DNA of 64,000 bases from Callorhinchus milii (Eukaryota). The first letter of the stretch is position 1. The number at the start of each line of letters is the position of its first letter. Position numbers and translations under genes: made by a program. Under the pieces are notes generated by a model. It saw nothing but the letters and a program-made list of their open reading frames with translations. It was not told the origin of the DNA and made no database searches. This document shows positions 1 through 64,000 of the stretch, in pieces. The stretch lies in contig NW_024704742.1 in NCBI RefSeq assembly GCF_018977255.1, positions 30,382,001-30,446,000 of the forward strand, written 5' to 3'.

Positions 1-2317
1 GTCGATGGCTGGAACGAAGATGCAGTCATCACATGTACAGACTTTTGGGGGTAAAGAGAGAAGTTTAGTTAGGTTCAGAGAGAGACACCTGAAAGAGTTT
101 GCTAATACGCCATGGTTTCCCAGAGACAGTAAATGATCACTATCACAATCTCTGAATTATGTACTACTATATTATACTGTTTTAAAATAGAATTGCCGTT
201 ACTATACTTGACTGTACTATATTTAAGATTTTACTGAATGTTTGATTGCATTTATCCTCAGTGAAGAAACAATTTGATTGAAACCATTACTAAAGTGATT
301 ATTGTCTAGCAAAGTGTCCCTACAGCTCCCAGGACTTGCTATTGGCATGGACCATCTCCCTTCCGGCTTTTCCTGCCCCGATGCAACCCATCTCTTCCAA
401 CCGTACCTCTGTCTTTTTCGCAGCCTTGACCATCCATCCCAGCTCCACAATGCCTAATGGTCCTGGCCTACTCGTCCATGAGTGTTGCTCCGGGGTGTGT
501 GAGCGCAATTCCCTGGTCCCCACCGGCATGTCTGACCTCTGCTCTCTTTTTCCTGTTGCTTTTTTGCGCTTTGTCCCATGCTCATGAGGTTTACAAGTTT
601 CCCATGTGTGCGTCTTTTGTATTTTGCAATGTACAAGGCTGCAATTCACGCTGAAAACAGTAGTGACTGTGTATTTATAGGCAACCCCAGCGGCCAATTT
701 GCACACAGGAACATCCCATCAACAGCAATGAAGTAAATGACAACAACAATGTGCATTTATATAGCACCCTTCACGTGGGGCAGCATCTCGGAGTGCTTAA
801 CAGTGGCAGAGCCTGACGCCGCCGGCTGAGGGAGGGAGGATGTGACTGTAAGCATGGTCGAAGAGGAAGGTCTTCAGCATGATCTAAAAGAGAGAAAGGA
901 GTAGGGCAAGGCGGAGAGATTGGGGGAAGTGAGCTCCAAAGCTTGACCAATTTTGACCAGGACACTAGGAGTAACTTTCTTTTCGAATAGTGCCATGGGA
1001 TCTTTAATGTCCACCAGATCAGGCAGATGGAACATGGGTTTAACACTTCAACAGAGATAAAGAACCAACATGAAATGGTCATGAGCAGTGTCTGAGAAAA
1101 AGCAAGACATGGTCGGGGTTAACATGGGATTACAGCATGAAAGTGGTGAATAAATAATCCTTGCATTTGATATAGCGCTTTTCACATCTTCTAGACGTCC
1201 CAAAGTGCTTCACAGAATATACTGTAAAGGTAATTGACTGTATATTTGTGGGCAAACGCGGCAGCCAATACACACAAAACATTGTTAAGGAGAGCAAGAC
1301 GGCACTACCACTGATGGAGAAAGATCATTGGTTAATACATGTTCGGCATACACTAAGCAGTCACCATCTCTCCCGGAAGAAGGATTTGATCACTCTTGTA
1401 TCCTAGCTGAACAAGTAGCAGGAAAGTTTGCCACAGTGCTTTCAACGACAAGCTATGTGATTTCATACTCCAGCAGTATCCCAATGCACGCTGTTGCATC
1501 CCCAAGCCTTGGCTCTTTCCAAACTGCGCCTAATACTTTCCAGAATTAGGTAAGCAGGATGCATCCCTTCAGGAAGAGAGTGCACATTCCATTCCAACAA
1601 TCTATCTCTGGGATTTCCATGTATAGGTGGGATATATGGAACTTTCAGTTTGGTTTGGATACTCTTACTGAGTGGAAAGGCTAGCAAAATGTTTGCAAAT
1701 GCCTCTTGAAAGCTGGTTTAGCTATCCTACATTCTAGATCTCAGGTTAAGCGTGAGAAGAAAGCTAATGTGAAAGCCAACAGCAAGTTACCCCCTGAACT
1801 GGTGCTTTACAACACATTGGGGTAACATTTCTGGCATTTCAAACAAGGGTCAACATGAATTACCTTCCACGGGGTGGCAGTACCCTCACCTAGCAAAGGT
1901 ATTTGTTTCTTTTCCAATCTAGTGTCTGCTATTTTTTTAAATTTTGAAGCAATGACAGTTACTGTAAACAGTAAGCTCTGAAGACTGCTAAGTTGTCTCT
2001 TAAATATTTATTTTCTTGATCTTCCAGGGAGTGGGGCACTGTGATAATAGCTTACCAATGGTGGGGTGAAAGGGGCAGGGAACACTCAGCAGGCCAGAGA
2101 TTTCTGAGTGATGGGCTAGGAGAGAAGGCAAGGGAGGCTGGAGAGGCTCACAGAGGTAGGGAGGTGTGAAGGAAATTGTAGGTGACGGTTAGGATCTTGA
2201 AGTCAATCCACCGTGGAAATAAGGAAGCCAATACAAACATGGAGGTGATGGCCTTTTATGTGGGTAAGGATGCAAGTAGTAAAATTTCAAGAGAGTCGAG
2301 CAAGCATTTAAATAAAA

Positions 2318-2446
2318 TGAAACACAAAATACTGCAGATGCTGGAAATCTGAAAACAAAAACAGAAATCGCTGGGAACACTCAGCAGGTCAGGAAAAGAA
2401 TCTGCCTGACCTGCTGAGTGTTCCCAGCGACTTCTGTTTTTGTTTT
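2318..2446. mobile_element. Penelope terminal-repeat-derived palindrome (short)
   Basis: 42-bp inverted arms 2352-2393 and 2405-2446 matching the 3' end of the Penelope element at 41240-41283. Confidence 0.8.
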
Positions 2447-2469
2447 TAAATAAAATGAATTTGGTAGAA

Positions 2470-2854
2470 CAGTAAAACTCTCATAAGTCTTATCTTTATA
2501 AATCGTACAATCGCCTAAGTCATACATTCACCCGAGTCCCATTCAGTTTCCTATCAAAACCCCTTAGATTTCTTTACACTACTTGCTTTAATCACCTCCT
2601 AACTCATAAAACCGCTCCCCTACCCTCTGTTACTCCTGCACTTACCAGCCGACTACAATGAATCATAGGAAACATAGTCTTGACCCATCACCGTATGCGC
2701 ATTTACCGGCTGCATTGAATTACGCATGCAAAATGTAGATTATTGATTGAATCAGATTTTATCTGATTTATACAGTTTGCCTGCAACTCAAACTTCGCAT
2801 AAGTCACAATAAATATTATGGCCACGACTGATACGAATTATGTGAGTTTTACTG
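2470..2854. mobile_element. Tc1/mariner (pogo/Tigger-like) non-autonomous MITE
   Basis: ~25-bp terminal inverted repeats: left CAGTAAAACTCTCATAAGTCTTATC, right (rev-comp) CAGTAAAACTCACATAATTCGTATC. TA follows the right end; no coding capacity. Confidence 0.75.
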
Positions 2855-3289
2855 TAGTGACAGTAGTGGGGAAAAAGAAGTCCAAAACATGGTTAGTTTT
2901 GTAGCAGGTTGCTGTGTGGTAATAGCCTTGACTTCACTCCACGGCCGCTGCTGTCGGTCAGTATTAGTAACATTTACATATGAACATTTCCTACACTCAC
3001 AGGAACTTAATTCTTAGTCACTTCACCACCTCGCTGCCAACACGATGCACATGATTATGGCTTTACGCAGGTCTATTTGAAGACAGTAAATATGGGATAG
3101 ACAATAAATGTGTGATTCTGATCGTCATGTGGATATGAGGGCAGAAGCAACATTTCATTCTACAAGAAAAGCATTTCAAACATTTAATATTTATACACTT
3201 ATACATTTATACATTTATGTATAAAACACTTGCTTAAATCACTGGTACCTAACTGTTTGTAATAAATACACTCTTCTGGTGAGCAGGTG

Positions 3290-3790
3290 ATGGTCTATAG
3301 TGATAGAGGACAAATCACAGGATATTGTACTTAACTTGCAAAAGGCACTAATATGGTCTCACCTGGAGTGCTGTACAATTCTCATCACGACATTACAAAA
3401 GGACATCTTAAGATTGGAGAAACTATAGAAAAGGCCAACTGGATGGATAGCTGGAGTTGCGCAGTAGGGGTGAGTGGAAAAAACAGGTAAATGGGGCTTA
3501 ATGGATTGTACCGTGGGTGGCATGAGAAGCCGAATGGTTGTACATTTTTATGGTTCTACAGATACGAGTTATGAGGAAAGGTTACGGAAGCTGGGAATGT
3601 TCATGCTAAGAAACAGAACATAGGAACTGGTGTAGGCCATTCAGCCCCTCGACCCTGTTCTGCCATTCTACTGGGTCAGGGCTGATCTGTACCTCAACTC
3701 CAATTACCTACCCTTGCCCCGTATCACTTGATACTCTTACCTAACAAATATCTATCCACCTGAGTCTTGAAAATTTGAATGAATCCAGCA
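3290..3790. mobile_element. Degenerate CR1 fragments (ORF2 end on +, 3' UTR on -)
   Basis: Decayed HLE.CV / RLRKLGMF-like coding, then a reverse CR1 tail (ggccattcagcccctcga...). Confidence 0.6.
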
Positions 3791-4487
3791 TCTAAGAAGA
3801 CTCAGGCCAAGCTTATTGAAGACCCCCCGCGCCCACCCCCCAAAAAAAGGGTAAAACAACACTGAACCACTGATAAAGAAAACAAAAACTGTGGACACAG
3901 ACTGGAGCTCAGATGAGGGAAGGTGAACAGCCAACTCAGATTGCATTATTTTTATTATTTTTATTCAGAGACTAGTGAATATGTGGCATTGACTATCCAG
4001 GGAAGTAGTCACAGTAAATGACCAGCACATTCAGAAGGGAATGAATAGATATTTGGTGAATAAATTTATTCGAGGGGTAATGAGAAAAGGATTGTTTATT
4101 ATATTTCTTTTTTTTCAATTCTGGGTGAGATGGTCAGATTTTGCTCTCCTAAATCCTCTGTAAAAATGATCTTTTTCTGTAATTTTTTCTTTTTTAAGTA
4201 CCTATCCAATTCCCTTTTGAAAGCTACTATTAAATTGACTTACACCACCATTTTCTGGGAGTGCTTTCAAGATAGTAAAACAAATTCTCCTTGCCTCCCC
4301 TCTGGTTTTCTTGCCAATTATTTTTAATCTGTGTCCTCTGGTTACCAACCCAGTTGCCAGAGGAAACACTTTCTCCTCTCTCTATTGAGACCCCTCATAA
4401 GTTTGGATATTTTCCTTCAAAGCAACTCCGAAGCATAGATCAACTTTGACTGATCGAGGGCTGCAGTAACTTTTAGGTGCCAAAGTT

Positions 4488-4513
4488 TTTATTTAATTAC
4501 AAAACAGTTTATT
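4488..4513 (-). terminator. Candidate polyadenylation signals of INPP4B alpha 3' UTR
   Basis: Minus-strand AATAAA at 4508-4513 and 4488-4493, plus ATTAAA at 4492-4497, ending a ~1.3-kb AT-rich, repeat-poor stretch after the alpha stop. Confidence 0.5.
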
Positions 4514-5804
4514 ATAAGAATATCACAAATTAAGAAATGTCCTACTCTGTACAATTATCAACCTCTACTTTATAATACTCAGCATTATAAATTTACAGCA
4601 CTTCTTTTTTACACACACAGCTGCCATATTACAATAGAAAGACATGGGTTTTTTAAAAGCTGAAGAGCTGTTTTTGGTATTTAAAACATTATTCTCTACT
4701 TGTCACAAAAACAAAGCCTTTGGAGTTCAAATGGCCCTTTTATTTATTGAGTGGGGTCTTATTTTTGAGGCGATATTAATAGAATCCAAGGTCTCTCCGT
4801 TGATTAATTGGGCCGTGGTCTTGGAACAACGAGAGTATTGATGTGAATCTTGCAAGTCCCACTGAACCCTTCAATGACTTTGAGGTCAATTGAAAACAAT
4901 TACTCGGGGACAAGCAGCCCTGAACTGATACCAAGGAGCTACGTCAGACAAAGCCAGGCAAGTCAGCAGTAATCCAGCTCACTGCTGATGTCAGCCAGTA
5001 TGGCCCCAACAACAAATTTACATTTGGAGCCAAAGCCCTAATGATAGGGTTGTCCAAACTGGACAAGTACTGCATTGTAGGGTTACCATTTATCTCTCCA
5101 ACAGACTCTTTCCGCAGCTACTGCTGTTAAGCCACCACATTGTCACTCAGCTGACAGGATGTGGATTTCAAAGAGCGATATGGATATGGTCAATCTCCCA
5201 ATATGCATATCAATATCAGCCACTTTTTCTACTTTTACACAGCCTCAAAGTTCAAGTCAGTTTCTTATAAACTGACTCACTTCAGTTTGTTTACAAGATT
5301 ATTCTCAATTAGTGACTAAACACCAACCATGGTATTAAATGTTTAAGCGATGCCGTGTTCTCTTCAAACCTCGCATTGCTTATATTAAGTGAAGTGTACG
5401 TAAATATAAACTGGCACAATTGCAAATGGCATGCATCTTGGTGTAAAAGTTATGCGTTTTCTAAGCAGAAATAAACATTTTACTGCTAATACTTTTCCAG
5501 TGGTAGCAGTGATCAACGATATGTTCTAGTTTATCTCACCCCCACCAATCGCCGTTCCCCACACAAACTAACACATGCAAGCACACACACATACTCAAAC
5601 AAGTGATGTATACACATTGGAGCATAAACAAGGCAGATTCTAATGGCAAGTTGTCAAAAAAAAACCTTCTCTATTGGGGTCCATTGCTCCCTGACCAGAC
5701 GAATGGTCTCAGTCGGGAAAATAGTTGTTACTCACTCGTTCTATTTGAAACTAATTTTAAAACCTTATTAATAATTGGTACTCTCTCAATTTCCAACATT
5801 AAGC

Positions 5805-5937
5805 TTAAGTGTCCACTTTTCCATATGTCCCATCGGGAGGCCTGTAGTATTTTGGGAATGCCATCAGCTGGATGGTGTTGAATGCATACTTCCTGCATTT
5901 GACATTCTTCTGTGCATTTTCTATTCGACATCCTTCT
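5805..5937 (-). CDS. INPP4B: INPP4B alternative terminal exon, alpha isoform
   Basis: Long pyrimidine tract and ccag| acceptor; [48 protein letters not shown] (TAA at 5805-5807). Confidence 0.96.
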
Positions 5938-7454
5938 CTGGTAAAAAGGAAGAGAGAGAAAAAAAGTACACCTCATAATACCACCACAAAAGGAAAAGAA
6001 AAAAGTTTCATTTATTAAACATTTGCCATAACATTTCTTTTTATTTCGGTAAAAATAACTAGGCAATCCTCTACATTTCTTTAACACAAGTGATGATACA
6101 TCTTACACAAGTCAATCCTTAGGCCAGGCCGAATTAATTTGATTGTTCGTTGAAGCTAAAAATGTGATTCTCTCTTTAAAAAATAAAACGTGCATCCTTT
6201 AGCTGACTCAGACGTGAAAAGGAGAATTGCACTAAGACAAAGGGAATGTTATAACAGTGTTAGCAATTGATTGCTTTTGACCACATTTTTATCTAATAGT
6301 ACAAATTTGCCCCCTGCCACAAACATGTGTTAAAACTATTCCATCCTTTGGAAAACTTTAGATTGTAGTGTTATGCTGCTGTGAGGAAATTTTAGTTCTA
6401 TTCTTTTCTCTCATCATTTGACTGTGATGTGTTCATCTTTGATGTGTGTGCATGTGTGTGTGTGCGTGTGTGAAGAATTTAGCTTAGTTTTGTTCTCAAT
6501 TCCTGATAGCACTGGAGCCTCTGAGAATTTATATTCACTCCCAAGAAAGTCATTCAAGTCAGATAAAATCAAGAGGAGAAAGAAAAGGTGGATTTCGGGA
6601 GGACAATGCTCCACTGAACAGATTTTTAAAGCTGCTATTTTCGTAAAATAACTTTCTCCTAATAAATTGTCCATTGCTTCCACTGATCCACATCTGTCCA
6701 GATCAGGGAAGACTGCCAAGAACAAAGTGTACATTAGAGGAGCTGGGGTCAGCAGAAATTAGAATGATTTACAGTGGACCTGAATTAGCAAAGCTGGTTA
6801 AACCAGACTTCCGGTTTGACAACAGCACAAGTTGTTTGATTTACAATATTGTCAAAACGCACAATTTCATTAATTGTCACTTGTAAATTTGGAGTAATAT
6901 TGGTCATTCACTTCATGGCTGTTGGTGAACATTGGAGTGGACATTGGTGCATGCAAATTGGCTGCTGTATTTGCCTAAAAAGTACAGAGTCACATAAACA
7001 TTCAGTAAATCCTGCAAAGTGCTTTGAGACGTCCTTCTGACGTGAAAGTCGCAATATCAAATGCAAGGATTATTATTTTATTGTGGTTGCAGACACAGTC
7101 AGATTTGACAGCTTCAGATAAACAGCAAATTGTGAAACCCAAATCCTGGGACAGTACAGCAGAGAGTGGATTGCTAACTGCATGATCTTCAAGGCAAGTT
7201 TGTTTATAATGCTTTAAATTGAGCCAGATAAATCCATTAACTTGCCCCCCCATACACACACAAACACACGCACACAATAATGAACCATGCAAACTTCCAT
7301 CTCACGTTCACTTTTAACACTAAGTACTTTTTTTCTTTTCAAGGAACAATTTTTTCAATCGGGTCTGCCCTGGGTAGATTTTTGACTAAAAATATAGCAT
7401 GATTTTATACTTTTCACTTTTTTTCTTAAAAAAACAATTTTTTAAACCATTTTT

Positions 7455-7484
7455 ATGAAAAAAACACAAGTATTGTTTTTTAAT
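7455..7484 (-). terminator. Candidate polyadenylation signal for beta exon
   Basis: Minus-strand ATTAAA at 7479-7484 followed by a TTGTGTTTTTTT GU/U-rich element about 10-20 nt downstream. Confidence 0.4.
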
Positions 7485-7791
7485 ATATAATTAGCTTCCC
7501 GATCATTAGAAATAATCGAATTGGAGTTTCACGTAAAACGTTCCAAAATAAGTCATAATAATAACATGATTCACAACTGTGCTCAGAAGCAACAAAGTGC
7601 TACAAAATTAATAAGCAATGAAATTATTAATGTAAAAAGCAGCTCGAAACTGTAGTTTTGCTTTTAAAAAAACAAGAGTACAATAACATCAGACTACAAA
7701 CAAGTTATTTTTTGTTACAAATCAAGTTATATATATCTACATGAATACATTTGTAGGATGTTAGTTACAAAAGGACGGAAACAAGTGCATC

Positions 7792-7960
7792 TCATTGATA
7801 TTTGGCTAAGAGCAAAGCAAGACTTAAAATCAGCCACACGACCAGCAAGTGTGAGCTGACAAGCAGCAAGGCGACAGGGTAGAAGTGACTTGAAGTCGGT
7901 CTGTTATCAGAGTCTGCCTCAGGTTCATCCGTATCATTCATTGGTCCCTGGGCAGAACTG
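7792..7960 (-). CDS. INPP4B: INPP4B alternative terminal exon, beta isoform (hydrophobic C-terminus)
   Basis: In phase with the catalytic exon: [60 protein letters not shown] (TGA at 7792-7794). Matches my recollection of the mammalian INPP4B-beta tail. Confidence 0.9.
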
Positions 7961-9364
7961 CTGTTAGTCAGCGGGTAAGATCAGTAACACATTGCACAGA
8001 GTGAAAAAAAAGCAAGAAAACAATGTTACTTTCAGATTGTTCGAAATAACTCGGAAAAGGTCAAATACATTGCAGGAAAGCCAGGCCATCAGTCACATGC
8101 ACTTCACAGGCAGAAACATGATTGCTTGAAAAAGGGAATGAAGGCGGCGAAGGGAAATGGGTCTGGAGTCATGAAAGAGTGTCAGGATGGAAAAATGAAA
8201 AGAGCTTCTGTGTAAAATAAAAGGGATCCTGTAATGAGGACGTCTGCTCACTGTATAAAACAGCAGTCAAAGAGGTTAAGTGAGAGCAATGTAAGGTGGC
8301 ATTTACAATAGAATTTTTCGCACAGTTTCAAGGTGCATTCTTCATAACTTTAAGAATATTTTCCCGCAAGGGCACCCCGCAAGAATATTTTCACAGCTAC
8401 GTCTGATAACATTACTTTGCAAACAGTTCAATGTTTTGTAATTTTTCCAATATCATGATGTCGACGTATTAACGAAAGCATCTCTAAGTAACTGGGGACA
8501 CATTATAACATTTGACCTTTCTTTGAAAGAAAGCCAAGCCTTAGTGGAAAATCCCACTTTGTTCTAGAGGGAGCGAGATCATTAACTTAACTTAAATCAT
8601 TAATAAACAATTCATCTTGGGCATCTATCTGACCAGATTGTCAACATCAGGGTTCAAAAAATTATGTTTTCGTAGGGGGGGGTGGGGTGCCACCTATCCC
8701 AAAAATTCTTAGAGGAATTCCCCCCCACCCTCCTACAATTTGGTCATAGGTTGCTTGGAAAGGAGAAATGGGGGCATTGAGTGGTCAGGAATTTAGAATA
8801 GAATACAATTACTAACAGGCTTTGTTGCTCCCTCCTTCCCCCACAAAAAAGGTCTCAATCATTCTTGAGGTAAAGGAAGAGGTGGATTACGTTTTAAAGG
8901 ATTACCTTTTCTTTTCATGTTAAAACTGGTAAAAAAATATTTTTGGCGCTCACCAAAGAGATCTGTTTCTAGGTTTAATTTGAGCAACACTAACTAGAGT
9001 TTTCCAGCTTAGAAGGTTTCTTCCTGAGACTGATAGAGAGATTTTAGTTGGATGAAGCTCTTGAAGACTTTGGCAGATTGACTTAGAATGAGGCAGATTT
9101 GCACCAGACTCTACAGAGATTCAGGGAGATTTGATAGAAGGACAAACCTCGAGACAGACAACGCTCCTCTATAGCAGTTTTGCAATGAGAGGAAATAAAG
9201 TTTGGAGTCTTTCAAAGAACTTTGTTATACAAAAACAAAAGACTAGAAACTCTGTTACCAAATGTTTAGCTATCTGTCAACTGATAAAGAAGAGTGACAG
9301 GAAAGCCCGATATAAAGAAACACTCCAAGAAACAAGTGACAGATGACCCAAGATAGCAAGCCAC

Positions 9365-9680
9365 TAACTGGTCAGTGAGTCTAAAACAAGAGGGCATAAA
9401 TATAAGAAAGATAGTAATAGATCAAATATGGAATTTAGTAGGAACTTCTTCACGCAGAGGATATTGAGAAGGTGGAACTCACTGCCAGAGCTGTGGCTTA
9501 AACGAAAAGCATCAATGTATCAAAAGGAAACTGATACATACATGGGAGAAAAGGAAATAGAGGGGTATAGGTGAAGGGAATAGAGGGGTACAGGTGAGGA
9601 GGGTTGGGGGCTCATGTGGAGTATAAACACCAGCACAGACTAGTGGGGCTGAATGGCCTGTTTGAATGCCATATCGCTCT
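9365..9680 (+). mobile_element. CR1 3' fragment
   Basis: TRGHKYK...RNFFTQR...WNSLP coding remnant and gggctgaatggcctgtt tail. Confidence 0.7.
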
Positions 9681-9689
9681 GTGACACCC

Positions 9690-10310
9690 AACTCTATCTC
9701 TCTGTCTCTGCCTCTATCCTCGATTCCAGGACCATTTCCATCCTGACTGATTGCTGATTGGACATCAAGTCTGGATGAGAGTTAACTTTCTCCAGTTGAA
9801 TGTCGACAAACAGATGCTCTACTGCTTGGACTTCAGGGGCTGACAGTATCACTATACATGGATGGACTCTCCACCTCACCAAGCCAGTATGGAGTCTTGT
9901 TCAACTCGCAACTGTCCTTTAAACCTCACATCCATGTCTCAACCCAATCACCTTTCCCCCACCTCTGCAACATTGCCCGCCTACACCTTTACCTCTCCCC
10001 TCAGGCCGCCGAGACACTTATCCAAGCTTTTACCACATCCAGGCTTGATTACATTAACTATATGTTCACTGGACATCCCAACTCCTTTCACAGGGTGCAG
10101 ACTATTCAGAACTCTGCAGCTCTGTCCTCTACCGCACCAGGCTCTGTGACCCGATCACCCCTATCTTCGCCCGATTTCACTGGCTCCCCATCTTCCAGAG
10201 GATCAAATTCAAGATCCTCATCCTTACTTTTAAAGCCCTTCACGATGTTGCCCCTCCTTACTTGTGTGATCTCCTAAAAACTTAACCAACCCGCCCACTC
10301 CTTCCGCTTA
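9690..10310 (+). mobile_element. Degenerate L2 fragment
   Basis: HLCNIARL..YLSPQAAETLIQAF.TSRLDY similarity to the L2 at 21 kb. Confidence 0.8.
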
Positions 10311-10797
10311 GGCAAGGTGGGGGATATGCTTTATGAGACCATGCAATCAATAACCAAGAAAACCCAACTAACTATAATAAAAAGAAACAGTTTTTTTTAA
10401 AAAGGGACAGGGATTAGGAATGACAACAGTAGAAATAAGTACCAGGTTTGTTTGTGCAAATGAATTAACAAAATATTAAATGTGAACCAGGAATATAATG
10501 TAGAATTTTAGAATCACTAAATTGCTATCAACTCCTAGATATTTGAAACACCTCCATAAGCCATTTAACCACATTCTGGGAATTCATCATCCTCTAGCAC
10601 ACAAAAAGGAGATGTTTTCATTATATTAAATAGCTTCTACTTTATACTTCTATATCCAGAATATTGTCCAGTACAGAACCATTATTTTTCTTGCTTTTTG
10701 GGATAGAACTAAAATCTTCTTACAAAACTAAATTAAGACATTTGGAGCGCCTAACATTATCAGTGATTCAATCTATTACTCCACTCACTTCAGGTTA

Positions 10798-11058
10798 GTT
10801 TTTTGGTCAGCTGGGTGTCTGACACATACAGAAACCCATCACTATGCTGAAGAGTACCCAACCCAAACAGAGTTCCATACGTCCTGCCTACACATGGAAA
10901 TCCCAAAGATAGAGTGTTGGAATGGAAAGCACACTCTTCCTCTGGAGGGGTGTATCCTGCTATCCTAATTCAGGAAAGTAATAGGCGCAGGGTGGCAAGA
11001 GCCAAGGCTTAGGGACCCCAGAGTGTGCGTTAGGGTACTGCTGGAGTCTAACCAGCTA
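10798..11058 (-). repeat. Unclassified dispersed repeat (one of six copies)
   Basis: Homologous to about 1403-1670 (+), 30468-30620 plus 31152-31205 (-), 31848-32440 (+), 52905-52980 (+) and 53103-53545 (+); shared core ccttggctcttgcca...ttccagaattagg...gagtgtgc.ttccattcc. Confidence 0.75.
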
Positions 11059-12449
11059 AGTAATGTGGATGAAGAAGGTGCTGTATCATATGTGAAGATG
11101 ATCAACATCACTATAAAAGCTCAGTGAACATCCACAGCCAGAGAATCAAAGACTTTGAAAGTAGAGTCGAGCAACAGGCACAACCAGTTCTTGTACTTTG
11201 CACAGTGTACCAGAATCTGACTGAACTGGAAACACGGGGCATTACAGAACCAGTTGAATTTAATCAGGGTAACACAACATAAACATGCCACACAATAATA
11301 ATCCTTGCATTTGATATAGCGCCTTATCATGTCATTGAGATGCCTCAAGGTGCTTCACAGGATATACTGTAAACTGGATTGTCCATGTTACCCTGCGTGC
11401 TGGGAGCTATATAAGTGCAGGTTGTTGTTACTCTGATACATCAACAAAGTGGGCTTTGTTCATGTGATGAGTGATTCTTTCAGAGTGCCAGCAGTCTATA
11501 CACTCTCAAGGGCACATCATAGGAGAGCCCAATTTTATCACCGCTTGGCATCCATGGACAGTCACTTTACAGCAGGCTTCAGCAGATGGGGGTCAGGAGA
11601 ATGAAACCAACTGATTGTAGTGCCTGAGATCAGCTACAGACCAGGAATGAACCCTCAGATCATCTTTGTTTCAATGGTTAAATACCTCACCACCTAATGC
11701 AATTCACTCCCCAAGCCAGCAGGAGAGACCCCATGAGATGGCTCTGTGCAGTCTGGGTTTATTTACTGAGAGTGTTGCACAGAGCCATTGATGGGTGACA
11801 GCTCACTCTATGGTCGACATATATCAAGTCTGCATTGAGCGTTAATGAGCATTACGCTAGTACATCAGTGGTATAAACTAATGAAATTGGCATTTAGTGT
11901 AGCAGTATATTACATCAAAACAGCTTACTGAGGTTCACACAATGGGTCAAAAAAATGCCATGATTTGTACCAGATTCAATCACATTGAATATGTTAAAAA
12001 ACCTAGTATTCGTTATTCCAATGAATTGCTTGACGTTATTCCAATGAATTGCAAATGGACCAGTTAATCAGCAGCAGCAACATCCCACAAACAGCAATGA
12101 GATGAATGACCAATGACCTTAATTTTTTGTGTGAGTTGGGGTATGGGAGGAAGATTGGCCAGGGCACCGAGAGAATCTCCTGCACTTTCTTGTCATATTG
12201 CTTTAGATCTTTAATCGTCTCTTTGTCCGAATCATCACAAGAGGCCAAGAGAACCTGGTTTAATGTCTTACCCAAAGAATTGGAGCTCTAACAATGCAGC
12301 TCTCCTTCAGTGTTGTATTGGAGTGTCAGCTTGCTTTGGAGCTCAAGTTCTGTTGTGAAACTCAAATTTTCTGCTCAAACTTACTAACCATAAGAATATC
12401 ACATTTTAGTCATCCGTATCCTCAGTGGGTTTTACTGTGATTAATTATA

Positions 12450-12690
12450 AACAAAATGCAAAATACTACAGATGCTGGAAATCTGAAACAAAAACAGAAG
12501 TCGTTGGGAAAACTCAGCAGGTCAGGCAGCATCGATGGAGAAAGAAAAGTGAGTCAACGTTTCGGGTCCACAACCCTTCCTCAGAACCGTTCTGACGAAG
12601 GGTCGTGGACCCAAAACATTGACTCACTTTCCTTTCTCCATAGATGCTGCTTGACCTGCTGAGTTTTCCCAGCGACTTCTGTTTTTATTT
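12450..12690. mobile_element. Penelope terminal-repeat-derived palindrome (long) with hammerhead motifs
   Basis: ~102-bp inverted arms 12486-12587 and 12589-12690; the right arm matches 41182-41283. Confidence 0.85.
12552..12588 (-). ncRNA. Minimal type I hammerhead ribozyme motif (Penelope-associated)
   Basis: GGUU-CUGAGGA-A-GGGUU(gug)GACCC-GAAA-C-GUU^-GACU: CUGANGA and GAAA boxes, stem II, palindromic AACGUU stem III and a short stem I. Confidence 0.65.
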
Positions 12691-14769
12691 ACTGTGAATT
12701 ATGTTCTACTATTAAGTAAATCCTTTAAACTATTTGAGATGGAGTTTCTGAGGTCCTTTGATCTAATCTTTTGTAAAAAATAACAGAAGTAAATATTAAC
12801 CTAATGTTGATATTCACACATCGCTATACCGGTATCATATTTTCTTCAGGTGTGTATGACTTGGTAGATGTCTACTGAATTAAACAGTGCAATGTTGTTC
12901 AACCAACAAGGAATTAACAAAATATGGATCAGGAAGCTGCAGCAGGACAAATGGTTCATGTTTGATGTGCCATAGTTGTAAAGGAAAATTCAATGGATTA
13001 GCTGTGCTGCAAACCATATTGTACTCACATGTATTGATGTGAAAGCACCAAGCAACAAACATAGCGTAACCAAGAGAAACATGCAAACCTGGGCAGCAGG
13101 AGGAACACAAATTATACCTTTACACTGCGCTGCCCTTCAATAACCTCCCTCATTGCTCAGAGAAAAGTCTGTGATCTAAGAATCTGCAGGAGCCCCACTG
13201 GTAAAGAGTAATATCAGCCAGAAACAAGTTGATGAATAGTTGACAACTGTAAAATATTTGTTTTTATTTAAGCATCCCAATCGGAATGTTTCAATTTTAA
13301 TCATCGATATGTGTTGTTGCCGGGACCAACAAAATAACAAGCAGACTGGTTTTTCAACATTCTACACAAGGAAACAAACTTGCTGGAAGGAAGAAGCATT
13401 TCTGATAAAGGGTGAGGTTCAGGGCAAACTTTTTATAACAGCCTTCAAAATCAGCATGTGTTTATTTCACTTTGGGCACTGTACTGCGCTGTGAAGGCGA
13501 TGCCAGTTACATCACAAGATTTATCACGAGGCGGCAATTGAGTCAGCGTGATGATAGCATTTTCGGTTATTCTGCAGTATATTGGTGTAGGGGGGAAGAA
13601 ACATGGGAGTATTTCAGGCTGGAACAACGGATGTAGATGTGGGAGTGTTCCCCTGTTCCCTCACATTAAGAAGCATTATTATTACTGTTCTGTAACTATT
13701 CTACAGAGATCTGCACAACTTATACTGTTTCCCTTACAATATTTGCGCCATCCTTTGGATGAGAACATAAACCAAGGTTTGTCTGTCTGTTCAGGTGGAC
13801 GTTAAAGATCCCATGGCACTATTCAAAAAAGCAAAGGAAGTTTCTCCTGTTATCCTGGCCAACAATCCCGCAAATAAAATTGGTCATTCACTCCATGGCT
13901 GTTTGTGGGACATTGCTGTGTGCAAATCCTCTGCCGCATTTGCCCACAAAATACAGCATATCTTGTGAGGTCCTTTGAGGTGTCACCACAGCGTGAAAAG
14001 GCACTATATCAAATGCAAAGATTATTATATTTATTTAAGCTGTAAAGTGAAGTGAATTGCTGTAAAGTGAAGTATTTGTAGGTGAGAATTCAGTTGTTTC
14101 CCCTGCTTCCCAGTATTCTTTCCCCTGGGTCTCTGCAGCCATTGTTTAGAGACTGAAGTTCCTTTCCCAGCAGTATATGGTGCCAACTGAACACAGAGGC
14201 GATGTGTGTGAAGTCAGCCTGGCTCAGTTGGTAGCACGTGGGTTCAACAATAATAATAATAATCCTTGCATTTGATATAGGTAAGGTCAGAGGCGGTAGT
14301 GGAGGAAAGCTGTCCTGGTTATGGACTGAATGTGGGGTAGGAAGGACACCGGAGGTACAAAGATGTTGACTGGAACCAACAAGTATGGCTTCCATCTGAT
14401 CAACATTCAGCTACAGAAAGTTGAGACTCATCCAGCCCTTCATGTCTAATACGACATATGCTGTTATCTTTGCAGTGTTCCAGTTTCACATGGAGGGGTA
14501 CATGTGTGATAAATCAACTGAGTAAATACATGGAACTTGATCCAATTCTTGTAAAATTCATGGCCAAATCAATATTGAAATGTTTTAACTTACCTAGGAC
14601 CGCACAGCGTGTTGCAAGGTGGGCAAAATGTGAAAGGTTCAAATGGTGTTGTAAATCATAGTAACCATTGTATTTGATCCAGGGTCTTTTCACAGTGTTT
14701 CACAGAATGGACTGTAATGTGCAGTGACTGTGTATTTTGTGGGTGAAAACAGCAGCCAATTTGCGCACA

Positions 14770-15115
14770 GCAATAACAATAATCCTTGCATTTGATATAG
14801 CGCCTATTCATATCTTTGAGACAACTCAAAGCGTTTCACAGAATATATTGTAAAGTGAATTGACTGTATTGGGCGAAACATGGCAGCCAATTGTGCACAG
14901 TAGTGTTGCACAAACAGTCGTTGATTGAGTGAACAATTTATTATTATTACTTTTTTGAAGGAATTATTACCCCCGGAAAAGTGATTTGCCAATCGACTCC
15001 CAACCAGGTTCATACTTACTGCTAGGTAAACAGAGGCATGTGGAGCAAGGAAACTTGCCCAACGTTTCACCTGCCAGGAATCGAACCCAGGTCGCTCGCT
15101 TGCTCTAACCACTGA
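14770..15115 (-). mobile_element. tRNA-derived SINE, short family (full variant)
   Basis: Reverse complement of the 50040-50390 family. Confidence 0.82.
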
Positions 15116-15266
15116 GTAATATTCCACAAACAGCCATGGAGAGTGACCAATTTTATTTGATGAATTGTTGGCCTAAACACTGGGAGAAACTCACTTCTCT
15201 TTTTGAATAGTGCCATAGGATTTTTAACATTATTTAAATAGGCAGACAGAACCCTCGGTTTAATGT

Positions 15267-15620
15267 TTTCAAATTCCTTCGTGCCCTGGCACCTCGCTAT
15301 CTCGCGGAACCTGCTTATCCCCCAATCCACAATCCGCTGCCTCCACTAGACTGGCCTTCTGCATGTTTCTCATATGCTCCGTTCCACCATTGGTGGCCGT
15401 GCTTTCAGCCACTTCACCCCTTTGGAACACTCTTCCTCTATACCTCTGCCTTGCCCTTTCGTTCCCCATTTTCAGGTCACGCCTAAAGACCTACCTATTC
15501 AACTGTGCCTACAGTCACCTCCCCCTCCCCCTGGCTTGGAGATGTGCTCCGCTATTGTCATGTGTTCTGGGACACTATCCTGCTTGAGGGGCATTATATG
15601 ATTGCAAGTTGTTGTTGTTG
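15267..15620 (+). mobile_element. L2 3' fragment inserted in a SINE, with TAATGT target-site duplication
   Basis: L2 3' UTR-like sequence and (TTG)n tail; TAATGT at 15261-15266 and 15621-15626. Confidence 0.7.
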
Positions 15621-16591
15621 TAATGTCTCATCTGATGCAAAGCACCTCAGACAATGCAGCACACTCCCAGCACTGCATTGGAGTGTCAGTCTAAACTAAA
15701 TGGTTCCAAGTCCTGACGTGAAGCTTAAACCCACAAATTCTGACTCGGAGGCGACATTGCTACCGAATGAACCAGGCTGACTCCCTTGTAAGCTGCAATG
15801 AATGCCTCATCAGCACGATCGCGGCCCTCAATTTGGTACGCCCTGCAACACGTTTCAGTCCAAGTAACTTTATATTAAAACAAAATGCAGGTGAAAAATT
15901 TCAACATTATCAGAATGAATCTGTTAAGAAATGGCAGAATTGTATTTGATCATTATTAACTAATTTTAGGACTGAACAAGCCCCCCCCGCCCGTAATCAT
16001 CAACCCCCTCTCCCATCCCTATCACCTTTCTTACAATGGCTTTCTCCACAAAAGAGTTAGGAAATTGTTTGACTAACGTTTTGGGTTGGGGGCTCAGTGA
16101 GAGTAGGAAAAAGAATATATTTTTACAAGTTCACAGGCAACATCTGAAAGTTGACTTAACAAGATGCTTGCTGAGTGAGTTAAGCCAGAGTTTGATACAA
16201 CAACAATTTGCACTTATATAGCGCCCTCCACGTAGGGTAGCGTCGCAGAGCGCTTAACAGTGGCGGAGCTGGAGGGGGTGACCGTATGAGAGTGTTCCAG
16301 AGCTTTGGGGCATAGTGGCTGAAAGCGCAACTTCCAATGGTAGAGCGGAGGGTGGAAGGGATGATCAAGAGGCTGGTGCCAGTCGAGCGGAGGTGCTGGG
16401 TGGTGGATTGGGGAGTGAGGAGGTCGGGGAGGTAGGGAGTTGCAGGGAGTGAATGGATTTGAGGACTATCTGATTGCTAAAAGGAAAATTGTTGGGCGTG
16501 GAGAGCATTGATTTCAGGCCCACTTGACACATCAATCTCCGTCAGTTTAGTCTCAGTTTGGCAAACTGGGACCTAGTGGAGGAACACTGTA

Positions 16592-16622
16592 TGCCACCTA
16601 CTGGTATTTTGCAAACATTACT
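16592..16622 (-). promoter_or_regulatory. Candidate CTCF site
   Basis: Minus-strand CCAGTAGGTGGCA core with a GTAATGTT upstream-module-like sequence 17 nt before the core. Confidence 0.45.
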
Positions 16623-17109
16623 TAAATAAGAAATTCTTAAAATGACCCCAAATGTTAATTCTTCTATACTATAGCAATTGCTGTAATATACGTGCCAACA
16701 TTTGGGGTCATTTATATAGTGCCCCTCATGCAGGCTAACGTCTCAGAATGCTTGAATTTGTGCTCGGGAAATGGGTACATTGAGAAGAGGCTGAAATACT
16801 TTGTAATTCACTTGCTGGCTGCACGCCAGCACTGAATGCCGGATGTGGTTTAAGTAATCACTCAATTTGTGTGGGCGCTCCTCAAATTCAGGAAAGCCTG
16901 TTTAATTTGGTCACTTTCTGTTTCAAGGAACAGCATAATCTGTGTGAAAGGCCTGACACCACCATTCCTTTACACCTTTCTCGTCCTGAGTAAGATGAAG
17001 TCACATTAAATCAAGCTGCATTGCTTAAGCAAATAAAACAATCAACCCTCCGTGATCATCCTGCTGCCGACACACAAGTCTCTCAAGGGTGCACTGTACA
17101 GAAACCTAC

Positions 17110-17264
17110 CTCCTCATGCAGTCCAGAGCTCGGACAAAGTAGTCTGGGTGCAGCTCGTGCTCATCTTGGAGAATCACGCATTGCTCCAGTGTCACAGACA
17201 TGGAAGTTCGGTCTTTGGCACTTTTGCAGCTTGTGAAGCGAATTCCGTTCAACCTCCGGCAAAT
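17110..17264 (-). CDS. INPP4B: INPP4B catalytic exon (CX5R motif CKSAKDR)
   Basis: aattag| acceptor and |gtaggt donor; 155 nt, [51 protein letters not shown]. Confidence 0.97.
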
Positions 17265-17474
17265 CTAATTAGGGAACGAAAATGTACAATGTGTTCTAAT
17301 TATTCAGTGTCCAGTCAAGTTTAGTTTTTTGGACAAATCATCAATTAATAGTCTCAAAAACAAGTTTGTACTGTCATGAGCAATAAGAAAAGTACACGGT
17401 CCTTGGCTATCAACTTTGACACTATCACAGCTAAGACCACACTGTTCATATTGCAAAGTGACCCTCAGGCTTTA

Positions 17475-17858
17475 TACTGACAGAAAGGACCACCCAGAGC
17501 TGCCATACCCTAGAAGCAGATTGATGTCCTCCCGACATAAAGGCGCTATATAAATCAAATTTGTTGTTGTCGCTGGATTGGTATTCCCAAAGACTCATCT
17601 GCATTACACTTTCCCTGTTGAATAAATCCCTCTCTGGTTCAAAGAATCAACTCCCATTGAATATAGGGTCTATCAGACCGCAAGAGGCTTCTCCCTCGAT
17701 CAATGTCTTTGACTGGAGGAGCCGGCTTCCAGCCAGCCTAGAAATATTGAGTTACTGACAGAAAGGACCACCCAGAGCTGCCATACCCCCAGAAGCAGAT
17801 TGATGTCCTCCCGACATGAAAGGCGCAATATAAATCAAATTTGTTGTGGTCGCTGGAT
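17475..17858 (+). repeat. Local direct duplication of a ~105-bp L2-tailed segment
   Basis: 17475-17578 and 17753-17858 are near-identical. Confidence 0.85.
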
Positions 17859-18221
17859 CGGAGGTTAGAGGTCTAATTAGAGGTCTAATTACCAGTATTT
17901 ATTAACCAAGTTCTATTAGAAGGCATTCCAACTCACGTACAGCAGTCTGCCCCGACATACTCCCAAAATAGAGTCCTGCGGAGAATTCCATCCAGATTCT
18001 TTAATAAGGAATCGTGCAATACTGCAAGTTAGACCACATTTTGTGGGTCTGCTAATTGGTAGCCATTAAAAGGGAAGAAATGCCCAAAGCGAGGGCTTTC
18101 TGTTTGAAATATCTCTTTAGGTATTGAAGGGTGAAGCGGGTGTGTTTGTAAAGGACCTTTTCCTTGTGGTGAGGCATCCTCACATTTCTAGACTGGCTGG
18201 AAGCCGGCTCCTCCAGGAGTC

Positions 18222-18660
18222 AGTAGTTCAAGATCCTCGTCCTCACCTTTAAGGCCATCCATGGCCTTGCCTCTTCCTACCTCTGACTCCCTATCAAGGG
18301 ACCTGCTGACTCCCTACCAACCTGCCCACTCCATCTGTTCAGCGGGCTTCAGCCTGCTCCATGTCTCCCGCCCAACCTGCCCTACCATCGGTGGCCGGGC
18401 TTTCAGCCTCTCTGCCCCCACACTCTGGAACTCCATCCCACGGTCCCTTCGCCTCGCTTCCTCCCTCGCGTCCTTCAAGGCCAGTCTCAAGACCCTTCTC
18501 TTCGACCGTGCCTTTGGTTTCCCTCCCACCTCTCTGCCTTCCCTCACCCCTACACCATCCCTCCCCCATGCTTGGACCCCAACACCTGACTGTTCACACT
18601 TTGGGACGTCCTCCCGACGTGAAAGGCGCTCTATAAATATAATTTTGTTGTTGTTGTTAT
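18222..18660 (+). mobile_element. L2 3' fragment
   Basis: [26 protein letters not shown], terminal hairpin and (TTG)n tail; same subfamily as 36476-37200. Confidence 0.85.
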
Positions 18661-19514
18661 AGCTTGTGGTACTCACTTGCCAAAGCCTCGGGGGGAGGGG
18701 GTATTGACACCCTATTGCCAGGCTAAACTTGAGACGATTGTATAATCAATGCACTGGCAATTACCCTCAACAATGTGGAGTTCAACACATGAGGAAAATC
18801 TTGTCCGCAAACTGACCATTTGCTTCACAAACTCACGTCACTGGACGTCAAGGGCAAGCCACGGACAGGAAGGAAACAGAGGGTCATTGTTGGAGGAGCT
18901 TGGTCAAAATAGGAGGTGGTGTTAAGCGGGGTGCCTCAGGGCACTCCACTGGGACCTCTCCTGCTCCTGTATACATTTAAGACCTAGGTTTGCAGACTCA
19001 GTGTAGTCAAATTTCAGATTAGAGGAGGTAGCGAAGATCTTACAATCGAGAGCGCTTGACAGGGAGCTTCCTGATGTTTGTAGGACATTGCTATGTGCAA
19101 ATTGGCTGCCACATTCACACAGTCACTGACTGCACTTTACAGTACATGCTGTGAATGTCCTCTGCCTTGAAAACTGTTAGACCAAATGTAAGAATTATTA
19201 TAGGATACAAGAATAGGAGAAACGTGTAGTCTGTTGATGGGACAGAGCTTCCCAAGGGGGAAGCTGAAAAAGATCTAAGGTGTTAGTTTATTTATTGAGG
19301 ATTTTGAACTCTATCCTCTGAGGGATGTGGAGCCAGTGGAATCGGGTGAGGGTAGGAGGGTGACATTTGATATAGTACCTTGTAATGTTATCCAAACATC
19401 AGAGAGTTCTGTGGGGTTTTTACTGTGAAGTTTTATGTTTGTAGGTGCACTTAATAAAATCATACAAGTTACAGGGCAGAAGGAAGTTATACAGCCCATC
19501 AAACCTATATTGCC

Positions 19515-19645
19515 TATATTATCTTAATTATATTGTTCTAATTAATTATTATATTATATTAATTATATATTTATCTATTATATATAATTATACAATATTA
19601 TATTAATTATATTAATTATATTATATTAATAATATATTATATTAA
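19515..19645. repeat. AT-rich low-complexity tract
   Basis: Degenerate (TATTA/ATTAT)n. Confidence 0.75.
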
Positions 19646-20089
19646 CCTGAGTTCAATTCCAGGCAGGGCGACAGCTTGGGCAAGTTTCCTTATTCCACAC
19701 GCCTCATAATAATAATTATATTATTAATAATAATAATAGTCCCTCCAAAACAAAAAAACAATAATAAATGGGTCATTTTCAATCCACGACTGTTTGTGGG
19801 AAATATACAGTCACTTTACATCATGTTCTGTAAAGCGCTTTGAGACGTTTAGAAGACGTGAAAAGTGCTATATCAAATGCAAGGATTATTATTATTATTA
19901 TTATTGCTCACCGTGTCGAAACAGTGTGAAGAAGCAATAAACAAAGCAAACAGGATGCTCCCCTAATCACCAAATTGGTTGAATTCAAATTGGTTGAACC
20001 TCTAAATAAGCTTGAGCTCTTCAGTCTTGAAAGGAGACATCACAGAAGGTATCTTACCCAATATTTACCAGGTATACAAGATTTTCAAA

Positions 20090-21916
20090 ATCAAAATTCC
20101 AAAATCAAGGGAATTCGCTCCATGGTCACTTCCCCTCCAACATCCACCCACACCGCACCCCCACCCTCCGACTCCTACCCATCCTCCCCTACACATTTTC
20201 GTACCCGTTTTCCCATCCTCTGTCACCAAACTCATCCTGTCCCTGAAACCCACCACCTGCTCCCTTGACCCCATCCCCACTCCACTCCTTATCTCCCAGC
20301 TCCACCTCCTTGCCCCACATATCACAAACATCGTCAACCTGTCCCTCTCCTCTGGCTCTGTTCCCATTCCCTTAAAAACTGCCACCATCACTCCCACCTT
20401 AAAAAACCCTCCCTTGATGCGTCACAGCTATCAAGCTACCGGCCCATCTCCAACCTCCCCTTCCTGTCCAAGGTCCTGGAACGAGCTGTCGCCTCCCAGC
20501 TGCGCTCTTTCCTCTCTATCCATTCATTATTCGAACCCCTTCAGTCGGGTTTCCGTGCTGCCCATAGCACAGAAACTGACCTGGTCAAGGTCACCAATGA
20601 CATCCTGACCATCTGCGACCAGGGCTCCCTCTGCCTCCTCGTCCTCCTCGACCTATCGGCAGCATTCGATACAGTCGACCATGCTATCCTCCTCCACCGC
20701 TTGTCCTCCCACCGCAACATTCAAGGCCCTGTCCTTCAGTGGTTTAGGTCGTACCTCTCCCACCGTCTTCACTTTGTTTCCACGAATGGCTTTTCCTCCA
20801 CCCCCCGCACTGTCTTGTGCGGTGTCCCTCAGGGCTCTGTCCTCGGTCCCCTCCTCTTCACCCTCTATATGCTCCCCCTTGGTGACAACAGCCGCAGACA
20901 TGGGGTCAACTTCCACATGTATGCGGATGACACCCAACTCTACCTTTCCTCCTGTACCCTCAACTCCACGACCACCGATGTCCTGACAGCCTACCTGTCC
21001 GACATCGAGTCCTGGACGAGAGACAACTTTCTTCAGCTCAACGTGCGTAAAACTGAGGCCCTCCTGATTGGCTCACGTCAGCGCCTCCGCACCTCAGGCT
21101 CTGACAGCATCAGCATCCAAGGCTGCACTCTCCACCTCTCAAAGCCGGTCAGGAACCTCGGCGTTCTGTTCGACCCTGAGCTGTCCTTTCTCCCTCATAT
21201 CCGCGCCACAACTGGCACCGCCTTCCATCACCTCCGGAATATCGCCAGACTACGGCACTACCTCACCCCTCACGCTGCTGAAACTCTGGTCCACGCCTTT
21301 ATCACCTCAAGGCTGGACTACGGGAACTCTCTCCTCGTCGGCCTTCCCGGCACCTCCCTCCACAAGCTGCAGATGATTCAGAACTCTGCAGCTCGTGTAC
21401 TGTCCCGCACCAGGCTTCGCGACCACATCACTCCCACCCTCGCTCGCCTCCACTGGCTCCCCATCCCCCAGAGGATCGAATTCAAGATCCTCATCCTCAC
21501 CTACAAGGCCATTCACGGCCTCGCTCCCTCCTACCTCTCTGACCTACTATCCCCCTACCTACCTTCCCGTACTCTCCGTTCCTCTGGCTCTGGTCTGCTC
21601 CACATCCCCCGCCCCAACCGCCCTACCATCGGTGGCCGGGCCTTCAGCCTCTCAGCCCCTAGGCTCTGGAACTCTATCCCCCAGTGCCTTCGCCGCCTCC
21701 TCCCTTTCCTCCTTCAAAGCCGGTCTCAAGACCTTTCTCTTTGACCGTGCCTTCAGCTCCCCTCTCGACTCTCTACCCCCTCCTCGCTCCCTCCCTTCCC
21801 TCCCCTCACCCTGACCATTTCCCCCCTGCTCGGGTGCTGACCCAACTGTCCAGCGCCTTGGGACGTCCTCCCGACGTGAAAGGCGCTCTATAAATGGAAT
21901 CTTGTTGTTGTTGTTT
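20090..21916 (+). mobile_element. 5'-truncated L2-clade LINE (RT domain, 3' UTR, (TTG)n tail)
   Basis: [53 protein letters not shown] and LHWLPI motifs; frameshift near 20400; 3' hairpin and ttgttg tail. Confidence 0.93.
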
Positions 21917-24466
21917 TAAATGGGATTGAAAAAGTAAAGCAGGAGGGAGGAGTGGATAATACACATGCACTTGTATTTAAAATAAGTGATTTATTTGAAG
22001 TCAGAGCTGAAGCTTTGAACTCTCATGGTTAGTGAACATTCGTTGACATAATAATTGGTTGTTGATAATGGAAGAAAGGTTAATTGAAGATTTTATTCTT
22101 TGGATGAGATGTTAATCCAAGTTCCCATCTGCCTGTTCAATGGGACATTGAAGATCTCAAAAGAGAAGGGAATTTCCCACGGTGTCCTGGCCAACAACCC
22201 CCCCAAGTAAAATCGGTCATTCACTTCATGACTGTTTATGGGATATTGCTGTACACAAATTGCTTGTCACATCATCCTACAAAGCACACAGTCACTTTAC
22301 AGTATACCCTGTGAAGCGCTTTGAGACACCCTCCTGATGTGAAAAGTGCTATACCAAATGTAAGGATTATTATCATTATAATATTTTTTTAATGGCATGC
22401 CAAGAGAGATTTTTGTGTGAGATCCTGAAAATGGAACATTTCCTACTCGGTCCACTAAATCTTAGTCCGGGACACTACCCAGCGTGGAGGGCGCTATATA
22501 AATGCAAGTTGTTATTGTTGTCTCCAGTGTGCTGTTTTCCTTCGTGCTGTCAGTGACGGAATGCTTACTGGTCAGGTTTGGCTGCCTGCTAGTGTTGCGT
22601 AACGCAGTCTCGGATCAGCAACTGAACAGAAAGGTCTACAAGTCACCCTGGTAACTACAGATATGTTGCATGGCTAGGAGGTGGGCTGGGTCCATGCAAA
22701 GCTATTGAGTGTGTGCAAAATGGAGAGCTGCTTTTGAGGAACTGGATAGCAGAGTTGCCAAGTTTCAAAAAATATTTGCCTGCTTCCTATGGTGATCATT
22801 AGGAAAACAGAAAATTTTAAATCATGTCCAGCTGTCAACAAGACTTGCTTTTTTGGCCTTTAAGTGGTTTTGGTTGGCATTGAACCGCAGCAGTGCTGCT
22901 GTGCTTCTAACTTCAGGCCTGTTTGTGTGGACATTGCTGGGCACAAACTGGCTGCCACTTTTGCCTACAGACATGCCGCCACTACATTCACAATGATTGC
23001 CTGTGAAGTCCTTTGAGATGTTTTGACATTTGAGAGCTATGTTGAATACAAGGCTAAACAGTCAAACATTGATAGATTTTTGGTAGGTCAGGGTATTAAA
23101 GGATATGGGGAGAAAGCGGGAAATTGGAATTGAAAGGATTAGTTGAGGTACAGATCAGCCATGATCTAATTAAATGGCGGAATAGGCTCGAAGGGCTGAA
23201 TGGCCAACTCCTGTTCCTGTGTTTCTATGTTCCTAAACTTCAACCCTTGAAGGAACACAATTTTGCAAGACAGCACGTCACTGAATGTGCGGGAGGAATA
23301 TAGAGAGTGATTCGGGGAGAGAATTGGATTTTTAGTCTTCCCAATTATAGCAGATATAGTAAATGGAACATAGATACCGAAGGTTTCACTACTGCTAGGA
23401 TAGTAGAAAAGAGCAAAAAGCAGAAGTTGGAATAAAAGAGAACCGGGAGAGAACTGGGAATAATAATAATCCTTCGATTTGATATAGCACCTTATGTGGG
23501 TGAAATGCAGCAGCCAATTGTGCATAGCAATGTCCCACAAACAGCTATGTAGTGAATGATCAATTTTATTTGGGAGATTTGTTGGCCAGAGCACCGGGAG
23601 AAGAGCTGACATTGGAAGAAAAAGGACTAAAATTGAGGGAATTTGTACTTATTTTAGCAGTTCTGAGTAATTCTGAGTAATGTTTATAATCGCATTAAGT
23701 GATTATTTTCGCTTCAACTTAGGGAAAAAGGTCTAGACATTTCAGGGCATCCAGAATTTGGCAATTTCTTACAACTTTAAAGCTGGGTTAACTGTAAGTT
23801 TCTTTTCATAATTGCCGAAAACTGGCTTGAAAGTTAAGACTGAATTCAATAATTCACTGAAATGTGGATGCTCTGAAATGCTACATAAATGGATTGAACT
23901 TAGACCCGGTTGGAATTTCTCCCATAAGTGCATGAGCTGAAAATGAACTGAACCAGCCACCCGATAGAGACTGGGGTCACAGTGGACTTGAGGGCAGTCT
24001 AACTTAACTCTTCATTGTGGTCCTTGCAGCACTTCTATTGAAGCAATGATTCATTATTAACCTTCACAACAGCACACCACTCTAGCAACAGTTTATCTGA
24101 AATTTCCCACAAAGCCGCTGCTTATATTGTCAACGAGCCAGCAACACACTCTCATCACGAAGATTAGATAAATTCACTGAATATGGAAAGATTGTATCCT
24201 TCCACCACCACACCCACAAAAGTACAAAGGCTTAATGATTTTCTACGCAGCATACTTTAATAACCTGTAATAATTCAGCAAATAGCAGCTAAATATCTCT
24301 TTTCTGTCCATTTATGACAGGCCTAACCCATCTCCCCAACTATACTCTCAGACCCTCAGGTCCACGTCTGTTAGACTTTAACCAGCTAAAACCGTGTTGC
24401 GAGCACTGCCTGACTTCAATTTCAGCCTTCTGAAAAGTACAGAAATTGTATTTTCACAAAACTTAC

Positions 24467-24579
24467 TTTTGCTGCAAGCTTTAAAATTTCGACATTTTTC
24501 CTTTTCTTGATTTGGATGTTTTGACTAAGGCTTTGCAACAGATCCTTTAGGTCAGTCTGCGCCTGAAATCGAGGCAAAC
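24467..24579 (-). CDS. INPP4B: INPP4B coding exon
   Basis: ttttgcag| acceptor and |gtaagt donor; 113 nt, [37 protein letters not shown]. Confidence 0.95.
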
Positions 24580-25982
24580 CTGCAAAATGAAAAACCATGG
24601 GAAAAGCAAATAGATTTTCAAATAGCGACCATCATCAAGTACCTATATCTGCAACCATTAGGGCCGGATTAACCAACAAGACATCTAAGCCATGGTTTAG
24701 GGGCCCGAGCTCTGAGAGGGCCCCAGACATGGTTTGCACCTTTACCTCCCACTCTGCCTCTCTTCCCGTCTACTCTTCATGATATTCGGCATGAGGCAGT
24801 GCGGGAGCTGAGCGGGCTAAGGACACCAAGTTCTAAAATATTTTCTTGCACTGGTTCTTTCTGAAGTTATCTGGCTTGCTTTGTTGTATTATATGCAGTG
24901 CTCCCACATGAATGTGAAAAGGAAACACACTGCAAATGGAGTTAAGTAAAGGAACCCAGCAACTTAATAGATTTCTGCAATGAACGCTTCCCCAGCCTCT
25001 TAAAAGAGCAGTGCAAGATAGCCAAAATGAATGGCCATATAAATCAGAAGGTCACAGGTTCAAGACTGTGGGGAGGTGGCTGTTGCTCTCACATGGGAAT
25101 AATACTGTGGTTAGGGTAATGTGGTTTGTCTCATCTCGCCTTGGATGAGACAGAACAGGAAAAGTATCCAAGGATGTTTCCACACTTATGCTCTTTGCTG
25201 CAAGGGGTGGGTGGGTGGGAGACAAGGCCGAGTGGTACTGGGAGATCAAGGGTGAGGGAGGAAAGTGGCTGAAGAAAATTAAGCGTTTCTACTGCTGATA
25301 TCCCCTTCACAACCCCCTCGGCTCCCAACCCCATCAAAGACATTCTCAGTGATGATGGATCTGACCCCATTGCACTTCCAGATACTCTGTTTGTGATCCC
25401 TGATCTGCTATTCACTCTTCTCCTCCAGGAATAATACCAGTACATATTCCAACACTGCAGCACTGTGTAAAGTGAATGTGATATCTTTTGAGATCAAGAT
25501 TACACCCTAAAGTTAACACTAACCCTGCTTTAAATGTCTTCCAGCATTAATAAATTGGCAATTTTCCATTAAGCTGTTAATAACCATTATTTGCTTATGG
25601 CGCTAAGAGGAAGCTAGCCCTTGTGTGGGCTGACTGCAAGGAAATGGCCCCATAGATATTTACCATATGTGATTTGCTTAAAGGAAGCTGCCGCTTCCAA
25701 GATTAGGGAAAATTATGAGTCCAGAGAGACACAAACTCAAAACTACTTTCTGCTCTCAAACTAACACCCCATCTCAACCTCCCGTTCCTCTCCAAGGGCC
25801 TGGAATGAGTCATTGTTTCCCAGCTTCGCTCCTTTCTCTCCCACCAATCCCAACACGAATCCCTCCAATCAGGTTTTTGTACTGACTTTCCAGCACCTAG
25901 GCACATCCTCCCGACATGATAGGCTCTATACAAATGTAATTTTGCTGTTGTTTTTGATAATAAAGTAATATACAGTACTTAC

Positions 25983-26080
25983 AGTCAGGTGACAGCTTTT
26001 CTTCAAATGATTTGTAATATCTATTGAGAAGTTCTAAATTCTCCTGATTGATAATTTCTTGCAGAGAGATGTCTCCAAAC
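25983..26080 (-). CDS. INPP4B: INPP4B coding exon
   Basis: catag| acceptor and |gtaagt donor; 98 nt, FGDISLQEIINQENLELLNRYYKSFEEKLSPD(C). Confidence 0.95.
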
Positions 26081-26305
26081 CTATGATAACAAAAAATTAA
26101 AAGTCTTGGCCTGGCATCACAAATGAAATTGACTGGGAACAAATACAACTGCCGACAAGGAGTATGTTTGAGAGAAAAGTTTATCAAGGATTGGTTTGCT
26201 CCTGTTACACATACAGCTGCGCAAATAGCTGTGATTTGCATGAGGACAGTATGTGCTTGAGATTATCACACTGTACTACAGCCATACCCAGTCACTCCAA
26301 ACTTC

Positions 26306-27110
26306 AACAACAACAACAACAAGATTGCATTTATAGAGCGCCTTTCACGTCAGGACGTCCCAAGGCACTGGATAGTTGAGTCGGGACCCGAGCAGGGGGG
26401 AAATGGTCAGGGTGAGGGGAGGGAAGGGAGGGAGCGAGGAGGGGGTACAGAGTCGAGAGAGGAGGTGAAGGTACGGTTGAAGAGAAAGGTCTTGAGACCG
26501 GCCTTGAAGGAAGAAAGGGAGGAGGCGGCGAAGGCACTGGGGGATGGAGTTCCAGAGCCTAGGGGCTGAGAGGCTGAAAGCCCGGCCACCGTTGGTAAGG
26601 CGGTTAGGTCGGGGGATGTGGAGCAGACCAGAGCCAGAGGAACGGAGGGTACGGGCAGGTAAGTAGGGGGATAGTAGGTCGGAGAGGTAGGAGGGAGCAA
26701 GGACGTGAATAGCCTTGTAGGTGAGGATGAGGATCTTGAATTCGATCCTCTGGGGGATGGGGAGCCAGTGGAGGCGAGCGAGGGTGGGAGTGATGTGGTC
26801 CCGAAGCCTGGTGCGGGACAGTACACGAGCTGCAGAGTTCTGAATGACCTGCAGCTTGTGGAGGGAGGTGCTGGGAAGGCCGGCGAGGAGAGAGTTTCCA
26901 TAGTCCAGACTTGAGGTGATAAAGGAGTGGACCAGTGTTTCAGCAGCGTGAGGGGTGAGGTAGAGCCGTAGTCTGGCGATGTTCCGGAGGTGGTGGAAGG
27001 CGGTGCCAGTTGTGGTGCGGATGTGGGGAAGAAAGGACAGCTCAGGGTCGAACAGAACACCGAGGTTCCTGATTGGCTTTGAGAGGTGGAGAATGCAGCC
27101 TTGGATGCAG
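26306..27110 (-). mobile_element. L2 LINE 3' fragment, same subfamily as 20090-21916
   Basis: ORF 26345-27127 is nearly identical to the C-terminal part of ORF 20701-21744; (CAA)n tail at 26306. Confidence 0.92.
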
Positions 27111-30100
27111 CTTGGATTCAAATACACAAGACCAACAGCATTGGCAGACTGACCGCTTAATTTTATATAAAATGGAACGAACTATAGAAAAAAAACAGGG
27201 GCATGTCAAGCAACCTGGGAGAAAGGCTCACTAGGGAGAAAGCAATGAGGCTGATCTACATGGCTGTTGGACAGATACTACACATGGAAAGAACACATCT
27301 GCTTATGGTTCATTCAATAGGTCTACTAGTAAAGGTTATGTATTGTAAAGAAAGACACCGAAGTACTGGGTCCAACAATTATAATCAACTCAAAGTCCAC
27401 TAGCAATAGTGAAACATGTATTTTAGAACTGTATAAGTGAGCAGTAATACAACTTTAAGGCATTGTGCAATTAAATTAGCATCTTCAAGTTAGGAGAGGA
27501 CAAAAATGGGTGGAGAGGGGGCTGGGGGTGGAATTAAATATTAAACCATCGCTCTGGTCAGGTGGATGGTAAGGATCCCATGGTACTATTCGCAAAAAGA
27601 AGGGAGTTTCTCCTAGTGTCCTGGGCAACAATACTCCAGATAAAACTGTTCTTTAATTTCATGGCTGTTTGTTGGACATTGCTGTGTGTAAATTAGCTGT
27701 TTCATTTGTCTACAAATGTAGTCAATTCATTTTTACACCAATAAGCGCTTTGGGGTATTTTGATGTTATAGGCTCTGAATCAAATAAAAGATTATTGGCA
27801 CTTTTACAGCAGTATTTTAGACGGGTAAAATAAAGGTGTTAATTTTTGTACATAATAAACTTGGTTGAGGATGATCAGCTTCCATGTTTTCAGAGGGGAA
27901 TAAGGAGAGGAAGTGAAAGTTAATGATGTGGTCCCATGAAACAGATAGCAAATGTGGGTAAGATTTAAAAGATACTTTGTGACCACGAATGCGAGAGTAA
28001 CCAGGTTTGATTCCCAGGTGGGGCAAAAGCAAGTTTCCTTACTTCACACACCACAGTTTACCTAACAGGAAATAGGAACCCGACTGTTAGTCAATTGGTG
28101 GATCACTTTCCGGGGGTAATAATCCCTCAAAAAAAAATTTAGTCACTGAATCTACGACTGTTTGTGGGACACTGCTGTGTGCAATTGGCTGCGGCATTTC
28201 ATCCACAAAATACAGTCAATTCACTTTACAATATACTGTGTGAAGTGCTTTGAGACTCAATATCAAATGCAAGGATTATTATTGTTATTAATAAGAAGAA
28301 TTGAAGTGCTATAATTAAATGCTCAAATTATTATTAATATTATTATTAATATTATTATTATAAAAATACTCCCCCACTCTTGTTCCTGAGAGCGGATCTG
28401 GTCTTAAAACAGCTTGAAATTTACGCCAGATCTCTGATACGCATCTCATGCTCTTTCCCAAAGGGAAATAATTACTTGGGGAGGACAAGTTTGCAGGGCT
28501 ACGGGGAGAGCACGGGGGAGTGGGATTGATTTGGATAGCTCTTTTCAAAGAGCTGGCACAGACGCGGTGGGCCGAATGGCTTCCTTCTGTGCTGTAGAAT
28601 TCTACGATTCTATGATATAATAATAATAATCCTTGCATTTGATATAGCGCTTTTCATGTCTTCTCGACATCTCAAAGCACTTCACAGGATATGCTGCAAA
28701 GTGAATTGACCATATATTTGTGGACGGAACACAGCAGCCAATTGCGCACAGCAACATCCCACAAACAGTCGTGGATTGAAAAATATAAATATTCTTAAAG
28801 GCAAGACGAGTGTGCATGTGTTTATTCTACTTGATTCTGCAATGCACTGGAAATAATATTAATAATCCATTTAAGGAGGGGGAGACATCAGCTCTCAGCA
28901 TCTCCTGCTCTGATATCTGCAGCCCACAAACTATACACAGCCTCACCCATTTCCAGTATAAAAGTTTAAAATAATGTGTTCACTCAATCCAAGACTGTTT
29001 ATGGATGTTGCTGTGCGCAATTGGCTACTACGTTTCTCCCACAAAATACACAGTCAATCCACTTTACAATGTAATCTGTGAAGCACTTTTGAGACGTCTC
29101 ATCGACGTGATAAGGCGCTTTATCAAATGTAAGGATTATTATCATGTAAAACCCTTTGAGAAGTCTAGGTGACATGATAAGACTATATCAAATGTAAGGA
29201 TTATAATTTTATTATTATTGTTATACTTGCTTCCTGAAAATAGTGTCTGACATTTCCAGTGGATGATTCAAATCTATCAAATCTTCTGCTAGTCTCAAAC
29301 GCTTGTCTTATTTAATTGGATCACAAGTTCAAACTTCCTTCCTGTGGTTGGAGATGCTCCGATTCCTGACATGATTTTATTTGAAGACATGTGACATTGC
29401 TGTATGTTCCTTATTACCATCTCGTTCCTTATAGCTTTATGCAATGTTATCCACTTTCCCAAGGTTAACGGCTGGATTTCCTGCCAATTCTGGTGGGTTT
29501 ACTTTCTGTGAAGACTTAACCTTGTTTAACAAAGGAAAATCTACAAAGGCTATAGACAATAAATAAGCTTTGCATTTGACATAGCGCACTATCATGTCAT
29601 CGAGACATCTCAAAGCACATGACAGGATATCCTGTAAAGTGCAGCCAATTTGAACACAGCAATGGCTCACAAACAGCTGAAGAGGGAGTAACCAATTTTA
29701 TTTGGTCCAGGGGTTAGATCTCCCTACTCTTTTTAAATAGTGCTCTGGGATCCAATGTCTACCTGGACAGCCATACAGGACCTCGGTTTTAGGTCTCATC
29801 ATGAAGGACCATGCAGTGCTTCCCCAGGACTGCATTGGAATGTCAACCTAGATTATATGGATTTCAAGTCCTGACGTGAGGCTTCAAACCACAACCTTTT
29901 GACTCAGAGACAATAATGCTATCAACTGAGCTAGGCTTGTTTAAACAAAAATATTTCACGCCAGCCTCCCATTGCTTGCCATAGATCAACCCAGGCCAGA
30001 AATGGTCCTTGAAAAAGCAACCCAGTTATATAAATGGATGAAAACTAAAACAAACAAACCAGCTGAAGCTGATTGAATTGAAGCAAAATACACACAGCCA

Positions 30101-30213
30101 CATCCTTTACAGTATAAAATTATTAAAATTGTTCACTCAATCCACGACTGTTTGTGGGGCAAACAGAATTGAAGCTGCATTTGCACATTGAATGCACAAT
30201 GACCTTAGCATAC

Positions 30214-30354
30214 CTCTCTGCCAAAGTTTGCTGCTCATTTATTCCCACGTTGAAAAGCACTGGATACACTCGCAACAAATTCCCGTCTTTAATCTCCTGC
30301 GGCAAAACCTCAAACAGTTTAGTTGGGAGCTGGACCTCTACCGTGTAAAAATCT
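30214..30354 (-). CDS. INPP4B: INPP4B coding exon
   Basis: ttgcag| acceptor and |gtatgc donor; 141 nt, [46 protein letters not shown](R); [15 protein letters not shown] is an INPP4 hallmark. Confidence 0.96.
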
Positions 30355-30774
30355 CTGCAACAAAACCCACCAGAGAGAAAAGAGGAAAAAATTAACAAGG
30401 TTTTAATAAGATTTCTGGCCCCAGAAGCACGGACAACAGAAAACACATCGGTCAAGAAAACATCCCTTTTTTTTTGGTCAGCCTGGTGTTTGGCACATGC
30501 GGAAACCCATCACCCCAAGCTTAAGAGTATCCAAACCAAACTGAGAATTCCATGCATCCCACCTACATATGGAAATCCCAGAGACAGATTGTTGGAATGG
30601 AATGTGCACTCTCCTCCTGTAGATTAATATTAAGTATTAGAAAATATCCTGGCACCTTAAGCTGCCCCGGGGCATGCAGCCATATGCTAACGGTACAAGA
30701 ACCCTTTCAAGATTTGATATAACCAGTACAGAACAGCTTTAGCGTGAAATGTAAGAACAACAACAACAATTACA

Positions 30775-31150
30775 AACAAAAACAGAAGTCGCTGGGAACA
30801 CTCAGCAGGTCAGGCAGCATCTATGGAGAAAGGAAAGTGAGTCAACATTTCGGGTCCACGACACTTCGTCAGAACTGGGGCATGTTGGGAGGGAGCGGCT
30901 TTTAAGGGCTAACAGGGAAGAGGGAGGCAGGACAAGGAAGACAAAGGAGAAAATGGGGTAGAGGACAGGGGATGATGGGTTAAAGAGGTATTAATGATGC
31001 AGAACAAAGGGGGTGGGTTTGCAAAAAAGCGGGGGAATAGAGGTGTTAATACTGCAGAACAAAACGGGTGGGGGTGGGGGGAGGAAAAGAACTTGTGACA
31101 AAACAGGCAGATAAGGGAGAGAAAAGGTGTGTCTGGGACCAAGATGATGT
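30775..31150 (-). mobile_element. Solo Penelope 3' terminal repeat with hammerhead motif at 30840-30876
   Basis: Reverse complement of about 40925-41283; contains AGUU-CUGACGA-...-GAAA-U-GUU-GACU. Confidence 0.8.
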
Positions 31151-32113
31151 GGTTGGCAAGAGCCAAGGCTGGGGGCACCCAGAGTGTGCGTTGGGTACAA
31201 GCAGACTAGTTGGGTAGTTTTGCTTTTTTCTGACCAGCAAAAATCACGCAGGTTTTCATTGCAAGGACTGCCGAGCAACCTTTCCACTCTTATAGTCCAA
31301 GCAGGATCAAAACTCATCACTGAAATCATTGGAGACAACTGCACTGTTGGGCAATAAATCTATACAACAGAAGGTGGCTCAACCTGATCATCTCTGTAAT
31401 TTACTGGACATTTCCACTGCAGAATGCGATAAAGCAACATTTGAGATACAGATTTGCACGTCTTAAATCAGAATATTCCTGGAATACAGTAAAACATTTC
31501 TGTTACAAATTGTAAAATGTTACCCATTGCAGTGCAAAGGATTCCGTGGTGGATTCTATGAATTCTGGACCTTGACAGGTCAGCTCCACTTATCTGGATT
31601 CCAGCATCTGCAGTATTTTGTGTTTTGTCCACTTATCTGTCACTCTGTATATTCAGCCGCAAGACAAGGATATTAAAAATCATTACGAAATCGGGAGGCA
31701 AGCAGGATATTGTGATTTCCTTGGAGCTGTGTTGGCTCCAATGTGACATACTTGACAGTGAAATATCAGAATCAAGCCAACCCTCTGTGGCAGTCTCGGT
31801 TGTCCATTAACTGAACCAGACGAATCCTCAGTACTACAGAATACTGCTGCTGACAGACCAGCCAGCCGGGCTCATTGGTAGGACTTAGACCACTGACCAG
31901 GGGCAGGATTCCTTCCCACTCAGTCCCACTGGAATGCCATAACCCAAAAGGATGAGATTGTTCAAGCTGAACAAGCAGTGGGAAGCTTGCTTTCAACAGC
32001 AAGCTATGTGATTTTAGATGATTAAACTCCAGTGGTACCCCCAACACACAAACTGTGGTCCCCAAGCCTTGTACTTCACCAACCTGCACCTAATGCTCTC
32101 TGTAGTTAGGTAA

Positions 32114-32344
<231 letters not shown>

Positions 32345-33690
32345 TAACAGAAATCTATCCACCTCAGTCTTGAAAATTGAGTCCAGTATACCTATACGCA
32401 TGGTGATGGGTTTCTATTTGAGTAAGACACACAGAAAAATAGTTTAGATCTCTATAAGAATAAATGATTACTTAACTACTTTGACCTTTGATCTGTTATA
32501 AAACTCTCCCTGCTTTTAAAACTCTTTTCAGTTTTTCTATTTTGATCATGACGTTAGTCAACACCCTTAATGTCACCTTCAGAAACACCCAGTGTCTCGC
32601 TCCACCACATCTTGGGAACCTCTTTCAAGTCCATCGACCTGGTCGCTTCCTTCTCACAGCGAACACTGGCCTCCTTCATGTCCCGTCCCATCTGTCCCAT
32701 TCACCAGCAAGCTCCCAGCCATTCTGCCCCTGCTTTCTGGAATTTCATCCCAGAGTCCCTCCTACTCGCTTCTTCCCACCCCTCTTTTAAACTGCATCTC
32801 AAAACGTATTTGACTCCACTTTTGGTCCTCCTTCCCCTCCCCAATCCTTTCAGCTCCCACCCCCAGCTCAGCTTCGCAGCAATGTTAAGCGATTTGAGAC
32901 ATCCTCCCGACATGACAGATGCTATTGAAATGTAAACTGTACTGTATAAATTCCCCTTCTTTCCTCTTTGCTCAAGATTGTTGTTCATCGTTCATTGTTC
33001 ATCCTATGTGAAAGGAGCAATATTGGTGTAAGTTATTTACATAAGGAGCAATGAACAACTGGAATGGCTTTTGCCATATGTGTGGTTGAGGTCAAGACAT
33101 GGGATTCATTTAAGAAAGCTGCAGCAATGGGAAGATGGTAGAGATGGTATTTTAGAAAAGGGAGATCAAACAGTCCACAGGATTTTCTTCCTCAAGGAAT
33201 TTTTAAGCACAGGAGAAGTTCAGCCTATTTCCCTTCTCAAATATTGTCATCTGGCCAAATCTTGTAAATAATTGCTAGATAATGGCTCCAAAGTGCAATT
33301 TTCTCCAATACAATTTGTAACGCATTAACTTAAAATTAAAGTTAGACCATTTAGGAATGAAATCAGGAACCCTAATAATCGTAAGCCCTTTTTCACACAA
33401 AGGTTAGTGGATATCTGGAACTCTCTTCTTCCAAACCGCCGTGGATGCTGTATCAATTAAAAATTTCAAGACTGAGGTGGATAGATATTTGTTAGGTAAT
33501 TGTATCAAGGAATATGGAGCAAAGATGGGTAACTGGAGTTGAGGTACGTGATCTCAAAGAATGGCGGAACAGGCTTGAGGGGCTGAACGGCCTACTCCCA
33601 TTGCTATGTTCCCAATGCACAATACTCTCGAGAACACAAGAGATCACAAGACTGAGGGTCACAACGCTGCTGTTACTATTTTGTTCATAC

Positions 33691-33823
33691 CTCACTCCAG
33701 TCACAACAGGGAAGAGTTCAGCGCTGGCATTCTCCTCCAGCTGTGCTTGAACAACTTTGAATGTCACCTTCTGCAAATCCGAGATTCCCACTGACATGTC
33801 CTCCAGCATCCCAATCTCTTCAC
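33691..33823 (-). CDS. INPP4B: INPP4B coding exon
   Basis: cttttag| acceptor and |gtatga donor; 133 nt, [43 protein letters not shown](R). Confidence 0.95.
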
Positions 33824-33849
33824 CTAAAAGTGAAAAGCATACAGGTTAT

Positions 33850-34640
33850 ACTCCTTGGCTCCAGTCAATGTCTTCACTCCTGTGGATCTAAACTCCTCAA
33901 TCTCCCTAGGCTCTCCCTCAGACTCAATGGACCAGTGTGCAACCGAGGCATCCGGCTAGACCCCCAGCTGTCCTTCCTCCACCACATCTGGTCCCTGACC
34001 AGGATCGCCTTCTTCCACTTCCGCCACATTGCCCGCCTCCGAGCGCGTACCATGCCCCAAATGCAGCCAAAACCCGCGTGCGTACTTTTATCATCTCTCA
34101 GCTGGATTACTCCAACAGACTCCTCGCCTGTCTTCCCAGCTCCACCATTCACAAGATCCAGCTCATTCAAAACTCTGCCGCCCGCATACTGACCCAGACC
34201 AAACTCCGTACCCACATCTCACCAGTTCTGGCCAGGCTCCACTGGCTCCCCATCACTGAATGGATCGATTTCAAGATTCTCACACTCGTGTTAAAATACA
34301 TTCATTCCCTGGCACCTCCCTAACTCTCCGACCCCCTCACTCCCCAATCCACCATCCGGCACCTCCGCTCAGCTGGCACCGGCTTCCTGCTCATCCCTTA
34401 GACCCGCCATCCCACCATTGGAGGGCGCGATTTCAGCCACTACACACCGAAAGTCTGGAACACTCTCCCTCAATCGCTCCATCTTGCCCCCTCTCTCCCC
34501 TCTTTCAAGTCCCACCTGAAAACTTTCCTCTTCGACCGTGCTTAAGGCCCCCTCCCCCTGGCTTGGAGTCAAACTCTGGCACTGAGACGCTTTCCAGTGT
34601 GGAGGGTGCTATATAAGTGCAAGTTGTTGTTGTTGTTGTT
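33850..34640 (+). mobile_element. Older L2 3' fragment
   Basis: [26 protein letters not shown] motifs and (TTG)n tail; begins about 27 bp beyond the acceptor end of exon 33691-33823. Confidence 0.8.
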
Positions 34641-35292
34641 ATTATAAGCGGTGGCAGCGTTTCCAAGAACCCAAAAGAGATCCATTAAGCTCTGCGGGAC
34701 GCTACCCCGTGTGAAGAGTGCTATATAAATGCAAGCTGTTGTTATTAAATATGCACGGGTGAGGGTGGGGGGGAAGGTTAGAGGATATTTTATTCACAAG
34801 ATCAAAAGATCAGTTCAGAGGAAGAAGGCCCTTCGGACCATCTCATCCCCCAGAATACCAACCCTACCATTCCCCCATCACAGCATCAAACTGTTTTTTT
34901 AAATGAGTCCAGTGTCCTGTCCTCAAACACCCTTCATTATAAAGATACAAAAAAACTTGTTGTAACAGTCAGCATAACCTTAGACCCCATTACCTATACA
35001 TCTTTCTGTATAAACACTTTGAAATGTCCTCCCAATGTGAAAGGTGGTAGTTAGAGGCAAATCGAATTGTATTTTGAATTTCGGGAGCGTAATGAATGGC
35101 CAGTTGTGCATCTTTCGCTTTCTTAACAAGGTTGCTATCAAGAGATGTAGTGTCGAGTCCTGACACTGGGCTATAATTCACTACCCCAAGCCTTGTTTTG
35201 GACTTTGTTGACTGTCAGAATCAGTGATCATCCATTTGGCGAATATCACAAATGAAAGACTTTACAGCAGATGAAAAGAATGTGCTACTCAC

Positions 35293-35416
35293 TGTAAGTG
35301 CTGAGAAGTCCTTCGAAGTGTACAAGCAAGCCTACAGTGTGAAGCTGTCGTAGGAAGCCCTGGTCATGTAAACACGTGTGCAGTTTGATCACAAACCCAC
35401 AGACCAAGGCTGCAAG
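35293..35416 (-). CDS. INPP4B: INPP4B coding exon
   Basis: ttgtag| acceptor and |gtgagt donor; 124 nt, [41 protein letters not shown](S). Confidence 0.95.
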
Positions 35417-35719
35417 CTACAAAAACAAGAAAGAATTGGATTCACATCAACAGTTGGACAGTGGAGACCTGAAAGTCCACATACTTTTAGCTTCTAACAC
35501 CATATTCGCTTACCTTTAAGGTGGGCAATTTATAAATTCAGTGTTAAACCTGAAGACTGTTTAAAACTGTATAAAACTGCCTTTCAAATTAAGCCTAAGA
35601 ATTATCCACAATTCTGTGCAGTCTTACATTTTACAAGAACAATTTAAACGTCTTATAGACTAAGACTAGGTGGAATTTCTAGGCATGGATCTCAAATGCT
35701 ATTTAGTGAAGATAAGCCA

Positions 35720-36475
35720 TAGGTTTTATAAGCTAGATGGTACAATCTTAAATTTATAAGTAAATCTTTGAAGGTGGCAGGACAGGTAGATAAAGCTGTT
35801 AAAATAAAGCATACAGGATACTAGGCTTTATAAATAGGGGCATAGAATACAAAAGTCAGGAAGTTATAATGAACCTTTATAAAACACTGGTTAGGCCTCA
35901 GCTTGAGTATTGTGTTCAGTTCCGGGCACCACACTTTAGGAAGGATGTCAAGGCATTGGAGAGGGTGCAAAGGAGATTTACCAGGATGGTACCAGGAATG
36001 AGGGACTTCAGTTATCGGGAGAGGCTAGAGAAGCTAGGATTATTCTTCTTGAAGCAGAGAAGGTTAAAAGGAGACTTAATAGAAGTTTTCAAAACTATGA
36101 GGGGATTCGATAGCATAAGCAAGGAGAAATTATTTCCACTGGCAGGTGGGTCGGTAACCCGAGGACTCCGATTTAAAATAGTCGTTAAAAGAAACAGAGG
36201 GAAGGTGAGGAGAAATTTTTTCACACTGCGAGTTGTTCGGATCTGGAATGCATTGCCTGAAATGATGGTGCAAGCCGATTTGATAACAACTTTTAAGAGA
36301 GAAGTAGAACATGCTACAATTGAGGCAAATAGCATAGACGTATTTAAGGGAAAGCTAGATAGGTACATGAAATAGGAAGAAAGGAATAGAAGGTTATGCT
36401 TGAAGGCTTAGTTGAGGAAGGGCAGGAGGAGGCTCATGTGGAGCATAAACACCGGCATAGACCAGTTAGGCCGAA
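35720..36475 (+). mobile_element. CR1-clade LINE 3' fragment
   Basis: LYKTLVRPQLEYCVQF.APHFRKDVKALERVQRRFTRMVPG..YRERLEKLGLF is the CR1 ORF2 C-terminus; CR1-type 3' UTR follows. Confidence 0.9.
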
Positions 36476-37957
36476 CAACAACAACAAAATTACATTTATA
36501 GAGCGCCTTTCACATCAGGAGGATGTGTCTGCGTCCCAAAGCGCTGAACAGTCAGGTGTCAGAGCCCGAGCATGAGAGAGGAGTGGTTTAGGGGTGAGGA
36601 AAGGCAGAGAGGTGGGAGGGAGACCAAAGGCACGGTCGAAGAGAAGGGTCTTGAGACCGGCCTTGAAGGAGGCACGGGAGGAAGCGAGGTGAAGGGAGTG
36701 TGGGATGCAGTTCCAGAGTGTGGGGGCAGAGTGACTGAAGGCCCGGCCACCGATGGTAGGGCGGGTCGGGCAGGAATCATGGAGCAGGCCGGAGCCCGCT
36801 GAACGGAGTGAGCGGGCAGGTTGGTAGGGAGTCAGCAGGTCAGAGAGGTAGGAGGGGGCAAGGCCATGGATGGCCATGAAGGTGAGGATGAGGATCTTGA
36901 ACTCAATCCTCTGGGGGATGGGGAGCCAGTGGAGTCGGGCGAAGATGGAAGTGATGGAGTCACGGAGTCTGGTGCGAGAGTACACAAGCTGCAGAGTTTT
37001 GGATGATCTGCAGTTTGTGAAGGGAAAAGTTCGGAAGGTCGGTGAGGAGGGAGTTCCCGTAATCGAGCCTTGATGTGACGAATGTGTGGCTGAGGGTTTG
37101 GCAGCCTGAGGGGTGAGGCAGTGGCAGAGTCTGGCAATGTTACGGAGGTGGTGGTAGGCAATGCCAGTCATGGCGCGGATGTGGGGGAGAAAGGACAGTT
37201 CATGGTGGAGTCCTGTAGCTCAGTGGTTAGAGCACTCGCTTTGCAAGCGAGAGACCTGAGTTCAATTCCAGGCAGAGGGCGAAACCTTGGGCAAGTTTCC
37301 TTACTCCACACAGAGCCTAATAATAATCCCTCCAAAACCAAAAACAATAATAAATTGGTCAGTTTCAATCTACGACTGTTTGTGGGACATTGCTGTGCGC
37401 AATTGACTGCCGCGTTTGCCCACAAATATACAGTCAGTTCACTTTACAGTGTATTCTGTGAAGCGCTTTGGGACGTCCTCCCGACGTGAAAAGCGCTATA
37501 TCAAATGCAAGGATTATTATTATTATTATTAAACAAGACACCCAGGTTCCTGACTGGCTTAGTGAGGTTGAGTGTACAGCCGTGGAGGCTGATGCTGCCA
37601 GCGCCTGAGGTGCGGAGGCGCTGGCGCGAGCCAATCAGGAGGGCCTCGGTCTTGCTGACGTTGAGTTGGAGAAAGTTGGCCCTCATCCAGGACTTGATGT
37701 CAGACAGGCAGTCGGTCAGGACCTCAGTAGTCCTGGAGTTCAGGGTGGAGGCAGAGAGATAGAGTTGGGTGCCATCCGCATACATGTGGAAATTTACCCC
37801 ATGTCTGCGGATGATGTCACCAAGGGGGAGCATGTAGAGGGTGAAGAGGAGGGGACCGAGGACAGAGCCCTGAGGAACACCGCACAAGACGGTGCGGGGA
37901 CTGGAGGAAAAGCCGTTTGCCGCGACGAAGTGGAGGCGGTGTGAAAGGTAGGACCTG
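36476..37957 (-). mobile_element. L2 LINE fragment interrupted by a SINE and itself inserted in a CR1 tail
   Basis: [21 protein letters not shown] and [19 protein letters not shown] at 37205-37530; CR1 tail resumes at about 37958. Confidence 0.9.
37205..37530 (+). mobile_element. tRNA-derived SINE, short family (internally deleted variant), L2-type tail with (ATT)n
   Basis: A box TAGCTCAGTGG, B box GAGTTCAATTCC, Deu-like core ctgtttgtgggacattgctgtgcgcaatt, tail gcgctttgggacgtcctcccgacgtgaaaagcgc. Confidence 0.88.
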
Positions 37958-39489
37958 AATGGGCCTGTTTCTGTGCTGTATATTCTAATGTATTCTAACG
38001 TAGATAATTATTTTGGGCGGACAAATTTGCAATGACTATGGGGAGAGAGCAGGGGAATGGGATTGATTTGGGTAGCTCTTTTGAGAGACCCGGCACGGAC
38101 ACGATGGGCCAAATGGCCTCCTTCTGTGCTGTATAATTCTATGATTCTATGAGGTTTTGTTAACAAAGGAACTGAAGTAATGAGAGTGGGTTGGTGCCCT
38201 CTTCAGCCTATTAAATGGAATAGCAATCAATGTAACACAAGAACGGTGCAGCCGTAATGTAACAGCAAAATGCTCGATACAGAACTATAATCAGTTTGTG
38301 GATGTTTGGTAATTGCCTGAAATGTGCATCGATTGCTAATGGCTACAGATTAAGCGATACAGTGAAATGAGCACTTTATCGTGACCGATGGCGTACTTGC
38401 AATTCTCCCTTCAATTATTCTGAAAACATTAACAAGTATGGAGTGGCTGCATTGCACTTTGCTGGCGTCAATTCACTCCATTTAAGAAGCAACCAATCCA
38501 TTGTTACACAATACATACCCAGAGTGGTTTCAAACAAATGACAGATTGAATAGAACAATGGACTGGATACTTAAAATCACCTACGAGATGACTGCTGGTG
38601 CTGCACTGGGAACTGGTGACAGGCAGGTCAAACTGGGGAGTGATGCTGCCTGTCAACTCATTCCATCACATTGATGCCTCCCATTGCTGGGGACAGGCGG
38701 GAAGCAGGTAGGAAAGAAAATAAGGCTAAGGCTATCTTGCTAGGGCTGACAAACCACTTGAAGGACGTAATCCCCTGACACAGTGCTCCATGATGCAAAC
38801 TGTATACTGGAGGGAAGCCAAAAGGGAGAAATTCTGAAGTAATTCTTTCTTTTTCACTCTGATATCTTCCATGTATTGAGTACAGGTGTCATCGTGGTTG
38901 AGTTGGGAGCTCTCTTTCTTGCCTCTGAGTCAAAAGTGGTTGGGGGGGTCCAAACGCCACATCAGGACTTCGTGCTCTAGGCAGACAATTCATTGCAACC
39001 CAGAGAAGCACTGTATTGTCAGAGGTGCTGTCCTTTGGATGAGACATTAACCCAAGGTCCTATCTGCTTGCCTTGAAAGAGCCAAAACACTATTCAAAGA
39101 GAGAAGAGAATTTCTCTGGTGTCCTGACCAACAATCCTCCAGATAAAATTGCTCATTCATTCAGGACAGTTTGTGGTACACCGCTGTGCAAAGGTTGGCT
39201 GCCGTGTTTACACACAAGACACACTCTACGATATGATAATAATAATCTTTGCATTTGATATATGGTCTCATTGTGTAGTTGAGACATATCAAAGCACTTC
39301 ACAGGATATATTGTAAAGTGGATTGACTGCATTTTATATCACATGAAGCACTTTCAAACGTTCTCTAGATGTGAAAGGCTCTACACGAAGTGTAAGATTA
39401 TTACTATAGAGGATGTCAATTGGAGCTGAGTGGCTCTTTTACAAGCTAAGTAACCAATACAGATTGGAACCTACATTAGTTTACCCACC

Positions 39490-41285
39490 TACATCCGTGA
39501 CTCTTCTGACGCTCTCCGCCACTTCAACAATTTCCAGTTCCCTGGCCCTGACCATCTCCTATTTACAATGGACATTCAGTCCCTCTACACCTCCATCCCC
39601 CACAAGGACAGCCTGCAGGCCCTCTGTTTCCACCTCGAACAGCAGCCTAACCAATCTCCATCCACGAAGACCCTTCTCTGCCTGGCTGAACTTGTTCTGA
39701 CATTGAACAACTTCACCTTCAACTCCAACCACTTCCTCCAAGTAAAAGATGTCGCTATGGGAACCCATGTGGGTTGTTGGCCACCTGGAACACTCTTTGT
39801 TCCGGGCCTACTCAGGTCCGCTCCCTGACCTGTTCCTCAGATATATTGACGACTGCGTTGGGTCTGCTTCCTGCTCTCACAGTGAGCTGTAAAAATTTAC
39901 CAATTTTGCTTCCACCTTCCACCCCTCCATAACATTCACATGATCCATTTCCGACCCTTCCCTTCCTCAACTTCACCATCTCGGGGCATAGATTATCCAT
40001 AGATATCTTTTACAAGCCCACCAACACCCACAGTTACCTGGACTACACCTCCTCCCACCCCACCTCCTGTAAAGACTCCATTCCCTTTTCCCAGTTCCAC
40101 TGTATCTGCTCTGACGATGCCACCTTTCACGCCAGAGCAGCTGAAATGTTTTCCTTTTTCCTCGACCGAGGATTCCCATCCACTGTAGTAGGCAGGGCCC
40201 TTGACCATGTCCGCCCTATTTCCTACACTCTGCTCTCACCCCTCCCCCCTCTTCCCAGAACCATGATAGGGTCCCTCAAGTCCTCACCTTCCACCCAACC
40301 AGCCTGAACATCCAACAAATAATTCTCTGCCATTACTGGCATCTCCAGTGTGATCCAACCACTAAACATATCTTTCCCTCCCTCCCAGGATTCCGAAGGG
40401 ACCGTTCTCTCCGTAATTTCCTGGCTCATTCCTTCATTATCACCAACATTTGCTCTCCTCCCCCCAGTGCCTTCCCATGCCAGCACAGGTGATGCAATAC
40501 CTGCCCTTTCACCTCCTCTCATACCACTGCCCAGGGCCCCAAACACAGTTTTCAAGAGACAGTGATTTCCGTGCATTACCACTAATGTAGTTTACTGCCT
40601 TCGCTGCTCATGATGTGGTCTCCTCTACATTGGGGAGACGAAACGCAGATTGGGTGACAGATTTGCCGAACACCTCCATTCTGTCCACACACACACCCCT
40701 GAGCTTCCGGTCTCTTGCCACTTCAACTCTCCCTCCCACTTGCACTCTGACCTCTCCATCCTCGGGCTCCTACCTGCTCCAATGAGCCACAGCGCAAGCT
40801 CGAGGAACAGCACTTCATCTATCTGCTAGGGACCTTACAGCCCTCTGGTCTCAATATTGATTTCAACAATTTCAGACCATAATAGCTCACCTTCCCTCTC
40901 CCCCTCTTCTGTGACCTTTACCCCATCATCTGGGTCCCAGACACACCTTTTCTCTCTCTGGTCCGCCTATTTTGTTGGAAATATCCCCCCCCACCACCCC
41001 ACTGTTTTGCATTATTAACACCTCCATTCTCCTGTTTTGTTGCAATTCCCCCCTTTTGTTTTGCATCATTAACTCCTCTTTAACCCATTACCCCCTGTCC
41101 TCTACCCCATTTTCTCCTTTGTCTCTCTGCCTCGCCCCTCCCTGTTAGCTCTTAAAAGCCTCTCCCTTCCAAGATGCCCCAGTTTTGATGAAGGGTCGTG
41201 GACCTAAAACGTTGACTCACTTTCCTTTCTCCACAGATGCTGCCTGACCTGCTGAGTGTTCCCAGCGACTTCTGTTTTTGTTACA
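39490..41285 (+). mobile_element. Decayed Penelope-like retroelement (Neptune-type): RT, GIY-YIG endonuclease and 3' terminal repeat
   Basis: RT motifs MDIQSLYTSIPH, VAMGT and RYIDDC; Cys-rich linker FPC....CNTC near 40470-40505; endonuclease VVYCLRCS*CGLLYIGETKRRLGDRFAEH. Multiple stops and frameshifts. Confidence 0.88.
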
Positions 41286-41904
41286 GACTAGAACCTTGTA
41301 GCGTTATCACTAAAAGGAAGGCAAAAACATCCTTTCCTGACTCCCCTGGTTAAAAGCTGAGCTTTTCTTTTTTGTGGTGCACCTAAAAACATTGTGGGTG
41401 GCGACTTTCCTCTGCAAAATGGTTCTGCGAGTATTTTTCTGCACACAAAGATGTTTGAGGGAATGAAATGGAGGCTTGAGATGCTGAACAGGCAGTCAGC
41501 AGCCAGTCTTAAAAGGTATACAGCTCTGCTTTTTGCGCAACACTCTTTGTAGGCACAGATAGACTAATGCACCTGCAATGCTAACACGGGAAAACTGCAA
41601 ATCCTGGAAATGCACAACTGATCAATCAGCACCTGAAATAGAGGATTGGCAGCTGATTTACTGTCTGTAGATTTCCAGCATTTCCCATCCACGTACATTA
41701 TACACATTTCAAACAATCGTATAAGAACATTGCTGAAGTTCTGGTGATGGAGTGTGTTACAGCCTTGTAATGAAGGTGTTCAGATGACATGCAGTGTATC
41801 ATAGCCTTGTAATGAAGATGATTTGATGATATTGATGGAGTGTGTTACTGTCTTGCAATTAACAATGACAGCAGAATGGGATGGAAGACAAAGAGCCCAC
41901 TTAC

Positions 41905-42077
41905 TGCTTGACTGAAGACAACATCTCTCCTCTGGTGCAGTGCTAGGGCCTGAGGTATGCTGCAGGCACACTCCTGAAGAAGTACAAACACCATGGCCTT
42001 CTTTGCTCTGGCAACCACTTCATTGACACAGTCCTTTAGTGTAACTACCAGAGGGTATAGCCCTTCGTACCAGTGAT
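41905..42077 (-). CDS. INPP4B: INPP4B coding exon
   Basis: ctgcaag| acceptor and |gtaagt donor; 173 nt, (D)[57 protein letters not shown]. Confidence 0.93.
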
Positions 42078-43498
42078 CTTGCAGAATAAATCCAACACAG
42101 GGAAATTAGTAAAGCATGATAACTGAAACATAATATTTTCTGAGAGAAAAAAGACAAATAATTTTCAATATGTGTAATGTAGTAAAACACAGACTTATTT
42201 TATGGCTAATAGCTATATTATATAGCAGTATTACCATTTACTACAGCAAAATCTAAACCTCTATCACCTTAAGTCTAGCATACCACTGGGTCTGGAGTTT
42301 GTTAGTAAAGCCATAACACAGCATAAGCGTTGAGGTTATAGTATAAGCCCCGAGACCAAATAGTGAGTGGTACATCAATGTGTGAATCGCAAGATCTTTT
42401 ATAAGCATGGACCACACTTCAGAGTCAGTCATTGTATATACCACACTTTCAACGATTACTTACAATAAACTTGTTTTACTTTGTGTGTGTGTATGTGTGG
42501 GAGGAGGGTGGGGGTGGGGGTTGGGAGTGGTGGTAAAGGGAGAGGAATAAGGGTGTTACAATGGACAGCACCAGATAGACTATCGCATTATCTAACAGAA
42601 AACTGATTTACTTTTACAGATGGACTGAATGAGAGATTAGATCTTGTACTACATTAGAACACGGTAAAGAGATTTCAGACAGGCTAATTCATTTTTGCAA
42701 GCCTGTTTGAAACTATTATTTTTGCCTTGCTTTACAGTGCTGCATTAAGCATGGTACAGATGTAGTTTCAATGAGGTCTGTATTAAACCCTCCACATCTT
42801 GTACATTCATGAAATATAAAAGGATTAAAATCAGATTTTAAATATTCTAGGCTTGTCACTTTACGGGGAGGATAATTTGATTTAACAATTTCATCTTACA
42901 TGGAGGGTTCTCAAGAATTTTCCACACTCAAGTCAATCTTGCTGGTTGGTATCAACAGGTTGCCAGAAAGCATTCACATAACAGTAGGTACATGAGAACA
43001 TAATTCAGTCAGAAATGGTAGTTCACTTAAAGTACGATTCACGCAAACTAAGATCTGGATAAATAACACACAACATCTAGATTAATAACATGCAAGAGTG
43101 CCATTCACACTGGGAGAGTGTCCCAAGATTCTCGACAGTTCTGGCTTGACACCCGAGCTGGGGGTGGAAGCTGAGGAGGGTGGGAGGGGGAAAGATGATT
43201 GAAGGCGCAGTCAAAGAGGAAGATCTTGAGACAGATTTTGAAAGAGGTGAGGGACTGAGCGAATCCAAGGCTGAAAACCCGACTACTGATGATGGGTCGG
43301 GCAGGGGATATGAAGTAGGCTACTGTTTGCTGAGCAAAGGCTGCGTGGGTACAGTAACAAACACCCACAGGAAATAATAATCAAACAAACAGCACAAGCC
43401 GGTGAGAGGCAGATGCACTGCATATAGTGCAGATATCGATCGAATGTCTATTCTTCAACTGCCTTTCTCTGGTTTGTGAAATTCAGAATGACACCTAC

Positions 43499-43643
43499 CA
43501 CCTACTGAGGGCGGGATCTGATCAGCCAGCGGGGGCTCCTGCTCCTGCTCACGTTCCAGCTGTGCGCTGCTCTGCTCCAGCAGTCGGTCCACCATCGCAA
43601 TGATACAGTTCAAACTTTTGCCCACATTCACCCACACTCTGTC
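43499..43643 (-). CDS. INPP4B: INPP4B coding exon
   Basis: tttctag| acceptor; 145 nt, [24 protein letters not shown]...PPSVG; G|gtaggt donor gives the phase 1 required by the next exon. Confidence 0.92.
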
Positions 43644-44658
43644 CTAGAAAAACAAATAAAAAACTAAAAACCAAATCAACATGCAACAAAAACAGTGCAT
43701 CCTTTGCATTACAATTAATTGCTTGCCAGAATTTAGTAAGAGGGAATTGGTTCTCCCACCACAGGCCTGTCCATCAAGATACTCGGCTCCTTATTACGAT
43801 TACAAGAAAATAAGGTGATTTTTCAGCATAGGAGCAGTCAGGTGACTGGTGGCACAGTAGGTTAGCACAGCAACTCAACTTTGGGATCTTCACACAAACC
43901 ACGACTGATCAAATGATTCCTCAAGGGAACAATGCCAGGTAGGTAGAGCTGGGAGACTAAAGCAATCATAGTTTGCCACAACTTAGTCGTCACATTCATA
44001 GCGCCCACCAAGAACATTGAGAAATGGCCACTGGGTGAAGCAAGGTTGCTGGGATAGTGCAGAGGGAGCAGTTCTTAGCTGCATTTATGATGGATATTCT
44101 TGAAAATGAGCAACAGTGCAACTTTCACACTTCTGTTTAACATGTCCAAAATTCACTACTCAAATAATAAGCTGAAAATAACCAGGGAACAAAATGCACA
44201 CAACCAGATGGGTCTCTGATGTGCCAGTGGGCGATGGCTGATGGGCAGCTCTGTTCCATTTTCAACACAATCAATCGGTGATTGTGAACACTGTGGACAT
44301 TGTGTGATTGTGGACATCGGTCTGATGTCTGATAGCATGATTTGAACTCGAGCTCTCTTCCAACTATGCGATTGCCATTGAAGCGACATTGGGCCTTTTT
44401 CAGTTTACTGAGGAGCAGTAATATACCGTGTGAGGTGATACCTTACATGAAAGATGTGAAGGAACAAATAACGTGCTAACCAATGCCAAAGAACACAATC
44501 CCAATTTACAAGCTTGAGAGTAATGGTGCAGCCACAGGTCTACCCTCACAACGGTCGGTTGATGCAGTGATGGGAGAACAAAGTCACACGATCATAAACT
44601 GCTCATGCTATTTGGGGGCAGGGGAGAGGGGGAAAACACTTTGACAAAGATGACTTGC

Positions 44659-44868
44659 CCAATCTTCCTCATCGTACTCAGCTTGGTGAGGTATCGAGTG
44701 GTCGCTGGCGCTGTGCTTCTCCCGGTTTACACTCAGCAGCTCAGGGTCACTCGGGTTAATGCAGGGACCAGAATATCTTCGGTTGATGTAACCTGGGCGC
44801 GCTGTATGTAGAGCTAACAGGGCACTTCTCACCAACTGATCTTCAAAGGCATGTACAAACTGCTCAGT
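44659..44868 (-). CDS. INPP4B: INPP4B coding exon with GC donor
   Basis: acccacag| acceptor; 210 nt, TEQFVHAFEDQLVRSALLALHTARPG...EYDEEDW; ends TGG|gcaagt, in phase 0 with next exon DRVW. Confidence 0.92.
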
Positions 44869-46950
44869 CTGTGGGTAGAAAAAAACAAGACATCCACGTG
44901 AGATGGGCATACATATTGATTCCATCGATTTTGGTTTTTAGAATGAACAACTGGCTCTGGGTGTCTGACAGCACAAAGTGGATAGGTAGAAGCACTAAAG
45001 ATGCTCACTGTAATGCATTTAATAAGACAGGATCCTCCATCTCATACACAAAATATGTAGTCGATCCACTTTACAGTATATTCTGTGAAGCACTTTGAGA
45101 CATCTCAACAACATGGTAAGGCGCTTTATCAAATGCAGGGATTATTATTATTATCATCTCAATATAGCTGGAGAATGGGAGGAACAGAACTGAATTAGAT
45201 AGGAACTTGCGACAAGTTTACCAGCTAGTTAGAAGAGTTTAATGGCAAATTAATTCAAGTGTGTTGCATGTTATTTTCTTTCTATACCGATATTCTCCTC
45301 TCCCTTCTGTTCCTCCTCTTCTGATGACAACTGAATGCCTTTTCCATCAAGCTCCATTTGCCATCAGGAAGGGTGGTAGTGGCCAGGACATTGGACTTGT
45401 TTAAAAAGTAGCTTGATGCAGTGATGGGGAACGATTGATATGAGTGTTCTGGAGGGTTGAGGTCAGATGAGCTGAAGGCCCTTGTTCAACAAGACCAATC
45501 TTGTGATCTTATGATTTTGAGGTATCTCACCTGCTGATCATTATTTTTGAATGAACCATGACAGTACATGTTCGCAGTCTGTTTGACTGCTTTTATAAAT
45601 ATCTCTCTGGTCAAATACCGGAAACTCGCAAGCTCACAACATTGGTCTTTATAAAAAAGACTCTTTGGTCCATTTTATCCCTCCAGAACACCTAACACCC
45701 CACCCCGCTACCCAGCATCAAGCAGCTTTTTAAATTGGTCCAGTGTCCTGGCCTCAACCAGCTTCCTGACAACCTGTTCCAGTCATTGATTACCTCTGGG
45801 TAAAGAAAAAGTTCTCGGCGCCTGCCCCGAAATACTCTTTGCATCTCTAAACCGAGGTCCTCTTTTTTCACCATTATCTGCTGGTTGATCCCCATTGTCA
45901 TTGTGAAAAGCTTTAGAAATATTCATTCTAGATGAAAAGTTGCTGATTGTGCAGCATCTGTGATGCTGTGACTTGGGAATGCCGTTTCAATATGATCTAT
46001 TTTTGGAGTGGTAGTGATGAGGATTACATATTTCCAGTGCTTGGAGAGCGCTGCATTGTCGGAGGTGCTATCCTTCGGATGAGACATTAAACCGAGATCA
46101 CATCTGTCTGTTCAGGCGGACGTCAAACCTCGCATGAAAAAGAGAAGGGAGCTTCTCCCGGCCAACAATCCTCCCAGTTAAAATTGGTCATTCACTTCAT
46201 GACTGTTTATGGGACATTGCTTTGCACAAATTACCAGCTGTGTTTGCCTACAAGATATAGTTACTACACCTACAATATATCCTGTGAAGTGTTTTGAGAC
46301 ATTTTGATGTGATAAGACAATATATCAAATGCAAGGATTACTACGTATTATCATTATAATTTCACAGAACACAAGAGATGTTTGGATGAAGAGGTCTGCC
46401 CATTTGAGCTAATTTCTCCTCTATACCCACCATACATTATATTTCCATCACAGCATCAAGTTGGCTCTTAAATTAATTCAGAGGATTAGCTGTAACCATC
46501 CTTCCGGTTAACCTGTTCGAGTTGTCAATTAACCTCTCGGTCTGCCCTCCTTAAGTTGCTCTCAGCAACCCTGAGCCTTAGCCCTCTTATTCCGTTGCCT
46601 TGGTGAAACTTGTGTTAACAAAGCACAATGCTTGCAAAAGAATGTCTCAGGACTCTTGACAAACAAGAGTGGTTAAGCAAACATACAAGAAGAGAGGGAA
46701 GCCTGTCAGTAAACCTCAGAGAAGCTGATCATGTCCCAGCCAACAATGTGATTTCACTTGCATTGCATTGTCTCTGTAGGTGAAGCATCGAGGTCCATTG
46801 AACATCTGATGAAAACTGCTATTTAGAATACGTTTGGAGTCATTTAAACATAAGCAGAGTACAGGGAAAGGTTAACAGCAGGTTTCATTTTTATTTGAGC
46901 CGATGGTGTGGATATGGTTTAGAATCTGCCTTGCTTGTTGTCCTTGGTGC

Positions 46951-46984
46951 CTGCTATTGTGAGCTTAAACCACAAGGTGGTGCC
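46951..46984 (+). promoter_or_regulatory. Candidate CTCF site
   Basis: CCACAAGGTGGTGC core preceded by TGCTATTG at the same spacing as the 16.6-kb site. Confidence 0.4.
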
Positions 46985-47343
46985 TGAGACCAGCTCCATC
47001 CAAATGGTGTTAACGTGAACAATATATAAACAGATATCTGTGCAAAATGTATGTACCTAGTTTATATTCTTTAAAAAACAACCAATTTTGAAGTGTGCAT
47101 AATTCATATATGGTATTAGAATAAAACAACCTGATTGAGAACCATATCAATTATCTAATCAGTAGGTCAACAGAACACAGTTGCCTGTTTATAATGCAGA
47201 TCCTCTGACCAACAGTCCTCAATATTCAGTAGTGATTTATCCACTGATATTTGTGGAACCTTGCTGCCTCGTTTACCTACAATGTTGTCCCGGTGGTTAG
47301 CTGGGGATCTAAAAGACGTGGAAAGCCCTCATCTTACTTTAGA

Positions 47344-47571
47344 TCTCTTTGACCGTGCCTTCAGCTCCCCTCTCGACTCTCTTCCCCCTCCTCGCTCCCT
47401 CCCTTCCCTCCCCTCACCCTGACCATTTCCCCCCTCCTCGCTCCCTCCCTTCCCTCACCCTGACCACCCTGACCTCACCCTGCTCGGGTCATGGCCCAAC
47501 TGTGCAGCGCCTTGGGACGTCCTCCTGACGTGAAAGGCGCTTTATAAATGGAATCTTGTTGTTGTTGTTGT
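47344..47571 (+). mobile_element. L2 3' end with internal duplication
   Basis: Matches 21737-21916; the cctcctcgctccctcccttccctc..accctgacca segment is duplicated. Confidence 0.8.
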
Positions 47572-50039
47572 AGATCTGCCAAAAGAGAGAGAGTTCCACA
47601 TATGTACGTCACCACTTCCCCCGTCTGTCTGGGTTTTGGCTTGCAGTTAACAGGAGCTGAGAGGACAGAATCCCTGTGAATTCTCCAGTGACTGGTCTGC
47701 CCCTCCAAGTCTTACCGATGAGCCAGGCTGGATGTGCCGTCATCACCAGGGCCCTGAAATACTGCGGACCCGCCTGGCTCAGGAACCCTACCATTCCGAC
47801 ATTCCGTTGTCAAGTACATCACCTTGGAGGGCTTCTCAAAGCGCTTCACAGGATTTTTACGGTAAGGTGTAGTGACTGTGTGTTGCGTATGCGAACATAT
47901 ATGTCCATGTCTTCCTGCTGTGACTGCGCTGTCTGACATACAACAGCAGGAGTCTCTGAGCCACTTTCAGTTTCCAGCCAATGGATTTTTTTTTAGTAGC
48001 AAGAAATGAGAAGAGTAACAGGACCGAACCAAAGGGCACATAATATCAGAATCCAATCAATTAATCTCCATTTCCTAGTTCAAGCTATTCAACAGTCATG
48101 TGCCACTTTACTGACATCTTCTCTCCACAGCCAGTGGAAGCAGCAATGACAGGAGCAGTGCAATTTGATAGTAATAATGACCCACAGGATCGACGCATTC
48201 ATCAAGCTCTCAGCTACACTCACCGTGATAAAACCGTGAATGATCTGTAGGCAAAATCCTCTGGAATGCAGCAGTGAATGGGTCGGACTACAGCGAAGAT
48301 GCTGAGAGCATTTTAGAGCCAGTGACTGCTCCGGTTTAGCCTGGTTCTTGTTCACCCACACAGCCAGACATCCTGTGACAATGATTGTCATTCCAATCAC
48401 TGGTATCTTTTATGGATGAGCAACTGCCAGGGTCCAATATGCAATAATAACTTGATTCCCAAATAAGGGAAGCTTAATAAATTGGTCATGTCAGCCCGTG
48501 GCAACTCTGAACTTTAGGACACCACTATATAATCTTACTGAATGATTGAAATTACAGCTCAGGTGGTTTTTTGGTCAACTGAGCATATGCTGGTGCTAGC
48601 TCCTCCATTATATAACTTAGTTATAGTGAGCCAAATAGTACAATCCCAATTGTTAACGGTTCTTCTTATAGATTGGCTAGTCATATGCTCAGGAGGATAG
48701 GTAAGAGGCCTGCCATCATTACATGAATCCTGAGACTTTATTATTAGGAGCCCCAGTCATGTTTGTAAGATCTTTGCTTAGAATCATAAAAACGTACAAA
48801 ACAGAATGAGGCCATTCAACCTATCAAGTCTGCATCGGCTCTCAGAGCAAACTGTTCATTCACTCTCACTGCCCTGCTGTAACCCTAGCACATTGCTGCA
48901 GTGATGGGGGGATAGCAGGGTGGGGGTTCAAGAGGAAGGAGATCAGATGGGATGAAGAACCTTCTTCATCCAGACCAATCTTGTGATCTTCATATCCCTT
49001 CAAGCCCTTTGAGGCTTGAATCCTCAACCTTCTGAGGTGAGAATGCTACAAACTACCAACTGAATCAGACGGACTGAGTATTTGTAGGAAAATAATGGAT
49101 GTAGAGGAACATCTTGGTGCTGATACACAAATTAAACTCTACCGAGCTCTGCAAATCAGGGAGAAAGAGCGAGTTTGAGTGACGTTTGCACAATTAATAT
49201 GTAAAACTGTGCGATAACTGTAAGGGATTTCAGGTGTGCAAAAAAGTATAAAAATTTGGGAACAGGATCCTAAAAATAAACACTCAAAGGAAAAAATTCT
49301 TACAGCTGAGCCAGATTTTCTGCCTTTGCACAAGGTCTGAAACCGGCCCAAGTTGTGGCACCATGTCCCTATAGTAAATCACCGTCTGTGTTTTGCTTTC
49401 ACTGGAACAAATTCAGCTCTGCATATTTCACAACATTGGGTCTCGCTAAATGTGACACAAAATAGTTTAATGAGACTCACGGGATCACATGGCAGCTTTA
49501 AAGCCCATTGTTTCAAGAACTCACACACAGGCCCAGTCTATCATACAGCTTCAAACAATAGCTACTGGCATGGCATTAACCTACATTTGGATCTATGCTA
49601 CTGCTTTCATTACCTACACCCCAAAGGGGGAAAGAAGACGTGGAACCAGTATTTCAGTCACTTTGAATCTGATAATTGCAGAACATGTATCTAACTGGGA
49701 TGTATAAAAGCAAAGGGTTTGGTATCAGAGGGTAATTAATAAATGCAACAGGTTGTCAGGAGGGTGGTTAAGGCCAAGGCACTAGATTCATTTAAAGCAA
49801 CAACTTGCTGCTGCGAAGGGAAGATGTTAGGGTGGGTGTTCTGGAGGGATGAGATCAGATGAGCCAAAGGGCCTCTTCATCAATACCAATCTTGTGATAT
49901 TACATGGATTTACATGGATCATTAAAGATCGGAGCAAGACATTCAACCCAGTTATTCTGTACCAGAGTTTATATTCCACTTTTATAACCATATTTAACTC
50001 GTATCTCTTCATTATTAATTCTCCCTTTTTTCTCTTTGT

Positions 50040-50390
50040 GGAATCCTCAGTGGTTAGAGCACTTGCCTCACAAGCAAGAGTCCTGGGTTCGATTCCCAGC
50101 AGGGTGAAACATTGGGCAAGTTTCCTTACTCCACAAGCCTCTGTTTACCCAGCAGTAAGTAGGAACCCCGGTTGTTAGTCGATTGGCAGATTGCTTTATG
50201 GGGGTAGTAATTCCTTAAAAAAAAATTTGGTCACTCAAACCATGACTGTTTGTGGGACACTGCTGTGTGCAATTGACTGCCGCGTTTCGCCCACAAAAAT
50301 ATACAGTCAATTCACTTTACGGTATATTCTCTGAAGCGCTTTAAGATGTCTTGAAGACTTGAAATCAAGAGTGAGGATCATTATTATTAT
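50040..50390 (+). mobile_element. tRNA-derived SINE, short family (full variant)
   Basis: ctcagtggttagagc and ggttcgattccc boxes, ttgggcaagtttccttactccac..gcctctgtttaccc segment, Deu-like core and L2 tail. Similar copies at 14770-15115 (-) and 27985-28290 (+). Confidence 0.85.
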
Positions 50391-53300
50391 GTGAATAACG
50401 GTCGTATATCTGTAAAGCGCTTGATGAAATGTTCATGCCGTGATAAAGGTTCTACACAAGTGCAAGCTGTTGTAGGCAAAAATTATATGGGGAAAAGGAA
50501 TTTCTTGTAAGTAAGATCACACCAAGCTCTGCAGACAGCTAATAAACACAAGGGAGATTGATGGTGTTAAAAATGCATCTTGATCAATTCAATGACACAA
50601 GGAATGCAGATAGAGATTTTTTTTCTAAGCCACATGTAAGGTAATGCATATTTCATCTGGGCAAATGAAGCATTTGTAGACAATGAAGAGGTGTCCATCA
50701 GCAAAGATGGAGAAGCATTCATATCTAGATGTGATTAATGAACAACCATTTACTGATCATTTAAACTCGCTCATGGAATAAGATTTTGAAGAATGTGAAT
50801 AATATTGACTACTGAGAGAAGATACGACAGTAATCTGACAGCCACACTGATTAATTCTTCAAACCAACATTATAGAAAGGCTACAAGAGCTATGGAAAGG
50901 GTACATCAAAGGTTCATATAGATGTCATCAGGGATGAAGGGTTATAGTTATGAGGATACATGAATAATTAAGGCTGTTGTCATGGGAACAGAAAAAATTA
51001 GGATCTAATAAAGATCTCCAATATTCTGAAAACATATTCAAATATAATAATCTTTGTATTTAATGTAGATTTATAGAGATACAATACAAAATTACAATTT
51101 CCAGTGACTGTGCAGCATGGAAACAGGCCATTCAGCCCAACCAGTCCGTGTTGGTGTTCGAACTCCATGAGTCTCCACCCACTCCTTGTTCCCTGCCACA
51201 CCCTTTTGTTCCCCTCCCCCTTATGTGTATATCCAGCTTCCTCCTAAATGCATCATTCCTATCTGCTTCAACCACTACTTCAGGCAGAAAGTTCTGACAG
51301 CTGAATATGAACAAGACGGAAGCCATACTCCTTGGCTCCCGTCAATGTCTTCACTCCTGCGGATCTAAACTCCTCAAGCTCCCTGGGCTCTCCCTCAGAC
51401 GGGACCTCAGTTTTAACGTCTCATCCGAAGTTATTTAGATTGTTCAGGGCAGCACAAGTGGCAAACTTCATTTATTTGAATGCCTACCATCTGCGACCTT
51501 ACTGTGTGGATGGACGCTCTGCCCACTCCCCTCGGCTCCACTTTCAACCAAGGGTGCCCAGGTAGCAGTGTCAATACTTTGGGATGCCCTCCCAACATAA
51601 AAGGTGTTTTATGTAATGTAAATTTGCATTGTTGCACTGTCCCGTCTCCTCCTTCTGCTGAGCAAGAAACAGTTTACTTCACTTCCCCTGCCTGCTCCAT
51701 CTCCCCAACAGTGGGTGAGCTTTCTGACATTTTGTCCCTGCTCTCTGGACTCTGCTCTCCCTCCCTCCAACTGTGCCTTTAACTACTTTTTCCTTCCTCT
51801 CCTCAGCTTCTCCCCAGCTCAGGCTCCCGGTTAGTGGTATAAAGGACTTTGAAACATGAAACACATCTTTCTGACATGAAAGGCACTAGATAAATGTAAA
51901 AGACAAAATACTGCAGATGCTAGATAAATGTAAATAGTTTTTTTCCGAGTGTAAGCCACAGGATGTATCTGCAGACTTCACGGCTGTTTGAATTCAATCT
52001 ACCAACTTTCATAGACGTGAATGGAGTATACATAAAACTGGTGCGTCTCATTGAAGCCAAAAAAAACTGAAACTTATCTGAAGTTTAAAAAAAATGACAC
52101 AGTGCTGATCAGAAGCTGTCAGTTTACTCAATGAGTCGGCGAAAGGGCTGAATTCCCATCAAAGCCATTCTAGTGACACTCCAAATGTACTATTACACAG
52201 TAATTAGCTTTTCAGTGTGGCAACACTATTGACATGCTATTTAGTAAAATGAACATTCAAAGCACACGCTCAATGAGAAGCGCCATGTGGCCACATTGTT
52301 GTTACTAATTTGAATGGTATATTCACCATACAGGGGTTTTGAACCTTTCAGTGCTTAAGCATTACACATAAATTAGAATAAGTTCAATGCTTCCAATTTC
52401 CGTCAGTAGGGATTTCTGTTTGTTCAAACACTTTAATTTGTTTCAGACTTGTGAAGGGTAGTCTTCCTGCTGGTGGTTCTTTAATAGCTGGGTTTAACAA
52501 ACAATGAACCTATTATTTGAGTGCATCTGCTATCGCTTTTATATTGCGGTTCCCTCAAGGACTCTGGAGTCCACAAGGCCAGCTTGAAGTGCTTTTTATA
52601 CGGCCTCAAAACCAAGGCACAACTTGTGTCAATTGATATTACGAGTCTCTCGTAACATGTGCTGATGTATTGACATCCCTTGCGATACTCGTGGCGATGA
52701 TATTGAGGTGTCCACACAGGCATGGAACGCTACAGTTCCCTCTCCAGACTTCCGACTTTTATTGTTAAGTTGGATCTCAGGCACGAAAATGAACAAAGAT
52801 CCGACTCTGAGGCGGATTGAAGTTGAGACAAGCAGCCTTTACTTATGGAAACAAACTAGCAATATAATAAAAATAACAGCCTCCTGCTTTATCACAATAC
52901 TTTAACAGTACCCCAAAACACACTCTGGAGCCCCCAAACCTTGGCTCTTGCCAATCAGTGCCAAATATTTTCCAAAATTCCTGGTTCTTTGTTTCACTTA
53001 AAAAAAAACAGCTTTGAAAAGAGATGCCTCTTAGAGAATCTTGTAGAAGTTTGTAAAATGCTAAATAGGATTCTGAAAATACAACTTTAGGATAGACACC
53101 AGTCTAACAGCCTGGTCAGCCTGACTCATCGACAGGAATGGATGGACAGGCCAATTGCTGGGAGCAGCGATACTTCCCACTGGCTCCTGTTAACTCTGCA
53201 AATAAAAGTCCTAAGTTTGGTGGTCCTTGCTGGACAAGCAGCAGGAAGCTTGCCACAACGCTCTTAATGGCGAGCTATGCAGTTTGAGCTGGTTAGACTC

Positions 53301-56300
53301 CAGCATTACCCCATTGCACACTCCGGGATTTCAAAACCTTGGCTCTTGCCAACCTGTGCCTAATACTTTCCAGAATTGGATTAACAAGCTGCATCCCTCT
53401 AGGGAAAGAGTATGCATTCCATCCAGACACTAAGAAATTTCCGTGTGTAAGTGGCAATACACATGTCGAACACTCAATCTAGTTTGGATTCTCTTAATGG
53501 GAATGGGTTTCCACATGTGTCAGAAACCCAGCTGACCAAAAAAATTAATAAACAAATACCATTGCTATCTACTGGCCCAGTTTCCTACAATACTTTAATT
53601 GTTATCGTTTTCCATTTTTATTTCAGAACTTCCAACATTCAGTTTTCTATTTTTATTTTACAATCTCCAAAATTTCTTTGGTATCTCTTCAACTGCAGAT
53701 TCCCATACATTTTGTGCTCCAGCCAACTTTCTTTCATTCATTTCACGTTTCCGCGGTCTGTTCTTTGAAAGTCCAATATAATTTCTTATTTCCCTTTTCA
53801 GAGAGTCCCATCAGTATCTCAAATTTGATATGATATCTAAATGCGCCGCCAGTACAACCTAATCTTACCAAACCTGGCTTGCTTCCCAAGATCAGACTCC
53901 AGAATAGCTTCCGATCTTGTTAGCTACTCAACAAACCATGTAAGGAAGCAGGCAAGCAATACCTGGTCATTCCATTTCTCTCATCTCAGCCAATTATCTG
54001 GGAAATTAAACTGCACTGGGTTATTTCAAGGAGAATTTATGTTTTTTTTTAAATGCTTTTTGGGCAGTTTAAACTTGCATGTTGACATTCATAAATATTA
54101 TGGTGTGCAAATTAGCTTCTGCTTTTGCCTGCAAAATACACTTTACAGGATATCCTGTGAAGAGCTTTGAGTCATTCTCCCGACGTGAAAGGCATGAATA
54201 TCAAATGCAAGGATTATTATTAATTAGAGAGGTGCATGAGGTCTGGAACGGATGTGTGGTTGCTGAAAATGAGCTCTTCAAGAAAGCGGCATAATTTCTG
54301 CCATTTCATATGCAAAATAGGACTTCAATGTATGTGACATTGAGTTAGCTAAGTTCAGCTGGGGCAGCAATAGGGACAGTACAATTGGCCTCAGTGCCCC
54401 TGGGGTTAGAGGGAGGATAAATCACTAGATTTCAATGTCAACCTCAGATTATCTCTGAGCTGAGGTGATTCGGCCTGACGTACACAGGGGATCTCTGCTG
54501 GTTTACACTCTAACACTGCCACTTTCCTGAGAAGCATTTTATTCTCCCATTGTCACTGTGGCGAGCGCCGAACCTTTCTGACTCTCGTCTCACAATTTAT
54601 TTTTGTCACAATGTTTCAGGTTATAATGTGTGGCTGTGCAATTGTACTTTTCTTCTTTAAATTAAACATCATATCGCTTTCAATCGAATCACAACAAACT
54701 GACGAATCTGCGTCTTAATGGAGAAATGATCCTGAAATGGTCCACTGTTCTTCTCGAGGGCAAAGGGCCACACAGATTGGAAAGTTGTGGGGTCAATTCA
54801 CGTTCTGTGCTGAGTTGGCTGATTTTAGTCAGGGCAGAAGAATATCAGGCAGGGAAACAGATTAGCTGCTGTGTTAACATATTTCCCCCCCTCAATAATT
54901 GCTGTTTGTAACCAGCAGGTTAAGTGTTAAATGGATTTTGAATTCTGCAGTGGTGTATTTGGCTGCAGTAGAACAAACAATGGGGATTGCTTTTAAATGG
55001 ATTTCTTCTGCCACAGGAGAAATTCAGACTTTTTAAAAAAACAAAATCACATTAGGCCATGCACAGTTAAAGCCCTCTTCTGCAGGCAACATAGTTTGAG
55101 GCAATAATCATGTGTTCTTACAATGTGAGAACATCGTCTGGGATGTACGTGTGGTGTGTTTGGTATTCTTTTTCTGTGTGTCACCAAAAACCTTTTATCT
55201 GGTGCTGTCTCTACCCAATCTCTGCCAAGCTAAAAAAGGGAAAGGATTGCATGCTGCCTTGAGAAGGTACCCATTATGTAAGGTGTCTGTCTCCCCCCAT
55301 CCCGCCCCCCACTAACTCAAAGCATCCCCAATGAGAGCCAACACTTGTTGGAGGTGCAACCTTCAGATGGTCTTGTCTGCTTATTCAGCTGTGAAAGATC
55401 CCATGACACTATCTGAAAAAAGAAGGGAGTTTCTCCCAGTGTCCTGGCCAATAATCCCCCAGATAAAATATGGTTGTTTGTGGGACATTGCTGTTTGCAA
55501 ATCAGTTGCTGTATTTACCTACAAAATACACAGTCACTCCACACAACAGTAAATCCTGTGAAGTGCTGTGAGACATCCTCTCGATGTCAAAGGCACTATA
55601 TTGAATGCAAAGATTATTATTATGAACAGTTAGAGGTTTTAAAGTAAAATTAGGAACAAAAAATAGTTTTCAATAAATTAAAAATGTCTCATTTTGTTTC
55701 AATTGTTCATCTGTAGAAATTTTACAGCACAGATGGAGACCGTTCCCCCAACCACATCTGAATTGTAGCCAGCTCCTCCACTGGAACTATCTAACTCCTT
55801 TCTTCTGTTTTAATTCCTACTACCCATACCCTCCCTGCCCTCTACCCCATCTGATCCCAATCCGCAGCTCGTGTCCAAATCCCTGATTGCCCAGCGCCTT
55901 GGGATGTCCTCCCGATGCGATAGAAATGTAACTTGTCGTTGTTCCCACCCTAGCATCTTTTCATCACACCATCAAACTGTTTCTGAAACAAGTCTAGAAT
56001 CCTGGCTTCAACCCCATTTTTTCTGGTAACCCATTTCAATTGTTCATCGCTCTCTGTGTAAAGCAATGCTTCCTGGTGTTTGTCCTGAAATACCCTTCAC
56101 GACACTGCACTGGACCTGTGCCTACTTGTTTCCCAGGCCTATTTATATTGCTATTCTTCAGGAATTTTCAGCTTTCCTCTTACTGCTAGTTGGAAAATGA
56201 CATTGTCATAATGAAAACAGGCAGTCATGTGCATTGAGTCTAAGTTGGTAACAGAGCCCACAGTTGATCAATGATAATACAGCATAGTCGTTCAAAACAG

Positions 56301-57457
56301 GAAGCATATAACAAAGAGATATGTTAACATAATATTTATGATTTATTAGTAATCTGTCAAATTAAGATCCTGCCCTGTGCACAAGAACACTGCCACACTG
56401 CCACAGAGGGAAGACTGTCAGCCTAATGTAACAAGTAACAGTTTCCTTTTCTGTTGAGCCACTCCCAGCGGTTCTCAAATGTAAGGCACTCAGTGCTTTC
56501 GCCTATGTGCCAAGTGTGATCGAGCAGCAGAAATTCTATTTTAATGAGAACTCCTGCAATGCTCGAGTCCATAACACTATTTCAAAAGGAAATGAACAAA
56601 TACTTGAAGAAAAAGGGAAGAGAGCAGAGGAAGGAGATTCGAGTAAATCTCTCCAATGGAGACAATTGGCTGAATGGCCTCCTTCTGGGCTTCCCTAGTC
56701 CTCATTTACTGTCCTCTGCAGGGGAAGAAACTATTGTAAATCCCTGTGAGACATTTCAAAACAAATCTCTGGCAAATGTGTTATTTGTAACTTTCTAGGT
56801 TTCTTTGCATTTGCCTTGCGGCAGTATTGTCAATCAACAATAATCCAGTACTCTGCTTTACATCAGTATAATCAGTTAATCAATGCTGATAAACACCCGG
56901 CTCAAATGCACAAGGAACAGGGATCTCTCATTGCTTACCCATAGATATATGTGATGGCTATATTTTTCTAGTCCCCACTCCTCCCAACTAAAATCTCTGC
57001 CAATTATCAAGTACAAAGTATTAACTAAAACATTAATAGCAAAACAACAACTTGCATTCATATAGCACCCTTCACGCAGGGTAGCGTCTCAGAGAGCTTA
57101 ATAGCAAAAGGCATCAAAGTACAGCGACAAACTCTGAGGGTAAGCAGTCAGGGTAAAGTTCAAAGTTAACATGACCTGAGGTGTCAGCTCAGTTGATGCA
57201 CTCTTGTCTCTGGGTCACAGGGTGTGGGTCAGGCTTGAGCACATCATCCAGGTTAACACATCAGTGCAGTCCTGGGGGAGCATTGCCTTGTTGGAGGCGC
57301 CAACCTTCATGCTGGGCGGTCAAGAGATTCGCACCCTACAAAAGCCATTCACACTAGACTTGACAGAAACTACTGTAAATCTCTGTGAGACATTTCAAAA
57401 CAATAAGGTGTCATAAAAATGCCAGTTCATTCAACTAAAAATAATTCAAAATCTTAC

Positions 57458-57635
57458 TTGCTCACTGAGTGCCTTCAATGAGTTCTTGATGTCATCGCAA
57501 GACTGCAGCCTGGCTGCAGTAAGCAGCAGCTCTGTGTTGCTTGAGATGAGAGGCTGAAGTCTGTAGATTTTGGTGATGACCTCCTTTGCTTTGGCTGTGT
57601 GTTCAGGTGAATAGTAAATATACTGGTACCCTGAA
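57458..57635 (-). CDS. INPP4B: INPP4B internal coding exon (most 5' exon found in window)
   Basis: cccag| acceptor and |gtaaga donor; 178 nt encoding SGYQYIYYSPEHTAKAKEVITKIYRLQPLISSNTELLLTAARLQSCDDIKNSLKALSEQ, resembling mammalian INPP4B GYQFIYYSPENTAKAKEV. The 5' edge could instead be the ttcag 5 nt inside, because the upstream exon was not found. Confidence 0.9.
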
Positions 57636-59546
57636 CTGGGATGGGGGAAAACACAAAGGCAATTAGAGTCAGAAATGAGAATTCAGCACACCAGGGTTAG
57701 TAACATAGTTAACACGGTAACGGGGACTAAAAGTCCACATTCAGTTTTGCAGCTTCAAGCTAAATTTACGAGTTAAAATTAATTAGGCTTCAAAACCTCA
57801 AAAGCTCCTGCTCATCTGCTAACAACAGGTGCACTGTTATTTGCCTTCGGGTCTGTAACATCTATTTACAGTATTTTCAACAATATGTGAAAGATGAAAG
57901 TATCTTTCCAAAATACTCACTCAACCATCCTTCCTATATATAACACTTTGCATTTATCTGTATCACTCTACATGACAAAGGGCAACTTCTAAATAAATGC
58001 ACATTTCCTTCTCTATTTTTCCCCCCTTCAACTGTAACAATAGTTTTGCCCGTTTTAGGTGATAGTTCAGATAGCCATGTTTTGTGTCTGGTTGACAGTG
58101 CAGTCTTGTGTGTTGGCTGGTTCTTCTGTGCATGCCAGCCTGGGTGAAAGATTAGTGTCATCTTGGGAAAGAAATGCTGTTGGAACGACACTCTCTATTT
58201 GCGTGTCAGCACTCATAACCCTACACTGTGTGCCATCGTCCTCAAACAAGCCCTTCTATTCATGGGCACCACTGACCCTGTGCTACCAGGTCAACATTAA
58301 TGAGCCGATTTGAACAAGTTGCGAGTTTGCTTTCATGTCAGTGACTATCAGCTTCTTTAGTGTCTGGGGAAAAAGTGGCTTCATATGGTTTACAAAGAAC
58401 ACTTCCTTCCAGGGTTGGTGACTTTAATATAATTTTTTCTTAATTCATCAATTAGAATTAAAAGTGTATTAAGCCCTATGATTATTGGGATATCTGCTTA
58501 ACAGTTTACATTTATATAACGCCTTTCACATCGGGAGGATGACTCAAAGCTGGTCACAAATCTGGTTCAGACTCACTGGTCATCTGAATCTTATTGGTGA
58601 TTCTTGTTTACCAGTCAATGTAAATGCAGTATTGTACAAACTGAGTCATTCCTGAACAGAATAATAATAACCCTTGCATTTGATATAATGCCTTATCATG
58701 TCTTCAAGACTTTCCAAAGCTCTTCACAAAATATACTCTAAGTGAATTGACTGTATATTCTGTGAAGCGCTTTGAGACATCTTGAAGACGTGATAAGGCG
58801 CTATATCAACAACAACAACAAGATTCCATTTATTGAGCGCCTTTCACGTCGGGAGGACGTCCCAAGGCGCTGGACGTCCCAAGGCGCTGAAAAATGCAAG
58901 GATTATTATTATAATATATATTATTTGTGGGCGAGTGTGTTGTATTAATATGTGTTGTGGATTGTATTGCAAAATTTGTGGACATTTCACCCAAAGATAT
59001 TCGCAGCTAAGAGGGCATCTTTAATGCAAAGAATCCAGTATGTCACTATCTCATGTTAAACCTCAGTATGCTGCTTGTGTGGTGGTGCAACATCAATTGC
59101 GTCAGGAAAGACAAGACTGATAGGCCTCAGGTTCACTTACACCACATCACAGCATAGGTCTACAATATGGCATGTTAATAATGTCCCCTTATCTACTTGG
59201 CAGCCTGACACACACATCATGAACCACTGCAAATGGTGGGGAAAATAGGCTGCATTGCTTGAGTCCTGGACAATCACATCTACCCTGTGCAATGCACCAT
59301 GAAAGCAATAGTACTGCATCATAGTCAGATTTGTGCAAGCTGATGTTTACCATACAAATGCACTGGGAAGCTTTAATAGAAGTTCACACAATTGAACAGG
59401 AAAGGCTGCGGAAGATTAGACTGGTCTAGAGGAAGCTCCAGTGGAGCTTATTGCAGATATACTAAACATTTTAGAAAATTTCATCTGCATTGTCATTGGT
59501 AAGAGTAAAAGTCCCAACACCTGCAGTAACACACAATTTAATCGGG

Positions 59547-61306
59547 CAGCCTGGCTCAGTGTGTCAGCCTGGCTCAGTGTACCAGCCTGGCTCAGTGTAC
59601 CAGCCTGGCTCAGTGTACCAGCCTGGCTCAGTGTACCAGCCTGGCTCAGTGTACCAGCCTGGCTCAGTGTACCAGCCTGGCTCAGTGTGTCAGCCTGGCT
59701 CAGTGTACCAGCCTGGCTCAGTGTGTCAGCCTGGCTCAGTGTACCAGCCTGGCTCAGTGTACCAGCCTGGCTCAGTGTGTCAGCCTGGCTCAGTGTACCA
59801 GCCTGGCTCAGTGTACCAGCCTGGCTCAGTGTACCAGCCTGGCTCAGTGTGTCAGCCTGGCTCAGTGTACCAGCCTGGCTCAGTGTGTCAGCCTGGCTCA
59901 GTGTGTCAGCCTGGCTCAGTGTGTCAGCCTGGCTCAGTGTACCAGCCTGGCTCAGTGTACCAGCCTGGCTCAGTGTACCAGCCTGGCTCAGTGTGTCAGC
60001 CTGGCTCAGTGTACCAGCCTGGCTCAGTGTGTCAGCCTGGCTCAGTGTGTCAGCCTGGCTCAGTGTGTCAGCCTGGCTCATTGTACCAGCCTGGCTCAGT
60101 GTGTCAGCCTGGCTCAGTGTGTCAGCCTGGCTCAGTGTGTCAGCCTGGCTCATTGTACCAGCCTGGCTCAGTGTACCAGCCTGGCTCAGTGTACCAGCCT
60201 GGCTCAGTGTGTCAGCCTGGCTCAGTGTGTCAGCCTGGCTCAGTGTACCAGCCTGGCTCAGTGTACCAGCCTGGCTCAGTGTGTCAGCCTGGCTCAGTGT
60301 ACCAGCCTGGCTCAGTGTGTCAGCCTGGCTCAGTGTGTCAGCCTGGCTCAGTGTGTCAGCCTGGCTCAGTGTACCAGCCTGGCTCAGTGTGTCAGCCTGG
60401 CTCAGTGTGTCAGCCTGGCTCAGTGTGTTAGCCTGGCTCAGTGTGTCAGCCTGGCTCAGTGTACCAGCCTGGCTCAGTGTGTCAGCCTGGCTCAGTGTAC
60501 CAGCCTGGCTCAGTGTGTCAGCCTGGCTCAGTGTGTCAGCCTGGCTCAGTGTATCAGCCTGGCTCAGTGTGTCAGCCTGGCTCAGTGTACCAGCCTGGCT
60601 CAGTGTACCAGCCTGGCTCAATGTAATAGCCTGGCTCAATGTACCAGCCTGGCTCAGTGTACCAGCCTGGCTCAGTGTACCAGCCTGGCTCAGTGTGTCA
60701 GCCTGGCTCAGTGTGTCAGCCTGGCTCAGTGTACCAGCCTGGCTCAATGTACCAGCCTGGCTCAGTGTGTCAGCCTGGCTCAGTATATCAGCTTGTCTCA
60801 GTGTGTCAGCCTGGCTCAGTGTGTCAGCCTGGCTCAGTATATCAGCTTGTCTCAGTGTACCAGCCTGGCTCAGTGTGTCAACCTGGCTCAGTGTACCAGC
60901 CTGGCTCAGTGTGTCAGCCTGGCTCAGTGTGTCAGCCTGGCTCAGTATACCAGCCTGGCTCAATGTACCAGCCTGGCTCAGTGTGTCAGCCTGGCTCAGT
61001 GTACCAGCCTGGCTCAGTGTGTCAGCCTGGCTCAGTATATCAGCCTGGCTCAGTGTGTCAGCCTGGCTCAGTGTGTCAGCCTGGCTCAGTGTACCAGCCT
61101 GGCTCAGTGTGTCAGCCTGGCTCAGTGTGTTAGCCTGGCTCAGTGTGTCAGCCTGGCTCAGTGTGTCAGCCTGGCTCAGTGTACCTGCCTGGCTCAGTGT
61201 ACCAGCCTGGCTCAGTGTACCAGCCTGGCTCAGTGTACCAGCCTGGCTCAGTGTGTCAGCCTGGCTCAGTATATCAGCTTGTCTCAGTGTGTCAGCCTGG
61301 CTCAGT
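59547..61306. repeat. 18-bp minisatellite, about 98 units (CAGCCTGGCTCAGTGT[AC/GT])
   Basis: Directly visible tandem array of 1760 bp with two main interspersed variants. Confidence 0.98.
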
Positions 61307-61705
61307 TGATAGTACTCTATCCTTTGAGTCAGAAGGTTGTAGGTTCAAGACTCATGTCAGGTTTTTGAACTCATGTAGTGCAAGTAGACAATCCAATGCA
61401 CTGCTGGGGCTGTGCTGTATTGTTGGAGGTGCCGATCTTTGGATGAAATATTAAACTGACTGCCTGTTTAGGTAGACGTTACAGATAGCATAGCACAATT
61501 CGATAAGAGAAGGCAGTTTCTCACAGTGTCCCGGCCAACATTCCTTCAAATAAATTGGTCATTCACTTCAGTGACTGTTTGTGGGACATTGCTGTGTGCA
61601 AATTGCCTGCTGCATTCTTCTACCAAATACACAGTCACTAACACTCTAAAGTAAATCCTGTGAAGTGCGTTGAGATGCTTCCAGTACAATATCAAATAGC
61701 AGATT
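61291..61705 (+). mobile_element. DeuSINE-like SINE, long family
   Basis: Head gtcagcctggctcagttgatag..gagtcagaaggttgtaggttcaag, then ggaggtgccgatctttggatga.., gtgtcccggccaac and ctgtttgtgggacattgctgtg. Related copies at about 12060-12390 (-), 13750-14030, 15120-15785 (-, split), 22095-22380, 27555-27795, 29560-29935 (-), 38890-39230, 46030-46345 and 55370-55625. Confidence 0.8.
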
Positions 61706-62389
61706 AATTTATTTATTAACTTATCTATTGTTTCATGTCCACACATGTATTATTTTAATTTTCAAAAAAGAGCCTTAAACAATGGGATCGGTAAACATTG
61801 AATACGTTACCGAGAGGAATTTTACAGGCACGGTCAAAGAGTTAAAGTTTTAAGAGATTTAGATTTTGAAGTGAACATAATATGAATTGGAAAGGCTGAT
61901 CGCATTCTCCGCTTCGAGACGACAAAAACCCAAAGATTTATGATCTGAAAGTTAAATATAACGTCTCTTTCTCAGTGCAGGACTTTGTTGCATGTCAGAG
62001 TCTGGCACAGGAACTTTGTCCATCCTGGCACCTTACAAGAGACAGAGAGTGTTGAGGCTTCACATTGTAAGCACGTGTCAAGGAAGCTGCATAGTATCTT
62101 TCAACCTCAAAGCAATACATTGAATCCAAACTGTCCACTCATCCTTAATATTATAGCAATTACACAGATCTAAACAGAAACTCATCTGGTGTTCTGTATA
62201 AATCAAATGTGTTTTGTTCCAATTCCTTTATGAGTCCCCAACATTGACTAATGGTAACAAGAAAGGAAAAAAAATTCTTTTCTTGATTCATTGATTCACT
62301 TAAGCTTTTTTTTAAATTTGTGCTGTATGCTTCAGATAGCCAGCTGAACAGATCAGTCTGGACGGCAAATAAACCATCCGAAGGGCATA

Positions 62390-62670
62390 ATGTAGCTCAG
62401 CGGTTAGAGCAAGCGAGATACCTGGGTTCAATTCCAGGAAGGGCGAAACCTTGGGCAAGTTTCCTTTATAATAAATTGACTATAATAAATTGGTCATTTT
62501 TCAACTCACGACTGTTTGTGGGACACTGCCGTGTGCAATTGGCTGCCACGTTTTGCCCACAAATATACGGTCAATTTACTTTGCAGCATATTCTGTGAAG
62601 CGCTTTGCGACGTCTAGAAGACGTGAAAAGTGGTATATCAAATGCAAGGATTATTATTATTATTATTATA
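62390..62670 (+). mobile_element. tRNA-derived SINE, short family (deleted variant), followed by further SINE tails
   Basis: tgtagctcagcggttagagc / gggttcaattcc head, Deu-like core and (ATT)n tail; more tails follow to about 62995. Confidence 0.82.
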
Positions 62671-63019
62671 AACGGAGCTGTACTAATGCCTATGTTTTTG
62701 TCCACAAAACATACAGTCAATCCACTTTGCAATATATTCCGTGAAGCGATTTAAGACGTCTTAATGACGTGATAAGCCGCTATATCAAATGCAAGGATTA
62801 TTATTATTATTATTATTATTACAGTCCCCAGATAAAATTGGTCATTCAATGTGGGAAATTGCTTTCTGCAAAATTGGTTGCTGCATTCGACTACAAATAC
62901 ACAGAAACTAAATTTCACAGAAAAGTCCTGTGAAGCATTTTGAGATGTCTCACCATCCTGAAAGCCCCTATATCAAGAGCAACGATTATTATTATATACA
63001 TCTATTCCCCCGCATTTAT

Positions 63020-63152
63020 GTATATGTGTATGGAGTGTATGTGTGTGCGCACATGTGTGTATGTGTGTTGTGTGTGTGTGTGTGTGTTTGTGAATGATTG
63101 TGAGAAGGGTGCTGTTTGGATGTGTGTGTGTGGGGAGTGGGGGGGGGGGGGG
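63020..63152. repeat. Imperfect (GT)n microsatellite and G-run
   Basis: gtgtgt tracts followed by a poly-G run. Confidence 0.8.
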
Positions 63153-64000
63153 ACGCAGGCCACGGATGCTGAAAGCATTAAAATGTTACAGTTCCAAAGG
63201 GAGATTATTTTCTGTTCAGAATCACTGATGATATAACAGTTTTGGAGTCTCAAGGCAAATGTACAGTCAGCAGCACATAATCTTTGATGATAAGTTGATA
63301 TAACCCAGAGAGGGAGATAGAGACAGAGAGAGACCAAGACTTTGGGCCTAAATTGAAAGAATCTCATTTGAAATTGGAATGTTTTCAGAAAGCACTTGCA
63401 TTTTTATAGGGCGCATAACACTGAAAGGTCCCAAAGCACTTCACAGTAATAACTATTACGTGCAATGAATGGTTTTGTAGAGATTATTAATTCTGTAGGC
63501 AAATCGCTTTCAGGTTTTTAAGACTCTATTAAGATGAGGGTGGAGAGAAAACACATTCCAGTAGTAGGAAACAGTATAGATTAGAGACAGACGTGAGATA
63601 GCAACAGCTATGAGACATTTGCCGAGGCTTAGTGAGAATGAGAGAGAGCGCGTCTGTCTTTGTTTACTGGTTCTCCTTCAACACTATGACTTTGACCGCT
63701 TAGATAAAATTGGTCACTCATTCCATGGCGGTTTGTGGGACATTATTGCAAAAACCCAATCAATCCACTTTACAGTATATCCTGTGAAGCACTTTGAGAC
63801 ATCCTTCCTACGTGATAAGGCAGAATAACAAGTGCAAGGATTATTATAACTATGGTTAGATAAGCATGCCTTGTAGCATAAATCATCTGTTTTCCTTTGC
63901 ACCCGAGTGGGGAGAGCCCTACATGCAGATCGCCTGCTCCCTCTGCACAGAGATCCAACTCCATAATGAAAAGTGTCAGCTCCATGTGACCAAATTCAGT

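Follow-up and report, generated by a model that had tools for sequence, protein, structure and literature searches.

The hammerhead-like motif on the minus strand of the window (the whole 64-kb stretch of the Callorhinchus milii genome that was analysed) is in all likelihood a neutrally decaying copy of a dimer-type minimal type I hammerhead from the 3' end of a Penelope-like element (PLE) family, which lies inside a head-to-head double insertion and does not self-cleave in the INPP4B pre-mRNA. Its kind is already known as the PLE minimal hammerhead, and the example in the window is an ordinary transposon remnant, a dead copy. For INPP4B, the motif is most likely without importance, and ribozyme action on its pre-mRNA is not to be carried forward unless RNA evidence speaks for it. 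The C. milii genome is a convenient case for studying what hammerheads do for PLEs. Insertions of its old family run into the hundreds and can be counted, with readable ends; alongside it stands a second family whose frames are open over 825 residues, whose units of ~3 kb lie in tandem and whose hammerhead folds well.

The hammerhead motif and its copies in the window

The first-pass annotation had read the minus strand from 12588 to 12552 as GGUU CUGAGGA A GGGUU GUG GACCC GAAA CG UU GACU, and this reading is exact. The motif is composed of the following parts (all positions are those of the window).

12552-12588, minus strand: hammerhead-like motif, in the order stem I, CUGAGGA, extra A, stem II, GAAA, CG, UU, stem I
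12584-12578, minus strand: CUGAGGA box
12577, minus strand: unpaired extra A
12576-12564, minus strand: stem II GGGUU/GACCC, 5 bp including one U.G pair, with loop GUG
12563-12560, minus strand: GAAA box
12559-12558, minus strand: CG, within the palindromic ACGU at 12560-12557
12557-12556, minus strand: UU, with the putative cleavage between 12556 and 12555
12555-12552, minus strand: GACU, the 3' strand of stem I

The stretch AACGUU is self-complementary, and the cleavage triplet is GUU, which contains the required U-H dinucleotide. Stem I (GGUU/GACU) is weak, with four pairs (G.U, G-C, U-A and U.G), two of which are wobble pairs; the G that opens it (12588) joins the two arms of the palindrome described below and lies outside the element, and other copies have AGUU here.

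The assignment of the motif to minimal type I hammerheads of the PLE kind is borne out by its features, which match those reported by Cervera and De la Pena 2014 (PMC4209133). The metazoan PLE minimal hammerhead ribozyme (min-HHR) is described in that paper as having no real helix III, palindromic positions 15.2-16.2, a short helix I, a longer helix II, an unpaired base between A9 and G10.1 and a conserved G10.1-C11.1 pair. The window motif has the same boxes, the extra base, the G10.1-C11.1 pair and the palindromic ACGU, as well as a helix I of 4 bp, a helix II of 5 bp and a helix III that could form only via a dimer. The vertebrates named in the text of PMC4209133 are fishes, coelacanth, Xenopus and reptiles, cartilaginous fish not being among those named.

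The catalytic boxes of the window motif are also common to the Rfam hammerhead families. An Rfam search returned no hammerhead family, whether the whole window was scored at gathering or the interval 12300-12900 at E <= 10. At E <= 10, the Rfam hammerhead models likewise had no match for a fully kept copy of the family (L019) or for a hammerhead of the second family (L115). Since these two are also unmatched, the blank is taken as a limit of the models, which are apparently blind to motifs without a helix III.

When up to three mismatches are allowed, the 37-mer has a single match in the 64-kb window, with 0 expected from shuffles. The loose pattern CTGANGA..GAAA..TH has 15 matches in the window, a number also attained in 10 of 100 shuffles (8.27 +/- 4.96 expected); the catalytic boxes alone are at chance level, and the excess over chance is membership of a repeat family. 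Only 12552-12588 and 30840-30876 among the loose-pattern matches have proper stems, and they are mutually homologous. As the annotation had it, there are four copies in the window and 12552-12588 is the best kept, each of the three others being broken or mismatched. These copies, together with a further fragment pair of the same family, are as follows.

12589-12625, plus strand: hammerhead of the palindrome partner, with GAAA changed to AAAA and CG to CA
30840-30876, minus strand: third copy, with intact boxes, 4 of 5 stem II pairs and UG at 15.2/16.2
41182-41218, plus strand: fourth copy, broken, with TTGATGA and TAAAA
2309-2445, no strand assigned: tail-only head-to-head fragment pair of the motif's PLE family, without a hammerhead part

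The Penelope-like element family

A strict form of the motif, in which N7 and two CpG positions were left free, has 499 matches (262 + 237) in the 991.5-Mb genome vs 0 for a reversed control, which rules out a chance match as the origin of the motif. The motif is one of at least 499 family copies and no gene-specific element.

The layout of the family is RT - GIY-YIG endonuclease (EN) - UTR of ~300 nt - hammerhead - tail of 100 to 140 nt, and the order EN-UTR-hammerhead-tail is collinear at 17 distinct loci (35 were examined, including three duplicate pairs). No upstream terminal repeat was found within 1.5 kb of the RT motif at 20 RT-anchored loci, and among six further upstream pieces (three of them at the wrong end of the locus) that of L087 was the sole match; a search for the N-terminus then revealed the upstream block. 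The UTR-hammerhead-tail block also stands before the N-terminal ORF in the long copies L094, L103 and L106, while in L108 the upstream block begins inside the hammerhead and has no UTR match. The presence of hammerhead-tail blocks on either side of the ORF is the pseudo-LTR layout. The number of candidates declines from 3' to 5' (at least 1576 for EN, at least 303 for RT and at least 54 for the N-terminus), which is the usual gradient of 5' truncation. Two further pieces of the family in the window carry the third and fourth hammerhead copies.

39454-41287, plus strand: degraded 5'-truncated PLE copy, the short tail of which ends at 41287
39454-40307, plus strand: RT fragments of the degraded copy
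40614-40829, plus strand: GIY-YIG endonuclease remnant GLLYIGETKRRLGDRFAEH of the degraded copy
up to and including 41182-41218, plus strand: UTR of ~300 nt of the degraded copy, followed by its broken hammerhead (41182-41218)
30775-31153, minus strand: 3' end of a 5'-truncated PLE, with 3' UTR, hammerhead (30840-30876) and short tail

Pfam gave no match at E <= 0.01 on the RT pieces of the window. The GIY-YIG domain was weak (E 0.3 in the window remnant and 0.0094 in L025), as was RVT_1 on degraded copies (down to E 1.6e-5, in L061), every Pfam match on degraded ORFs of the family being under the curated cut-off. As the ORF pieces of the window are too degraded for Pfam, domain assignment drew on better copies and database homologues. 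The 358-residue open frame of L058 has 124 protein matches of 628-2000 residues at E <= 0.001; among the 120 of these 124 that were listed, most are of ~650-950 residues and most have RVT_1, some also with GIY-YIG on record, and both RVT_1 and GIY-YIG were confirmed in one homologue (P0009). The combination of RT with a GIY-YIG nuclease at the C-terminus defines endonuclease-bearing PLEs (PMC8557442, PMC4209133). According to PMC4209133, PLE hammerheads are mostly single, with some close pairs on opposite strands. As in the elements of that paper, the hammerhead of the C. milii family is housed in a terminal repeat, the element coding for RT and GIY-YIG, and its hammerheads are likewise mostly single, with some opposite-strand pairs.

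A head-to-head double insertion

The window motif belongs to an insertion of 242 bp (12446-12687) that consists of two hammerhead+tail units placed head to head and joined at the hammerhead 5' edge.

12431-12445, plus strand: left copy of the target-site duplication, TTTACTGTGATTAAT
12446-12587, minus strand: sense arm of 142 nt, hammerhead and PLE 3' end in its 'long tail' form, which starts with GTT, 3 nt before CTGA
12588, no strand assigned: junction base, part of neither arm
12589-12687, plus strand: second arm of 99 nt, 'short tail' form with a broken hammerhead, antisense of the hammerhead in the INPP4B transcript
12688-12702, plus strand: right copy of the target-site duplication, TTTACTGTGAATTAT

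The left and right copies of the 15-bp target duplication are identical at 13/15 positions. Measured as an inverted repeat, the arms (12486-12587 and 12589-12690) are 102 nt each, 91% complementary and one base apart, and one arm extends ~40 nt beyond the other.

Such structures recur in the genome. The junction TCAGAAC (0-4 nt) GTTCTGA is found at no fewer than 40 places vs 0 for the control. In a set of 30 copies chosen by the strict motif alone (L001-L010 and L026-L045), an inverted partner stands immediately upstream, or close by upstream, of 12, with varying truncation points; nine of these were counted by a simple script, and L009, L028 and L040 were added by eye. Long-armed inverted pairs are present at the RT/EN-anchored loci L013, L019, L024, L047, L057, L059, L064 and L065. 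The palindrome is a regular product of insertion by this PLE family.

Craig et al. 2021 (PMC8557442, citing Evgen'ev and Arkhipova 2005) describe, as PLE features, inverted copies truncated at the 5' end and, on one side only, a tail of 30-40 bp. The window insert resembles the PLE insertions of that paper, as a 5'-truncated copy in inverted orientation borders on the 5' end, the tail is one-sided and truncation is heavy, but it differs in its very short arms (99 and 142 nt), which meet at the hammerhead 5' edge.

PAc, a Poseidon-type PLE of Anolis carolinensis, is presented in PMC11167929 as the source of the only PLE enzyme studied in vitro. This enzyme cleaves and extends both DNA strands, and its reverse transcription starts at two adjacent internal sites, which explains the tail. 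An enzyme that cut and extended both strands would also yield head-to-head pairs in the C. milii family. The pair in the window may thus have arisen from a single retrotransposition event with priming on both cleaved DNA strands, as by the PAc enzyme in vitro; such an event would fit because the short- and long-tailed arms share one target duplication. Two nested or successive insertions would leave a similar picture.

Decay and covariation

Fetched loci contained 88 distinct matches to the hammerhead region, from which 25 pattern-chosen copies, 20 copies truncated at or inside the motif and one duplicate were dropped. This left 42 copies for alignment, 39 of them outside the window's palindrome and copy B. 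Among these 39 unselected copies, the CUGANGA box is present in 26 and the GAAA box in 28, and both boxes are present in 19. Both boxes together with U-H are kept in 17 copies, a stem II with 5/5 pairs in addition in 10 and the palindromic CG as well, which amounts to all features, in 7. The G10.1-C11.1 pair, which is G12576-C12564 in the window copy, occurs in 40 cells as GC 27 times, as GU 8 times and as AU twice, and the palindromic CG is kept in 23/42 aligned copies. Most substitutions among the hammerheads of the family are CpG transitions. The motif of the C. milii family is rather uniform, with changes mostly at CpG, whereas PMC4209133 stresses high heterogeneity. By this comparison, the window copy appears to be unselected and decaying neutrally, with nothing special about it.

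Covariation was absent from the 42-row alignment, in which the pairs hardly vary. Helix positions were paired in 90.1% of cells vs 90.2 +/- 0.4% after shuffling (319/500 shuffles were as high), the covariation score was 0.133 vs 0.129 (149/500 shuffles reached it), and 2 pairs had changed on both sides vs 2.3 expected. The within-family test has little power, since the pairs hardly vary and the copies represent one decaying lineage.

Position in INPP4B

Mapping of database proteins onto the window placed the following INPP4B exons.

24577-24461, minus strand: further INPP4B exon
17264-17109, minus strand: catalytic exon (CKSAKDRT), transcribed before the motif
5939-5808, minus strand: last coding exon, with the final 44 residues, transcribed after the motif

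The stop-free minus-strand frame with CKSAKDRT contains 52 residues that are 100% identical to C. milii records of type II inositol 3,4-bisphosphate 4-phosphatase. As the minus-strand exons 17264-17109 and 5939-5808 flank the motif, it lies in sense orientation in the 11.2-kb last INPP4B intron. Exon mapping, which placed one terminal exon, thereby agrees with the first-pass annotation in that the motif is sense to INPP4B and lies between the catalytic exon and the last coding exon. The PLE end at 30775-31153, which holds the third copy, is likewise sense in an INPP4B intron, different from that of the motif.

Folding and the question of cleavage

The MFE fold of the isolated 37-mer is the hammerhead (-6.6 kcal/mol), with a z of +0.52 and 140/200 shuffles as stable. 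The 205-nt palindrome has a predicted MFE of -172.4 kcal/mol, and thermodynamic prediction gives both stem I and stem II a pair probability of 0 in contexts of 205, 401 and 601 nt. As the antisense arm is transcribed first, the hammerhead strand meets its complement while emerging. Moreover, because the palindrome partner lies on the other DNA strand, the transcript carries the antisense of the hammerhead and no second hammerhead nearby; the nearest sense-strand copy (30840-30876), with its one stem II mismatch, belongs to another intron and lies 18 kb upstream. In the INPP4B pre-mRNA, the insert would be expected to fold as a ~100-bp hairpin without self-cleavage. What remains of the earlier suggestion that the motif might structure the pre-mRNA is trivial, namely a long inverted-repeat hairpin.

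That the inverted repeat itself matters, its ~100-bp intronic dsRNA serving as a substrate for A-to-I editing or small RNAs and so influencing INPP4B processing, is improbable. A near-perfect 102-bp hairpin is predicted, and the only Rfam matches are weak ones to hairpin-shaped models of miRNA precursors, but the best scores (32.1 bits for MIR2118 vs a gathering threshold of 85; 29.2 for mir-7883 vs 50) are far under gathering and reflect shape alone. In addition, 40 or more like palindromes are scattered through the genome as by-products of insertion, and the arms decay independently.

Still less credence can be given to a working ribozyme by which the INPP4B pre-mRNA is cut, or through cutting regulated, ahead of its terminal exon; the annotation had put forward that the motif could cleave the pre-mRNA. 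All core and stem features are intact in an intronic motif on the sense strand, the isolated sequence folds as a hammerhead, and the sense copy at 30840-30876, the boxes of which are intact, could in principle supply the helix III pairing. However, the -172 kcal/mol hairpin is predicted to lock the motif and exclude both hammerhead stems, and helix III needs two molecules or two copies, the sole sense partner being the distant one in the other intron. Published single min-HHRs are also inactive: in PMC4209133, no cleavage in vitro was seen for a lone S. mansoni min-HHR, and dimers and trimers cleaved weakly (dimer cleavage is also the subject of Lunse, Weinberg and Breaker 2017, as cited in PMC6765202). 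Finally, the motif is one of at least 499 copies in neutral decay, all features being intact in only 7/39, and within-family covariation is absent, on pairs that hardly vary. Given the predicted folds, the window motif is probably not a working INPP4B ribozyme; some residual activity of this copy may persist, as every sequence feature of the min-HHR is kept.

Continuity of the palindrome

Short-read contigs of four runs, with even depth on the unique flanks, did not bridge the centre of the palindrome, although flank contigs enter both arms, reaching as far as 12479 on one side and starting from 12661 on the other. With no contig bridging the centre, the case for a continuous palindrome is carried by the assembly, by arms that diverge by 9% and by the 40 or more like junctions. 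The arms mismatch at 9/102 positions, three of which are CpG transitions, and have 6 and 5 differences from a well-kept copy. As the arms diverge both from each other and from that copy, the insertion is old and no false duplication made by the assembler. An assembly artefact, in which a false inverted duplication conceals what is really one 5'-truncated PLE end, is accordingly very improbable: the unbridged centre and the known trouble that tandem and inverted PLE structures give to assemblies (PMC8557442) would favour it, but the arms differ in sequence and in tail length, the 15-bp duplication encloses the entire insertion, the flank contigs reach into either arm, and the junction is common to forty places in the genome.

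The 5' edge of the hammerhead

As judged by eye, 20/30 of the pattern-selected copies start 2-5 nt before CUGA (with TT, GTT, AGTT or CAGTT), 1/30 starts 10 nt before CUGA and 9/30 continue into the UTR. A cruder script rule gave 22/30 with <10 matching bases, of which L004 and L008 were judged to be misclassified. Thirteen short copies have no abutting inverted partner (these include L009 and L028, in which the inverted partner sits behind a spacer), and in 6 of the 13 an exact word of 9-14 nt, as expected of a target duplication, is common to the upstream flank and the sequence directly after the tail. Five of these shared words were matched by 0/200 shuffles and one by 2/200. The short copies are discrete insertions with their 5' end at the hammerhead edge, and each of them runs uncut through the point of cleavage. 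That the recurrent 5' end (the GUU before CUGA) might be another hammerhead cleavage site was considered and rejected, as helices III and I could not be drawn on inspection.

A TTAAAAG-like (TATA-like) word stands 32-33 nt before CUGA in 26/42 copies that keep upstream sequence; several more carry the word and were left out of this count, since their CUGA is mutated. The word is 30 nt upstream of the recurrent start, and the sequence of this start, CCAGTTC, is initiator-like. On the simplest reading, the element RNA would start at the hammerhead edge, with the A/G of CCAGTTCTGA, which TTAAAAG precedes by 30 nt, as its first base.

It is possible, if rather doubtful, that the hammerhead 5' edge corresponds to the RNA 5' end, that the 100-140-bp units represent complete cDNAs from internal RT starts, that the palindromes result from priming on both strands, and that the hammerhead is a 5'-terminal structure (for enzyme binding, for example) or a passenger. 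Because the point of cleavage is crossed uncut in every short copy, template processing would on this reading be no role of the hammerhead, which leaves such a terminal structure or a passenger. In Drosophila virilis, too, Penelope transcription is reported to start close to the motif, 46 nt before a 75-nt intron (PMC2377424), the end of which coincides with helix I (PMC4209133). The 5'-end pattern is not stated in the PLE papers compared here, which is no claim that it is unpublished.

Comparison with known systems

For PAc, insertion is described as independent of hammerhead cleavage, with no RNA-seq reads ending at the hammerhead site (PMC11167929). The C. milii family is similar to PAc in that the hammerhead lies just before the ORF region and inserted copies cross the cleavage site uncut. 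Its genomic 3' end also lies ~100-140 nt past the hammerhead and has two lengths, which fits the two internal RT start sites reported for PAc (PMC11167929). The two elements differ in the start of the ORF, which in PAc is inside the hammerhead (PMC11167929), whereas the first ORF homology in the C. milii family is found ~110 nt past the long tail.

The window units also resemble non-LTR retrozymes (PMC7229834; bioRxiv 10.64898/2026.07.22.740005) in being short, non-autonomous units with type I hammerheads that are related to PLE pLTRs. Retrozymes are described in these sources as direct tandem repeats, for which circular RNAs are possible, whereas no direct tandem hammerhead units were found in the 64-kb window, where the copies are single or inverted only.

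A second family

A second PLE family, found via a search with a distant PLE protein, has stop-free frames of up to 825 residues. Its units are 2993-2996 bp apart on one contig (C1063), forming a tandem array of ~3-kb units, and similar loci are present on other small contigs. In L115, one 1-kb piece between ORFs, a hammerhead precedes by ~110 nt an ATG from which an open frame extends through the rest of the piece. This hammerhead reads UUUUCAC CUGAGGA C GGCUGC-loop-GUGGCC GAAA CG UC GUGAGAA, with a GUC site. The boxes, the extra base, the G10.1-C11.1 pair and the ACGU palindrome are the same as in the window motif, and helices I and II are wholly different.

The first-pass annotation had named a lack of covariation of stems I and II across genomic copies of the terminal repeat as a refutation. 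By this criterion, the absence of covariation within the family speaks against function, although the test is weak there; between the two PLE families, which share one architecture with different helices, compensatory changes are seen. The between-family change of helices agrees with the between-family covariation described in the literature and, with two families only, serves as an illustration without statistics. The L115 hammerhead folds into both helices at -19.3 kcal/mol, with a z of -2.61 and 1/200 shuffles as good.

5′ ends and junctions of the main-family copies

Among 30 copies of the main family, a degraded Penelope-like element (loci L001-L010 and L026-L045), 20 share a 5′ start lying 2-5 nt ahead of the CUGA box, and the window copy, a head-to-head hammerhead palindrome in an INPP4B intron, has the same start in both arms:

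12587 and 12589, inner ends of the head-to-head arms

The recurrent starts adjoin a target duplication in several main-family copies and have a conserved TTAAAAG 30 nt upstream. They suggest that the 5′ end of the main-family RNA lies at the hammerhead edge and that the templates were uncleaved at the hammerhead site. The same edge is perhaps also the transcription start.

In at least 40 genomic places, two units, each comprising the hammerhead and its tail, are joined head-to-head at one common point and are separated by 0-4 bases. Examples include:

C1:36445851, head-to-head junction
C1:38707634, head-to-head junction

Contig C15 has four such junctions (712983, 752564, 782004 and 815749), whose identity to one another and spacing of 29-40 kb point to a segmental repeat. 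The window also contains a shorter palindrome of the main family:

2309-2445, tail-only palindrome, arms of approximately 40-85 nt, short spacer, without the hammerhead

This palindrome, which has the tail part alone, shows that the inverted partner of main-family copies can be truncated at any point.

A diverged main-family copy at locus L070 (692-745, minus strand) has A10.1-U11.1 in place of G-C, with both sides changed, as well as further changes in stems I and II. An A-U at this pair occupies one other cell of the main-family alignment.

A second Penelope-like family

The second family has stop-free frames open for up to 825 residues on contig C1063 and other small contigs, and its tandem units are spaced 2993-2996 bp apart (C1063 matches at 2186, 5182, 8175 and 11169). 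A 1-kb inter-ORF piece (L115) was read and contains:

L115:497-549, minus strand, minimal hammerhead

This motif has a helix I of 7-8 bp, a helix II of 6-7 bp and a GUC site, and its predicted fold is good (-19.3 kcal/mol, z -2.61). The word TATATATA lies approximately 65 nt upstream, and an ATG approximately 110 nt downstream. The second family may be a live element.

Other repeats in the window

The INPP4B introns in the window consist for the most part of retroelement debris, including fragments of one non-LTR (LINE-type) reverse transcriptase family:

20269-21744, plus strand, fragment (RVT_1, E 1.1e-34)
26345-27181, minus strand, fragment
36515-37219, minus strand, fragment
37501-38007, minus strand, fragment

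Two partial tRNA matches, both above the Rfam gathering score with the model ends missing, are probably the heads of tRNA-derived SINEs:

37213-37275, plus strand, 43.5 bits
50045-50099, plus strand, 38.8 bits

Both adjoin retroelement ORF debris. The tandem array of approximately 1.9 kb at 59416-61368, in which several frames are open on both strands and read as 6-residue repeats of the GTLSQA/DTLSQA type, is a minisatellite within an INPP4B intron.
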